DNA of 64,000 nucleotides from Podarcis filfolensis (Eukaryota): the NCBI GenBank assembly GCA_964270895.1, contig OZ185440.1. One strand, written 5' to 3'. The notes under the pieces were generated by a model, which did not search any database, was not told the DNA's origin, and saw nothing but the letters and a program-made list of their open reading frames with translations. Numbering within the stretch: position 1 is the stretch's first letter; each line of letters starts with the position of its first letter. This document shows, piece after piece, positions 1 through 64,000 of this stretch. The position numbers and the translations under genes are program-made.

Positions 1-1118
1 CATTTATATTAAAAACCAGTTAATGCCTTTTAGGCAGAATGAGAAATACAGATTGCACACCACACTAGAAACTGAGACAAAATGAGTTCCAAAACAATTA
101 TGAAAATGATATTTATGTGTACAGCACTGTTATTGCACCAGTGGATCAAAACGAGAGGGACAAAATGGATACTATCACTCAGGTCCAATTAATGCTCCTT
201 CTTAACCACTTTTTGTATGTGATAAATATGTCAATGAATGCAACAGCATTTGCCCAGTTAAAGGAATGTTTTATAGCCCCCTATGCACCCCTAGTTTAAA
301 ATAATATTCTGCTATTACTTTTCAGTCAATAGCATTTTTAGTATGCATGCTAAGAAAACCAAACAACTTGTTTCAACTTCAGTGTGATTTTAATAACTTG
401 CTGTAATGTGAGGAAAGACTTGTCCTAGTTTATTGCAATCCACATTTCCTGCAGTTTTGAACACCTCAAAACCAAGGAGGGCTGGGACAAAAGTACCCAC
501 TTCAAAGCCATGTTTCACACTTTGCTTTTCTGTCTGTTCAGTCCCCAAAGCCAGGCTTCTATAAACAATAGCAGATAATGAGTTTATGCATGTAATTTGA
601 TTTAAATGGATTCTAACGGCTATACACTGATTCTGTGGACATTGCAAAGCACGCCTCTGAATAACTTTGTACCAGACTTATTAGTTATTTTGCAAATAAA
701 TTGATCTGGAAATGTTCTTGGTTAGTCAGACATACATAATTTCTTTGCATTTCCCCTTCTCCCCTCCTCCCTACAAGAGGGTGACAAATATATTAGGTCC
801 TTTTGAAATAGATACCATATCCCCACTGGGTTTTTTAAAAAATAAAATAAAAAGCTAGACTGATATTTTATTTCACATATAAATATGAACAAATCTTAGG
901 AGTTGAAAGTTTGCATTTTTTGGAGGGGGAGTTGGTGTCCGGATTTTAATATGCATGGTGGAAAATGTAAGATTTATTGAATCTACTTTGTTTTCCACTA
1001 AAACAACGCTCAGGAGAAAGTGTGGGATGTTCTCATTCTGTGATGCTAAGTACATGATAAATTCCTGTAAATCTACTCAAACTGGCAGTCTTCCTTTCTC
1101 TAATATGGAAAAAACATA

Positions 1119-1344
1119 CAGTGGTACCTCGGGTTAAGTACTTAATTCGTTCCGGAGGTCCGTACTTAACCTGAAACTGTTCTTAACCTGAAGCACCACT
1201 TTAGCTAATGGGGCCTCCTGCTGCCGCCGCGCCACTGGAGCATAATTTCTGTTCTCATCCTGAAGCAAAGTTCTTAACCTGAAGCACTATTTCTGGGTTA
1301 GTGGAGTCTGTAACCTGAAGCGTGTGTAACCCGAGGTACCACTG
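1119..1344 (+). mobile_element. Tc1/mariner-type MITE, copy 1
   Basis: TIRs CAGTGGTACCTCGGGTTA...TAACCCGAGGTACCACTG flanked by TA at 1117-1118 and 1345-1346. Three more copies occur in the window. Confidence 0.93.
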
Positions 1345-2304
1345 TACTTTAAAATGCTCTGCTAATATTCACCAGCAGGGCAATCCTGTACATGTTTATT
1401 CGGAAGCAAGTCTCTCTGTTCTCAGTGGTGCTTACTCCCAGGAATGTTGTTATATATATATGTTGTTAGAACATTATTAGCCATGTGTTGCCTGTTACTG
1501 CTTAAGTTTGTCTGTGTTTGCAACACAGGGGGTTTCTTTTGTTACACAAAGACATCCCACAAGGCAGCGAAAGATGGGCTACCTTGACAGGATGATGGGC
1601 CCCATCTGCCCCTCACTTCCTTCTACAGAACAGCCTTCTTGACCATTGGTCCCACTCTTGGTCTTGTCCACTTAATCTGTCAGAGCCTGTCTTTGCATGC
1701 AAGGTGATAGAAAAACACAAATCCTCACCATTCTCTTTATGGTGAGGGAACCAAACTTGGGATGTGGAAATTTAATTTGACCATTTCTTCTGAGTAAGTC
1801 AGAACCTTCAAAGGGTGTGAATCAAACATATTTGTCCATCCACTGTGACTACCTGTCATTTACTGAGGAGCAGACATGTAAAGATTTCCAGCAATTTTAA
1901 GCCCATGGATGGCGGTGGTGGAATCCACCTTTGTTTCCTGAGGGCAACACAAAAGTCATCGTGCCACTCTCTCATCAAACCTAAGCTTGCTTTACTACTT
2001 CAAGAAAATGAAATGTATTATTTATAACTTAACACATAAAATTGTACCATTTGGTATAGTTATGAAATGTAAAAAAAGTATAACTGCCGGTTAATTAGTT
2101 TATTCATATATAATTAGAAATATACCCAGTGTTAAAGATGAGTTGCAAGCTGCTGCATGCTAAGGAACCTCTTCATTGTTGCCAGGAAAATATGGAAAAG
2201 GGAGGAGGGAACTGAGAGTGGGGACAAATAAGATTTGATAATAGAAACCGCCAACACTGCATGCAGTAAATCAAAGATTATCTGGCTCTGGCCTAGTCAC
2301 AAAG

Positions 2305-2510
2305 GGTAGTATCCAACATAGCACTAGGTTCCGGTTCTGTCAGCACCACTTGCAGAATGTGACTTCCCCTCTCTCCTTCTTCTGCAACACCTTAAATCTG
2401 TTCTAGGGGTTCCCTCAACACTTCAGAGCAGATTTTGAGAGGATGAAGGGCATGGAGAGGGGGAAAGTCCCATAGTACAAGTGGAAATACTCAGGCTAAT
2501 TGGATGCGTC
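2305..2510. repeat. Degenerate fold-back (palindromic) MITE-like element
   Basis: Arms CCACTTGCAGAATGTGACTTCCCCTCTC...AAATCTGTTCT and AGAGCAGATTT...GAGAGGGGGAAAGTCCCATAGTACAAGTGG are imperfect reverse complements. Outer ends are GTATCCAA/TTGGATGC. Confidence 0.65.
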
Positions 2511-2884
2511 TGGGTGTTACTGCCCAGTAAATGTGGACCTCAGGATTATCATGCAAAAAACAAAGAAAGCTCTAGAGTGGAATTTAATATAGTGCCAAGT
2601 GAGATATGCATGCATGGGCCAAGGTCATGGTCTCCACCTTTCCCGCCCCTGTGCATCCCTTAAACCTGTTATAGGTCTCCCCCAACCATCCAGAGCAGAC
2701 TTAGGAGGCTTGGGTGTCATGTGGTGGTAGGAGTTGGGGGAAAAGTCTTGTTGTGTTAGTGCAGCTGGTTGCGTACATGCAACAACTTGGCTGAATCCCA
2801 CCTGCACTTTCAAGAGAAAGGGATTAGGAAATAGATGCTCCAATAATGTAATTAGGTAGCATTTTTCAAATGTATTGTATAGAA

Positions 2885-3003
2885 TAGGGTTGCCATATTT
2901 CAAAAAGTAACATTCCTGACACCCGCAAAGTTGTTGGAAGATGCCATTTTTATACCCAAAAACCGAGACATGTCAAGAATTTCCCTGGTGTATGGTAAGC
3001 CTA
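2885..3003. mobile_element. hAT-type (Tip100-like) MITE
   Basis: Termini TAGGGTTGCCATA / TATGGTAAGCCTA. 8-bp TSD GTATAGAA (2877-2884) vs ATATAGAA (3004-3011). Confidence 0.75.
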
Positions 3004-4011
3004 ATATAGAATGAATAGAAAATATATTTGGGTATTGTTGAAAAAGAGTTTGTGAATGTCAGGAGCCAGGGTCAGGAGTAGGTCAGCAAAAAGAAACACA
3101 ACATCGATGTCAGTGGTTAATTCTTTACAGAAAGAACCCAAACCAGTGCAGGCCTAGAGATCCCAACAAGTCTTTTCAGCGGGTCTTGCCCCAATGAGGC
3201 AATTGTGAGGACTGAAGGACCCCACTTCCCACAGCCAAACTACCTATTACAAGATAGCACTGTTTCTTTCTTGCAATGGGTAGTTCTGCTGCCTTGAATC
3301 CCCCCACTTCTTTTCTGAAGGGAGTTAGATCTTGAGGCTGTTGACATCCACGTGAACACATTTGAAAACTTTCACAGGTTACTCCAATTTCTGCTCCTTT
3401 GCCATTTTTGCCAAGCAATGGCGCCCTGTGGAGATAATTCCTCTGCTGAAGGTTGTGCACATCTATATAGAAAACGTGTTACTTATTCAGTCTTCTTTGG
3501 TTCCCGAAATCTAAATGTATTGGATGGTTGGGGGGAAACAAATCAGGTATTCAAAGATAACTGTCTTTGAGTAGGGAATGAGTCTAATGTCCCTTTGCCC
3601 TTTCAGATTTAATACTGATAGCGGCCACAATCCAAACTAATAATAATGAAAATCTGACTTTCTGCTGCCGTCCTGCTGTTCTAATCTGAAAATATGCAAA
3701 TTATATATTGGAGAGAAACAAAGTGTGTGAATTTTAATGCACATTTTGTTCTTTCCTTTCTTTGATCAAGAGTGGCCTGAAAACATTCCCCACTTTCTTT
3801 GCAAGCTTCTATGTGACTCACATATACAAACAAAAAACGGTTTCAGAAATATTTCTGAAATAATAACCAGGCATCATTTGCTTAGCGGTAGCATGAGCTT
3901 AGGCACCTGGCTCCTACTGCAGCCAGTAAGCAAGACTGTCCTGTCTTCCTTCTGTTTCTATATGAGAATCATTCAACATAGGAAGTTGTGTTACACCAAG
4001 TCAGTCCACAC

Positions 4012-4141
4012 CACTGTTCTTCAACCTTGGGTCCCAAGATGTTGGAGTCTAATACCATCATCCTTAACATTGGCTAAGAAGGCTGGGATGGTGGGATCTG
4101 TAGTCCAACAACATATGGAGACCCAAGACGGCAGAATACTG
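4012..4141. mobile_element. Degraded copy of the ~136-bp hAT-type MITE
   Basis: Similar to 14885-15020 and 19469-19604 (CTTCAACCTTGGG..., GGGATCTGTAGTCCAACAACAT...). TSD not recognisable. Confidence 0.6.
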
Positions 4142-4346
4142 GGTCTAGTCTGACCAGCGTCAGGGACTTGCCAGTGATAACTATCACATGAAAAGCAAGT
4201 GCTCTACTATTTGACCTATGGGTCCTCCTTCTGTTTAAACTTCTGGTTAGTTTTGAGGCCATGCTATATAAAGAACTGACTTATTTCTCATAACCCTGCT
4301 TGCTCAGTTAAGTAATAGTTGGAGCCCCGACTTTGCGTCCCATTGC

Positions 4347-4724
4347 TGGGGATGGATGGATAGACGGATCTATCAATTTCAGTTCTCTCTGAACTGTTTT
4401 TCCAATCTTAAATTAGCTTCTCCACATTTCTGGCTGAAATTTGCCTAAAAGCACACACACACACACACACATTTTGCAAGCAGTTTTCTTAACACCTACT
4501 GCATTTTTATGTTATTGTCATTAATATATGCATTTTAATGCACATTGTACCATAGTATATGCATTTTTTGGTCTCATTTGGCGGGAGGACTGCATTGCAA
4601 AAGTCAGAGGTGTATGAATTTCAAAAGATGGTTGTGTTTTGGTTCACATATTGTTTGAAAAAGTGTGAATTTGGCAGGTTCACCTTTTAATGTGAACTTA
4701 GATCAAATTTCACCTCCATCCCTA
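4347..4724 (+). mobile_element. Non-autonomous DNA-transposon-like element with TAGGGATGG-type termini
   Basis: Ends TGGGGATGG...CCATCCCTA. Possible eroded 8-bp TSD CCCATTGC/CCCATCAC (6/8). Homologous in reverse orientation to 41810-42232. Confidence 0.6.
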
Positions 4725-7481
4725 CCCATCACTATCAGAAGCACTGTTGGTGAGACATTAGACCTGGGCCTTTTCAGTCATGGCACCATGACTATGGAAA
4801 CCTGATCCTGGGAAGCTTGATCAACCCCCTCTAGTGATAATTTGGCATGTGGCAAAACAATATTACCTTATTTGCCTTGCTAATGGACTTGTTCTTCTAT
4901 TCTTGATGCTGACTTTAATCATAGCGTGTGTTATTGCTTTATTCTTATTGCTTTATTGCCTAGTTTATTGACTGGTTTTGCCTGTTTTGCCTAGTTTTCA
5001 AATCCCTTTGGGGAAAAGCAGGAAGTATTTCAATGAACAAATGAATGCATGAGTGGGCAAATGAGGTTACCAGGCAGAGAGGAATGTTTATATTCAAGCA
5101 CAGTGCCAAGAGGTGCTGTCATCTGTCATCAAGAGCACTTTAGGGCAGTCAACTCTAGCACTCAGCCAGCAGATTTGGGTTGTCATTTAAGTGTGGGAAA
5201 CGGGGAATTCGTTTACTAACTACTATATTCTTAATACAGGGGGAGTGTGGTTTAGAATGGCTTCCTTTTCAAAACTGGTCCGCCAAAACCAAAATTTAGA
5301 AAAGTATTCAATGAAAAAAGCAGCTGAAATGACTTGAATTCCTATTAATACAACTACTCCTGCCAAAGACTTCTCTGGACATGCTATAGATAAAATTGGT
5401 GTGGGTACACACAGAGTAAAAAGACCTTGCACCAAATCAGTAATGACTCCAAGCTTTCTTTGGATAAGACAGCCTCCACTGACCATCCTCTGCCCATGAG
5501 GTTAACTCCTTACTGCAGCAAGATCAAGGGACTCATGTCTGTGGACCCTGCAATGTGATTTGGGCTCCTGGAAGATGCTCAAGCACATCGACTCTTGATG
5601 GCAGCCAGGAAGCAAATCCAAAAAGCTTGCCTTTCACCTTATTATGGGCATCTCAATGTCCCTGTAGGAGTTCCTTCACAAGTACTTTGTAGCTGCCTCC
5701 AGTGAAGAGGAGCCAAGAAAGTGGCTACCAGCTGGAAGTGTACAGTCACAATATGTAAGAATTAGGACATGCATGGACCTGTTTGTAGGAGCATCTATGA
5801 TAGTGGAACCTTCTATTTTTGTAGCTGGATTAATATGTCAAGTCCTATGTCTGTGACTTCCGTCGTTACTTCCTGTCTCTTGTTAGTGGCTAAGAACCAT
5901 TTACACAAGAAGTACTATTAACATATTTGGGAGATTTTAGACATGCCTTTAATACATTTACACAAGTTGTCCTGGTGAGCTTCAGAGACGCAAACAGCAC
6001 CAGGCTTCAACTCAACTGACAATGTGTTGCAAAGCCTACTTTGCATTTTTGGACATATGTTCAATTTCATCTCATGAGCCAGGGACTTACTGGTCTGATA
6101 CACAAGCTGCAAAAGGCTTCATTTCCCCCCCTCCCCACTCTCGTTTCTTGGTTCAGCAACATGCCTTGCAGAGTGTATTTGCAAGATGTCATTCTAACAA
6201 GCATGCAAATAGGCTGTGGAGTCAGAGTCAGATTTCACACAAGACAAGATTCTTTCTTTCTTTTTATCTGTGGGCTTTAGTGCTAAGAAGCCCAGCGGGA
6301 TCCATCCAGTTTACAAAAGTGCTTCCTTGTTGCACACAGTGTGTGCTCAGAGATACCATCCCACATAGAGGGTCTCCTCCCCCTCTGCCAATTGTCTTCT
6401 TGGCTGCTCAGCTCATATTTGTCACAAGTTTACAAAAACCAGGGGCTAAAGAAAGCACACACCCTGTTTGCATCACTAATCTCATTACAGTAACAGCAAG
6501 AGAACTGGCCGACAAAAAAATGTAGCCGGTAAGCTGGCTACTGTGTACACACATTTCCTTGCCATGCACAGCACGAGCCCCATCAAAACATGCGTAACGA
6601 TGGCCTCACTTCAACAATGGCAAGTGTCCATTGTACCCAGTTGATTCCTCATTACCAGTGAAACCCTTTGGCCTACCTTACAGGCAAGAGAACAGCAGAC
6701 GGCAAAGATACTGCCTCATCTTTCAAATCCAAAGTGTCATGCTTTCCCCCCCACTAGAGAAGGATTTTGAGTTTCCTCATGTCCCTCTGCCTTTTACACT
6801 TTGATGTATATGGATATAAATCCATGGGAATCAAAATTATATCGTTGCCATTATAGCATATTGCAGATACATCACCACTACTGACATTTACAGGACTGCA
6901 GCCTCATGATCAATGTGGCTTTTGCAACTGGGTGTGTGGTGCCATGTATCTGATGCAACCCTATGCATCTTTACCAGAAGCGGCTCCTGGGGTATGGCAC
7001 TGCTATGGCAGGTGGGTCGCTGTTGCGTAAGGGAAGGGGGAGGAGTGAGGCAATGGGGAGGTCAGCACAGTGCAAATGCACTGGCAGGAGCTCTGAATTG
7101 ATTGAATTGGTGTGCTTGCACCGTGCCAACCTCCCTGCTGCCTTGCTACTCTCTCTCCGGCCCACGTGACAAGCTGCTTCTGTCCCATTGACTTTAATAT
7201 TTCATTGACCAAGTAAGTGTGTATTGGATTGCAGCTTTTCATTTAATTACCACCCTTAAAGAACATCCCCATACACTTCCAATTTATGGGATTGGATTCA
7301 CTTCTGTATGGGATCAGCTGGACTGTCAACACACTTGCACAGATATGCTTCTTCATTGTGCTCCCAGGTCTTAGGTTCTCCACCTTTGGTCTAGATGGAT
7401 CTGAAATTTTGCACAAGTAAATAATGTGCCATTTATGGACCAGAGATGGGAATTTGACTAGATCCACACTTGCCATGTCTC

Positions 7482-7504
7482 AGAGAGAGAGAGAGAGAGA
7501 GAGA
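7482..7504. repeat. (AG)n microsatellite
   Basis: Direct reading. Confidence 0.95.
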
Positions 7505-8134
7505 CACAGAGATGGAGATAAAGAATTATTCTTATTTCATTGCTAAATTGTGTGTTCTTAATTCCTGATTTTTAGAATCTGTACTCTCTCCTCTTAGGTT
7601 ATAGCTCAACATTTACATTTTTATTTGTATTTGGTGTTAGGTATTATTGATAAGATACTCCAATGCTTTAAATTAATGATTATTATTTTTGTTAAAACAG
7701 ATAGGAGGCACTTGATGCTCAGTTTACAACTTTAATTTAAACAGTGAAGATAGAAGTGTGATATTCAGCCTGCCACCAAATTTTGCAATGTGCATTCTAT
7801 TTATAATAATTGGGAATTATTTGACACTTTTCCGTATTTAAACCTGACTTTGACAGGAATCAAAGTCAGATTTATAGTTAATGTAGAACATGCTGTTCAA
7901 CTGTTGCAGAATAAACACGAGACGCATTTAGAGTAGGAATCAGATTAATTGTCTTGATTGGCTGTCATGCTTCATTCACATCAAAGGCGAAGTACATCGA
8001 AACAAAGCCTCTTAAAATATATTCTCTTGCCTTTGAGAAATGTTTCAGCACCTATGGTAAGAAAGACTAATATTTTTGAAGTTGTGCTCTTGTGCACGCT
8101 TAAGTAACTTTTTACTTCAGATGAAAACTGAGTA

Positions 8135-8400
8135 AGAAGTGACATGAGAGAAGTTTTTAAAATTATACATGGCATGGAGAAAGTAGATAGATCCCCCCCC
8201 CCCATAAAGTATGGAACTCACTCCTACAGGAGGCAGTGATGACGATCAGCTTGGATGGCTTTAAAAGGAGATTGGAGAAAATTCACGGAGGATATGGCTA
8301 TGAATGGCTAGTAGCCACAATGACTATGTTCTGCCTCCATGACTGGAGGCACCAAGGCTTCTCAATACCAGTTGCTGGAAACCACAGGAGAGGAAATGCC
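8135..8400 (+). mobile_element. CR1 LINE 3' fragment (second subfamily)
   Basis: GAAGTTTTTAAAATTATACATGGCATGGAGAAAG and GGAGGCAGTGATG...TTGGATGGCTTTAAAAGGAGATTGG resemble CR1 ORF2 end/3'UTR. Overlaps in reverse complement with 21622-21790. Confidence 0.65.
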
Positions 8401-11400
8401 AAACGTAAATAGAGACAAAGACTTGGCTTTAAAGCTTTCCATCCATTCATTGGCCATTGCACTTCACATATGCAGATAAAAGCATCGTCTTACCCCCTGC
8501 AACTTCCTCATGAAAGCCACATTGGATTGGCATTGACAAGCAGAGTAGTGATGGTCTTAAATTCAGCTTAGGAAATGCCATTTAGGCCTGTCCTTGGATG
8601 ACGGATGTGGCAGCGAAACCATGCTTCTTTCTTTAGCCTTCCTACTTTGGTTATGAACAACCCTTCTCTTCACTGATAAAAGTTTTTATGGAAGAATGAG
8701 TCAAAGATTCCATTTCATTTCACCGGCCAAAGAACTTCAAATAAGTATGATGGCATGGCTTATGTAAGTTTTCTTGTAATAAATAGTAAATAAATGTAGG
8801 GTTCCCCCCCCTTAAAATATGCTTATTGGCATGAAATTTAAGGAAGCAGGACTGCTAATATGTTCAATTATCATATTTTTCCACATTTCCAGCAATTAAA
8901 ACATTTACTGGGCCCTGAGAATGCAGCTGAAATAGGTGGTGGTGGGGGAAACAGCTAAGTAAATCTGTACAATTAAATTAGCTGGACACTTGTCATGGAT
9001 AAACTGAAGCCATAGTTATTTCTTTATTGCATAGTAAACAGATCATCCCAGGAGAATCACTTCTCTCTTCTGAAACAATAAAGACCTTTGGACGAGCTTG
9101 GCTCAGATATACTCTATGTAAGCTCACAAATTTATGTTCTCCCTTCAAATATGTTCGAGCCAAAATTCCACATTTGTCTTGGGTGCAAAATTGCTGTTGG
9201 CAAACAATAGTTTCACTGTATGATAAAGAATCTCTGCTTGTTTCAGTCATGTCTTATACATGGATAAAAACCCTTCTGCTGGGAAGTTTGAATTTGCTCA
9301 CAAAATCACTAAGTATAGCAAAAAAATTTTTTTTAAATGGAAATGGTTGTACATTTGTTTTTGTTTTAGTTTGCTTGCTTTTGCCTTTGTAACAAGTAAA
9401 CAAATGTCTCTCTTGAATAGGTACAGCAACACAATTGCCCCCGAACAGTAAAATCACACAGTTGATGTAGTCAACCACTGATGATCCAGTAGCTGATGAA
9501 GGAAGCTTTCATTTTTCTTTGTGACTGTGCTAAGAGAATATACGTTTAATGTTTCATTTGTTTGTAACAGAGGTGTGTCAAGAGAAGAGCTGAAAAATCC
9601 AATTTGGATTTTTTTTTCTGAACTTGCAGTATGTCAAGTTGGGTGGGTGGGTGAAAGAGATAAATCTGCTTGTTTCCTCCTCCCTGGCAATCCATTTTAT
9701 TTTTGTGCCATACCTTTTTATGTTGTGATTTGTAGCCTGCTCTTGGAGCTCTATTTTGGCTGAAGAGCAGCATAACTGCAAAAATAAAAATAATAAATTT
9801 TGATGCTGCTTTGAGGATGACACTAGCAATCTTTCTAATTACTGCCAGTGACCTAATCCCATAACAGATTATTACAGAGGCATTACTGATTATCTTATAT
9901 TTAAATATAGATATATATTAATATCATACAATTAATGTCACTTTTGAATATACTTGTTTAGGATTGCAGCACAAATCTTCCTTCCACTGTGGGAAAAGAA
10001 AGGAAACAAAAGACCTGTGGCGTTTGGGGACTAGGCAGTCTTTTACACCTTCATGTCAACCAGTAATAAAGGTTTGTGCAAAAATGGGAAAAGGACAGAA
10101 AATCTGGACCCAATGCTTGGGTTGTTTCCTATGTGTACTTCTCAGTAGAGATCTCAGTCCCTGCCGATTTTGCCCATTTGTTTCAGTGGAGGAATGCATC
10201 ACACATGGCACCCTTCTGTGCATGTCAACTGGATTCATAACCCAAGTAAGCGGGAAAATCCGTGCACACAGAGATCTGTCCACATGCCATTGATTGATCT
10301 GGATAATAGGCTAAATGCAACCCACAATTTCACAGTGAATTTAAAATCATTGTGAAACGTAGGAGAGAGACAGGAAAAAATTGAGTTGTTTTCCATTTCC
10401 CTTCTTTTTGCAGCTCCTGAATGCAAAAAAATAGTTTGGAATATATATGTAAAGAAAGAAATACTTGCAGCCCGCCTGAAGATTTACCTATACAATAACT
10501 ATGAAATTACAGCATCATGTTTATTTCATGCATTCAACTAGCATCTCACTCTCTTCGTCATCAGATGTGACTACCCTGCTGGGAAACATCACTTTGTTTG
10601 CTGATCTCACTGTGAAACGTTCAGTCACACTATTTATGGCCAATAGAGCCAGAAAAACTGCTACAGAGGTTTCAAATGAGTGGCTCTAGAAAAAAATTGT
10701 CCCTCAAAGCTTTTTGAAAGTTCATTTTATCCAACCACATATTCTTATTTAATAAGAATTTTTGCTCTGAGGGGTCATAACTACTTATAGTTGTTTATCA
10801 TTTGAAAAAGAAATAACTTCTTTACAAAAATGAGATTCCCTCTCCCTAAAGCATTGTGTAGAGGAGTTTCTCTTTGTAGTGCCCAAGAAAATAAGGAAGC
10901 AAACTAAACTGTACCTGGTTTTAAGACCACAGTTTCATCATTGGGTTGGCTTCATTTTTCCTCACTACAGTAAATTTTATGAGAGAGTCTTGTGATTTCT
11001 CCGGTTCGAAGGCAAGTAATGTGGCCTAAATTACTTTCATTTGAAAGAATGTCCACACACTGTATATGTAATTAGGTCAGCTATTTACTTACAAAAAGTT
11101 ATTTCAAGCCTTAAGATAGACTAAACTGTGAAAAATACATTAGTCTGCCACATTTGTTTGTCTGGAAGACAAGTGCTCCCAGCAAGGGGAAAGGACCTGG
11201 GCCCCTTGGCTAGTAATGAGTTATCAGACAGCTGCAAAAACAACATATTATAATCTGCCATTTTTAACATGAACAAAACTTTCCATTTTAATGAGAAAAG
11301 TTTCTGCGTTTATATAAAAATAACCAGAAAGCTAGGAATGGGCAGAAATGACTGAAAATGAGAAAAGAAAAAAAAAGCCCCACAGACCAGTCTTTTAAGT

Positions 11401-12444
11401 TGCTACTTGCCAAAGACCCGTATACTAATGACTTCTTCTTTCAGACTACAAATCAAGTGTGTTTGATTAGCTAAATTGCTTTTGCTCTTATGCGTCAAAA
11501 ACAGGTAGAAATAAAGCCCTCAAAAGCTATTTGCTCCAAGAAGAGGTGGGAGAGAAACTTTCTTTCTAGGGAAAGAAAATCTGAAAGCAACTATCCAATT
11601 TATGGCTAAATTAGGCAAGGCAAGTCCCATAATATTTTCTGTTTTTAAAATATGGAAGGCCCATTGAAACCTATCAGTATGTTTGATGGTGGTTGGACAC
11701 CTGCACTCTCTGTTCTAGCATTCATGAATGATGCAGTCCAACGTCCAACAATCAATTATAAAATTCCTGTAGATGATGTAAAAAGGGGTGGGAGGAATTT
11801 TGTAAGCCGATGAATACATTGGGCATATCTTCTCTCTCATTAACTGCATTGGAATCCAATTCATATTTGGAGTGAAAGTTAAAGCTAGGATCTATTTTCT
11901 TTAACCTGCTTTACCACTGTCTCTCCAAAACATTAGAGCAATGCATTGTTTGCAGATATGATTTTCTGACTCTTCATTTTGAAGTCCACGATTACTAGAT
12001 GTACTAACCATTGCATAGAAGATATTTGTGTTTTTTGGAAAGTGTTGCCGGTCCAGGAACAGCAAGAACTGATTAAGCTTGTTTTCTCTGTGGATTAGGA
12101 GAAGTATCAAATGATTCTCTCTGGAGATTTAATAACACGGCTAAATACTTTACACCTTTTTGAAAGCATGCAATGCTTTAGTTTGCATCGTAAGTGCTAT
12201 CATCATGATATATGTTTGTGTGTGTGTCTGTATAAAATTTCTTTCAACAATTCTCTTCTAAAATATGTATTTTGACAGGGTTTAATTTCAGGTTGCTCTC
12301 AAACAATGCACGTTCCAAAAGAAAGCAATTTAATTTACACAATGATAAGAGTTGTACATTCATTTTAATTGAAGGATCTGACATTCTGAAGGGAGAATGC
12401 TTTTCATTAGTAATTACTCAAACAAACGAAGCTCTCAATCTCTA

Positions 12445-12446
<2 letters not shown>

Positions 12447-12487
<41 letters not shown>
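12447..12487. repeat. (AT)n microsatellite
   Basis: About 20 AT units, direct reading. Confidence 0.97.
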
Positions 12488-12488
<1 letters not shown>

Positions 12489-12559
12489 CGCAAAAGCCAA
12501 ATTAAGCTCAGTGTACAGTGGGCCTTTATAAAATTTGCAGAACAAATGCTGAAATGCAT

Positions 12560-12754
12560 TTTTTAAAAGAGTTATACCCCAACATTCCTCCAAGGAATTC
12601 AAGGTGGCATGCATATGTCCACCCCCTCCCCATTTTATCCCCACAATAACCCTGTGAGCTGAGAGATGGTGATAGACCCAAGTCGCCCAGTGAGCGGGGA
12701 TTTGAACTCTGGTTCCCAGGTTCTAGTCCAACACTCTAACCATTGCACCAGCTG
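12560..12754 (-). mobile_element. MIR/Ther1-like (Squam3-like) SINE
   Basis: Reverse strand shows a tRNA-like head (GGTGCAATGGTTAGAGTGTTGGACTAGAACCTGGGAACCAGAGTTCAAATCCC), a core (CACAGGGTTATTGTGGGGATAAAATG) and a tail like 47285-47500. Confidence 0.8.
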
Positions 12755-13289
12755 AGCAATCCAGTCCTTTGATCCAGCACTTATGAGATGGAAACATTGA
12801 TTAGGACTTGCATGCATCCCCACAATGCAGTGGAGCAGAACTTTTAGATTCTAAACAATGAAAGGACCCTTTGGGGCTGTGGGATTGTTTAGGGAAATTT
12901 ATTGGGGGGGGTCACTGCTGTTATTGATATTCTGTTTTTGTATATTTGTTTTAGATCTTATGATTTATGTGGATTTTTAAAATCAGGTTTTCATCGTTAA
13001 CGTCATTCAAACTTAAATTCAACAATATTTATACAATTGTGGGGTTCCCTGAACCCCCGGACTTCCTTCCTCCCCCTTCTGGCTTTCCACAGATACATTT
13101 TTACTTTTACTTTTAACCACATCTAATTCATATATCCAGCTTTAATTAAATCCTTATTTATTCCTTTACCTATTAAAAAATTACAATTTATATATATATA
13201 TATGATATGATTTATGTGGAAATTGTTCAGTTTGGTTCTGTACGTTTTTATTGTTTATGACTACTTTTGTTATGTAGGCAATTAGGTAT

Positions 13290-13352
13290 TTTTTATACAC
13301 TGTAAGCTGCCTTGAACGTGGTTTTAACTTGGAAAGGCGGCATACAAACAAA
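13290..13352 (+). mobile_element. L2-type LINE 3' tail fragment
   Basis: TGTAAGCTGCCTTGA...GAAAGGCGGCATACAAAC, a typical squamate L2-type 3' terminus after a T-rich tract. Confidence 0.5.
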
Positions 13353-14884
13353 CAGATGGAATTTCTGACCATCAAGGGAGCTACATTATTAATGGGAAAG
13401 CTCTGCCACGGCGGAGACTCTCAATGCACTTCCCACAGAAGCTGTCACTGCTCACAGAAATGAGGCTTTCTGCTGGGTCCTCTGTGTTCCCTTTTGTCAT
13501 CACGTAATGGCAATGGACCCAGTCCAGGTTATTATGAACATAAAGTGGGTTGAGTTTTCTGTGTTACATCGAGCTCCTTGGAGGAATGGCGGGATATAAA
13601 TGTTAATAACTAAATAAAGACAAGTTTTGCTAGGAGATATTGAAGCAAGGATAGGAACAAGATACAAGGCTCCTCCTCTTGGTTAGGCATTTACTGTAAT
13701 ATGCATTTGGGTGGCGAGATGGGTAGTGTCAGCTAAAGGACATTTGCCAAGCTTGTGGTGGTGATGGTATTTGGCCTCCAAGAATATTGTCTGTCTTGAT
13801 CTCTTATGGAACACGACAAAGACTTTAATTCTGGATAACTCTTTCTTCCCTTGAAAGTGTGCAGGAATTTCTGCATGTGTCTGAGTCAAGGAAACGAACT
13901 GAAATCCTTTTTAATCCATGTATATCATAGAGAGGTTTTTGTGTGAGTGTAGCAAATGTGTTATTCAGTGGAGTTTTTTTCTTCCCTTGCCATCCTACAT
14001 TGTAGGTGTTAACAAGCTAAACAGAGCCATTGAACAATTTGAACAATGCACCTCAAGACTCAGCAAGTCAGCAAGGCCTCAGAGGTTGAACCAATGTAAA
14101 AGTCAAGTAATTAAACACTGACTACTTACTGTAAAAAAAATAAGACTGCTGGGAAAGTTTGGATTCCAAAGGTCTAATTTCACACAGAAGATTTCAGTGG
14201 AAATAAAGCCTTTATATTCCACTTGACTTGATCTGAAAGCAAGGGATAAGAAAAAAAGATTAGGAGACCCATTCAACGCTTTCTTTCTGCGGTTGAGCTT
14301 TGGGAGGTGACAAACAGTTACGGGTAATTCACTCAGTAATCTTTTCCCCCAAATGGTATTTAGGAGCCTCCTCAAAATTTGGCTGAACATCTACGGCGTC
14401 ATTCTTCTCACAAAATACAAAGCCACATCCTTTATGTGTTCTTGGCTAAGGATTAAATGTTTTGAGTTCTGGGACATATATAAATGAATGCAGAGTTTGC
14501 AAACACCACGAGGACCATTTCAACTCATCCTGGTACATTCTTCTTCACAAGGTCAAAAGATTATTCCTTGAGACATGTGCTTTTGACTTGTTTCCTTTTC
14601 TTTCTTCTCTCTTTTTTTTAAAAAAAACGTTTTAGCAAAAGTTAAAGAGTTTTTCCTCCAAGCAATCTATCACTCCAGAATGCTAATAGGAAGAAAAAAA
14701 GCTGCATACTACCAGAACCAAAACTATCCCCCAGTTATCTTCTTTTCAACCACCAGCAACCTGCTGTGCCCAGGAGTGGCAGATTAGGCACCAGCCTCAG
14801 GTAGCAGACCCTGAGGATGGTGTCAGTGAGGTTTTGGAGGACAGAGCTATTTAGACTACGTGGTTTGTCCTCCAGCCTCTAAGC

Positions 14885-15020
14885 CAGACATCCCCAACCT
14901 TCGGCCCTCCAGATGTTTTGGACTACAATTCCCATCATCCCTGACCACTGGTTCTGTTAGCTAGGGATCATGGGAGTTGTAGCCCAAAACATCTGGAGGG
15001 CCGCAGTTTGGGGATGCCTG
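14885..15020. mobile_element. hAT-type MITE (136 bp)
   Basis: Long TIRs CAGACATCCCCAACC.../...GTTTGGGGATGCCTG. 8-bp TSD CTCTAAGC (14877-14884) / TTCTAAGC (15021-15028). Confidence 0.9.
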
Positions 15021-15130
15021 TTCTAAGCTGTCCTACTGTCCTCAGAATGATGTTGACCCACCAGAAGTGCTGAAATAAGACTCAGTTGCTACTCTGAAGA
15101 GTTTCTGTATGTGGAATGGGAAAGGGCAAT

Positions 15131-16435
15131 ATCATAGAATCATAGAATCTTAGAGCTGGAGGGACCCAAGGGTCATCTAGTCCAATCCCCTGCAATGCAG
15201 GAATCTCAACTAAAGCATCCATGGCAGATGGCCACCCAACCTCTGCTTAAAAACTTGAAAGGAAGGAGAGTCCACAATTTACCGAGGGAGACTGTTCCAC
15301 TGTTGAACAGCTCTTACTGTCAGAAAGTTTTTCTGTATGTTTAGTCAGCATCTCCTTTCTTGTAATTGAAGCCATTGGTTTGAATACTACCCTCCAGAGC
15401 AGGAGAAAACAAGCTTGTTCCATCTTCCATGTGACAGCCCTTTAGATATTTGAAGATGGCTATCACATCTTCTCTCAGTCTCCTCTTTGCAGGCTAAACA
15501 TACCAAACTCCTTCAACCATTCCATGTCTTTTAATGGAAGAGCACATCCACCAAGTATATCCCCCTTCCACTGAACTAAATGAAGAGGGTGCTTCATGGT
15601 CAGAACAATGATCCAAACTATATAAGCTGCTTAAGCTGTTCAACTGTTCCTCATAAGACTTGACTTCTAGACCCTTGATCATACTAGTTGCCCTCCTCTG
15701 CACACGTTCCAGCTTGTCAACATCCTTCTTAAATTGTGGTGCCTAGAACTGGACAGGGTATTCCAGGTGTGGTCTGACAAAGGCACAAAAGAGTGGTATT
15801 ATTCCTTCCCTTGATATGGATACTATCCTTCTGTTGATGCAGCCTAAAACAGCATTCACTTTTTTTGCTGCTGCATCACACTGTTGACTCGTGTTAAGCT
15901 TGTAGTCCACCAAGACCCCTAGATCCTTTTCACGTGTACTGCTAGTAAGCCAGGTGTCCCGCATCCTATATTTGTGCATCTGGTTCTTCTTGCCTAAGTA
16001 CAGAACCTTACATTTGTCTCTATTGAAATTCATTTTGTTAGCTTGCACCCAGTTCTCTAATCTGTTAAGGTCATTTTGAATTCTGATTCTGTCTTCTGCG
16101 GCATTCGTTTCCCATTTTGGTGTCACCTGCAAATTTGATGAGCATCCCCTCAATTCCTTCACCCAAGTCGTTTATAAAGATGTCAAACAACAAGGGGCCT
16201 AGGACAGAACTCTGCGGCAACCCACTTGTCACTTTTTTCCAGGATGACGAGGAACTATTAATGAGTACTCTTTGGCTTTGGTCAGTCAACCAGCTACAAA
16301 TCCACCTAACAGTTACCTTGTTCAGCCTACATTATCCCAGCTTCCTCGTGACACTATCATGGGGGACTTTGTCAAAAGCCTTACTGAAATCAATATACAC
16401 TATGTCCACAGCATTTCCTTGATCCACCAAGTTTG
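15131..16435 (-). mobile_element. CR1 LINE, 5'-truncated, with decayed ORF2 reverse transcriptase C-terminal part
   Basis: ATTCTATG-type tail at 15131. Minus-strand ORFs 16071-16289 (SGLPQSSVLGPLLFDIFINDL, FAGDTK; RT motifs GVPQGSVLGP and FADD mutated) and 15743-16162 (KCKVLYLG, EKDLGVLVD, RPHLEY). Confidence 0.95.
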
Positions 16436-19427
16436 CTCATGGGTGGACACCCATGCTAGAAAGAAAAGATTCACCACCTCTGCACTAAACCATAGTCTAC
16501 CAGTAAATGAATCTACATATTTTAGTGTTATATCTAAGCCAGACCTGGATCTTCACAGAAAAAAGTTAAACGATTTACTGAGGCTATGCAAGCATTCATC
16601 TCAGTAGTGTTTTGGCTCCTGGCTCTTGCTTTCAAAACAAAATTCTTTATTTTTACATGGAAAACTACTGCATGGAGGAAAAGGTGCCCCAAATTTCTGG
16701 GCACTGAGAACTGGTTTGTTTTCATGTGATCACACCTACTGAAATCCAAACATACTATTGCTTCCATTAGACACTTCAGCAAAAACATCCATATTGCTGG
16801 ATGAATTTTAAACATAGCTGCTGTTCCATGAGTTAGATAAATAAGACTTTAAAATAATTTCTCACTCTCTTTTCAAATGTATACTCTAATCTCTGAAGGT
16901 TAGAATCTTGAGAGGAAATGCAATATTTAACAATTTGCACAGAGATTTTCCCTTTTTTTTTTGTTCCTCACTCAATCATTAGAGTACCGCTTTTTCCGGA
17001 GTTCACTGTTGATGTAATTATAAGGTATTCAGAAGGTGAACGGTGGCTTGGGAACAAGAGAGATTAATTCTTAGAACTGTATGCTGTGTTTTGACAGTTG
17101 AATTTAAGATATTTCAAATATAAAAAATAAGCTGATTCATTATATAAAAATGGATCTACAAAGAGGTTATCTTTGCCAAAAGGAAATTAAAAAGAAACAG
17201 TGATGTGGAAGGCATTATGAAAATTGAAGGTGAGACTATATCAAGAGGAAGGAAAGATGGTGTGTGGCTACCTCATGGGTCTCAGGGGATTCCAGTTCAA
17301 TTTTGTGGTGAGATGTACACATCCTCTGTGACCTTGGTCAGTTAACTTACAGATTCAGGCCTGCAAACTGGAATTCATGCATTTGTAATCTCCAAACTTG
17401 ACTACATTATATATTCTGTATGTAGTCTTGGAAGACCAGTCATAGTCTACAGGGCAAATAGTTGAATTTCTTCTGAGAGGAAGGTGTTTGTGGAGCACTG
17501 GAGTGTATTTGTCACACCGTAGCAGACTCGGAACAACAGGCCAGACATCAGGCAGTGGGTGAAACTTTCAAAACATGGGATCCACACTGAGGCAGCTAGC
17601 TTTAGGGAATATTTTCAGTAGGGGGAGATGGTGTTGCTTCATGCCTTAAGGGAGAAGAGAAGTGGCTGGCAGGAACTCAGTTACACTACACAGAATGTGG
17701 CTGGAGAGGCCTGGGTTTTCAAAGACATGCATGCTCAGCCTTGACCATGGCAATGACCTCTATAGTGGATGGGAGGCGGGGCGTCCCCTCTCATCCTCCT
17801 AAGACCATTGTCACAGGCAGGGCAAGAGGCAGGAGCAGATTTTATTTAAACCAGGGCATGATGAACAGGTGGTGATGGAGTGGATGTTGCCACTGAATGG
17901 AAGAGGAGGGGAGTTGTGGAGTGCCACAAGAGTGAAGACTGACATGATAAAAATATGAGGCCAATGAAGGAGAAGAGCAAGGGGGTGGGAGATGCACTGA
18001 GCCCTCCTAGGCAGCTTTTCACATGAGGCTAACATTGCAGTGAAGGAAGCCACACTCATCATCCAATATGCAGGCTGGCCCAGCTCTAGTAACAGATATC
18101 AGATGGGCAGGATTGCAGAGCCTGCAGAGAGAAACTTTTTGGAAGCCCTGCAATATACGGTTTCCCTCTCCAAATCACACCTGCCTTACCAGAATGAGAA
18201 ACATGTTGTTAGTATTATAGATAAGAGGGTTTCTTTCCCCATTTCCTTTGTGTATTGGAAAACCTTAAAAACATGTTTCCTTCACTTTTGTTTCTTTGTA
18301 CTGGTGTTAGTTTGCTAAAGTGGGGGGGGGGGAGGAATCGTAACCAATTGATTGATAGCATTTGGTAGAAGAGGGGGAGGGAAGCCAAAATCCAGTGGAT
18401 TGTGACTATTCAATACAAATACATCCGCTTACACGTGTTACTTCCAATTTTGTTTCCAAATATACAAAACCAATTGTAACTGTGGTAACAATGAAATATT
18501 TTTTTTTACAACTTTTCTTATTCAGATAAATTTTGTGGGTTTCTGCTCACCAAAATCCAAGCCACCTTCCTGCTTCTCTTACTATTCAGTGTGTGTGTCC
18601 CCATCGCCAACTCACTGGGTGTGCCATAAGCTAAAGCTTTTTAAAGTTCACAGAGGAACAAAGAGTTTCCTTCATATAATCATAATGAAGCGAGGGCAAA
18701 TGGTATGAAAATAAACCTCTGCTTCAGTATTGTTGTAAACTCATGGCAGGATTAAGGGTGAAGAGCAAATGTTTAAATACACACAGACACAATTAGCAAA
18801 GGCAACAGGAGAAATTATTAAAGATAACTAAGAGAAAGTGGGTGCATGTTTTAAAAAAGAAAAGGGAAGGCATGCTGGCTCATAAGAAAAATAAAAAAAC
18901 CCCACAATAGGGCAATACCTTTATTAGGCAAACTAAAACCTCACAAAAGAATCTGAAAGCTTTCAGGCTTTCCAGAAGTATTCATCAAGAAATGTTTCTC
19001 CCCTGCTTCTTTGCTTTGTTTACCCTAATGAAGATTTCTAGAGAACACACACTAGACTCTGCACACTAGACTGGTTGGCCTAATAGTAAATACATCTACT
19101 GTTAGGGTGGGAAAGATTATCTGAAAGCCTTGAGAGTGTGGGAGGAATCTGCCAGCTCCCTACATGTTCTGACTGAATGCATGCCCCAAGTGACTGGAAG
19201 GGACTATGGATGGGAGATACTGTAGATGTGGAAGAGAAGCAGCAGTTAGCTTTTGTACGCAATGCCGAATAAATCTTTTCATATAACAACCTAAAATATC
19301 CTGCGGCAAGGGCATGCTGCTGGGTGCTGCAAGCTACCATCTTGCTCCCATATGCTATTTACCATCGACGTGAAGCCATGGGGAAAAGTCATTAGGAGAT
19401 TTGGGGGCAAGGTGTTATCAGTATCAA

Positions 19428-19704
19428 AGAATTATAGAATTGGAAGGAACCACGAGAGTCCTCTAGTCCAGTGTTCCCCAACCTTGGGCCTCCAGCTGTT
19501 TTTGGACTACAATTCCCATCATCCTTGACCACTGGTCTTGCTAGCGAGGGATGATGGGAGTTGTAGTCCAAAAACAGCTGGAGGCCCAAGGTTGGGGAAC
19601 ACTGCTCTAGTCCAACTCCCTGCAATGCAGGAATCTTTTGCCCAAGGTGGGGCATGACCCTGAGCTTAAGAGTCTCATACTCTACTCACTGAGCTATCCC
19701 AGCT
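19428..19704 (-). mobile_element. SINE with tRNA-derived head and CR1-like tail (Squam2-like), interrupted by a hAT MITE
   Basis: Reverse strand: AGCTGGGATAGCTCAGTGAGTAGAGTATGAGACTCTTAAG head, then CCTGCATTGCAGGGAGTTGGACTAGAG...CCTTCCAATTCTATAATTCT CR1-like tail. Confidence 0.85.
19469..19604. mobile_element. hAT-type MITE (136 bp) nested in SINE
   Basis: 52-bp TIRs with one mismatch, starting CAGTGTTCCCCAACCTTGGG. Perfect 8-bp TSD CTCTAGTC at 19461-19468 and 19605-19612. Confidence 0.95.
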
Positions 19705-19781
19705 AAATATGGGGCAGATGAGGGTCAAGTAAATGAGGTGCTGTAGGCAAGCAGTTCCTAGGTTCAAATAATTGGTCAATT

Positions 19782-20357
19782 GTTAGCTTTGGATGGAGTC
19801 CTCCTCTCCCTGATGGAGCGTATTTGTAATCTGAGTGTGTTCTTAGATCTATCACTAGATCAAGAGGCCCTGGTGTTGTCAGTGGCTAGGAACTTCAGGT
19901 GGGATAGCCAAACCACTAATGCACTAGTAACTTCCAGATTGGACTGCTGCAATGTACTCTTTGTGGGCTTGACTCAGAAGGTTCAGCTGGCTGAAAACAT
20001 CGGTGTTTCACCACTTACTGAAGCAGACTTTTCACCATCATGTTACACTGCTGTAGAAGGAACTGCATTGGCTGCCAGTTAGCTATGAAGCTAAGTTTCA
20101 GGTGCTGGCACTGGTGTGTAGAAAACCCTATGAAGCTTGAGACCAGGATACATTAAAGATTGCCGCATGCCTTACGTGCCCAACCAACCACTGTGAAATG
20201 CAGGAGGGGGGCCTCTACAGATAATTTCCAAATGATGTAAGAATCAAAGCTTTAGCTTGGTGCCTCCTGGCCTCCTCTCATTACATATTACACTGGCTCC
20301 CTCTCTATTGTGTCTCCAGTGCTTATTTAAGATGTTCCTTTTCCAACAAGCCTTTTA
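19782..20357 (+). mobile_element. L2-type LINE 3' fragment, decayed ORF2
   Basis: ORF 19780-20082 contains LDGV...NLSVFLD and ALVTSRLDCCNVLF (L2 motif ALVTSRLDYCN). Followed by a GAACTGCATTGGCTGCCAGT (ELHWLP-type) block and a 3' end CCTTTTCCAACAAGCCTTTTAA. Confidence 0.8.
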
Positions 20358-20859
20358 AGTGGACATTTTTCATCCCAATGCTTTGGATCTGAATTGTTGT
20401 TATGTAGGAAATTGCTTAAATTGCTTGTATATAGGGAATGTTATTAATATAGGAAATGGTTGGGACATTGTGAAATATGTGCATGTTTTTCAAGTTTTCT
20501 CTCCTCACACATCCACCCACATGCTTGTGCTTGGCCTACACGTATCAGCAGGAGTTTAGTAGTTTGAAGTGGTACGTGGTGCCAAGGCGTCCTCCCAGAA
20601 AGGGGTATCTGAAGAAGCCACAGAACTTGCTGTGTTTCATATACTGCCATTGTCTAGCATTTGTGCCAGAATAAGTTGGCTTAGCAAACTTGTGGAGTAG
20701 GCAACAATCCATTTCAGCAGATGGAGGGGAGAACAGGAGACCAAAAGAACAGAGCATGCAATTCCAATGTGACTGCTGAAACAAATTTGCCATTTGAGAG
20801 TTTGGAAGTACCTTCTTGTCCTTTATACTAAGCTTGTCTGTTTATCTCCTTTTTTAAAA

Positions 20860-21063
20860 AAAAATCCCATCCTTTCTCTACGGAGCTCAGGGAGCATTAT
20901 TAGATTCCATTCTTCATTTTATTTCCGCAATAGCCCTATGAGGTACGTTGAGCTGAGACCATGTGACTGGCCTAAGCTCACTCAAATCAACTTCATAGCT
21001 GGGTGGGGGTTTGAACCAGGAACACTCTGATCCGAATTCATCACTCAAGCCGCTGCACAACAC
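20860..21063 (-). mobile_element. MIR/Ther1-like (Squam3-like) SINE, diverged
   Basis: CCCTATGAGGTAC...GTGACTGGCCTAAGCTCAC...GGGGTTTGAACCAGG matches the reverse of the SINE core and head. Confidence 0.7.
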
Positions 21064-21621
21064 CCACTCTCTCCCTTTCCCCAAGGCCACCTAATGAGCT
21101 TCATGGGTAAGGAGGCGTTTATTCCAAAGACTCATCCAAATATGACTGAACATTCATGTGAATGTTTTAATTAGATAGCAAAAATTAGCAGACATACACA
21201 GTGGCTGCTGAGGGCTCAGAAATTGCTGGGGTCCTTGGGCAAGAATTCCTATATTCTTATGTCTCTTTCGAATGGCCTCATGCTTATCTTTACTACACAT
21301 GTCATAGCCCAGATACCCCACATCCAGCAAAATACAACTTTTGCAAAGAACATACATTAGATTAATACAGTATATTAATGGACCATTCTTCTGCGTCCAA
21401 CCAGTTCATGATATCTTCCCACCACATCTTTTCCATACAGATGGATACATGCATGTGCATCGCTCAACACCTGAACCCTTTTCAGCTACCAAAAAGTGAG
21501 TGAATGAAGATGAGAGTGAACTAGTCTTTCCACTCCCTCATCTATCAATTGGCTACTATTCCTTCTTTAGAAGAGCAGATTACAGTGCCCTAATTTAGAA
21601 TTCTGGATGTGATCATAATAA

Positions 21622-21790
21622 TGTAAGAAGGGCCTGCTGGATGAGGCCAATGACATATCTAGTCCACCATCCTGTCTCATAGTGGCCAAACCAGGTGCCT
21701 TTGGGAAACCTGAAAGCAAGACTTGAGTGCAAGAGCATTTTCCCCTCCTGTGGTTTCCAGCAGCTGGTGTTCAGAAGCATTGCCATCTCT
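21622..21790 (-). mobile_element. CR1 LINE 3' end (second subfamily)
   Basis: GTAAGAAGGGCCTGCTGGATGAGGCCAATG...CTAGTCCACCATCCTG...GGTTTCCAGCAGCTGGTGTTCAGAAGCATTGC. Overlaps in reverse complement with 8135-8400. Confidence 0.7.
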
Positions 21791-23071
21791 AAAATATGCT
21801 TTGACAGATTTGAACATGTGCAGGCTGTGCAGAAGAGAGCTTCACCATTCTCATCAGTAAAGGCAGCAGCTACATTAAAATAGACCTGTGTCCACAAAGT
21901 TCCCCAACCCAGTTGAAATTAACGGGAAAGCTATGTTTACAAACTGGAGCCTCTGTGTCCTCAAGGGAACCCTTGGAATGGAGGAAACAAAATCCTTTGT
22001 GTTCATGCTCAGCCACTCCGATGCATATTTATCAGATATATTAAAAAGCATAGAGTTAAAATATCAGGTGAGCGGGGTAATTGTGATGATCAGGTTCCAG
22101 AATTAGAATCAGGTGTTTGCAAATGCAAAAAAAAAAAAAAGTGTTACTGGAAAGATAAAAGTCTGGGTTTGGTGGATAAAAAGAAGAAGAAAATCCTCTG
22201 AAGTATTATCTTTTAGCGTTTCGAGGGGGGAGAAAGTCCTTGCAGGAGTGGGTGGGGGGAAGTAGTTTGCTTTTTAAATGAGTTCAGGTGGAGACAATGA
22301 CATAGCCTATAGCTCCCAGTTAGGAAAATAACCGAACTGTGATGCATATCTGCATTATCAGTAAACAGAATACCTTTCTTATCATAGTCTGCAGCACAAT
22401 TCTTTGATCTTTGCTACTTTTGTTAGACACACCACTGTGGTCTTGGTTAAAATATTTCCACTGTTTTGAAAGTCTTTACTGCTTTAGAAGATCTTGTGTA
22501 ACTGCGTAGAAATATCCAGACTGACCCAAGCTTCAGTTAATGTAGCACTGGGGCATATTTTGATTAGTATTTAGTTCAGAAAAGAAAAAAAAGGAAGTAG
22601 AGGGGAGAAGGAGAAATCTGTGGGCAGAAACAATATTGCAAAGAGAGAAATTTGTTTCATTTGAATAGGCTGCTAAGGGCAGAGTTTGTAAATGAAAACG
22701 TACTTCTCAAAATGCCTAAGGGTTTCAATCACCGCCTTTGAATAAGGATGTAATGCTGTTCTATTGAAATCACTGGGAGCTTTGCTGCTGACTTTAATAG
22801 AACCAGGATTCATGGAATGGTAGCTTTAATCTTATGTCATGGAGGTAGCCCTGGATTAACCAATGGGAACTGCATGGGGCTAATTTCATGAATTTTGTAC
22901 TCAATAATTCTATGTCAAGAAAGTGACCCAGTGCTGAAGATATCACCAGAAAGTGGTAAAATTAGCTTGATATATAGCCAGAGCTCAAGATAGGGCGAGA
23001 GACCTTTAATGTAATCCAATCACTTATCATGGATAAGTGATCACCATACGCTATGTGGATACTTTTCATCT

Positions 23072-23437
23072 GTTGTTTAGTCGTTTAGTCGTGTCCAAGT
23101 CTTCGTGACCCCATGGACCAGAGCATGCCAGGCACTCCTGTATTCCACTGCCTCCCGCAGTTTGGTCAAACTCATGCTGGCAGCTTCGAGAACACTGTCC
23201 AACCATCTCATCCTCTGTTGTCCCCTTCTCCTTGTGCCCTCAATCTTTCTCAACATCAAGGTCTTTTCCAGGGTGTTTTCTCTTCTCATGAGGTGGCCCA
23301 AGTATTGGAGCCTCAGCTTCAGGATCTGTCCTTCCAGTGAGCACTCAGGGCTGATTTCCTTCAGAATGGATAGGTTTGATCTTCTTGCAGTCCATGGGAC
23401 TCTCAAGAGTCTCCTTCGGCAACATAAGGAGGAGGAA
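23072..23437 (-). mobile_element. BovB (RTE) LINE 3' fragment with TSD
   Basis: Minus ORF 23077-23406 (RVPWTARRSNLSILKEISPECSLEGQILKLRLQYLGHLMRR). GTTGTTTAGTCGTTTAGTC tail. 11-bp TSD ACTTTTCATCT at 23061-23071 and 23438-23448. Confidence 0.93.
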
Positions 23438-23541
23438 ACTTTTCATCTAGTCTCATATATTAAGAAAAAAAATAACCCCAAGGAGAATCTTCAAGGAATT
23501 ACATATGAGGATAGAAGAGATCTCAATGCGTTATACTATAC

Positions 23542-23680
23542 CAGCCTTCTCCAACCTCGTAACCTCCAAATGTTTTAGACTTTAGACTACAACTCCCGTA
23601 ATCCCCGACCATTGACCATGATAGAGTTTATGGAAACCATAGTCCAAAACATCTGGACAGCAGCAGGCTGGAAAAGGCTG
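23542..23680. mobile_element. Degraded relative of the ~136-bp hAT-type MITE
   Basis: CAGCCTTCTCCAACCT...GACTACAACTCCC...AGTCCAAAACATCTGG...AGGCTGGAAAAGGCTG. Confidence 0.7.
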
Positions 23681-24489
23681 CTGTACACTAAATGATCCAT
23701 TTAGACATTGGACCTACCTTACTCTGAATATTCCAGGGCATTTCTGGTAAAGCATATTGCTCCATGATCTCTGGGAACTGTGACCCTAAATCACAGGACT
23801 GAGCAGGGCAGGGCAGGGCAGTTGAGGAAGTCCTCTCCTGCTCCAGCAGTAGCCCCATTGCCACTTACTGGGATGGTATGGGGTGTGGGTCTAGTAAACA
23901 GTGTCGGCCCAACAGCAGGTGCACCAGATTAACTCCACCAGTGTGCCCCCCTCCCCATCTCACTGTTTAAAACATTTTCTTCTTCAGAATCACCATTAAT
24001 AAATTCCACAGATGCTTTGATGGAGATACATTTGTTAAATGGACGGCTGATTCCAATAGTACATTAGAAGTCCCAGGTGAATGTATGAAATGCAGGGGTT
24101 TCAGAAGTGGGAAAGTAATTTCTACTTTTCTTGTGGACAAAAATCCCATTGCAGGTGTTTTTTGAAGTAAGAAAAATGAAGAAAACCCATTTCCCCCCTA
24201 TTTCTAATTATCTTGTTATTAGCAACAGCTTCCAAGATTCAACAACCTGCCAATACAGGTCTCCTAATATTTAATATGATTCTGCTTTCATTTATGTCTC
24301 CCTGGTAGGTAGGCACTTCAATTTAAATGAGCTCTTCCGAAGAGACGGGCTCAAAGGATTATATACATGCACACAAGTGTTGAAAGAAGGCATATCCTAA
24401 CCTTTAATTATGAATCACACACTAAGATTGTGGCGATGGGGGGGGGGGAGCCTAGCAGCGCAATCCTATAAATATCTACTCAGAAGTAA

Positions 24490-25247
24490 TTGCGTCGACA
24501 CCCAGAATAAAAGTCAAAACACACATTGCTGGATTGAACCGGGGCCAAAACTTTATTAACTTCTAACAGCAAGGAGATGTGCAACCAAATTTAATGAAGA
24601 GCTTAACTGCGCGTTATCTTAATGACATGATTAGCAATCACATTGTGGGGTGTGTTTTTTTTGAAATTAAATACCGGGTCGGGGTAGTGATGGTAGTGTC
24701 ATCAGCAGCACCGTAACACATAGGAAAAAGAGGTTTTAAACCTTTCTTTGCCAGTCACAATCTCATTAAAAATCAGCCTACCACCCACCCTTGTGCCAGT
24801 TAGCATTACAAAAACATCTTCAATTGACAGCCACAAACACCTTCGGTTGCTAATCATGTTGTTTATGTAACATACCAGTTGGGGCTTCAAAGTGAGCAAC
24901 ACCCTAACCTGCCCAGCACCCCAAATTACGGGTAAGTTTGCCCTGACTGAAGAGTCTGAGAAGCAGTGCCTAGTCCACTTCCACTCCTATTTACAATGAG
25001 AGAGGCTTCTCCCTTTCACAAATCCCAGGTGTCTTGGAACTCTGAGTGTGTCATGCCAATAAACCGCAGAAGTATTTCGCTCCCTGGATCCCAAAGCTCT
25101 GAACTCCAGGTCTGTTGCAACTCTTTTCATCTTCGTTGTGCCCCTCAGTGCCCACGATTAATTTATTTCTGCTCCGTATTAGCTGTGTTTGGTGATGTTT
25201 AAAAGTGGGGATGAGAGCAGGGGTGTGCATGCAAGCCCCCACCAACA
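24490..25247 (-). mobile_element. Possible solo LTR of a more distant family (3' end clear, 5' end tentative)
   Basis: Minus strand ends AATAAAGTTTTGGCC...TTTTATTCTGGGTGTCGACGCAA, like the 3' end of 36517-37300. A candidate TGTTGG start at 25247 gives about 758 bp. No TSD found and the internal stems of the main family were not found. Confidence 0.4.
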
Positions 25248-26985
25248 GGGGTCCGTGGTTTGGCTTTTGAGAAACAGGAGGTCTGCTCTACTTAGCTAAT
25301 TGCGAACTTTTGACTTAAGAAATCATAGCCTTTGGGTGGAGAACGGGAAATGCGAAGAACAACAGGGAGTTTGGGCCTTTGGTTTGTTACAGAAGGTAAA
25401 CTGTGGAACTGAAACATGAATGTTTGGTTACTTTAAATGTCACATGCCAACCCTAGTTGATGAAGATAGGCAGAGGTCACTTTGTCAAGAATAAGCTATC
25501 ATTCTTAAATCTTTTGTTTCAGTCTAAAGGGAAACCAAAACCCAACTGTGTAGTTTTTGCCTGATCATATGTGGACATAGATATTCAATTTGCCGCCATG
25601 TTTATGGTAAATAAGATGCACGACTACTGTCTACACAGAATTTGACTTTCACATGATTCATCAACTCATTGTAGATGCTAAATTCTCCTTTGATCTCAAC
25701 TCAGGTTAGTGATCAAGGGATGGGGGGAGAAGAGAAATCATTTATATTGTTAGCACACAGAATAGAAGTCCAATAACTAATGCTCAGCACTAGAGTATTG
25801 TTGTGTCTCCAAACCAATTCTGCCTGGTTTTGCTCTGTATTCCCCACCCCTGTGTGTGTATTTGTGTGTGTGTGTGCTGGTCATCCTCTCCATGCCCCCA
25901 CTAAAAATCCATCAAGGTCTAATTTCCAGTTTTTCCTTTCCAGACTTGACATTTGCAATATTCATATTCATAAAAATAAAATCACCCTTTTGCTGGATTG
26001 CTTACCATTCCCCTGTGGTGTTGTGCTCCTCCATGTTTGCTTTGACTACAGAATAACCTGGTTACAGCTCCTTTTTTCATCAGTTGCAACAAGAGAACCT
26101 GAGCTCTATGTTTTGCTCCCCCCCCCCCCCACACACACACCCTGAGAGGTGGCAATTTGGGCCTCTTTTCAATTACTTGCCAGTAGGCCTTAAGTGCCAT
26201 TTGTGAAGTCATTTTTTTTATTATTAAGGAGTGATGAGAGTACTGGAAATCTTACCTAAAGGACAGGCTCTGCTTCTCGCTTTTTTATTATTTCACACAC
26301 AAAAAGAACTGCAAAAAGGAGGCGGAAAAGTAAAACAACAACAACAACAACATACCCCAAACCCTCCCCGTAGCTAACTACATTGTACAAGATACTGAAG
26401 CCTGGCTTGTAAGGGTAACCTGTTCCCTGATCTCTATCAGTTCTTGTATTTATGGCTGCACTCATTGTTCTCCTAATGCATTAGTATTTGCAGCAGTTGT
26501 TTCCCGCAGCGACAAGACTCCCATCTTGCCAACATTATTCCTAGGCTATGTTTTTTGGCACGAAATGAGCTTTTTAGACCAATCTTTCCCTCCCTCCCCC
26601 TTTTTCATCCTTCCCCAATGGCAAAAAGCAACACACTAAAAGGGATTATTTCACCTAATAGCTCCCCGCCTCACAGGGCTGTTGTGAGAATTAATTAATG
26701 TTTGCAAAGTGCTTTTGAGAGCTTGGGTGAGAAAATAAAAATAAAACAGAAGGGCAAAAGCACTGTTATTAGCGCTTTCCCACTTTATTACAAGCCTATC
26801 AATGGAATGAAAAGGCTTCCTCTGCATTTCATACATAACTGGGATGGGTGTCCTGGCTGTTACAAATAAGCATTTTGTAGCTCTTTCATTGAGTAATGGA
26901 GGTTTTTGTTTTATATAGTCTCAGGCTTACAAGGCTTCTGCATACTGTAAAAGGAGCCAGCATTAGTAAAATGACTAACTTAGGC

Positions 26986-27059
26986 TGCAATCCTATGCCT
27001 CTTTACTCCTATTGATCTCAATCAGATTTATTTCAGAGTAGACGGTGTATAGGCTTGCA
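26986..27059. repeat. Short palindromic element (TGCAATCCT...AGGATTGCA family)
   Basis: TGCAATCCTAT / ATAGGCTTGCA inverted ends. Relatives at about 1379, 7165, 24466, 31904 and 38660. Confidence 0.65.
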
Positions 27060-27257
27060 CAGTTAGAAGTTATTTTATTTTTGAGGCACCATTGACAACA
27101 ATAGTTGTTGTTTATTACATTTCTATACCTCCCTTCATCTGGGGATCACAAGCTGGTTTACAATGTAAAAACACAAAAAAATAGTAACAAACAAAAGCAA
27201 TACCCTTGCCACAGTTTAAAAGGCCATGGGTTGTTTAATTAGCCAAAGGCCCAGGAA

Positions 27258-27610
27258 AATAATAATAATAATAATTTATTACTTACACCCCGCCCAACTG
27301 GCTGGGTTTCCCCAGCCACTCTGGGTGGCTTCCAGTAAGAGATTAAAAATACATTAAAACATCAGTCATTAAAAACTTCCCTAAACAGGGCTGTCTTCAG
27401 ATGTCTTCTAAACATCAAATAGTTGTTTTTCTCTTTGACATCTGATAGGAGGGCGTTCCACAGAGCGGGCGCCACTGCCGAAAAGGCCCTCTGCCTAGTT
27501 TCCTGTAACCTCACTTCTCGCAATGAGGGAACCGCCAGAAGGCCCTCAGTGCTGGACCTCAGTGTCTGGGCAGAACGATGGGGGTGGAGACGCTCCTTCA
27601 GGTATACTGG
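27258..27610 (-). mobile_element. Young L2-type LINE 3' fragment
   Basis: (AAT)n tail at 27258, then CCCGCCCAACTGGCTGGGTTTCCCCAGCCACTCTGGG and GGAGGGCGTTCCACAGAGCGGGCGCCACTGCCGAAAAGGCCC. CpGs are retained. Confidence 0.8.
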
Positions 27611-30365
27611 GTGGAGAAGCAGGATATTGTGTAACAGTGTGCTTCAAAATAATGAATGGCATCCAACTAGCTCATAGTGAGAGTTGGTTAAGGTCATGAT
27701 TTCAAAAGATCTACTTGGACTATGACTTAGATGCCATCCAATAACACCTCTTCAATAATATTCCAGCAATTCATAGGGCAAAAATTAGACAAGCAAAATA
27801 TTCTGCAGAAATGTGACAAATCCTAACATACTAAAGCAGCATTAATAATCGATGCAGTAATAGGAGTTTCTAAACATCTAAGAAGCTCCCTCACACCCAG
27901 GCTGTCTCCTCTGTAGGAACATGTTTCTTTATACCATTATGTGCCTCTTCATATGACAAAACAATACAGATGTTCGCCTTCAGATTTGGTTCTGCCACCA
28001 AAATAATCCCTCTGCAATTTACAGAAATGCAAATAATTGGTTCCTGCCACATAGGAACATAGCTGCCACCAGCACCAGAGAAAGAAGCAAAAACTAAGTT
28101 GGATTGCTTTGAAAGCTCATTTAAAAAAGAGAAACTAGGTGTAGGTCAAATTCATCCTGTCCAAAGGAACCTGTACCAATTCCAGACAAGCCTTCTACAA
28201 ACAAACTAGTTCATCTTAAGTTCATACTCAGGAAAATAGCCTGCCTCAGTTATTTCAGGGTTCTCGCCTTGAGATTAAAGCTACACTTTGAAAATGATGA
28301 TTATTATAATTTTAATATTTGCACTCCACCCATCTGACTGGGTTGCCCTAGCCACTCTGGTGAATGAATGAATGAGTAAATTTAACAAATTTTAGATGAA
28401 TAATCACAAGAAAGTAAAAATCTTTGAATTCATATCTGACTTCAAATATGCCTGCAGTTTGAGACACCTGAGGAAACCGACCAGCTATAGTCAATCATTA
28501 GCAAAATGGGGGAGTGAATGTAGTATTATTTGAAGATATAAAATTTCCAATGCTCTTGCACTGTTTTTAATTTCTGCTACTCCTTCAGTATGAGGCATGC
28601 CATCAAGATAAGTTAAACAAACAACCTCTGGCTACAGATTAAGTCAAATATCAAAATCATTGAAGCTGACCATGAAAGCTCCCTCATGCTGAACATTTGG
28701 GGGTTATCAGGATCAAAAAGCCACTGCAATATTTATCGAAAACATAGCCCACCGTGGTTCAGACTTCATTAACTTCGTATGTATTTGAATAACTCAACAG
28801 AGCTCATGCAATCTGATTCTCTGCAGACTGCCTCCCTCCTTTGACTTAGGGAAAAAACACCATTTATCCTCTTGGAGAGATATGTATCAGTTTGTAAATG
28901 TTGTGAAAGGGAAAAAATAATATGAGGCTCACACATGTGATTGGCTTTTCTGAATGCAATAAGCTCAACAGGGACACATTATGCTTTGTACATGAAGAGT
29001 CAAGAATGAACTTGTCATTTCAGCAGTACAGGTAAAACTTATTTCACATATAATAGTGCATCCTACTGAGTTCCGGTTGATACATTTTTTTAGCTTGATA
29101 AAACAATATTAAAAGAAAAAGAATAAAAATGAAAGAATAGGATATTATTTATTTAAAAGCACTTTTAAACCACTTAAAATTTAAAAAGTCTTTAAGTCCT
29201 GTATATGTATACGTGTGTGTGTGTATGTGTGTAAAAAAAACCATAAGCCTATAAAACAGCAATATAAAAGTATATAGAACAGATAAAACAATGATTATAA
29301 GATTCGAACATATATAGCAGGGTCAGATCTTATGGGCTAAGGAAAGGCTGGGGAAAGAGGTAAGTCTTGTCTAAAGCAACTGCTGCAGAAAAGGACATTC
29401 TGGGGGAAATATATGGAGGAAAGGGCATTCTGCAATACAGGGTTTCTTATTTTTTTTAGAAAAAGCTTTATATTTATATATTTATTTTAAAAGTAGAGTG
29501 GCAAAAATAGCTCTGTTAACCTGGAGATCCACTTTATTTACCCAAATCTGCTTAACACAGTGCTTACAAGAGAAAAGGAAAAGCCTAGAGCTAATCCGAG
29601 AACCTATGACTGTGCTCACACAGGAAAGGGTGATGACACACAAACAAAGTCTAGCTGACCATATATAAAAGAGAGATGTGAGTCTTTATAGGAGTCAGGT
29701 GCTACAACTTACCTCAGATTTGGGATGCTGTGTTGCTTCTCAAAAATGCTGTTAGTATTGGAGTGTTTTGTACCTCAGCAGCCCTCTGGTGCCAGCGTGC
29801 GACAGAACAGGAAGATGTAGCCGTGCTCAGAACGTTCCTTTCCTACCAACATGGAGGTCACCAAACCATAGTTCTGACTGCTTCACACCCCTTATGTCTT
29901 CCACTGCAACTTACTATTCAGGCTGTTTACATGACAAGTGTTACTAAGACAGGGTACCACCATTTACAAACAGGTTGGGAAGTGCCCTAGCACTGTCCCA
30001 GTGAAATCTTCTGCTATGCAGGATCATTAGCCCTGCAGGCTGAACCATCCCAGGGACTTTAGACCTCTCACCTGTTGTACTGTTGGCCTTCTCCTTGCTT
30101 CCCACCTTGTCCATGGTCACCCTTGGGGAAAAAACGCCAAGTTGTCTACCGTCTCATTTCAGCCAACTAACATAACATAGCCTCTCACTTGCACACATAC
30201 TTCTAAGCTTCTTTTGATAAGCCTTAATTGTCATTTCTATTGACAAAAGTTTGGTTGGATACCATTCAAAACGAAAGCTGCTTGGTGACAATACAATCCC
30301 TAAGTTGTTGGCTGATGCTGCTGTCTTTATAAAAGGGTGCAGAAAGACATATATAGAAGAGATTA

Positions 30366-30596
30366 CAGTGGTACCTCAGGTTAAGTACTTAATTCGTTCC
30401 AGAGGGCTGTTCTTAACCTGAAACTGTTCTTAACCTGAAACACTACTTTAGCTAATGGGGTCTCCCACCGCCGGAGCACGATTTCTGTTCTTATCCTGAA
30501 GCAAAGTTCTTAACCTGTAGCACTATTTCTGGGTTAGTGGAGTCTGTAACCTGAAGCATATGTAACCTGAAGCGTATGTAACCAGAGGTACCACTG
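30366..30596 (+). mobile_element. Tc1/mariner-type MITE, copy 2
   Basis: CAGTGGTACCTC...GAGGTACCACTG with TA at 30364-30365 and 30597-30598. Confidence 0.93.
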
Positions 30597-30646
30597 TACA
30601 TATAAATGTACATTGGCAAAGCCTCTCCTCTTCAACGAGGGGAGGG

Positions 30647-31440
30647 ATTGTGAGTGGGAATCACTTCCCATGCTTGCAGGAGGGGTGTGGCTGGGCCCCC
30701 TGCATCATGGAGTCCTGGGCCCACGTCATGTCCCCCAGCCAGCTATTCTGGCTGGCTGGGGGGGACATGGTTTAGCTGCATTTAAACAGCCGCCAGCCCA
30801 CGAGCTCCTCCTGTTTTCTCCCGCTTCCTCGGATGGATCTCCCTCCCTCCCTCCCTCCCTCCCTCCCTCCCTCCCTCCCTCTAGGTCTTGAATTCCACAC
30901 CTGACCTTGCTATGGATCTTGGTTGATTGCCTTGGTTGTCCTAGGGGCCTGGTAGGAATTTTTTCCACTTGGCACATTGGCAGCAGTCGCTTGGTTTTTC
31001 GCCTACTTCGTAGCAAATCGTCACAACTTTGTAAGGTTTGGCGGTTAGGTTAGGCATTGGAAAATGTGTTGTGTGTTGGAGGGGAGGTTGTGGCCATCAC
31101 CTACTCCTCCCCTTGAAGGGTATTCCGTTAAAGGAATCTGGCGGTCGTGGTTCCTGTCCGATGTCCAGGTGCTGGCTAGGGCCATGTCACGACCCTCCGG
31201 TGAAAGCTTCCAGGTGATTTGCATCTACAAGCTCCCCCTACAGGTTGTTAACCCTTGTGTGACTCCCTGCAGATCAGGCAGGAGTCAAGTATAGTCGGTT
31301 TGGATCCAATGCCTAAGCCAATACCACTCACATTCTGTAACCAATAAAGTTGTGGCCTTTTTTTAGCCCCTTAACCTAAATTGCTTGTGTCCATGTGTCT
31401 TATTTCATCACAAGCGGGGAGCGGGGCCTCAATTTACAAC
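30647..31440 (+). mobile_element. Solo LTR-like element, copy A
   Basis: Shares diagnostic blocks with copies B-E (GGTAGGAATTTT, CACAACTTTGTAAGG, GGTTAGGCATTGG, CCAATGCCTAAGCC, AATAAAGTTGTGGCC). TATA-like TTTAAA at 30781, ends TACAAC(A), no internal retroelement ORF adjacent. 5' boundary approximate. Confidence 0.75.
30841..30880. repeat. (CCCT)n microsatellite inside LTR-like copy A
   Basis: Direct reading. Confidence 0.95.
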
Positions 31441-31903
31441 AGGCAATCCATTGTCAAGCATGAGATGTTCACTGTGTTATACAAAAGATCAACGCTATTA
31501 GACTGCTGTGTTTGATCCAAAGCGATATGTTCTAGTTACAAACAATACTAAGAAAGGAGATGGAAAGCAATTTATATACATAAGTAAGGAGAGTTACACT
31601 CCAATAGTAGTTATGTAGTTATTTGTCATTCAAGGGTGCAATGTCACTGCAGAGTTGGGGTAATTTCCAAAATGAACCTTGCTGGTTTTTTCAAAATGGT
31701 ATTAAAACTGCTGTTATAATTGCACAATGCAAAGATATTATATAGAAATATAGGGATGTGTGTTTATAATGTCACATGACCTGCACAGGCATGATAGTAC
31801 ATTATGTAGGGATCGACTCTGCCATCTCACCAATATATACAATACCATCTTCCTTACCTTTCTCCCTTGACCTACTATGGATAACTCTCAAAGACATGAA
31901 CAG

Positions 31904-31980
31904 TGCAATCCTACGCTCAGAAATAAAGCCCACTGAGTTCAATGAAACTCACTCCCAGATAAGTAGGTAAGAGGATTGCA
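31904..31980. repeat. Short palindromic element (TGCAATCCT...AGGATTGCA family)
   Basis: Perfect 9-bp inverted ends 31904-31912 / 31972-31980 around CCCACTGAGTTCAATG. Confidence 0.7.
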
Positions 31981-32663
31981 GCCTTAGAAGTGTATTCTCC
32001 AGTGATGGCACAGTAGCTATTACATTTTTCCTTTTCCTTTCCCCTCACAAAATGGCTGAGTGGACTACGCTTGAAAATCTGTTGTGACATGGATAATAAT
32101 AGCAACAAAGAACTGCAAGAAATACAGTCTCCTCATCTGAGACAAACGTATCATTCACTCACAATGAAGGGGTGGGTTTGCTGGGGGCTGTGATTTATTT
32201 AGCTCTACCTATAAATTAAAACCAATAAAATGCAAGTAACCCAGAAATAATCAGTTAGATACTTCCTTCTTAAATACAGAGCCGCTCTTCTATCATGATG
32301 ATGTCCTCAAGGTATTCACTAAGCACACAATGATGATTTGATTGATTTCAGAAGTTGATGCATATTTCTAATAACTGTTCCATGTTTATCAAGCAAAAAG
32401 TATGCCAAAAGTATACAAAAATAAGCATTATTTTCCATCCTATCGTAGGTTTCGTTTCATTTTGAAAAACAAAAAAAATATGGTTTATTATTGTTTATAT
32501 TTTGAATTAGATACATATGGGGGCACCAACATCTCTTAAGTGCTTAGGGCCTCTAAAGGTCTTAATCCAGCCATGTTTCTGTGTGATTTTCATTCTGTAA
32601 AACTCAGCCGGGAGTCCTCAGTGAAAAGCAGAGTAAAGTGAAGAAAGGCATAAATATTGAAAG

Positions 32664-32665
<2 letters not shown>

Positions 32666-32715
<50 letters not shown>

Positions 32716-32742
32716 GGAGAGAGGGAGAGAGAGAGAGAGAGA
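32666..32742. repeat. Compound (AC)n(AG)n microsatellite
   Basis: Direct reading. Confidence 0.97.
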
Positions 32743-34659
32743 ATGAATATATATCCACCAAACTATTCTGGACATCAGACTTTATTCAAGTTTTGAAATC
32801 AAGTTCAAGCTTCTCGTCTATCCCTGACGGAGGCCTCAGGGACCACAGTCCCTGAAACCATTTTACAAACCAACTTTAAAACCACCTGTGGTAATAAGGA
32901 GGCGGGCGAAGCACAGGTGGCACATTATCTGAGCTTTCCCCCTATCTGCCTTCCACCATATCCTGTCCTTATTTAATAGGTTTCTGGGAAGCTTTAGGCT
33001 CTTCTGCAGGAGAAGTGAGGGAAGCTGCATGAAATGAAGAACATGAAAAGCACGCGACACAGCAAAACGGCCATCTGCTCGGCTTTGGAATGGGAGCATT
33101 GCAGAGCTCATCTGTGCATTAGTACTGCCATTTAATGCAGTTCCTAACAACAACCCCCAAAATAAGTTAATAAAATTCATAGCTGCAGCTTACTCACATA
33201 ATGTTCTGCTGGAAAAAACCAAGCTTTCCCCCGCTCTGTGGGGCTGTGTGTGGAATAGTAATGCACATTGCAAAGCAAGTGGAAAGGTTTCAAGGATATA
33301 TCACTGCAAACAGAGGATCGGTTACTGTAGGTCAGCTGGAAGATAGCAAAATTGCCATCAACAAACCACCTATCTTTGTGAAACATGCCATAACAGAAGG
33401 CATCCCTAGGCCTTTAGACCTAAGCCCATTATGCTTAACAGCTATGAAATAAATAGTGTTGTTGTCCTATTATTTATAGCACCATGTTGATCATCAGTGT
33501 TCCATAGATAAGAATATTAATGTAAAAACCTCAATAAGGATTTTGGTATTGAAGACTGATGGATGCTTGCATTTATGTTATATGTTGCAACAGAGTCTGG
33601 CACTACTATTCTTGATCGTGTCACGGTTGCCAAAATCTTTGTCTCTCCTTTCCTTTTGTGTAATTAATACAACTGCTGCATTTATGCTAAAGTTAGTACA
33701 GGGCATACTGTGAGCACTGTAGTAAGGTTAATTACTTGCATGTAGAAAATGAAGGTGCTAATGGCAGCCACTGTGGTATGAATAGACCAATTTAGCAATC
33801 CACCTTACAGATGATGGAATGGTAGTAATCATTTTCAGTCTGTCAGTCATATATCCTTTTCTCTAGTCCAGTAATAGCGGCAGTGCCTTTCAAATGCAAT
33901 ATTTACTAGCAGATGGGTCATTTCAGCTTCATTTACATTATTTAATTAAAATGAACAACAAACATTGTCAGTATAAGAGCTGATTCCTCTTCCCCCCCCT
34001 CTTCAATTGAAAGCAAGTGCAGCTATGAGTTTCCTAAAGGGGAAATTGTACGGGGGGGGGGGGTGGTTCTTGCTGATGCAAACATCCAGGAGCTACAGAC
34101 AAGCTGTTTGGACAGAGTTAACCACAATGAAACATCACAGTAATTGTGCCTTAAATCCATTGAAAGCAATAGGCTTAAAGGATCTTAATTCTGCATTGGA
34201 TTGTGGCCTTGGCTTATGGGGCGCGGTGAATATCATCAGCTTTAGCAAACAGGTGGCGATTTACAGCTTGTTTGGATGCTGTAAATGTTCAAAGGGCGGC
34301 TTTCCCAATAAGCTCTTGGGTACCTATTAACAATCTTGCTGTGATATTGTGGATAGAATAATGATTGAACTAAGGGAAATCTGGGTGCCAAATCAGTACT
34401 TTAGAATGAAGTTCATTAGCTGATCTGGCCATCTCTCACAACCTCTCTGCCTGACATGCCCTTCTTCATATTTTGCCTTCTGGGAATAATAGTAACAAAG
34501 AATTGTAAATTGTTTTAGCCGAGGTCTGCCTTAGGTTATTAAAACAGTAAAAATGTTTGCAAATGAACATAAAGCTTAATAAAATTAATTCAAGTGGATT
34601 TGGCTCATGTGAGAACTCACTGGAAAATGAAACAATACAGAGTGCCCTTTCCTCATGTA

Positions 34660-34837
34660 CCGTGAGATCTTTCTTGTGCTGTCCTACCTAGCAGTCCACA
34701 AATGGTCTAAATAAAAAAAGACAACTTAGACCGGGTGACACTGAGAGGTCTGTGCTACATCCCAAGAGTCTGAGATCCTTCAATATCTTCTGGTTTTTGT
34801 AGCTACTGGGTAGGACAACGCAAGAAAGATCTCAAGG
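34660..34837. mobile_element. Unassigned TA-flanked fold-back MITE
   Basis: Inverted arms 34653-34694 / 34803-34844 match at 37/42 positions. TA at 34658-34659 and 34838-34839. Confidence 0.7.
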
Positions 34838-36414
34838 TACATGACTGGCTCTGTTTCCCCAAATCCCTTGCATGTTCCCGCTTGAAACCAGATAGTTGAT
34901 GGGAAACAACATTTTTTTCAAGGTGATGACACTTATTTAATGTGATTTTATTGCATTTTTGATACTTTTTTGGGGAGGGAAGCATTTATGCCATTTTCTC
35001 TCTCTCTCTTTCTTAGAAAAATTCAAGAACCACTTTGTGGCTTAGTCATAGTTTTTAAATACATCAAAACATATATATAAATTCTGTCAGCTATGCAGAT
35101 GAGTTTCTAAAATACATTAATATTCTTGGCATTTCTCAGTAACTGATGTGGCTAATATAGTTATTTTCATCTCTGTCTAGATGGCAGCTTTTCCCTTTGG
35201 AAACAGACTTTGCCACAGTAAACCACACATCATTGCCAGACAAGTTTGAATTAACAGCTATTCTAGGAAGACAAATGGTGAGGACTTCTACTCGATTTTA
35301 TTTGTGTGTGTAGATAGTACTAACTAAACATGGAAAGTAGTCTGCTGTTCATGTGCTTGATACATACAATGGTGGTAGTTTTGAAATAAGAAGTTATGAA
35401 ACTGTAGACAAACAACAGGCAGCAGGCAATATTATACCTCTACCACACACTTCATCTGTATGATTAACACCTAACACTCAGAAGCTGTCAGGAGCTGATG
35501 GATTTGTTATTCAGCTCCTCCATGTGGTGATCCACCAAACTGTAGCTGGCAATTTCTTAATGAAATGCCTTCAGGGCGTTGAGTGGCTCCACACACTCAG
35601 ACCCTCCTGGGCAGGCTTCCTATTCCAGTTAAGCTTTGCATGAGCAACATGGTCTCCCTAAGCAAAGTCAGCCCCACAATGAGGCAGAGGGAGACAGCTG
35701 CCTCAGGTGGCTGCTGAGGTGGAGGAAGTGACCAGAGCTATGAGTGCCATGTGGCCTGCCCTATAACCCCCTCACTAGCCTGCTGCCCTCAGTTGCAGTG
35801 GAAGACACTGTCCTTACACCACTACTGGAGTAACATTCCAGTCCAATTGGCTTCTGAATGTGCTTTGGGGAAGGGCACCATCTTGTCCTTTGCCTCAGGC
35901 AACAAAGTGTCTTGAGAACAGCCCTGTCCCTGAGCTGTGGTGTGTTCCTACATCTTGGTTATTTCCCGGTCCTGAATTTTAGATTATTCTTTGACCATGT
36001 TTGTGGTCTATCCTTTTGTCCTGACTTGCAATTTGGTTCTTACTCCTGGCATGTTCCATGGCTTCTGTTTCCTGGCTTACCTAAAGACTGCTGTCCATGA
36101 CTCAGCCCCATCTATGATAGCCATGATTTGTTGCCTTAGCTCTGGGCTCGGGTTACAAAAGTGCAGCGTGCTAAACACCCATCCCAGAATGGTGAGTAGA
36201 GGGAGAGGCCAACAAGACCTGCCTGTCACCTTGCTAGTGGAGCAGTTGGAGAAGTGGTAGAATGGCCGTAGCTATGCTTGGTTGGGTCCAAGTGGGATGC
36301 TTAATAACCATGGTTTGCATTTGAACCATGGCTGGTAGACAATCCTGAAACATAATTTAAATATGCAGATATAATAGCCATTTCCACATATTCCAGAAGA
36401 GTGAAATTAATATT

Positions 36415-37300
36415 TGTTGTGGTGGTGGAGCAGAATTGTGTCTGATAAAGGTATGTTGATTAAAACATGTAGAGCCCCTACGCAGATAAAGCGTGTTCTC
36501 CCTTATGGAGAGCACGTGTTGTGGTGGGGGCTGACAAGACACCTCACTGTTGCTGGGCAAAAGAGTTTGGCCATCTTTAAGCAGGGGCGGGCTGTTACTG
36601 GGGAGATTTATATGTTGCCATTTATTGATTGACAGCCCTGTTTGTTAAATACACTGCACGCAGTGACAAGCTTTCTCTTTCGCTGCATGCTTCGGATCAC
36701 CCACCCTCCCTCCCTAATGTTAGGCTGTTTGCTTGACCTTGCTATGCCTGTCATGGGGTCGTCTGCTTTGGGGCAGGGGCCTGGTAGGAATTTTGTCCAT
36801 TTGGCTGATTGGCTGGTGCCATTTGGTTTTTGCCTACTGCGTAGCAAATCGACACAACTTGTAAGGTTGCGGTTAGGCATTGGTTTGGGAATTGGTTGGT
36901 GGAGGAGTATGGATTTGGCTGTGCCTGTCCCTCCAAAATGCTGCTGCTGCAAGGGTTTTCTGTTAAAGGAACCCAGGGGCTCACCATGCTTTTGTCCGAA
37001 CCCCCTGGCAAGGGGCTAGGGCCACGCAAGAGCCCCTGGGAGCATTCTGGGGAGAGGTGAGGTATGGTTCCCAGTCCCGTCTCTCTCCCCAGGTGACTTA
37101 CCCTTTCTGACTTCGCGGGGGGTGCGAATGTCAGAGCTGTCACCGTCCGGGGTCAGTTAGTTGCTACCAAAGCCTAAGCAACCACTCACATTGCTGTATT
37201 TTTAATAAAGTTGTGGCCAAAATTATGCCAAAAACCTTAAACAAAAATCAAGTGTCATTGTGTTTTTATTTGGGGTGTCTTGGGGACCTCGACACGCAAC
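36415..37300 (+). mobile_element. Solo LTR-like element, copy B (core start 36517; TSD-supported start 36415)
   Basis: TGTTG...CAAC termini, TATT at 36411-36414 and 37301-37304, TATA-like TTAAATA at 36645, AATAAA at 37204-37209, family blocks present. Confidence 0.8.
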
Positions 37301-39428
37301 TATTCAGGCACAGTGCTCTCTCGCTCTCGCTCTCGCTCTCTCGCTCTGATTGCTAACCTTGAAAAGTCTTGATGTTAACCTCACTTGGTCTCATTCCTTT
37401 TCTTCTACCTCTTTTTAAAAAGAGTTCTGACTCTTACTTTTATCACTAAGTGTCTCCATTCTTCCGGTAGCACTGGAGTTACAAGTATCTTTGAAAATTT
37501 CTTTAATGATTTGTAACTTTATACTCTGAGATTTCATGCACTTATTCCATGTTTTTTAATATGAGCAAGAAAAATAGACCTGGTAACTTATTATTCATAT
37601 TCCTCTGAATGGGGGATTGGGAAATGAAGCTTTATTTGAGGCCTCTCCTAGAGGCAGTGCTAAGAAATGGGGAATGCACATTCATTTTTCCCAGAGACTA
37701 ATTACTCGGTGTCTACTCTCCCTCTCTGTCTGTATCACAGGACCTCGGAGTCCCCAAGTCTGCCCTCAAGTTAAGCCCATGCGATCTTTCATTTCAAAAT
37801 AGCATCTAAATAATTTGCTTAGACTAAAATAATAATATGTGGAGTAATTATTGGAGGGGATTAATAAAGAATTAAAATGCCTTGGTACCATGTGTCATAT
37901 TTTATCCTACTAGATCTGGCACGTTTTTAGTAATTGACTGCATAAGGGCATATGCAAACTGAAGCCATACAAAGTGATGTTTCCTATAATTTCCTACCCC
38001 ATATGTGTATCAGAATCAGTAGCTGAGGCACGTAGCTGTTTAATAGCTACCCCAAATAGTGGATAATAACCCAATAACTGGTAGCTTAAACCATGTGTTC
38101 TATTTGGTAGTTGGACTGGATAAAACTGCAACAAAATAATAATGTCCTAAATGGTATTGTAAAGGGAAACTTGGTTGCAGAGTAGCTGGATAGAATCAGG
38201 TCCTTATGAAAGAGCTATAATTTAACTGAGATCTAAAGCCCCCTCAAAAATTCACAATAGAGAGCTGATATTTCCTAGGTTCTTATTCAAGCCTCTTTAG
38301 AAAATGGGGAGATGATAGAACCTACCCTTCATTCATTTCATTTATTTCCATACACATAGTCAAGGGTTGCTTTTGACAGTGGCAACACAGATGAAACCAA
38401 GGATTCTGAGCCATAGCAAATATAAATTTATGAATTGTTTACAAATCAAAGCATCCAAGGACTACAACAGCAGCACCACAGCACGTATTTAAGAAATCTA
38501 GGGGATTTCAATGGGGAAAAGGATCTTATCAGAAAGGGAACGGTAGTACACAGCGAGTTTGTATCAAGCGACACAGCGGAACACACACACGGTTCTGAAA
38601 GAAGACAACAGAACAATAGAGGTACACGTACAGAGAGATGAAAAAGAAAGTCATTGAGTTTGCAATCCTATCTATGCTTACCTGGAAATAAGTTCCATTG
38701 AACTCAACGGGAGAGGCCTAGAATTGCCTTCTTAGAAAATGAAATAACAGGGGGAAAGGCAGAAAATGTCATGATGATATGGGCTTAGAGAGCATAAAGC
38801 CAGGGAATTATTAAAACCATGCAGTACGTGGGTACCAACATACTAAGCTGACTAAAACAATGCTCAAGAAAAGATAACTGAGAACAACAATAAAATAGTC
38901 AGGAAAGCATGAAGAAAACATGCAAACAATATATATGTGTGCTATAACATACACAATGTTTTTTCTCACTCTGGGGATTGCAGCTCTTTAACACAAGGGC
39001 CTTTTGTGGAAAAATCTGAAATCCCATCATGTTTATGTATATATATGTGGCACCTTTATTGCTAGGGCTGAACATGGTTTAAAGGAAATGCTTCAGCCAG
39101 TTTTACAACATCAGCAGAGCAGCAGCAAAATGTGCAAGAGCCTGATGACAGAAGTGGAAGAAGACAAAGACACGGGCTGTTGAGAGGGGCATTCCAGATG
39201 ATCCGTTACTGAGCATTCATCCTGGTTTGTTTTCAGGGAGATTGGAGAATGTTGGCTATTTAATTACCATTCATCCTGATTTGTTTGTGGGGAGGATAGA
39301 TGACTGTTGCATAAAAGCAAGGAATAACTCACACTTCTCAGTGCATTGCCCCATCTCAAAATCTCTTCCGCAGAAGGGGGTTTAACTTTCCCAATCAACT
39401 GCAATTCTGCAACTGGAATTTGCTAATA

Positions 39429-39659
39429 CAGTGGTACCTCGGGTTAAGAACTTAATTTGTTCTGGAGGTCCATTCTTAACCTGAAACTGTTCTTAACCTG
39501 AAGCACCACTTTAGCTAATGGGGACTCCCGCTGCCACTGCATGATTTCTGTTCTCATCCTGAAGCAAAGTTCTTAACCCGAGGTACTATTTCTGGGTTAG
39601 TGGAGTCTGTAACCTGAAGCATCTTTAACCTGAAGGGTCTGTAACGCGAGGTACCACTG
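39429..39659 (+). mobile_element. Tc1/mariner-type MITE, copy 3
   Basis: CAGTGGTACCTCGGGTTAAG...GAGGTACCACTG with TA at 39427-39428 and 39660-39661. Confidence 0.93.
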
Positions 39660-39827
39660 TATGTGACTTTGAATCCCACCTAAAGAATAGCAACACCTGT
39701 GTTGCAGCCATTCTTGGTCACCTTTTGAAGAACACGGCACAAGGCAGGACCACCCATTATGCCCTCTTAAGAGATGAACGGTACTGTAGGGATGTTTATG
39801 TGATAAAACAGCAAGATTGTGAAAGGA

Positions 39828-39990
39828 GGAGCCCCCCAGTGGTGCAATGTGTAATGCCTCGGGCTGTTAACCAGAAGGTTGCTGATTCAAGCCCACTCAG
39901 GGGCAGCTGTGGACAGCATTCCTGCAATGCAGAAGGTTGGACTATATGACCGTCAGAGTCCCTTCCAACTCTACAATTCTACGATTCTAT
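39828..39990 (+). mobile_element. SINE with tRNA-derived head and CR1-like tail
   Basis: GTGGTGCAATG...GCTGATTCAAGCCC head (A/B-box-like), then ATTCCTGCAATGCAGAAGGTTGGACTATATGACC...CCTTCCAACTCTACAATTCTACGATTCTAT tail shared with CR1. Confidence 0.8.
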
Positions 39991-41809
39991 TACTTTACTG
40001 TTTGGTTATGCAACCTTAATGTGAAAGCATATCTTCTGTATTGATGGGCGTGCCTGCTTCAGCTTGATAGGATAGTGGGGAATAAGCAAAACTTTTCCAG
40101 GACAATTTAGCATATTGCCAGAATAGGCACTCCTGATTTCCACTTCTTTATTCCAATTGCACTTCAAAGTGTTCTGCATGCTGGATGAGTCACCAGCTGT
40201 CATCTCGTAAAAGAAGCAAGATTTAAGAGAGAAAATAAACTGAAAACTGAAACAGTATATGAATTCTACTTCTAAGAAAACAATTACACATTTTGGAATC
40301 TCTCTGTGCATACACTGTACACCCTTAAAACTGTAACATCTCAACTGTTTGGAAGTAAGTCATATACATTTTTGTCTACCGCAGGGTTTATGAATGGAAT
40401 ATCAGCATAGTTTCAAATCAACAAGAAGAACATTCCAGATCTATTTCAAAAACTGCTTCTTCTTTGTATGGCCTACCACAAAAATTCTGGTATTGGGTAA
40501 CTGCAGCTATTCCATGATACAGAACATTTTAAACATACTGTTTCATATTGAAAGTGTGTGTTTGTGTTTTCAGAGTTTTCCTTAACTGAAGCCCCTGCAA
40601 TTTTAGTCAGAATTCACTGGAGTGTTTCAGAACACCAGAACAAGATTCTTCTTCCCTGGAATAGATCCCTATTTATTTTTAACAAAATCAATAGCCATCT
40701 GCAAGGAACATGAGAGTCAGGTGAGACTGAAAGCATCAACCTGTTATGGCTTTGGCCATCCTCATCTGGCAGAGTCTGGGGCTATTTGCCTCAATAACTA
40801 TCGGGCCAGCAGACACCTCCTCTGTTGGGACAAAGTGACCCTTTTATTTTGTCCAACTGTTACAGCATACTCTGCATATTAATCCACCCACCCCACCCCA
40901 CATTAATTGAAGTTAACTAAGATAATCATGCAAGCACAGTTCAATGTTTCCCATTCAGCAATCTGGGGGGAAAAGGCTTCAATTTCATAATTGGTCTGCA
41001 GTCGAGTACATTCCGCTCTCCATATCAAAAGGGAGTGAAGTATCCCTCTCTTGTAGCTATTCTTGAGTGTATAATGAAAGATCTCTAGCAGACGGTTGCT
41101 AGTTTTGTTGTGAAGGGACTACACATAAAATGGTTCCTTGAGTCTCAGATTTTCTCCTTTCCCCACACAATTCCTTTATAATGAACATCAGTGAGTCCCA
41201 GGCAAAATGCTAATTAGTTGCAAAGGAATGAGTTGGCGCCACATCTCTGGGATGCGATTTACTATCATCATCCATTGCTGGAAGACCCACAAGACGGGAT
41301 GGTGTAATACTACTGGCAACACCTTACAGGCTTGCCCTCCCCCCCTCCACTTCAGAAAAGCTGTCAAATTATTCCTTCCTTCCTTTGTAAGATTCTCCCT
41401 CGAGAGGGATTTCGTGCGCGTGACCCTAATTAAAATACTGCTTCTGAACGGCACTGTCAGAAGATGTGCAGGTCTCAATTATGGCATATATTTAGATTAA
41501 ATACTGTGATTCATAACTAAAAAGAAACAAAAATAGAACCACCCGATTCCTATTAATGGATGCAACACCGTTTATTGCTGCATCTTGCCTCAGCTCTTCA
41601 GTGTTAAATGTTCACAAGAATTCACTGACAATAGGATTCATTGCATTTAAGGGAATTGTCTGCTGAGAAAAGAATGTTTTCAAGCAAACAAGAAAAGCTG
41701 CTGGACACCTAGAATGAAGCAGTGAATTCCAGTATGTAGGGTGGTGTTGGGGCATTAAGACCAGAAGAGTTCAGCAGGGTGTTATTAAAAAGACACTTGC
41801 AGCTACGGT

Positions 41810-42232
41810 TAGGGGAGAAATTTGCTTCTGTTTACATTTAAAGGCAAATCTATCTAATTGGTACTTTCCAAAACAATACATAAACTGAAACACAGCCAGC
41901 CATCAAAATTCACACTTTTCTGAATTGTGCAGTGCAGTTCTGCAGCCAAACGATGTTTACAACAATGCATATACTAGGGTAAACTATGAATACAAATGCA
42001 TATCTTTGCGAAAAGAACACTGAATTGTATTATATTTGGGGGAAACTGCTTTACAAAAAAGTGTACATTGGATAAGATTGCATTAAAGCATGCCTATATT
42101 AGGAGAAATTCACTGCTGAATTTCCATGAGGGGGGAAAAACACAGATTGATGTGGAAATGTGGCGAACTGAACTGCAGATTCAAGTTTAGAAACCAAGAG
42201 AAGCAGAAATTGGTGGATCTGCCTATTCCTTA
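41810..42232 (-). mobile_element. TAGGG-terminated non-autonomous DNA-transposon-like element
   Basis: Reverse-complement homology to 4347-4724, for example GAAATGTGGCGAACTGAAC and GAAATTGGTGGATCTGCC. Confidence 0.6.
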
Positions 42233-43980
42233 CTTTCAGCCTAATATTACACATTGGGCTGTTGTGAATATGCATGAAAAACATTGTTGAATGTCTTGTG
42301 CATGTGTGCATGCACATGAACAAACAAACAAACAAATTCAATGGAAAACATACATTTTGAAGCTGTTTTCCAGGTCATCTAGTATTATCAGAGCTTTGGG
42401 CATCAAGGCCCTCACAGCAAAACATAAACATAAAGACCTACACTTATGATGCACTTTAAAATGTCATTGCTTAGTTCATTTCAATAGGGCGTTGTCACTT
42501 AAGAGGCAAGTACACTCTCTCAGGAGATTTGAAGATAACTGTGATTTTTAAAAAGCAACAACAATAAATGACTTACTATGTACGAGTCCTGTTATCGGGC
42601 TCTATGAAAAATGCTTCTGCAATGTAAATTCTCTTCCCTAGCAGATATTAAACCCCTTTAAAATTGCTCCCTAGACCCATTTTCAAATATGAACCACATC
42701 TGATCGAATGAGCTTAAACATCTGTAAGTATGAGTGTGCGATTGATCATCTGGATAGATGAAGTATGACTATTTCTAGACCATGGTACTTCTACATGTGT
42801 TCACTCCTAAATCTATTTCATCCCATTTTTGCATTAATCTGCATTTTAAAAAGAAGAAGAATCTACATAAAAATGGCATTGAAGTATATATTGGAACTCT
42901 TGAAGTTCTAAAACATTTATTTTTCCCCCAAAGTTGGCATTTCTAAACATATTTACTATTGCAATGCCCTTTAAAAAGTGCATTTTGATACCTTTTCAAA
43001 CCAAGAAGTTTTGGGAGGTTTCAGAAGAGCAAAATATGGGTGACAGCCAAGCTCTAACCCACACATTAATCTAGGAGACACAGATCAGGTCAGGTCATAT
43101 TTTGAAAAATTGAAAGACTGAACCTCTATGCATTCCTACATCAAGTCCAGCATTGTTCTTTAAAAGTGGCCCATCAGATTTTGCAGAGAAACTTACAAGC
43201 CTGGTACATTGAAAATAAGCTCCCAAAATGGCTTTCCTTCAGAGCCTGACATAGAGGTAATACCAAATATTCTGTGCTTGTGTAACTGTGTTTGGGATCT
43301 TTGCTTGGGATTCATAGTGTGTGTAACAGGTCTTTCTATCATCCAAAACATCTTTTGACAATAGCACAGTAGGAGACACCAACAGTTAAATTGTGCCTAT
43401 GTTCTGCTAAGATTTTACAATAGGATTACAACCTACAGGCAGAACACATCGGCTTGGCCCAGAGAGAATGCTTCCAATGTCAGTCAAAATAGCTGTGTGC
43501 ACTATTGCAGTTGCATATCTCGGTGCCACTGTGTCAGAACCCAAAACCCTTTGGATTAAAAAAAAAAAAGGAAACCTTGTATGTTCTTCATTCTGTTCTT
43601 CAGACAGCGGCATAACCAGTGGCTCCTGGGTGTAGCCCAGATGCTTGGCTGTCAACAGCAGCTGCTATATGCTGGTGCACAGAAAGTGTTTCCTTCAGTG
43701 AGATGCAACATGGCATGTGCTTCAGGTTACACTGTATCACATGAGACCACAGTCTGCTGAAATTCAAAGCCTCCAATGCTTTTGCAGCGTTTTGCAAATT
43801 TAAAGAAGTGGTGTCTTGTTTTTCCCTCAGAAGAAAAAGCAACTATTTATAACAACAACAACCTGCAAGCCAGGACACTTAGCATTTATGTGTCGATTAT
43901 TATGAGTATAAATTCTAATATAATATTGACTGGATTTAATCAGGCAACAGGAAAAGAACAATTTTATCATTTATTCATTC

Positions 43981-44192
43981 TTACATTTGTATCCTATGTC
44001 TCCTCCAAGGAGCTGAAGAGGGTGTATGTAGTTCTCCATTTTATCCTTGCAACAACAACCCTGTGAGGTAGAATAGGCCGAGAGGCTGTGACTGGCCCTA
44101 GGTCACCCAGTGAGCTTCATGGCCAAGTGGGGACTAGAACCCTGCTCTCCCAGGTGCAAGTCAAACACTCTAGCTGCTACACCACACCAGCT
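43981..44192 (-). mobile_element. MIR/Ther1-like (Squam3-like) SINE
   Basis: CTCCTCCAAGGAGCT...CAACAACCCTGTGAGGTAG...GTGACTGGCCCTAGGTCACCCAGTGAGCTTCATGGCC...CTACACCACACCAGCT. Confidence 0.85.
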
Positions 44193-44383
44193 CTTTGGTT
44201 TCTAGAATCTTCTTGCCTTTTCAGTCCCCTTTAAGAAGAAGGAGAAGAGTTTGGATTTGATATCCTGCTTTATCACTACCCTAGGGAGTCTCAAAGCGGC
44301 TAACATTCTCCTTTCCCTTCCTCCCCCACAACAAACACTCTGTGAGGTGAGTGGGGCTGAGAGACTTCAGAGAAGTGTGACTG

Positions 44384-44665
44384 TTCCTGAAGAAACCAGA
44401 GGCCTTTCTCCTGGGCATAGTCGGCCAGTTGGTGCCAAAGAAGGACAGAACTTTCTTTATGTATGCAACAACAGCAGCAAGAATACTTATTGCAAAGTAT
44501 TGGAAGACACAAGAGTTACCCACCCTGGAAGAGTGGCAGATGAAGGTGATGGATTATATGGAATTGGCGGAAATGACTGGCAGAATCCGAGACCTGGGAG
44601 AAGAGTTGGTGGAAGAGGACTGGAAGAAATTTAAAGGCTATTTAAAGTTTAAAGAAACACTGTAA
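44384..44665 (+). pseudogene. L1 ORF2 C-terminal remnant, frame uninterrupted
   Basis: FLKKPEAFLLGIVGQLVPKKDRTFFMYATTAARILIAKYWKTQELPTLEEWQMKVMDYMELAEMT...EEDWKKFKGYL resembles squamate L1 ORF2 C-termini. 5'-truncated, so non-functional. Confidence 0.8.
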
Positions 44666-45095
44666 AATTAATGAATGTTAAAATGATGTTGGATTGAAAA
44701 TAAGTGGCATTAGCAACAAAGTTAATAAGAATGTGCAAAAATGAATTGATAATGGATGAAAATATAGAGTTATAATATGTTAAGATATAGAGTTAAGATA
44801 AACGAAAGAGGGTAAGGATTTGCTGATTTGATTATTTAAATGGGAATACAAAAAGGGGAGGTGTGAGGAGGCCAAGGAAACAAGCTAATGAGTTTAAAGT
44901 TACAAAAAACGGACTTGTTTTTAATTCTTTTTTATCTATTTGTTTTTTGTATTTCGTATTTTTATTCTTCTTTTTTCTTTTTTATGTATTTTTGTATGCT
45001 CTCTTTTTTGTATCTTTTTCTTTCTATATGACTTTTTTCTATTTTGTAAACTTATGTTTTTGTAAAATCTCAATAAATATCTTTTTTTTAAAAAA
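44384..45095 (+). mobile_element. L1 LINE 3' fragment (712 bp) with 15-bp TSD
   Basis: TSD AGAGAAGTGTGACTG at 44369-44383 and 45096-45110. ORF2 C-terminus, AT-rich 3'UTR, AATAAA and a short A tail. Confidence 0.92.
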
Positions 45096-46293
45096 AGAGA
45101 AGTGTGACTGGCCCAAGGTCACCCAGCAGCTGCATGTGGAGGAGCGGAGACGCGAACCCAGTTCACCAGATGACGAGTCTACCGCTCTTAACCACTACAC
45201 CACACTGGCTCTCTTTAAAAGGCCATAAGGCAAATTCATATGCTACATTCAGGATCAGAGGCAACATCTCCCTAAATACTAGTCACTGAGGAACAACAGC
45301 AGCAGACTGCTATTACTCTCATGTCCTATTGGTGGGTTTGGCATAGGCATCTGGTTGGCCATTTTGGAAGACAGGACTAGAACTAGACAGAAGGATTCTT
45401 CCCAGGTTCTTATTACTGCCACCTTCCCCTGAAAGAGATAACACTGGACTATAATAAATAGGCTTGTGTTCACAGATGGATTTCTTATTTTCATTTTTCC
45501 ATCCTTTTCCAATTAATGTATATTCACAGATTAATTTTCAAGAAGACTTTTTTTTTTTTTTTGGAAAAATGTTCCTGACAACTCACCTAGTGCCATATGA
45601 AAATATGCTTCAAAATTAAAACATGCATCCTGTTTCGTTTTGCTTTTTTGTTCTTTGTCAATCTGCCGGTGGTAAGCCCCTTCATCATCCAAACTGTGAG
45701 CAAAATGTGCAACAGTTCCCTTTCTGTGTAATTTTATTTCCTCACATTTCACTTCTTCCAGCCAATTTAGTTCAGTTACCTGCCATCTGCTGTCTCCTCA
45801 CCTTATTTCTTGGCTATAATGTTAGCACAGTATGAGGTCTGCTGTATAAGTCTACTAGTGGTAAGTGGCTGTGGACTCTGCTATATACACCTCCAGAATC
45901 CAGAAATGCATACTGAGCAGTGCTTCTGAAAGGAGAACTGCCACAGCTCTGTCTGTAAAACCATGTTCTTACTGTCCCAAGACAAAGACTGATTTTGGTC
46001 ACTGAGGAGTGTTGCAAAATCACCCTAGACCTGGATAGGGGCCCTTTCCTTTATTTGAAATATTCCAGGGCTAGCACTTGATATTGGAAAAGATTCTGAG
46101 GCTAAGAATCTAATAGAACAAGTAGATGACAACGACGATGATGATGAAGAATGAATAAAACAAACATGCAGAAGCACCAACTTGTGACGGAGATTGAGAG
46201 GGCCTGATGTTGCGTCAGGTTGGAGGAGTTCAGAATGTGGTGGCATCACAGCTTCAATGGCTGGTAGATTGGATCCTCCCACCCGAGGGTCCA

Positions 46294-47025
46294 TGTTGCG
46301 CGCAGCCTCGGGACTCCCTCCAACCGGCCTGGAGGCGGGGCTTTGGCCCTGCAACCGGACAGTAATGCTGCAACCACACCAGGGGCCTTGGGCTAATCAG
46401 TGATGCTGGCATGATCACGAGGTAAGTATATATATGGCAGTGTGACGTGTGCGTGTCTCTTGCTTCGCGCTGCCAAACACCCGCCCACCCACCCATTGTT
46501 CGATCGGTGTCTGCCCTTGCTTTGGGCTTCGGTTGGTTGCCTATTTTGGAATGGGGGCCAGGTAGGAATTTTTTCCAATGTGGCAGATTGGCTGTGGCCA
46601 CTTGGTTTTTGCCTACCTCTTAGCAATCGTCACAACTTTTGTAAGGTTTGGCGGTTAGGCATTGGTTTAGGGGAATGTGGGGAGGGGAGGTGTGGCCATC
46701 ACCTGCCTCTCCATTTGATAGTGTATTCCGTTAAAGGAATCCGGGGGTCTGGATCTCATCCGAAGCCTGGGGAGGGGTTAGGGCCATGCCAGAACCCTCT
46801 GGAACCCCAGTCAATAGCCACTGTTGGAGCTCCCTCTGCTGGTAGTTTACCCTTTGCAGGCTTCCTGCTGGGTGGGCAGGAGCCAGTTATAGTCATTAGA
46901 TACCAATGCCTAAGCCAATACCAGCCACACTTGTGTATTCAATAAAGTTGTGACCTAAATTTGCCCATTCTGTGTCCATTGTGTCTTTATTCAATGGGGG
47001 CGGGTTTCGGGGCTTGACATGCAAC
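46294..47025 (+). mobile_element. Solo LTR-like element, copy C
   Basis: TGTTGCG...TGCAAC termini, flanks TCCA/TCCT (3/4), TATATA at 46427, AATAAA at 46941-46946, family blocks present. Confidence 0.8.
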
Positions 47026-47284
47026 TCCTTCTCCTTTTTCTCTTTCTGAAGGAGGAGAAGGAGCCCCCAGCCATTGAAGCTGCACTGGTGCCATGTTCCT
47101 GGCTCCTCCAACCTGACACGACTTTCTTAAAACATTGGGTGGTTTGCCCCCCAAACTAATATTGGGCCCCCCAAAAGGGTTCAGCCCCCAGGAGTTGGTG
47201 CCCCTGCAAACGTGTAACATGATTCTGGCTGTGATTCTCACACACAGTTACCTGGGAGTCAGTTCAATGGACTTACTGAGAGTC

Positions 47285-47500
47285 AGGGTGCTATGATGGT
47301 TAGAATGCCCAACCAGAACCTGGGAGACTAGAGTTCAAATCGCCACTCAGGCATGAAACTCACTCTGTGACTTTGGGCCAGCCATGTCCTCTCAGCCTAA
47401 CCTGCCTCACAGGGATGCTGTGAGGATAAAATGGGAAGGAGAACTATATAAGCCACCTTGAGCTGCTTGGAGGAAAAGTGGGGTACAAATGTAATTAATA
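47285..47500 (+). mobile_element. MIR/Ther1-like (Squam3-like) SINE
   Basis: GATGGTTAGAATG...GGGAGACTAGAGTTCAAATCGCCACTCAG head, CTCAGCCTAACCTGCCTCACAGGG core, GAGGAAAAGTGGGGTACAAATGTAATT tail. Confidence 0.88.
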
Positions 47501-48359
47501 ACAGAACTTTCTTCCATGTGGATATGTTTAGGCTTGCTCTGTCTCCTCTTAGAAATCAGAAGACGAGCATGCAGCCAGTAGAAAGGAAAGGAAGGGAAAG
47601 GAAAACAAAAAAGATGGCCCGGATTTTTGTTTGCTTTATTGAAAGAGAAGTTAAGTTTGTTCCAGACTAAGCAAGTTAAAGCGCTAATGAGGAAGAGGAG
47701 ACAAGAAGAAAAATGCTAGTTGCAGTTATACTGCTTCTTTAGCTTGGTCAACAACAGAAATTAATTGGATTTCCCCCACCCGCAGGCTCTCTATTTAACA
47801 TCCGCTAAACTGAAAAACAATGTTGATGTTGCAGTTTATTTGACAATTCTCCGAATCCCGTTTTTCGGTTACATAAAAAGATCTCGACAATTCAAATAAT
47901 TAGCACCAATGGTAGAAAGAGAATGCCGAGTGCCATTCCAATTCTCATCTTTTATTTGAGATTCCTGTTGGCACTGATCACAATGGGCAAAGTCACAAGG
48001 AAGCTACAAGCTATGAATTCAGAAATTAGTAAGGAAAACCTCAGCCCAACAAAAATTAATGATATTTTTTGTCAGAAATATTGCTTATACTGCAGATTGT
48101 GGTGTAGATAAGGTAGTTTAATCACCGACATAGGAAATTGCCTGAGTCAGTCTACAATGATCCAGCAGGTTGTTCTTACATTTGTTCTGTCCACTGTAGT
48201 GAACTGGCTTTTGTAAGTGAGGACCTGAGTATGTGCAACAAATCCTTGATTGAGCAGCAAATCATCAGATCAAGGAACATTTTTAGAATAGCTGCACTGG
48301 TTCCCAGTATGTTTTTTTATGGACCTATGGACCCCTAAATGATTTTGGTCTAGGTCCAG

Positions 48360-48560
48360 CTAAAGGGCCTCTTCCATATTATTTTCCCAAGGCCCAAGAT
48401 GGAGACATCCTCTTCATCGTAGGCTGATGGAAATATAGCTTGGGACATGTGACAGGGCCTTTTCTGTGGCTGCATCTCAGCTGTGGAATTCCTTTCTAGA
48501 GGAGGTAAGCTCCACCACTGGGTTCAACTAACCTCTTCTGGTTATATTTTCTGCCATCAA
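48360..48560 (+). mobile_element. Old L2-type LINE 3' fragment
   Basis: AGGGCCTTTTCTGTGGCTGCATCTCAGCTGTGGAATTCC resembles the conserved L2 ORF2-end block (RAFSVAAP.LWNSL). Confidence 0.5.
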
Positions 48561-50412
48561 TATCTCTTTAGGCAAGCTTTTCATAGGCCAATATAATTTC
48601 TCTTCTCTTTTAAATGCTGACTCTGAAGCTTTTAATTATCTGCCTGTATGGTCAGATAAACTTTATCAGATGTGTGCCTGTCTATATATCTATTTCTATC
48701 TTCCAGGCTCGTAAACTGCGCAGGGAGCTTCCATGCATGGCAAAAGCTGCAGAAGTTGGGCCTCAAACACGTGGAAGGCTGCATGTCTGGCTATGGTAAT
48801 TTGACTCCTGCTCTCCCCCATCATGTGACTGGACAGCCACAGTGTTGATGCTTGAATAGGGCAGTGCAGACTCTAACATAACTAATAATTTCATTGCATC
48901 TGTGAAATGGCTACCATAGCACTGCCTTTTGGGCAGCCACACTCTTTTCATTCCTAAATAGAAAAATCCATTTTCTGCATAAGATATATTCTTGTTTTTA
49001 TTTGTTCTCTGCACATAATGAAAAACAGAAGTATTTATGAAGTGTTCAGCAGCCTCAAAATTGACTGCATTTAAATCTAAAGGAAAAGAGCTGATAATTA
49101 TCCATTAAGAAAACTACCGGAGGCTTGTTTCTTTCACTCATGTGGCACCTTTTAAAGCCTTGCAAAGCCCTTGTTAGAAATTAAAAGAGCAGCAACTTGA
49201 AGATAATGAAACTGATCCAGAATTATCTTGCCGAGGAGATCATATTAACAGAAATAATCTTATCATTATTAGTGCAAACCTTAAAACATGATGGATAATT
49301 TAGAAGTTTAAAATGCTGTGATGTGACATTTTAAAGTCTGGCTACTTAAATTAGAAGTATGAAGTGGCTATAAAGTACTTCAGGGAGAAATAAATATATT
49401 AATTTTACTTGCACACCAGGTCAATTCCCAACATGCTTTTCCAGTACAAATCTTTCTTTGTTTGCTGCAATGAACTTTCCAATAGTGAGTGATTTTACCA
49501 TAGACCCGTACGTTCTTGACAGTGGTCAAACATCCAGTTCTAAAGGTATATATTTAAAACTAACTTAGGCAGGAATACCACACACCTTTTGCAGGAAGGT
49601 TCCATTGAGCTCAGTGAAGCTTACTTCTGATAGACATGTATAAGATGTATACATGTATACAAATCCATGGAGGGTGAAGCTATCAGTAGCTACTAAACCT
49701 GTTGGCATCTGGTTGGCCATTGGTCTCGTTCAGAAGGCTCTTCTAATGTTCTTAAGATTCCAGAAGTTCTTGCTTTTGAAAAATGTTCTTCGTTGGTCCC
49801 AGTGGAAGACATTAACTGCACCAGCTCTCAGGGGAACAGATCACCTTTGGATCCAGCAGATCCTAGGCTGCCTTCACCCAAACCCAGAGCACCATGTTTT
49901 GGCATACTTCCAAAAGAAACACAGCTGGCATTATAATGAATTCCACCGAGCTTTCTGTGGTCTGTGTTTGCCTGAGCTTGAGTCTGGACTAAGGATTCTG
50001 AGCCCCTGTGTTCTGATACAATACATAATATCCAGTCACAGAACATTTCAGGATTTGGGCCACTGTCAATGGCCCTTAAACTCTGAGTTATGATTCGCAG
50101 CTTGGAAGTTTACACAGCCAATCATGTAGGGAGTGAGAGTGGCCCAGACCTTCAGAAATGTATGTAAGCAGTTGTTTTGCTCCTGTTGTCCAGTTCTGTT
50201 AGTTGAATAAAGGTTCTTGCTGTTATAACTGTATCTTGCTTTGTGGGAACCCACCTACACTTCACTTTCCATGTGTGTATCAGGGCTGCTAGAGTGGGGC
50301 TTCCTCTCCACCAGTCGAGCACTGCAACCAGAAAGGCACTTTCACCATCTTAGGCCATTCCAGTAATTGGTTAGGATTGTTCTGTAATTAACTGATGACT
50401 AACTTCCAGTGC

Positions 50413-50915
50413 CTAGACAGCATCTTAAAAAGTAGAGACATCACCTTGCCAACAAAGGTCCGTATAGTAAAAGCTATGGTTTTCCCAGTAGTGATGTATG
50501 GAAGTAAAAGCTGGACCATAAAGAAGGCTGATCGCTGAAAAATTGATGCTTTTGAATTATGGTGCTGGAGGAGACTCTTGAGAGTCCCATGGACTGCAAG
50601 AAGATCAACCCTATCCATTCTTAAGGAAATCAGCCCTGAGTGCTCACTGGAAGGACAGATCCTGAAGCTGAGGCTCCAATACTATGGCCACCTCATGAGA
50701 AGAGAAGACTCCCTGGAAAAGACCCTGATGTTGGGAAAGATGGAGGGCACAAGGAGAAGGGGACAACAGAGGACGAGATGGCTGGATAGTGTTCTCGAAG
50801 CTACTAGCATGAGTTTGACTACACTATGGGAGGCAGTGGAAGACAGAAGTGCCTGGCGTGCTCTGGTCCATGGGGTCACGAAGAGTCGGACATGACTAAA
50901 CGACTAAACAACAAC
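50413..50915 (+). mobile_element. BovB (RTE) LINE 3' fragment with TSD
   Basis: ORF 50578-50895 (RVPWTARRSTLSILKEISPECSLEGQILKLRLQYYGHLMRREDSLEKTLMLGK). CTAAACAACAAC tail. 12-bp TSD AACTTCCAGTGC at 50401-50412 and 50916-50927. Confidence 0.95.
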
Positions 50916-51562
50916 AACTTCCAGTGCAGACCTTATGCTCAAGTTGCCACAATTCTGAAGAGGAAACCCATATATCTGACCCTTAAATGGGTCCTGAAGG
51001 CATTTCTGTTTTGCCAGGCTTTATTTGATGGCTTTATGTATCTATTGTAATTTTGTGTGTGTGTTTAAATCTATTGTTGTTTTAATTTGTTTCATGCTGC
51101 CTTCAAAGACTTGCCCTGAAAGGCATCTTCTAAATCTTTTAAGTAAGTAAATGAAATAATTATGCTACCTGAGCTGAAAGATAGACTCTCCAGCTGTAGC
51201 TTATGCTTCTCTGTGTGTGGAGCTGTGCAAGTTTGCTCTCGACATGGCTCTGGATTTGTGAAAAGCCTCTTTCTCTATCCTATTCCCCAGCAGGAATCAA
51301 AGCAGCAGTCCAAATGTAACTAAGGCTAGAGCTACTCATTACCATAGCGCACAGGTATTTCAAAAGCCCCGTTGTTTAGTAATGATAGCGGTGAGAGGTG
51401 AATTTGTGGGTGAGAGGAGGAGAACTTAACCTGTTCTCCAGTTGGTGTGTTTCTCTGAAGCAATTCCAGCCAGGTGTATTTTTTATTCTTTATCTTGTAA
51501 CCTGCCTATATGGGTAAAAATAACCAACCTGAGACATAGCAGGGGGGAAGGATTAATTCAAC

Positions 51563-51712
51563 CAGTGCTTTTTTTTTCTAAAAAAAAAGTTTAGGCGTAC
51601 TTTCATTTTCCTGCTCATTGAAATACTGCCCCTCAATGAGGCCAAACTTAGATTCACAAAATGTTTAGGGGCATGTGTACCCCTGTGCCCCCCCCCCCCG
51701 AAAAAAGCACCG
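51563..51712. mobile_element. hAT-type MITE (150 bp), different family
   Basis: Termini CAGTGCTTTTTT / AAAAAAGCACCG. Perfect 8-bp TSD AATTCAAC at 51555-51562 and 51713-51720. Confidence 0.88.
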
Positions 51713-54700
51713 AATTCAACTTCCTAGCTACCTTTTCAGCCTTGCAAATCCACACCCTACTAGTGTATAGAAAATGTATATGTATCACAAGGTATAGTTC
51801 CTGTATGTAGAAAAGGAGAAAGAAAGATACGAAAGAACTAATTAAATTAAATTAATTCAATTACCACAACGGGGGAGGGGGATGAATTATGCTTTTCCAG
51901 CTGGATGAAAAAGTATCTGCCTTAGGTTTTTATTTTGTATTGTTATAAAATCAATATTGGGAGGGAACTTGTACTGTTGGTTGTTTTTGTTTTTTTTAAA
52001 AAAACATTTTAGCTGTTTGTTTGGTGTTTGTAAATCTCCTTTATGCATATGTAAAAGGTGATTTATCATCTGAAATGGATGAAGCACAGATGGGTGAATT
52101 ACAGCTAGAGTAAGATCACAAAGTAGTTTGACCTAGAAATTCATCTATGAATATTCCTATCCATTCATGGTCACTGTGAAAAAGTTTCAAGCAATATTCT
52201 TTCTTGGGCTTCAGGGTTAGAATACCAAAAGCCAGGATCTATCTGGTTGAGCTACCTAGAAACACATGTACTCAGAGCTCAGAACAGAGTCAGGAAATAG
52301 ACACAGTTAACGCTTAAATTAACAGGCCAGAAGTGATGGGCCTCTAAATTGGCAAAAAGCTATTACTATTGGAAAGTTAGCCTGTGGTCCTACCTGTTCT
52401 TTTCTTTAGAAAGTGGTACAAAAATGCTGTCAACTCAGAGCAAAGAAAGAAATACACGACTGCTGTTTTCTAAGCATGATTTCCAGTAGTGCTAGCGGTC
52501 ATCTCATCTCACCTCAGAAATCAACTGCTCAAAGCCACATACCATTTCACCAAGACCAGGCCTGGCTAAGGTCTTAAGTGGCCTGGATTTCCCTTGACAT
52601 AGGACTAGTTCAGGACTGGATTCTGAATGACCATAGCAGACACAGCTCACTGACTTCGTTGAGATTATGTCCGTGAAATGAAAGTTCTGTTTGCATTGTT
52701 TTATCTGTGATGGTCCACTCGGCCATTCCCTATATGACTTCAGCATCCTTTGAAAACTATGAGATGAACAAGATGATTTAGGAACAGTAAATGCATTCTA
52801 AAAAACAAACAAAAATAAGGACATGTATTTAGATGACAGCTTGTGCTTAGCCTGTTAATGCTTTTGTCGGATATTTTAAAAATATTTAAATATCACAACC
52901 ATTGTTGTCAAGGGATATGACATCACTGAGAAAGGGACTTGATTTCCATCTTGTTTGGGCCTGTTAATATCAGCATTTGAGAGGATAGTGTCTCAGAGAC
53001 TTAAAAAAGAATCTATCTAGAGAATAGCTCCATTAATTAGGACACAAGATACATAATCACTGCAGAGCATGATTTGAATCAATATAAACCAGAGCCCAGA
53101 AACTCAGCGTTAATTGTGAAGGAAATGAGAGAGAAGAAGAAGTGAAAACAATTTCCATGAGCTCATACAAGATATATTAGACTCCAAGCAAAGGTTTCCA
53201 TTTGGGGAAATTGTCAAATCTGTAATATGCTGAGGAAAACTGACAAGGACTCACAATTTAGGGTATCTCTCAGTGCTCCAAGAGAGTGACTTTCTATCAT
53301 CTTGCACTTGCTGCTAGAGAACTAGTGTTGTGACTTACTCACCTGAGAAGGAGGTCTCTATGTAATCTCTGTGCTGTGAACCCATACCATCTGTCAGCCC
53401 CTATTTCGTTTACCATTTGCAGTATGGGAATATTATTCACTAGTCCTACAGGATATTTTGAAGGGTTACTAAGACAGTACATGAAGTGCACTGAGCAGTC
53501 CAGAGCACCGGCAGGAAGAAGATAGATCCATATTTGTTGGCAGATCTCTGGAGGATTTGTTGTAGATCAGTAAGGGTCAGAAACTGGCCATATGCACTGA
53601 ACACACAATTCAGTTTGGAACACAATTCAGAATATAGTCTGATTTTGCCCAAATCAGTTCGAAAGCTGCCCAGTTTGGCTCAGAGTACAAATCTCAATCC
53701 CAGTTCAGAAACATGAAGCTTTGTGGCTGCCCCACTCACTATTTTGGGGAAATAAAAAATCCCAGCCATTTTTATTTACAGAAATGGATGAAATTTGCAG
53801 GGATAGTAGCTTCTCTTGAGTAGATGAAGCCTACCAAATTAGATACACATAGTCCAAGGGTGTGTTGGAGATATATAGATTTTAATGTATATTTATATGA
53901 AGTATCTATAACTTTTTTGGGGGGGGGGGAGAAATAGATGATCTTTGCATACATGGTAGCCCCCACTTAGAAAATGAATCCTGCCAGATTCCAGATAAAG
54001 AAGGATATTTGCAGGTTTCCCTGCCCTCCTTGCAAGGACAGCCTGTACATTTTTGGTTTTTTTTAAAAAAGTATTAACCTATTGTCCCTATTGTTTTGTG
54101 GACAATTTGTATGAAACTAGCTCACATCAAGTACTCTTAGATAAGAAACTTGTCAAATTCCATAGGGATTGGTACACCTGCTTTGTGCTAGGCACCTTCA
54201 AAGTTTATAGGGACAGGAGAGAGACCAAAGAGATTTGCTTCCCTCCCTGTGGTTTGGGAACATGACTTTAATATAAAAATGAAACTTCGTTATCCTTATG
54301 CAAGTAATTTGCGGAATTTCATGAGAGGTGCATAGGATAGAGAGTTAAGATGGGCATAGGGAGGGGGCACCCACTTTGAAGCTTGTGTTCTACTCAACTG
54401 GCCCTACACATTGCAGAAACTAAGTGTAAACCTGATTTGGCAGGAGTGGATGTGTGAACATGTGGCGGGGCAGAATGAATGCACATCCAGCATTTATCAA
54501 CCAAGCAGAACTAGTGAAGAGAACAGAATATGCTAAATGGAACACTATTTCAATATCCCTCCTCCAGAGCACAGTGTTTGGGGAGCCCTGTTAAAATCAT
54601 TCTTCCCAATTAGAAACTAGACTTGCCAGTAAAAAAAAATAGTTCTCCCTTCCCCTAATTTTCCTATCCTGGTGTTTTCCCTGCATGACAAGCTTGGGGA

Positions 54701-55989
54701 GGAATATTTCATTTTTTGCGGAGACACTGACTGCAGCATTTTATAAACATCAAATTCTCCAAAGCACACTAGAGAGCTTTAGAGATCCTTGATTCAGTTC
54801 TGGTTGCTTTGGAGAGATGCTGTTTCCATTCATACCATCCCCAAATCAGTCTAAAAGTGCCCACTTGGGTTCAGGATTCATCCAAAACTAATGCATACAC
54901 CACACAGAAACCCTGTCACCCGATAGTTTAACAATATCAAGTTAAACTGCAACTCTCTACCATGGTAGGTCTTCAGCTAATAATGTATTTTCATGGTGAC
55001 AGTTTAGAGGCATCCTAAGTGCATGGTGGTGTGAGGAATTCCTCAAGGTGAACAAATAACTAAAGAAACTTAAATATGCTGGTATTTCTAAGGCATCAGA
55101 GTAAAGCATGCCATTTAGCCGGGCACTCGAGGAATTTGTAGTGTTTGATTAATATAGCCCACTTGGATTTTAACGTCTAGCTCTGAAGTATAACCACTTC
55201 ACTCTCTGTGTTTTGGGTGTCAGAGTGCATGAAACATCTCTGCCTGCATGTGAATGAGTGCCAGCTGGGAGTGAGTGAATTATTAGCATTGGGCATAGAT
55301 CCAGTGCTTGACATTTCACTCATTAGAAAGTCTATTGTAATTAACGTAATTGAGATCTATTGGGTGTGCCATTGATGGATATGCCTGTCTCTAGAGTGCT
55401 TTCCAGGAAACTCATTGGTGAGAAAATGATGTATGCTGTGTATTAGCGACATAGAAACTATTCCTCTAGAGGCAAAGATCTTTTGTTGTATGGAGCCTTC
55501 TCTCAACAAACTTAGTGAGAGATAAATGACGGGGTTGGAACTCTATCAATCCACCTAAAATTGTCTGTAAAAAGGGAATTCTCTCTTTATGAGATGTACT
55601 CAGTTGTGGTCATTGTAACAGAAAATAGAGTGCAAGTTCACCCAAACAAGTGAATGGCAAAGTTTTGCAAATAGATTTGGGCACATCACACAATATAATC
55701 AGAAGCAAGGATCTACTGATGCTTTAAGGAGACACACATCACACATGCTATTCATACGTGATGGTTGTGTGTTTGATACCAGAATAAAAGAGGTAAAATG
55801 TTAGAATCAGCCCTAATGTTTAAGATTGTTTTCAATAGGTCTACTCTGACTGTCACTTAGATAGATATAATCCAATGTATGTAGGATGATGAAGGATGCT
55901 CCAGAAGATCCACCCTCCACACATAAAGCAAGTCTAGGGAATGTCCTCCTGGCTGAAGTTTACTTTGTTCCAACTCTTATTTAATTTTA

Positions 55990-56215
55990 ATGCCATCTTA
56001 AAACATACCTGTTTTCTTGGGCCTTTGTAGGGGTGTTAATTTATTCAGTCAATCATCCAGCTTTATGGGTGGTTTTATGATTGTTTGTTAATTGCAGAAT
56101 TTTCAACTGCACCAGTTGTTTTATGAACAGCATTGTTTTTACTTGTTAATTTTTATGTCATTGCAACCCACCCTGGGATTGTTTGATGAAGGGTGGTCTA
56201 GAAATATTTTAAATA
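55990..56215 (+). mobile_element. Old L2-type LINE 3' tail
   Basis: AAAACATACCTGTTTTC..., a T-rich tract, then TTGCAACCCACCCTGGGA...GATGAAGGGTGGTCTAGAAAT. Confidence 0.55.
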
Positions 56216-56354
56216 TATAAAATAAAATAAAAATATAATCCTCCCCCCAAAAAATATCAATACTCTCTCAAACCTTCATTCTTATAGTAGCTAAGGGCTT
56301 GAGAAATGATATGCCCACAGAACAAATGACTCTTAATAAGAAATAGGTTCAGTC

Positions 56355-57110
56355 TGTTGCGTGGCAAGACCTCAAGCTGACTCCCCATTAGGGTAAATAA
56401 ATTTACATAGACACAGATATTTTGTTTAAGGTTTTTGGGCAAAAATTTGGCCACAACTTTATTGATTACAGGAATGAGAGCGGTATTGGCTTAGGCATTG
56501 GCAAGACTATATCTGACTCCTGCCCCCTTTGCAGGAAGTCTGTAAGGGTAAACCACCCAAAGAGAAATTGCTTCAGGGGAACCCACCTGCATCTCCCCTG
56601 GTGTTCCCAGAGGCCTGGCATGGCCCTCACCCTTCAAGCGGACTTCAGACAGGAACCAGGCCCTGGCTTCCTTTAACAGAATACCCTTGAAACTGGAGGG
56701 GCAGGTGATGGCCGACCTCCCCTCCCTCATTCACCATAAGCCAATGCCTAACCACCAAACCTTACAAAGTTGTGATGATTGCCAAGAGGCAGGCAAAAAC
56801 CAAGTGGCCCGTGCCAATTTGCCAAATGGAAAAAATTCCTACCCAGCCCCCGACTCAAGCTGGGCAACCAACCAAAGTCCAAAGCAAGGCCAAAGGATCT
56901 AAATTAAAGGGAGGGTGAGCGGGTGTTTGGCAGCGCGAAGCAGGAGCCAAGCACACGTCGCGCTGCCGCTTTTATACTTTCCCCCACTATCACCCTTTGA
57001 CATGATTGGGCAACAGCCCTGGGTGATTGTGGTGCCACCCCAGCGTGAGGGTGATAGCTCTACCCATGCCAGGGTGGGGGGGGAGCCAAGTTGAGAGCCT
57101 GCCCACAACC
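56355..57110 (-). mobile_element. Solo LTR-like element, copy D
   Basis: Minus strand: TATAAAA at 56970-56976, AATAAA at 56458-56463, ends CACGCAACA at 56355. Strong similarity to copy C downstream of the TATA box. TSD not clear. Confidence 0.8.
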
Positions 57111-59109
57111 AGGACCATCTATTAAGATGATCCCATTTACTTAGGAAGTTATCAACCTGCTATGGCCATGTTCCTGAGTATCTTAGTAACACTTCTGGCT
57201 GAGAATGACCTGGTCCAGTGGGTGGTTTTGCTTCTCAGCCATGATGTTAGGCAAGACTCTTGAACTGGGCTCCAAACCTCTTTGTGGTTTGGCCCAGGTT
57301 GCTGTACCAGTGAGACTGGAGGCAAGTGTGACACCCTAACAAGGCTGGCTAGGCTCTGAGACTGGTCAATGGAGAGTTAATGAAGTGGCTGTTGCAGGCA
57401 GGAAAAACTTACATCACTCCTCACCTCAAGGGTATAGAGAGGATAGGGTATAGCACACTACAGAGGGGCGTGACATGTGTTTGGAAGACTTATGCCAAGG
57501 TCTTGTGAACTTTCCTCAGGTAGATGGAAGGAGGACATCTAGCTTCAGCTGGCTGCCTCTGGGGGCTTTTAGTGTAGGCAGGTAAGTAGACATAGCACCT
57601 TGCTTCAGGTTCAGTGGAGGGTACCACACTAACCGCAGCTTGGAGGGGACCACAGTTTGATACTCTTGGGACCTGACATGTGCCATCTTCAGAATGTTGA
57701 ACAGTGAGGATGGCTGGCATCTGTCAGGTCACCCACCCTTTAATGGGAAGATGCTATTTCTAGGAAGATTCTCCAGCTTGAGCGATGCAGTTGATCTGGG
57801 GTGGTTTAGCACTTAGTAGCAGGGAAGAGATTTACTACCAGCCTATGCAGGCTATACCTGCCTCCATTTGTTTGATGTGATTGGCACAATTTCTTCCTTG
57901 TTATATTTTAATAAATATAGCATATTTTTGCCAGGTCCTGTCTTGTTGAGTCTTCAGTCCAGGTGTGAGATAAATGCAGACATACGTATTAATTTGTTTT
58001 TTATTAATAAATCACCTACATTGCCATATCAAAAATGAAACACTTAACCCCAGAGGCATATAAAGAATGCCTGTGAGAAGAAAAAATATTATGGGTAACA
58101 CATGAAAAATGGCTTTAATGGAAACGTTGCAGATTAATATTTACACACGGGATATTTTTGGTTATAAAACATATGTAATACAGTACAGTGTGGTTAGGCA
58201 GAGCTGCTAAAGGCTATAACACACATGTGAGTCATAGACTTTAAAAAGAATTGGTGGCAAAAAAAAGTTAAGCATAAATAGGAACATAAGACTTAATAGG
58301 GCATTAGGGAGGGGCCCATTTCTGGTTGCATATGGCAGGCTAGGTCCTAACATGCGGATTTTGCCATTGAGGGGGAGATTCAAAAATCCAACACCTATGA
58401 TCATCTGGGCCACTTCATATTGTACTTATCTACACAACTTTTTAAATAGTGCTTGGGAAGTTCATTTAAAAATAAATTCTAGGTCATACTTTTACAAAAT
58501 AAACTAGTTCAGTTCAAGTTGCCACTTGCCTGATTTCAGATAGTTGGGATGCACAGAGAAGAACATTGGCAGATAACCTCAGCCCATAGGCAATTGAGCA
58601 CCACTGCCTTGACACAGAGAAGAAATCAGAAAAGGACTGCCAGTATAGTTCTTTTTCCAGTGAACTCACTAAGTACAAGGGGAGTAATTCCACATTTCCC
58701 TACCTTTCTGATATCTTCTGCTCTGTTGTCATATCTGCATTTTTTATCTTTGTTTGCAGATTTCTGATGATAATTTATTCAAAGCAAAGGTTTATATACC
58801 TTAAGAAATTCATTCTGAACTTTTTGATCAATTATCTTTTCAAACCAGTTTCAGACTTTGAATCCCTGAAGAAACTTTGACTCTTAAGAGGATTCCCCCC
58901 ACCCTTGAGTTTTTCCCCACCTGCTCCCCTATGATGAAGATGTTCTTGTTTGGTTGGCTGGCTGGTTATATTATGTTGAACTAATTTTGTACTTATTTTG
59001 TATTGTCTTATGACCATTTTTTGTTTTGGATTTAATTTTAATGTACAGTTCATGTTTTATTAGCAGTATCTTTTTCAAGTGTTTTATTTTGGCACGGGCT
59101 ATTTGCTTT

Positions 59110-59300
59110 TTCAATTTTTTGGGGGCCAGTTGGTACTCCGTCAGCTGTTTTGTATGCTAACTTCTGCTTAGAGACTGCCTTCAAGGGCATCCCCAAGTCT
59201 AACACATTATAGTAGTCATGTGTATGATTTGATATCAGACAATAGCATAGGATTGATTGACCCTTTGATGTCACCAGGTCAAAAAAACATTCTGGAGTTT
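59110..59300 (-). mobile_element. Old L2-type LINE ORF2 fragment
   Basis: Minus ORF contains DYYNVLDLGMPLKAVSKQKLAYKTA, similar to the L2 motif DYCNALYVGLPLKTVRKLQLVQNAA. Confidence 0.6.
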
Positions 59301-60395
59301 TGCACACATCTCCCCACTTAAAGTTCCTGCCATTTCCTCTGATCAGCAGTCCTAGTGGTGTGGGGAGCCAGGGCTAAATCTCCAGGGCTCCTCCTTCAAT
59401 CCGGGACAACCACTGCCATAATAATGTGGTATTGTTTTATGTGGCAAAGCAACCGTGAAACTTCTTTTCATCTGCAACAGTGCTCTTGAAAAGTTATGTT
59501 GAGTTTTCCAAAATCATATCCACACTGATATGCTGCCAATGAAAACTTGGCACCAGAGCATGTAACTGAGTATTAATTTGTTATTGTAGGGTTTTTTGCC
59601 CCTCTTAATAATGAGAAAAATAATATTGATTTTGGATGTATTCATGAAAGAATGATGATTAAAAATTACAGAAATGTTTGGTCCCGGCAAGGTCCTCATA
59701 ATACTCATGAAGTTTTGAACCTGTGCTCTTTTATTACCTCACAAATCATTATTTGTAAGGCAGCAGTAAATTGTGGAGCTGGCGCATTGCCCAGCAGAGC
59801 ACCAAGATCAAGCCTCCATTTGCTTGTAAATTGGAACCCAAGTCTCTACATCACAAGTACACAATTTATGGAGGTAGGGGATGTGCGGTAATCTTTCACT
59901 TGCCCTTTGTTTTTGTTTTGCTTTTCTCACCTGGCTGGCTTTAAAACTAGGTCATGTTTGGAAGTTATTTGTAGCATCAGAAACGAAAGCACTAAACTGA
60001 CCAGTCAATAGCCATGAAGACTGAGCAGTGCTGGCTAAAAAAGGACCCAAGAGTGGTGCTGGATGCCAAAAATGCAGCTCTAGTTCAATGACCCATGCTG
60101 AAGTCTGATGTATGGAGACAGCAGCAGACATCTTCCCTGAAGCTCCCAGAGCTCATTGCTATACTAATTTGAGATACAACAGCCCTATGACATTGAAAGG
60201 TCCATGAGGACTGTGCCCGATGCTTATTTTAATAGTTAACTTAGGGTTTTTTTTTAATGCAATGAAAATAATAATCCCAGAGGATCAGAGTCCAGACTGG
60301 ATTTGGGTTGGGTTTAAATAATTTATATAGCTTCTCTCTTCTTCCACTTCCCCTTTGGTTGGCCTCATTTAGGAATAAGAATGCTATGTTTAATT

Positions 60396-60520
60396 CAGGG
60401 ACAGGGAATCTACAGACCTCCACATGCTGTTGGACTACAACTCCCAACTTGGCCATGGTGGCTAGGGCTGAAGGAAGTTCCACTACACAACAACTGGAGG
60501 ACTTCAGGCTCCTCATCTCT
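60396..60520. mobile_element. Degraded hAT-type MITE relative
   Basis: GCTGTTGGACTACAACTCCCA...GCTAGGGCTGAAGGAAGTT...ACAACAACTGGAGGA, similar to the 136-bp family. Confidence 0.5.
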
Positions 60521-60683
60521 AGTTTATTTGATTGATTGATTTATCTACTCCAGCTCAATTAGGGGTGTCCTTAATTAATTAGACAGAAGACTGAAAGTCA
60601 TTAATTATTTTTATTCTAAGTACTTCTAAAACTGCAGGTAGTAAGCACCATTGTATGTAGTAAGCACCATTTATCTCACACTT

Positions 60684-60756
60684 GGAGGAAGAACCATGTA
60701 TGCCACCTTGAGTTCCTGGGAGGAAATAGGGATATAAATGTGATAAACAAACAAAC
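60684..60756 (+). mobile_element. 3' fragment of Squam3-like SINE
   Basis: GAACCATGTATGCCACCTTGAGTTCCTGGGAGGAAATAGGGATATAAATG. Confidence 0.7.
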
Positions 60757-60930
60757 TAGCTAGTGCTTTAAGTCAGAGATGGGGAGACTGCAGCCAGGTG
60801 TCAATGGGCACCAATTCACATTGTCAATAGTGAGGAATGATAGCAGTTACTCCATAGTATCTGGAAGATGACAGCTATGAAGGAAGGAAGGAAGGGATGA
60901 ATGAGCTAAGTATTAAGTTTGCAAAATGTC

Positions 60931-61230
60931 ATTGTATGCCCAGGCACCATGAACCCACCACCACTGGGTCGTATAGGCAAAACAAGGTTATAATTAGGCC
61001 ATAACTTTATTGATTACAGATTTAAGTGAATTTTGGCTTGACACTGGATAGTTACCAACTCCTCCAGCTCACCTGCTGGAGGGGTATCTGGGGTCAGGTG
61101 TGATTCCCACAGACTTGCTGCACTGGGGAGTGCTCAGATCCTGATTGGGTGTATGGACAGAAGCACCTCCCCATGGATTCCACCAAGGAGCGGGGAGCAG
61201 ACGTGGCAAAGTAGGTGTCAGGCCGCAAAC
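60931..61230 (-). mobile_element. Partial, diverged solo LTR-like element, copy E (3' third)
   Basis: GGCCATAACTTTATTGATTACAG (60997-61019) matches the family poly(A) block. Structural equivalents of the inner stem and hairpin are present. Confidence 0.6.
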
Positions 61231-62156
61231 ACCACGTCACTGAGGAAGGATGAGTGGATATTGTTGGTAAGTAATCTATAAGAATGGCCCACATGGGATA
61301 TTTTGCTAAAAATCCTCCCCACCCCTGAATTTGTATTTCACCACACACAAGCAGAGTGTGGAATTTCAGTCACAACTGTGACTCTAGCATTAATATCGTT
61401 TAATGTTGTTTTTAACATTGTTGAGGGAAGCAGTAGGCTTGACCTCTATTAATTCTAGTCTTCCTCTCTTAGTCCTTTCCTTCCTTCCTTCATCCATCAA
61501 TATGAATCAGAAGCACTCCCCCCCAGGGGGTACTCAAGAGTACACCGTACCAGCACCTCTTTCTTCTTGTTGTTAAAAAGTGTGGCAATTGCTTTAACAA
61601 CTTCATGGTGAATACCTCTTTTTATAGGGGGAAAACACTGAATTGGTATTATAGTTTCATTAAGTATTAACTGAGCAAACACCTTTCAGAAGATCTTTTC
61701 CAGAGAATATTTTGTGGATTTCTTTGCGGGGGCCTGCATCCCCACACCCAGCCATTCAGGAATCCCATCTTACACCTGCAGAATATTTGGCAAAAATGGC
61801 ATTCTCCAGTTTGGCCGGCTACAGATAGGATCAGAAACTTTGGGACACCATTTTCAGTCAGCCCTGACAGGAGCTGGTACCACAATTTTCAGGAGGTTTG
61901 CATTGAAAATGGTGGTGAATTGGGGCGAGATTCACCTAATGAATCCTGCCCAGTGGAAGCTTGTGCAAGGACCTCTGCTAGCAGCTTGGGGCTTTTTCTC
62001 TCCCTCAAATGACTCTGGATTGTGTATGTCAGAAAATCCCCTGGAACAGCTCACAGGGCAAGGAGAGGGCAGATTGTTCCATCAGGTAAGCAAAAACACT
62101 TGCATTGATGGAGCTATCTGCTTTGCACTATGCTGAATTCCTCCCTTGCTTTTTAA

Positions 62157-62158
<2 letters not shown>

Positions 62159-62199
<41 letters not shown>
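62159..62199. repeat. (GT)n microsatellite
   Basis: About 20 units, direct reading. Confidence 0.97.
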
Positions 62200-62200
<1 letters not shown>

Positions 62201-62880
62201 TGTTGTACTTCCTTACATTGCAAACCCCCAAATCTTGCAAAACATTTGATATTCAGAGTAATCTGTGATAACCAACGCCAGAAACATGCAGCGCTATTTC
62301 TTAACCTACATCTGAGTGGCATAGAGATTGGTGATACAAATGCACACGCACAACCATTTCAAAAAGATTCAGGGGGGAAAAACCCCAACATTTTGAAATG
62401 CAAAAATCCAAGCAAACCACCCATTTATTATCTTCCATAAATATAACTTGAGCAGCAGCATGTGTCTCTATTCTGTATCAGCAAAAATAATGGTGTTGCC
62501 CAGCAGTTTAGAACTGGAATTTCAATCAAAAGCAGTGATAAAATGTCCTTTGATCTGAACGCATCCATCATAAAAACAACAACCCAGTTCCTGCTCTGTT
62601 ATCTTACTCAGAATTTTGTAAAGATATTCTGTGATGACAGAGGGGGGAAGAAAATTATTTCCTCAAAGTACTGAAAAATGCACACCCAGAGACAAAACGT
62701 GCCTATCATAAAGCAGACTGTTCTGGGGATGTCTGTTTCGGAGAGGTAAATCAGCCTTTCATTAGGGTTCCAATCCCTTGGTAATTTTGGTTCCACTTTT
62801 CTGAAACCTTTTCAGCCCTACAGCTTTCTTTTTGAGATGAGGTGACCAGAATTTATTTGCAGATTCCAAATATTTCACAA

Positions 62881-63535
62881 TAGAGGAGGGCAGCCAAGAT
62901 GGCTGAGGGTCTGGAAACCAAGCCTTGTGAGGAATGGTTGAGCGAATTGGTTATGTTCAGTACAGTGGTACCTCGGGTTACAGACGCTTCAGGTTACAGA
63001 CACGTCAGGTTACAGACTCCGCTAACCCAGAAATAGTACCTCGGGTTAAGAACTTTGCTTCAGGATGAGAACAGAAATCGTGCTCCGGCGGTGCGGCAGC
63101 AGTGGGAGGCCCCATTAGCTAAAGTGGTACCTCAGGTTAAGAACAGTTTCAGGTTAAGGACGGACCTCCAGAACAAATTAAGTTCTTAACCCGAGGTACC
63201 ACCGTATGAGTAAGAAGTGACTGAGAGGAGATTTGATAGTCATCTTCAACTATCTAAAGGGCTGTCACATGGAAGACAGACCAAGCTTGCTTTCTCCTGC
63301 TCCTGAGGGCAGGATCCAAACTAATGGCTACACGAAAGTTACAAGTTGAAAGAAAGAAGATTCTGAATGAACCTCAGGAAGAACTTTATGACAGTAAGAG
63401 CTGTTTGACTGTGGAATGGACTCCCTTGGAAAGCAATGGACCTTCATTGGAGGTTTTTAAGCAGAGGTTGGATTGCCATTTGTCAGGAATGCTTTTGTTG
63501 AGATTCCTGCATTGCAACTCTCCAATTCTATGATC
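62881..63535 (+). mobile_element. CR1 LINE 3' fragment interrupted by a MITE
   Basis: AGGAGGGCAGCCAAGATGG...CAAGCCTTGTGAGGAATGGTTG before the MITE, and GACTGAGAGGAGATTTGATAG...GGAGGTTTTTAAGCAGAGGTTGG...ATTCTATGAT after it. Reverse-homologous to 15131-15720. Confidence 0.9.
62963..63204 (-). mobile_element. Tc1/mariner-type MITE, copy 4 (opposite orientation, nested in CR1)
   Basis: CAGTGGTACCTCGGGTTACAG...TAACCCGAGGTACCACCG with TA at 62961-62962 and 63205-63206. Confidence 0.93.
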
Positions 63536-64000
63536 ATCATGAATTTGTCTTTAATCAGGATTTAATAGCAAGCCATATCAAACCAGAAGCTGTTTTCTGT
63601 TCTTGATGACCAAGCTATATTTGATAGCAACATGCAAACCAACATACAAGATTACTTAAAATCTGTGGTGGATCTCGAAGTACTATATGGGAACTAATGA
63701 CCTAAGGAATTGACTACGATCAGTGCTATCTCATACCTTCGCTTTTGCTCTTTAGCACATCATCCACAGATGAACTCTTTTTCACTCGAAGACTCCTATG
63801 CACTCAAGGAGAAAAGTTCGCATACACCTTCAGTTTTAGTCCTGAGCAATGTCAGTTTGTTTGAAGTGACTTCCTTGCAAAATATGTGGAACAAGCTTGA
63901 TATATGGATCATTCCCATCATGTGAAGAATTTTCCTCTGCCATTGCATGTTCCTGGAAGCATCTGTTACTGGGGAGGAAGTTTCTCCATAAGATTTAGAG

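What the first reader, a model, noticed from the sequence alone, without database searches (positions are those of the whole stretch)
46629..46954. Solo-LTR-like family keeps a long-range stem that pairs into its own AATAAA signal
Seen: in all four near-full-length copies a CACAACTT(T) arm pairs with (A)AAGTTGTG, which overlaps the end of AATAAA, about 300-350 nt downstream. The pairs are A 31022-31030/31346-31354, B 36853-36860/37208-37215, C GTCACAACTTT 46629-46639/46944-46954 (11 bp perfect) and D on the minus strand 56766-56774/56452-56460. The 5' arm is followed at once, or after 1 nt in C, by a splice-donor-like GTAAGG. The enclosed sequence is much more divergent than the arms. Established: HIV-1 suppresses 5'-LTR polyadenylation with a hairpin that occludes AAUAAA and with U1 snRNP binding at the major splice donor. 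Inference: this family may use an analogous long-range RNA fold plus U1 site to control poly(A) choice. I do not know of this being described for lizard LTRs, but I cannot exclude it.
Basis: partly seen in the sequence, partly recalled or inferred. Interest (0 to 1): 0.7.

Follow-up and report, generated by a model that had tools for sequence, protein, structure and literature searches.

The report
Tail-anchoring stem in Ngaro retrotransposon
These repeats are leftover end pieces of a jumping gene, and the paired arms are its most unchanged letters, predicted to fold the RNA's tail end back beside a U-rich clamp that likely protects only the long, copyable form of the RNA from decay.

Summary
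The arms are real in all four copies, but the copies are not LTRs. They are solo A-S-B remnants of Ngaro (tyrosine-recombinase) retrotransposons, built A1-ORFs-B1-A2-S-B2; coding parents exist in this genome. The 5' arm lies only in the unique spacer S (51 of 51 complete ends, 18 families), never in front of B1. Both arms are invariant while the B interior is about 51% identical, so the 10-bp stem shows no covariation. It covers only 1-4 nt of AATAAA. The U1 site is kept in 7 of 18 families, and in solo copies the arms decay like neutral DNA. Beside the arm, S holds an ENE-like U-rich internal loop (13 of 18 families by strict pattern, 17 by hand). Best reading (0.45, inferred): the stem anchors the B2 3' end next to this clamp and stabilises the read-through RNA. 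Rival: the arm pairs upstream and shuts B1. No RNA evidence was obtained. This scan noted the solo repeat and the ENE-like hairpin before in other genomes; that lead changed my reading.

The parts
46268..47024 (+). Copy C: solo A-S-B remnant of a Ngaro-type retrotransposon
   Evidence: ends from 27 relatives; S and B match coding-linked elements; L205 has an ORF4 remnant in front of a B 88.6% identical to C over 166 bp
46268..46477 (+). A repeat (approximate right border): start hairpin 46271-46292, inner inverted repeat 46295-46300 pairing with the element end 47018-47025, TATA-like stretch 46427-46436
   Evidence: sequence; border by analogy to A1/A2 comparisons; promoter role inferred
46478..46648 (+). 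Spacer S, present once per full element, between A2 and B2
46517..46626 (+). Conserved folded domain of S, closed by 46517-46522 pairing with 46621-46626
   Evidence: RNAalifold helices 1-5; folds of S alone
46561..46617 (+). ENE-like hairpin: G-C-rich lower stem, opposed U6 (46569-46574) and U5 (46606-46610) runs, CC/GG upper stem
   Evidence: triplex with poly(A) not shown
46629..46639 (+). 5' arm of the long-range stem, last part of S
46641..46646 (+). GTAAGG linker; splice-donor-like only in one clade, not conserved
   Evidence: 7 of 18 families
46649..47024 (+). B repeat
46649..46665 (+). 5' strand of the inner helix at the start of B
   Evidence: helix 7, 3 of 13 pairs change on both sides
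46903..46922 (+). 3' strand of the inner helix; its right half pairs with the ORF4-stop region when B is B1, and more weakly with the linker when B is B2
46941..46954 (+). AATAAA (46941-46946) and 3' arm (46944-46954)
   Evidence: use as a poly(A) signal inferred, not shown
46971..46988 (+). GU-rich stretch downstream of the hexamer (candidate downstream element)
   Evidence: sequence; similar stretch in the 18 families
30621..31439 (+). Copy A: solo A-S-B of another family; arm 31020-31030, hexamer 31343-31348
36491..37299 (+). Copy B: solo A-S-B, 78% identical over 647 bp to coding-linked elements and also matching their A start; arm 36853-36860, hexamer 37204-37209
56357..57135 (-). Copy D: solo A-S-B; arm 56766-56775, hexamer 56458-56463

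Best explanation
The four copies are solo A-S-B remnants of Ngaro retrotransposons, and the stem is an invariant, spacer-specific pairing that is predicted to form in the parent's RNA and likely anchors the 3' end made at the second poly(A) site beside an ENE-like U-rich loop, which would grip the poly(A) tail and slow decay. Shown: element structure A1-ORFs-B1-A2-S-B2; the arm and the U-rich hairpin occur only in S, 2-3 nt and one helix apart; B1 has instead its own covarying upstream helix that leaves the hexamer uncovered. Inferred from the structure: a copyable RNA has to run through B1 and the B1/A2 junction, so only RNAs that reach S and end in B2 carry the clamp; the element would then enrich its genomic RNA by selective stabilisation and not by hiding AAUAAA. 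Not shown: transcription start, poly(A) site use, the stem in RNA, the triplex. In the window the copies are fossils: their arms decay at the neutral rate. Identity as Ngaro solos about 0.95; a real RNA stem in the parent about 0.8; this mechanism 0.45.
For: Parents: YR, RT and GDSL-hydrolase ORFs between split direct repeats, A1=A2 and B1=B2 at 100%; A1 found in 15 of 16 further families looked at; B2 in 52 of 140 ORF4-anchored tails. Arm in S in 51 of 51, before B1 in 0 of 140 tails. Invariance against a 51%-identical interior. RNAalifold recovers the stem; the surrounding fold covaries (15 pairs changed on both sides, shuffled mean 7.9, 0 of 500). The invariant wobble is U.G on the + strand (A.C on the other); P(stem)>0.5 in 10 of 14 families on + and 5 of 14 on -. 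Opposed U-runs of 4 or more with G-C flanks in 17 of 18 families by hand parse, 13 of 18 families and 34 of 51 elements by strict pattern, with 0 hits elsewhere in the 3' ends, 0 in 84 kb of A1 plus internal sequence, 2 of 5400 shuffles, and in the window only inside copies A, C, D. The definition (U-rich internal loop, flanking G-C pairs) is from PMC7583470, PMC13541005 and PMC12501189. A peripheral duplex that anchors the MALAT1 triplex is a precedent (PMC11411715, abstract).
Against: No pair of the stem covaries; invariance could come from protein recognition of each arm. One family keeps the arm but has only U3/U3 loops. The inner helix already brings the poly(A) region near S, so the outer stem is not needed for proximity alone. 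Minimum-energy folds prefer the arm paired upstream with B1: lower in 16 of 18 families when the RNA ends 25 nt past the second hexamer, free folds use B1 in 10 and B2 in 0 of 18; 9 of 13 when B2 is complete. The 3' arm can also form a weak local hairpin with the sequence behind it (-2 to -9 kcal/mol). The stem is not predicted in window copy B nor in 4 of 14 families. The ENE idea came from an earlier unchecked note of this scan.
Confidence: 0.45

Rival explanations
1. Poly(A)-site selector in the upstream register: in the nascent long RNA the arm appears about 470 nt after the B1 signal and 300-350 nt before the B2 signal, pairs back with B1, keeps B1 shut and leaves B2 free. In short RNAs started from A2 or from a solo it pairs with B2 and shuts that. 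This can coexist with the ENE-like clamp.
For: B1 and B2 are identical, so both registers are open. Forced folds favour B1 in 16 of 18 (median -5.7 kcal/mol) and 9 of 13; nascent prefixes pair arm with B1 at P>0.5 in 7 of 14, two more at about 0.5. The element needs read-through of B1 (inference from structure).
Against: Energy differences are small for 1,100-1,300-nt folds. Only 1-4 hexamer bases are covered and the number is not conserved. The arm is made long after the B1 signal, so cleavage could commit first (inference).
Confidence: 0.25
2. Sequence-specific signal for the element's own proteins (Gag, RT or YR) in packaging, strand transfer at the S/B2 border, or cDNA end formation; the complementarity is real or incidental but has nothing to do with poly(A).
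For: Both arms are invariant while neighbouring helices swap pairs. The arm lies 2-20 nt from the B2 border in all 18 families. The arms resemble the stem that closes the B/A recombination junction. DIRS priming is unknown (PMC7192593, introduction).
Against: The 3' arm is contiguous with an invariant AATAAA. Simple self-priming at this stem is unlikely: the arm would then be copied from its partner, yet it keeps a U opposite G in 18 of 18 families, and the linker is family-specific.
Confidence: 0.2
3. One reading: a solo LTR whose local stem hides its own AATAAA, helped by U1 at GTAAGG, as in the HIV-1 5' LTR.
For: The local stem forms in copies A, C, D and overlaps the hexamer. HIV precedent in PMC2645353 (passages).
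Against: Not an LTR. GTAAG in 7 of 18 families. The local stem is at the downstream site. Arms in solo copies take private changes at 2.2-2.8 per 100 nt against 1.8 overall; 11 of 27 keep both arms.
Confidence: 0.07
4. Chance complementarity of two motifs conserved for unrelated reasons.
For: No covariation.
Against: 9-12 contiguous pairs between the two longest invariant runs, stacked outside a covarying helix in the same register.
Confidence: 0.03

Closest known systems
Ngaro retrotransposons and their solo AB repeats (Cafeteria burkhardae, PMC8547959, passages); SIRE = A2 + short unique part + B2 of VIPER (PMC6681497, passages)
   Same: A1-[ORFs]-B1A2B2 layout, gag-like/RT/YR plus hydrolase ORF, isolated A-B repeats; SIRE also has a short exclusive piece between A2 and B2.
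   Different: Here the unique spacer is 160-230 nt and holds a conserved fold, an ENE-like loop and an arm pairing next to AATAAA; the passages I read describe no RNA structure there.
Single-domain ENEs: KSHV PAN RNA, Arabidopsis Evade/Copia93 (PMC7583470 and PMC13541005 passages; PMC12501189 abstract and one results section)
   Same: Hairpin with opposed U-runs and flanking G-C pairs near the 3' end of the RNA, in a non-repeated spacer in front of the terminal repeat (as in Evade).
   Different: U-runs are 4-6 (3 in one family); host is a YR retrotransposon of a vertebrate-like genome; the loop is tied to the poly(A) region by two long-range helices; triplex and stabilisation are untested here.
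MALAT1 triplex with its peripheral anchoring duplex (PMC11411715, abstract)
   Same: A duplex outside the U-rich loop holds the A-rich strand in place.
   Different: MALAT1 uses an encoded A-rich tract and a processed end; here a normal poly(A) tail is presumed.
HIV-1 polyA hairpin and U1 at the major splice donor; HTLV-1 276-nt fold (PMC2645353, passages)
   Same: Two identical poly(A) signals in one element, with RNA structure at the signal; long-range fold of similar span to HTLV-1.
   Different: Not an LTR; hexamer barely covered; no conserved splice donor; the 5' arm lies outside the repeat and in front of the downstream copy.

Membership tests
Ngaro (DIRS order) | Split direct repeats A1-ORFs-B1-A2-B2 in the parent | tested here: met
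   A1 = A2 (99-100%) in 15 of 16 further families; B1 = B2 in 52 of 140 tails
Ngaro (DIRS order) | Tyrosine recombinase, RT and gag-like ORFs, optional hydrolase ORF | tested here: met
   Pfam Phage_integrase (27.7 bits, cut-off 27.1), RVT_1, GDSL lipase (below cut-off), CCCH finger (below cut-off)
Ngaro (DIRS order) | Window copies equal A + spacer + B of such parents, without target-site duplication | tested here: met
   for copy C only a truncated coding-linked relative was found (L205)
Ngaro (DIRS order) | RT/YR phylogeny with reference Ngaro, PAT, DIRS and VIPER elements | not testable with these tools
   no named reference elements were available; PAT-like elements share the repeat layout but carry a methylase, not a hydrolase (PMC7192593)
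LTR retrotransposon / ERV solo LTR | TG...CA ends and 4-6 bp target-site duplication | tested here: not met
   ends lie at a shared AA core; a flank repeat of 4 bp or more in 2 of 27, one of them inside a microsatellite
LTR retrotransposon / ERV solo LTR | Parent with two full direct LTRs and a DDE integrase | tested here: not met
   parents have split repeats and a YR
Helitron2 non-autonomous element | Asymmetric inverted repeats with hairpin, Rep/Helicase parent | tested here: not met
   ends look alike (PMC3627910) but the sequence is part of RT/YR elements; a Rep/Helicase parent was not searched for
ENE stability element | Stem-loop with opposed U-rich internal loop | tested here: met
   17 of 18 families by hand parse, 13 of 18 by strict pattern; U3/U3 in one
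ENE stability element | G-C pairs next to the loop | tested here: met
   two invariant G-C pairs in the lower stem, three other pairs change on both sides (helix 4)
ENE stability element | Near the 3' end of a polyadenylated RNA | tested here: inconclusive
   arm is 291-351 nt before the B2 hexamer; poly(A) use not seen in reads
ENE stability element | U.A-U triplex with poly(A) and stabilisation of a reporter | not testable with these tools
   needs bench work
HIV-type poly(A) suppression | Hexamer inside a helix at the site that must be silent, plus a conserved U1 site | tested here: not met
   1-4 of 6 bases covered, at B2 locally; GTAAG in 7 of 18 families

The most novel reading that the evidence does not exclude
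The unique spacer of these Ngaro elements is a compact RNA 3'-end control module: one invariant arm that can pair with either of two identical poly(A) regions, shutting the first while the RNA is being made and then, with an ENE-like clamp, protecting the tail added at the second. It would be a new way for a retroelement to pick and protect its genomic RNA, and an ENE in a vertebrate tyrosine-recombinase retrotransposon.
Probability: 0.2. Interest if true: 0.75.

Novelty: new variant of a known kind. Interest (0 to 1): 0.5.

Why it matters
How elements with split direct repeats make a copyable RNA is essentially untested; even for DIRS-1 the primer is unknown (PMC7192593). These elements must read through one poly(A) signal and stop at an identical one. 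The spacer gives a short, sharply defined, 18-family-conserved candidate for that control, testable in an ordinary reporter. If the clamp works it extends ENEs to YR retrotransposons and means that thousands of solo copies scatter a promoter-like box, an ENE-like hairpin and a poly(A) signal through the genome. If not, the copies are ordinary Ngaro solos, and the repeat is at least reclassified from LTR to Ngaro.

Tried and rejected
Helitron2: considered from the hairpin-plus-asymmetric-repeat ends, dropped once RT/YR parents were found. Self-priming at the stem: rejected as a simple model because of the invariant U.G and the family-specific linker. A TG..CA reading of the joined B+A unit and a conserved primer site after A1: not general across 15 elements. 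Rfam: nothing at gathering score in the window, only weak chance-level matches in four loci. RNA: no RNA holder listed; raw reads of four runs laid on two loci (6-12% of each run read, 81-671 reads laid, mostly under 95% alike) showed no place where many molecules end and no poly(A) loose ends among those displayed (25 and 112 were not shown); reads come from many copies on both strands, so this is no evidence either way. A junction pattern for a full-length parent of copy C's family found 0 matches; spacer-type against ORF-type contexts gave 61 and 1 matches. Metagenome search for distant relatives gave 3 loci without B-A-S-B structure. A more distant family in the genome (L136, L137, L139, L141, L149) had no B2, so it could not test covariation. 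Pairing of the C-rich start of S with the G-rich end of B: inconsistent. First ENE pattern undercounted through lazy matching and was redone. Searches ended early (14 and 13 of 18 families). Literature: searches on Ngaro with replication, polyadenylation, secondary structure and ENE terms gave no paper describing this structure (listings only, except passages named in the report); one search found 0 papers. The survey of transposon ENEs by Tycowski et al. [quoted passage not shown]

Full report
OBSERVATION. The four arm pairs are exact reverse complements at the stated places. The copies are 68-76% alike and belong to a large family: 4,863 first-look candidates in the 1.5-Gb own genome, 40 scored (a rough figure, not a copy number). 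Copy C runs 46268-47024. In 27 of 30 relatives with both ends found, the element starts after AA in 20 and ends in AA in 26 (the end motif was part of the search, so the second count is partly built in); a flank repeat of 4 bp or more occurs in 2. These are not LTR ends.

WHAT IT IS. A Pfam PF00589 search of the genome gave 5 matches; I fetched the surroundings of the 4 on large contigs. Two are complete elements with A1 = A2 (211 and 209 bp, 100%) and B1 = B2 (423 and 428 bp, 100%) in the order A1-ORFs-B1-A2-S-B2, and window copy B matches their A start, S and B. The ORFs hit RVT_1, Phage_integrase and, below cut-off, a CCCH finger and a GDSL hydrolase. This is the Ngaro layout, including solo AB repeats, as described in PMC8547959 (passages), PMC7192593 (introduction) and PMC6681497 (passages). 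I took 140 ORF4-anchored 3' tails from two searches that each scored about 150 of 1,400-1,500 candidates (chosen to spread over identity; a few loci were fetched twice). 52 have B2; one truncated one was dropped; the 51 left form 18 families at 90%. Of the 88 without B2, 68 carry the arm and a clean B-end motif, as A-ORFs-B forms would. A1 was found in 15 of 16 families checked. For copy C's own family a pattern count gave 61 spacer-type against 1 ORF-type context; that one (L205) has an ORF4 remnant before a B 88.6% identical to C over 166 bp. The window has no Ngaro coding remnant.

WHERE THE ARMS LIE. The 5' arm is in S in 51 of 51 elements, 2-20 nt before the B2 border in the 18 family representatives, and absent from the first 80 nt of all 140 tails and from the internal regions of 15 elements. 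The hexamer plus 3' arm is exact in 51 of 51. So B1, the site an RNA must pass to include the B/A junction (inference from the layout), has no local arm; B2 has. In the 18-family alignment the arms are fully invariant, against mean column conservation 0.60 in the B interior and 0.72 in the rest of S. RNAalifold recovers the stem with 10 pairs: 9 never vary, one is broken once, none changes on both sides, while the whole fold has 15 such pairs against 7.9 shuffled (that shuffle ignores relatedness). The stem covers 1-4 hexamer bases. GTAAG follows the arm in 18 of 51 elements and 7 of 18 families. Among 27 solo relatives of C, private changes per 100 nt are 2.2 (5' arm), 2.8 (3' arm), 1.6 (S), 1.9 (B interior); 11 keep both arms exact. 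The constraint acted in the active lineages, not on the inserted solos.

B1 HAS ITS OWN HELIX. The 12-14 nt starting at the ORF4 stop pair with the segment just before the hexamer, and this pairing follows family changes: cognate duplexes average -17.6 against -12.3 kcal/mol for mixed ones (21 distinct pairs, 2 loci skipped, permutation p 5e-5, relatedness not controlled). In front of B2 the linker pairs with the same segment more weakly. B1 and B2 are thus predicted to fold differently in spite of identical sequence.

THE U-RICH LOOP. I tested the shape here. S has a 6-7-bp G-C-rich stem, opposed U-runs and an upper stem: both runs 4 or longer in 17 of 18 families by hand parse, U3/U3 in the last; a strict pattern hits 34 of 51 elements and 13 of 18 families, nothing else in the 3' ends or on their minus strand, nothing in 84 kb of A1 plus internal sequence, 2 of 5,400 shuffled spacers, 18 of 30 solos of C's family, and in the window only copies A, C and D. 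The domain ends 2-3 nt before the arm in all 51. The defining features are from PMC7583470 and PMC13541005 (passages) and PMC12501189 (abstract and one section). The triplex itself cannot be tested here.

MECHANISM. Best reading (0.45): S is a 3'-end module found only in RNAs that have passed B1; the inner helix and the arm stem bring the B2 poly(A) region to the ENE-like loop, which would hold the tail and stabilise the long RNA (and any short RNA from A2 or a solo). This fits B2 being the used site, the partial hexamer cover and the spacer-only position; MALAT1's peripheral duplex is a precedent (PMC11411715, abstract). Since B1 = B2, sequence comparison cannot tell the registers apart. A protein-recognition or strand-transfer role (0.2) is suggested by total invariance and by the position at the B2 border. 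The LTR-plus-U1 model (0.07; HIV background from PMC2645353, passages) fails on identity, U1 conservation and direction. RNA reads gave nothing usable.

NOVELTY AND VERDICT. The element class and solo form are known. I found no paper on RNA structure, poly(A) choice or ENEs in Ngaro elements, but the main survey of transposon ENEs is not held. A sequence look-up in this scan's notes found no look-alike; word look-ups found the solo repeat and the ENE-like hairpin in other genomes, which is not independent support. New variant of a known kind; interest 0.5.

Noticed in passing
B1/A2 junction of 18 families (e.g. L055:2545-2605); window 46271-46300 with 47018-47025: The B/A junction folds into a long hairpin in all 18 families (-23 to -36 kcal/mol) with very different sequences, the AA crossover core sitting at a small internal loop. 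It could be a folded single-strand recombination site; DIRS-1 cDNA is linear and single-stranded (PMC7192593).
   Followed up: partly
ORF4 stop to B1 start, all families (e.g. L100:193-230): A small hairpin flanked by a repeated TGGCGG-like hexamer marks the left border of B1; it may be the pause or template-switch point that keeps B1 and B2 identical.
   Followed up: no
L024:430-2040; L136, L137, L139: Copies sit beside or inside one another: a B-type solo is nested in the TATA region of a C-type solo, and solos lie about 600-700 nt behind B1 of a distant family.
   Followed up: no
window 46209-46264 and 47067-47122: Copy C lies between the arms of an older 56-bp inverted repeat (75% complementary), probably a small DNA element it inserted into.
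   Followed up: no
window 60990-61050, minus strand: A fifth, short and decayed fragment of the B poly(A) region.
   Followed up: partly
L119:2823-2960: The most divergent family has a longer spacer with several pyrimidine-rich stretches ending in CAGGT, like splice sites, and only U3/U3 loops.
   Followed up: no
L024:1578-1632: In two bulk RNA runs 230-350 reads of one diverged copy lie here with the first mate on +, which in most stranded libraries means antisense RNA, perhaps a host transcript carrying a copy.
   Followed up: no
L154, L166, L174 families, about 60 nt before the main hexamer: A second AATAAA inside B, not followed by the arm sequence.
   Followed up: no
window 1116-1334, 30364-30598, 39427-39661, 62960-63208; 14885-15020, 19463-19610; 23071-23427 with 50557-50913: Other interspersed repeats: a four-copy family of about 235 bp, two palindromic MITE-like elements, and a 357-bp inverted pair at 92%.
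   Followed up: no
G000:C133:38190-38660 (L033): A very strong phage-integrase match (E 9e-25) on a small contig, unlike the Ngaro hits; possibly bacterial sequence in the assembly.
   Followed up: no
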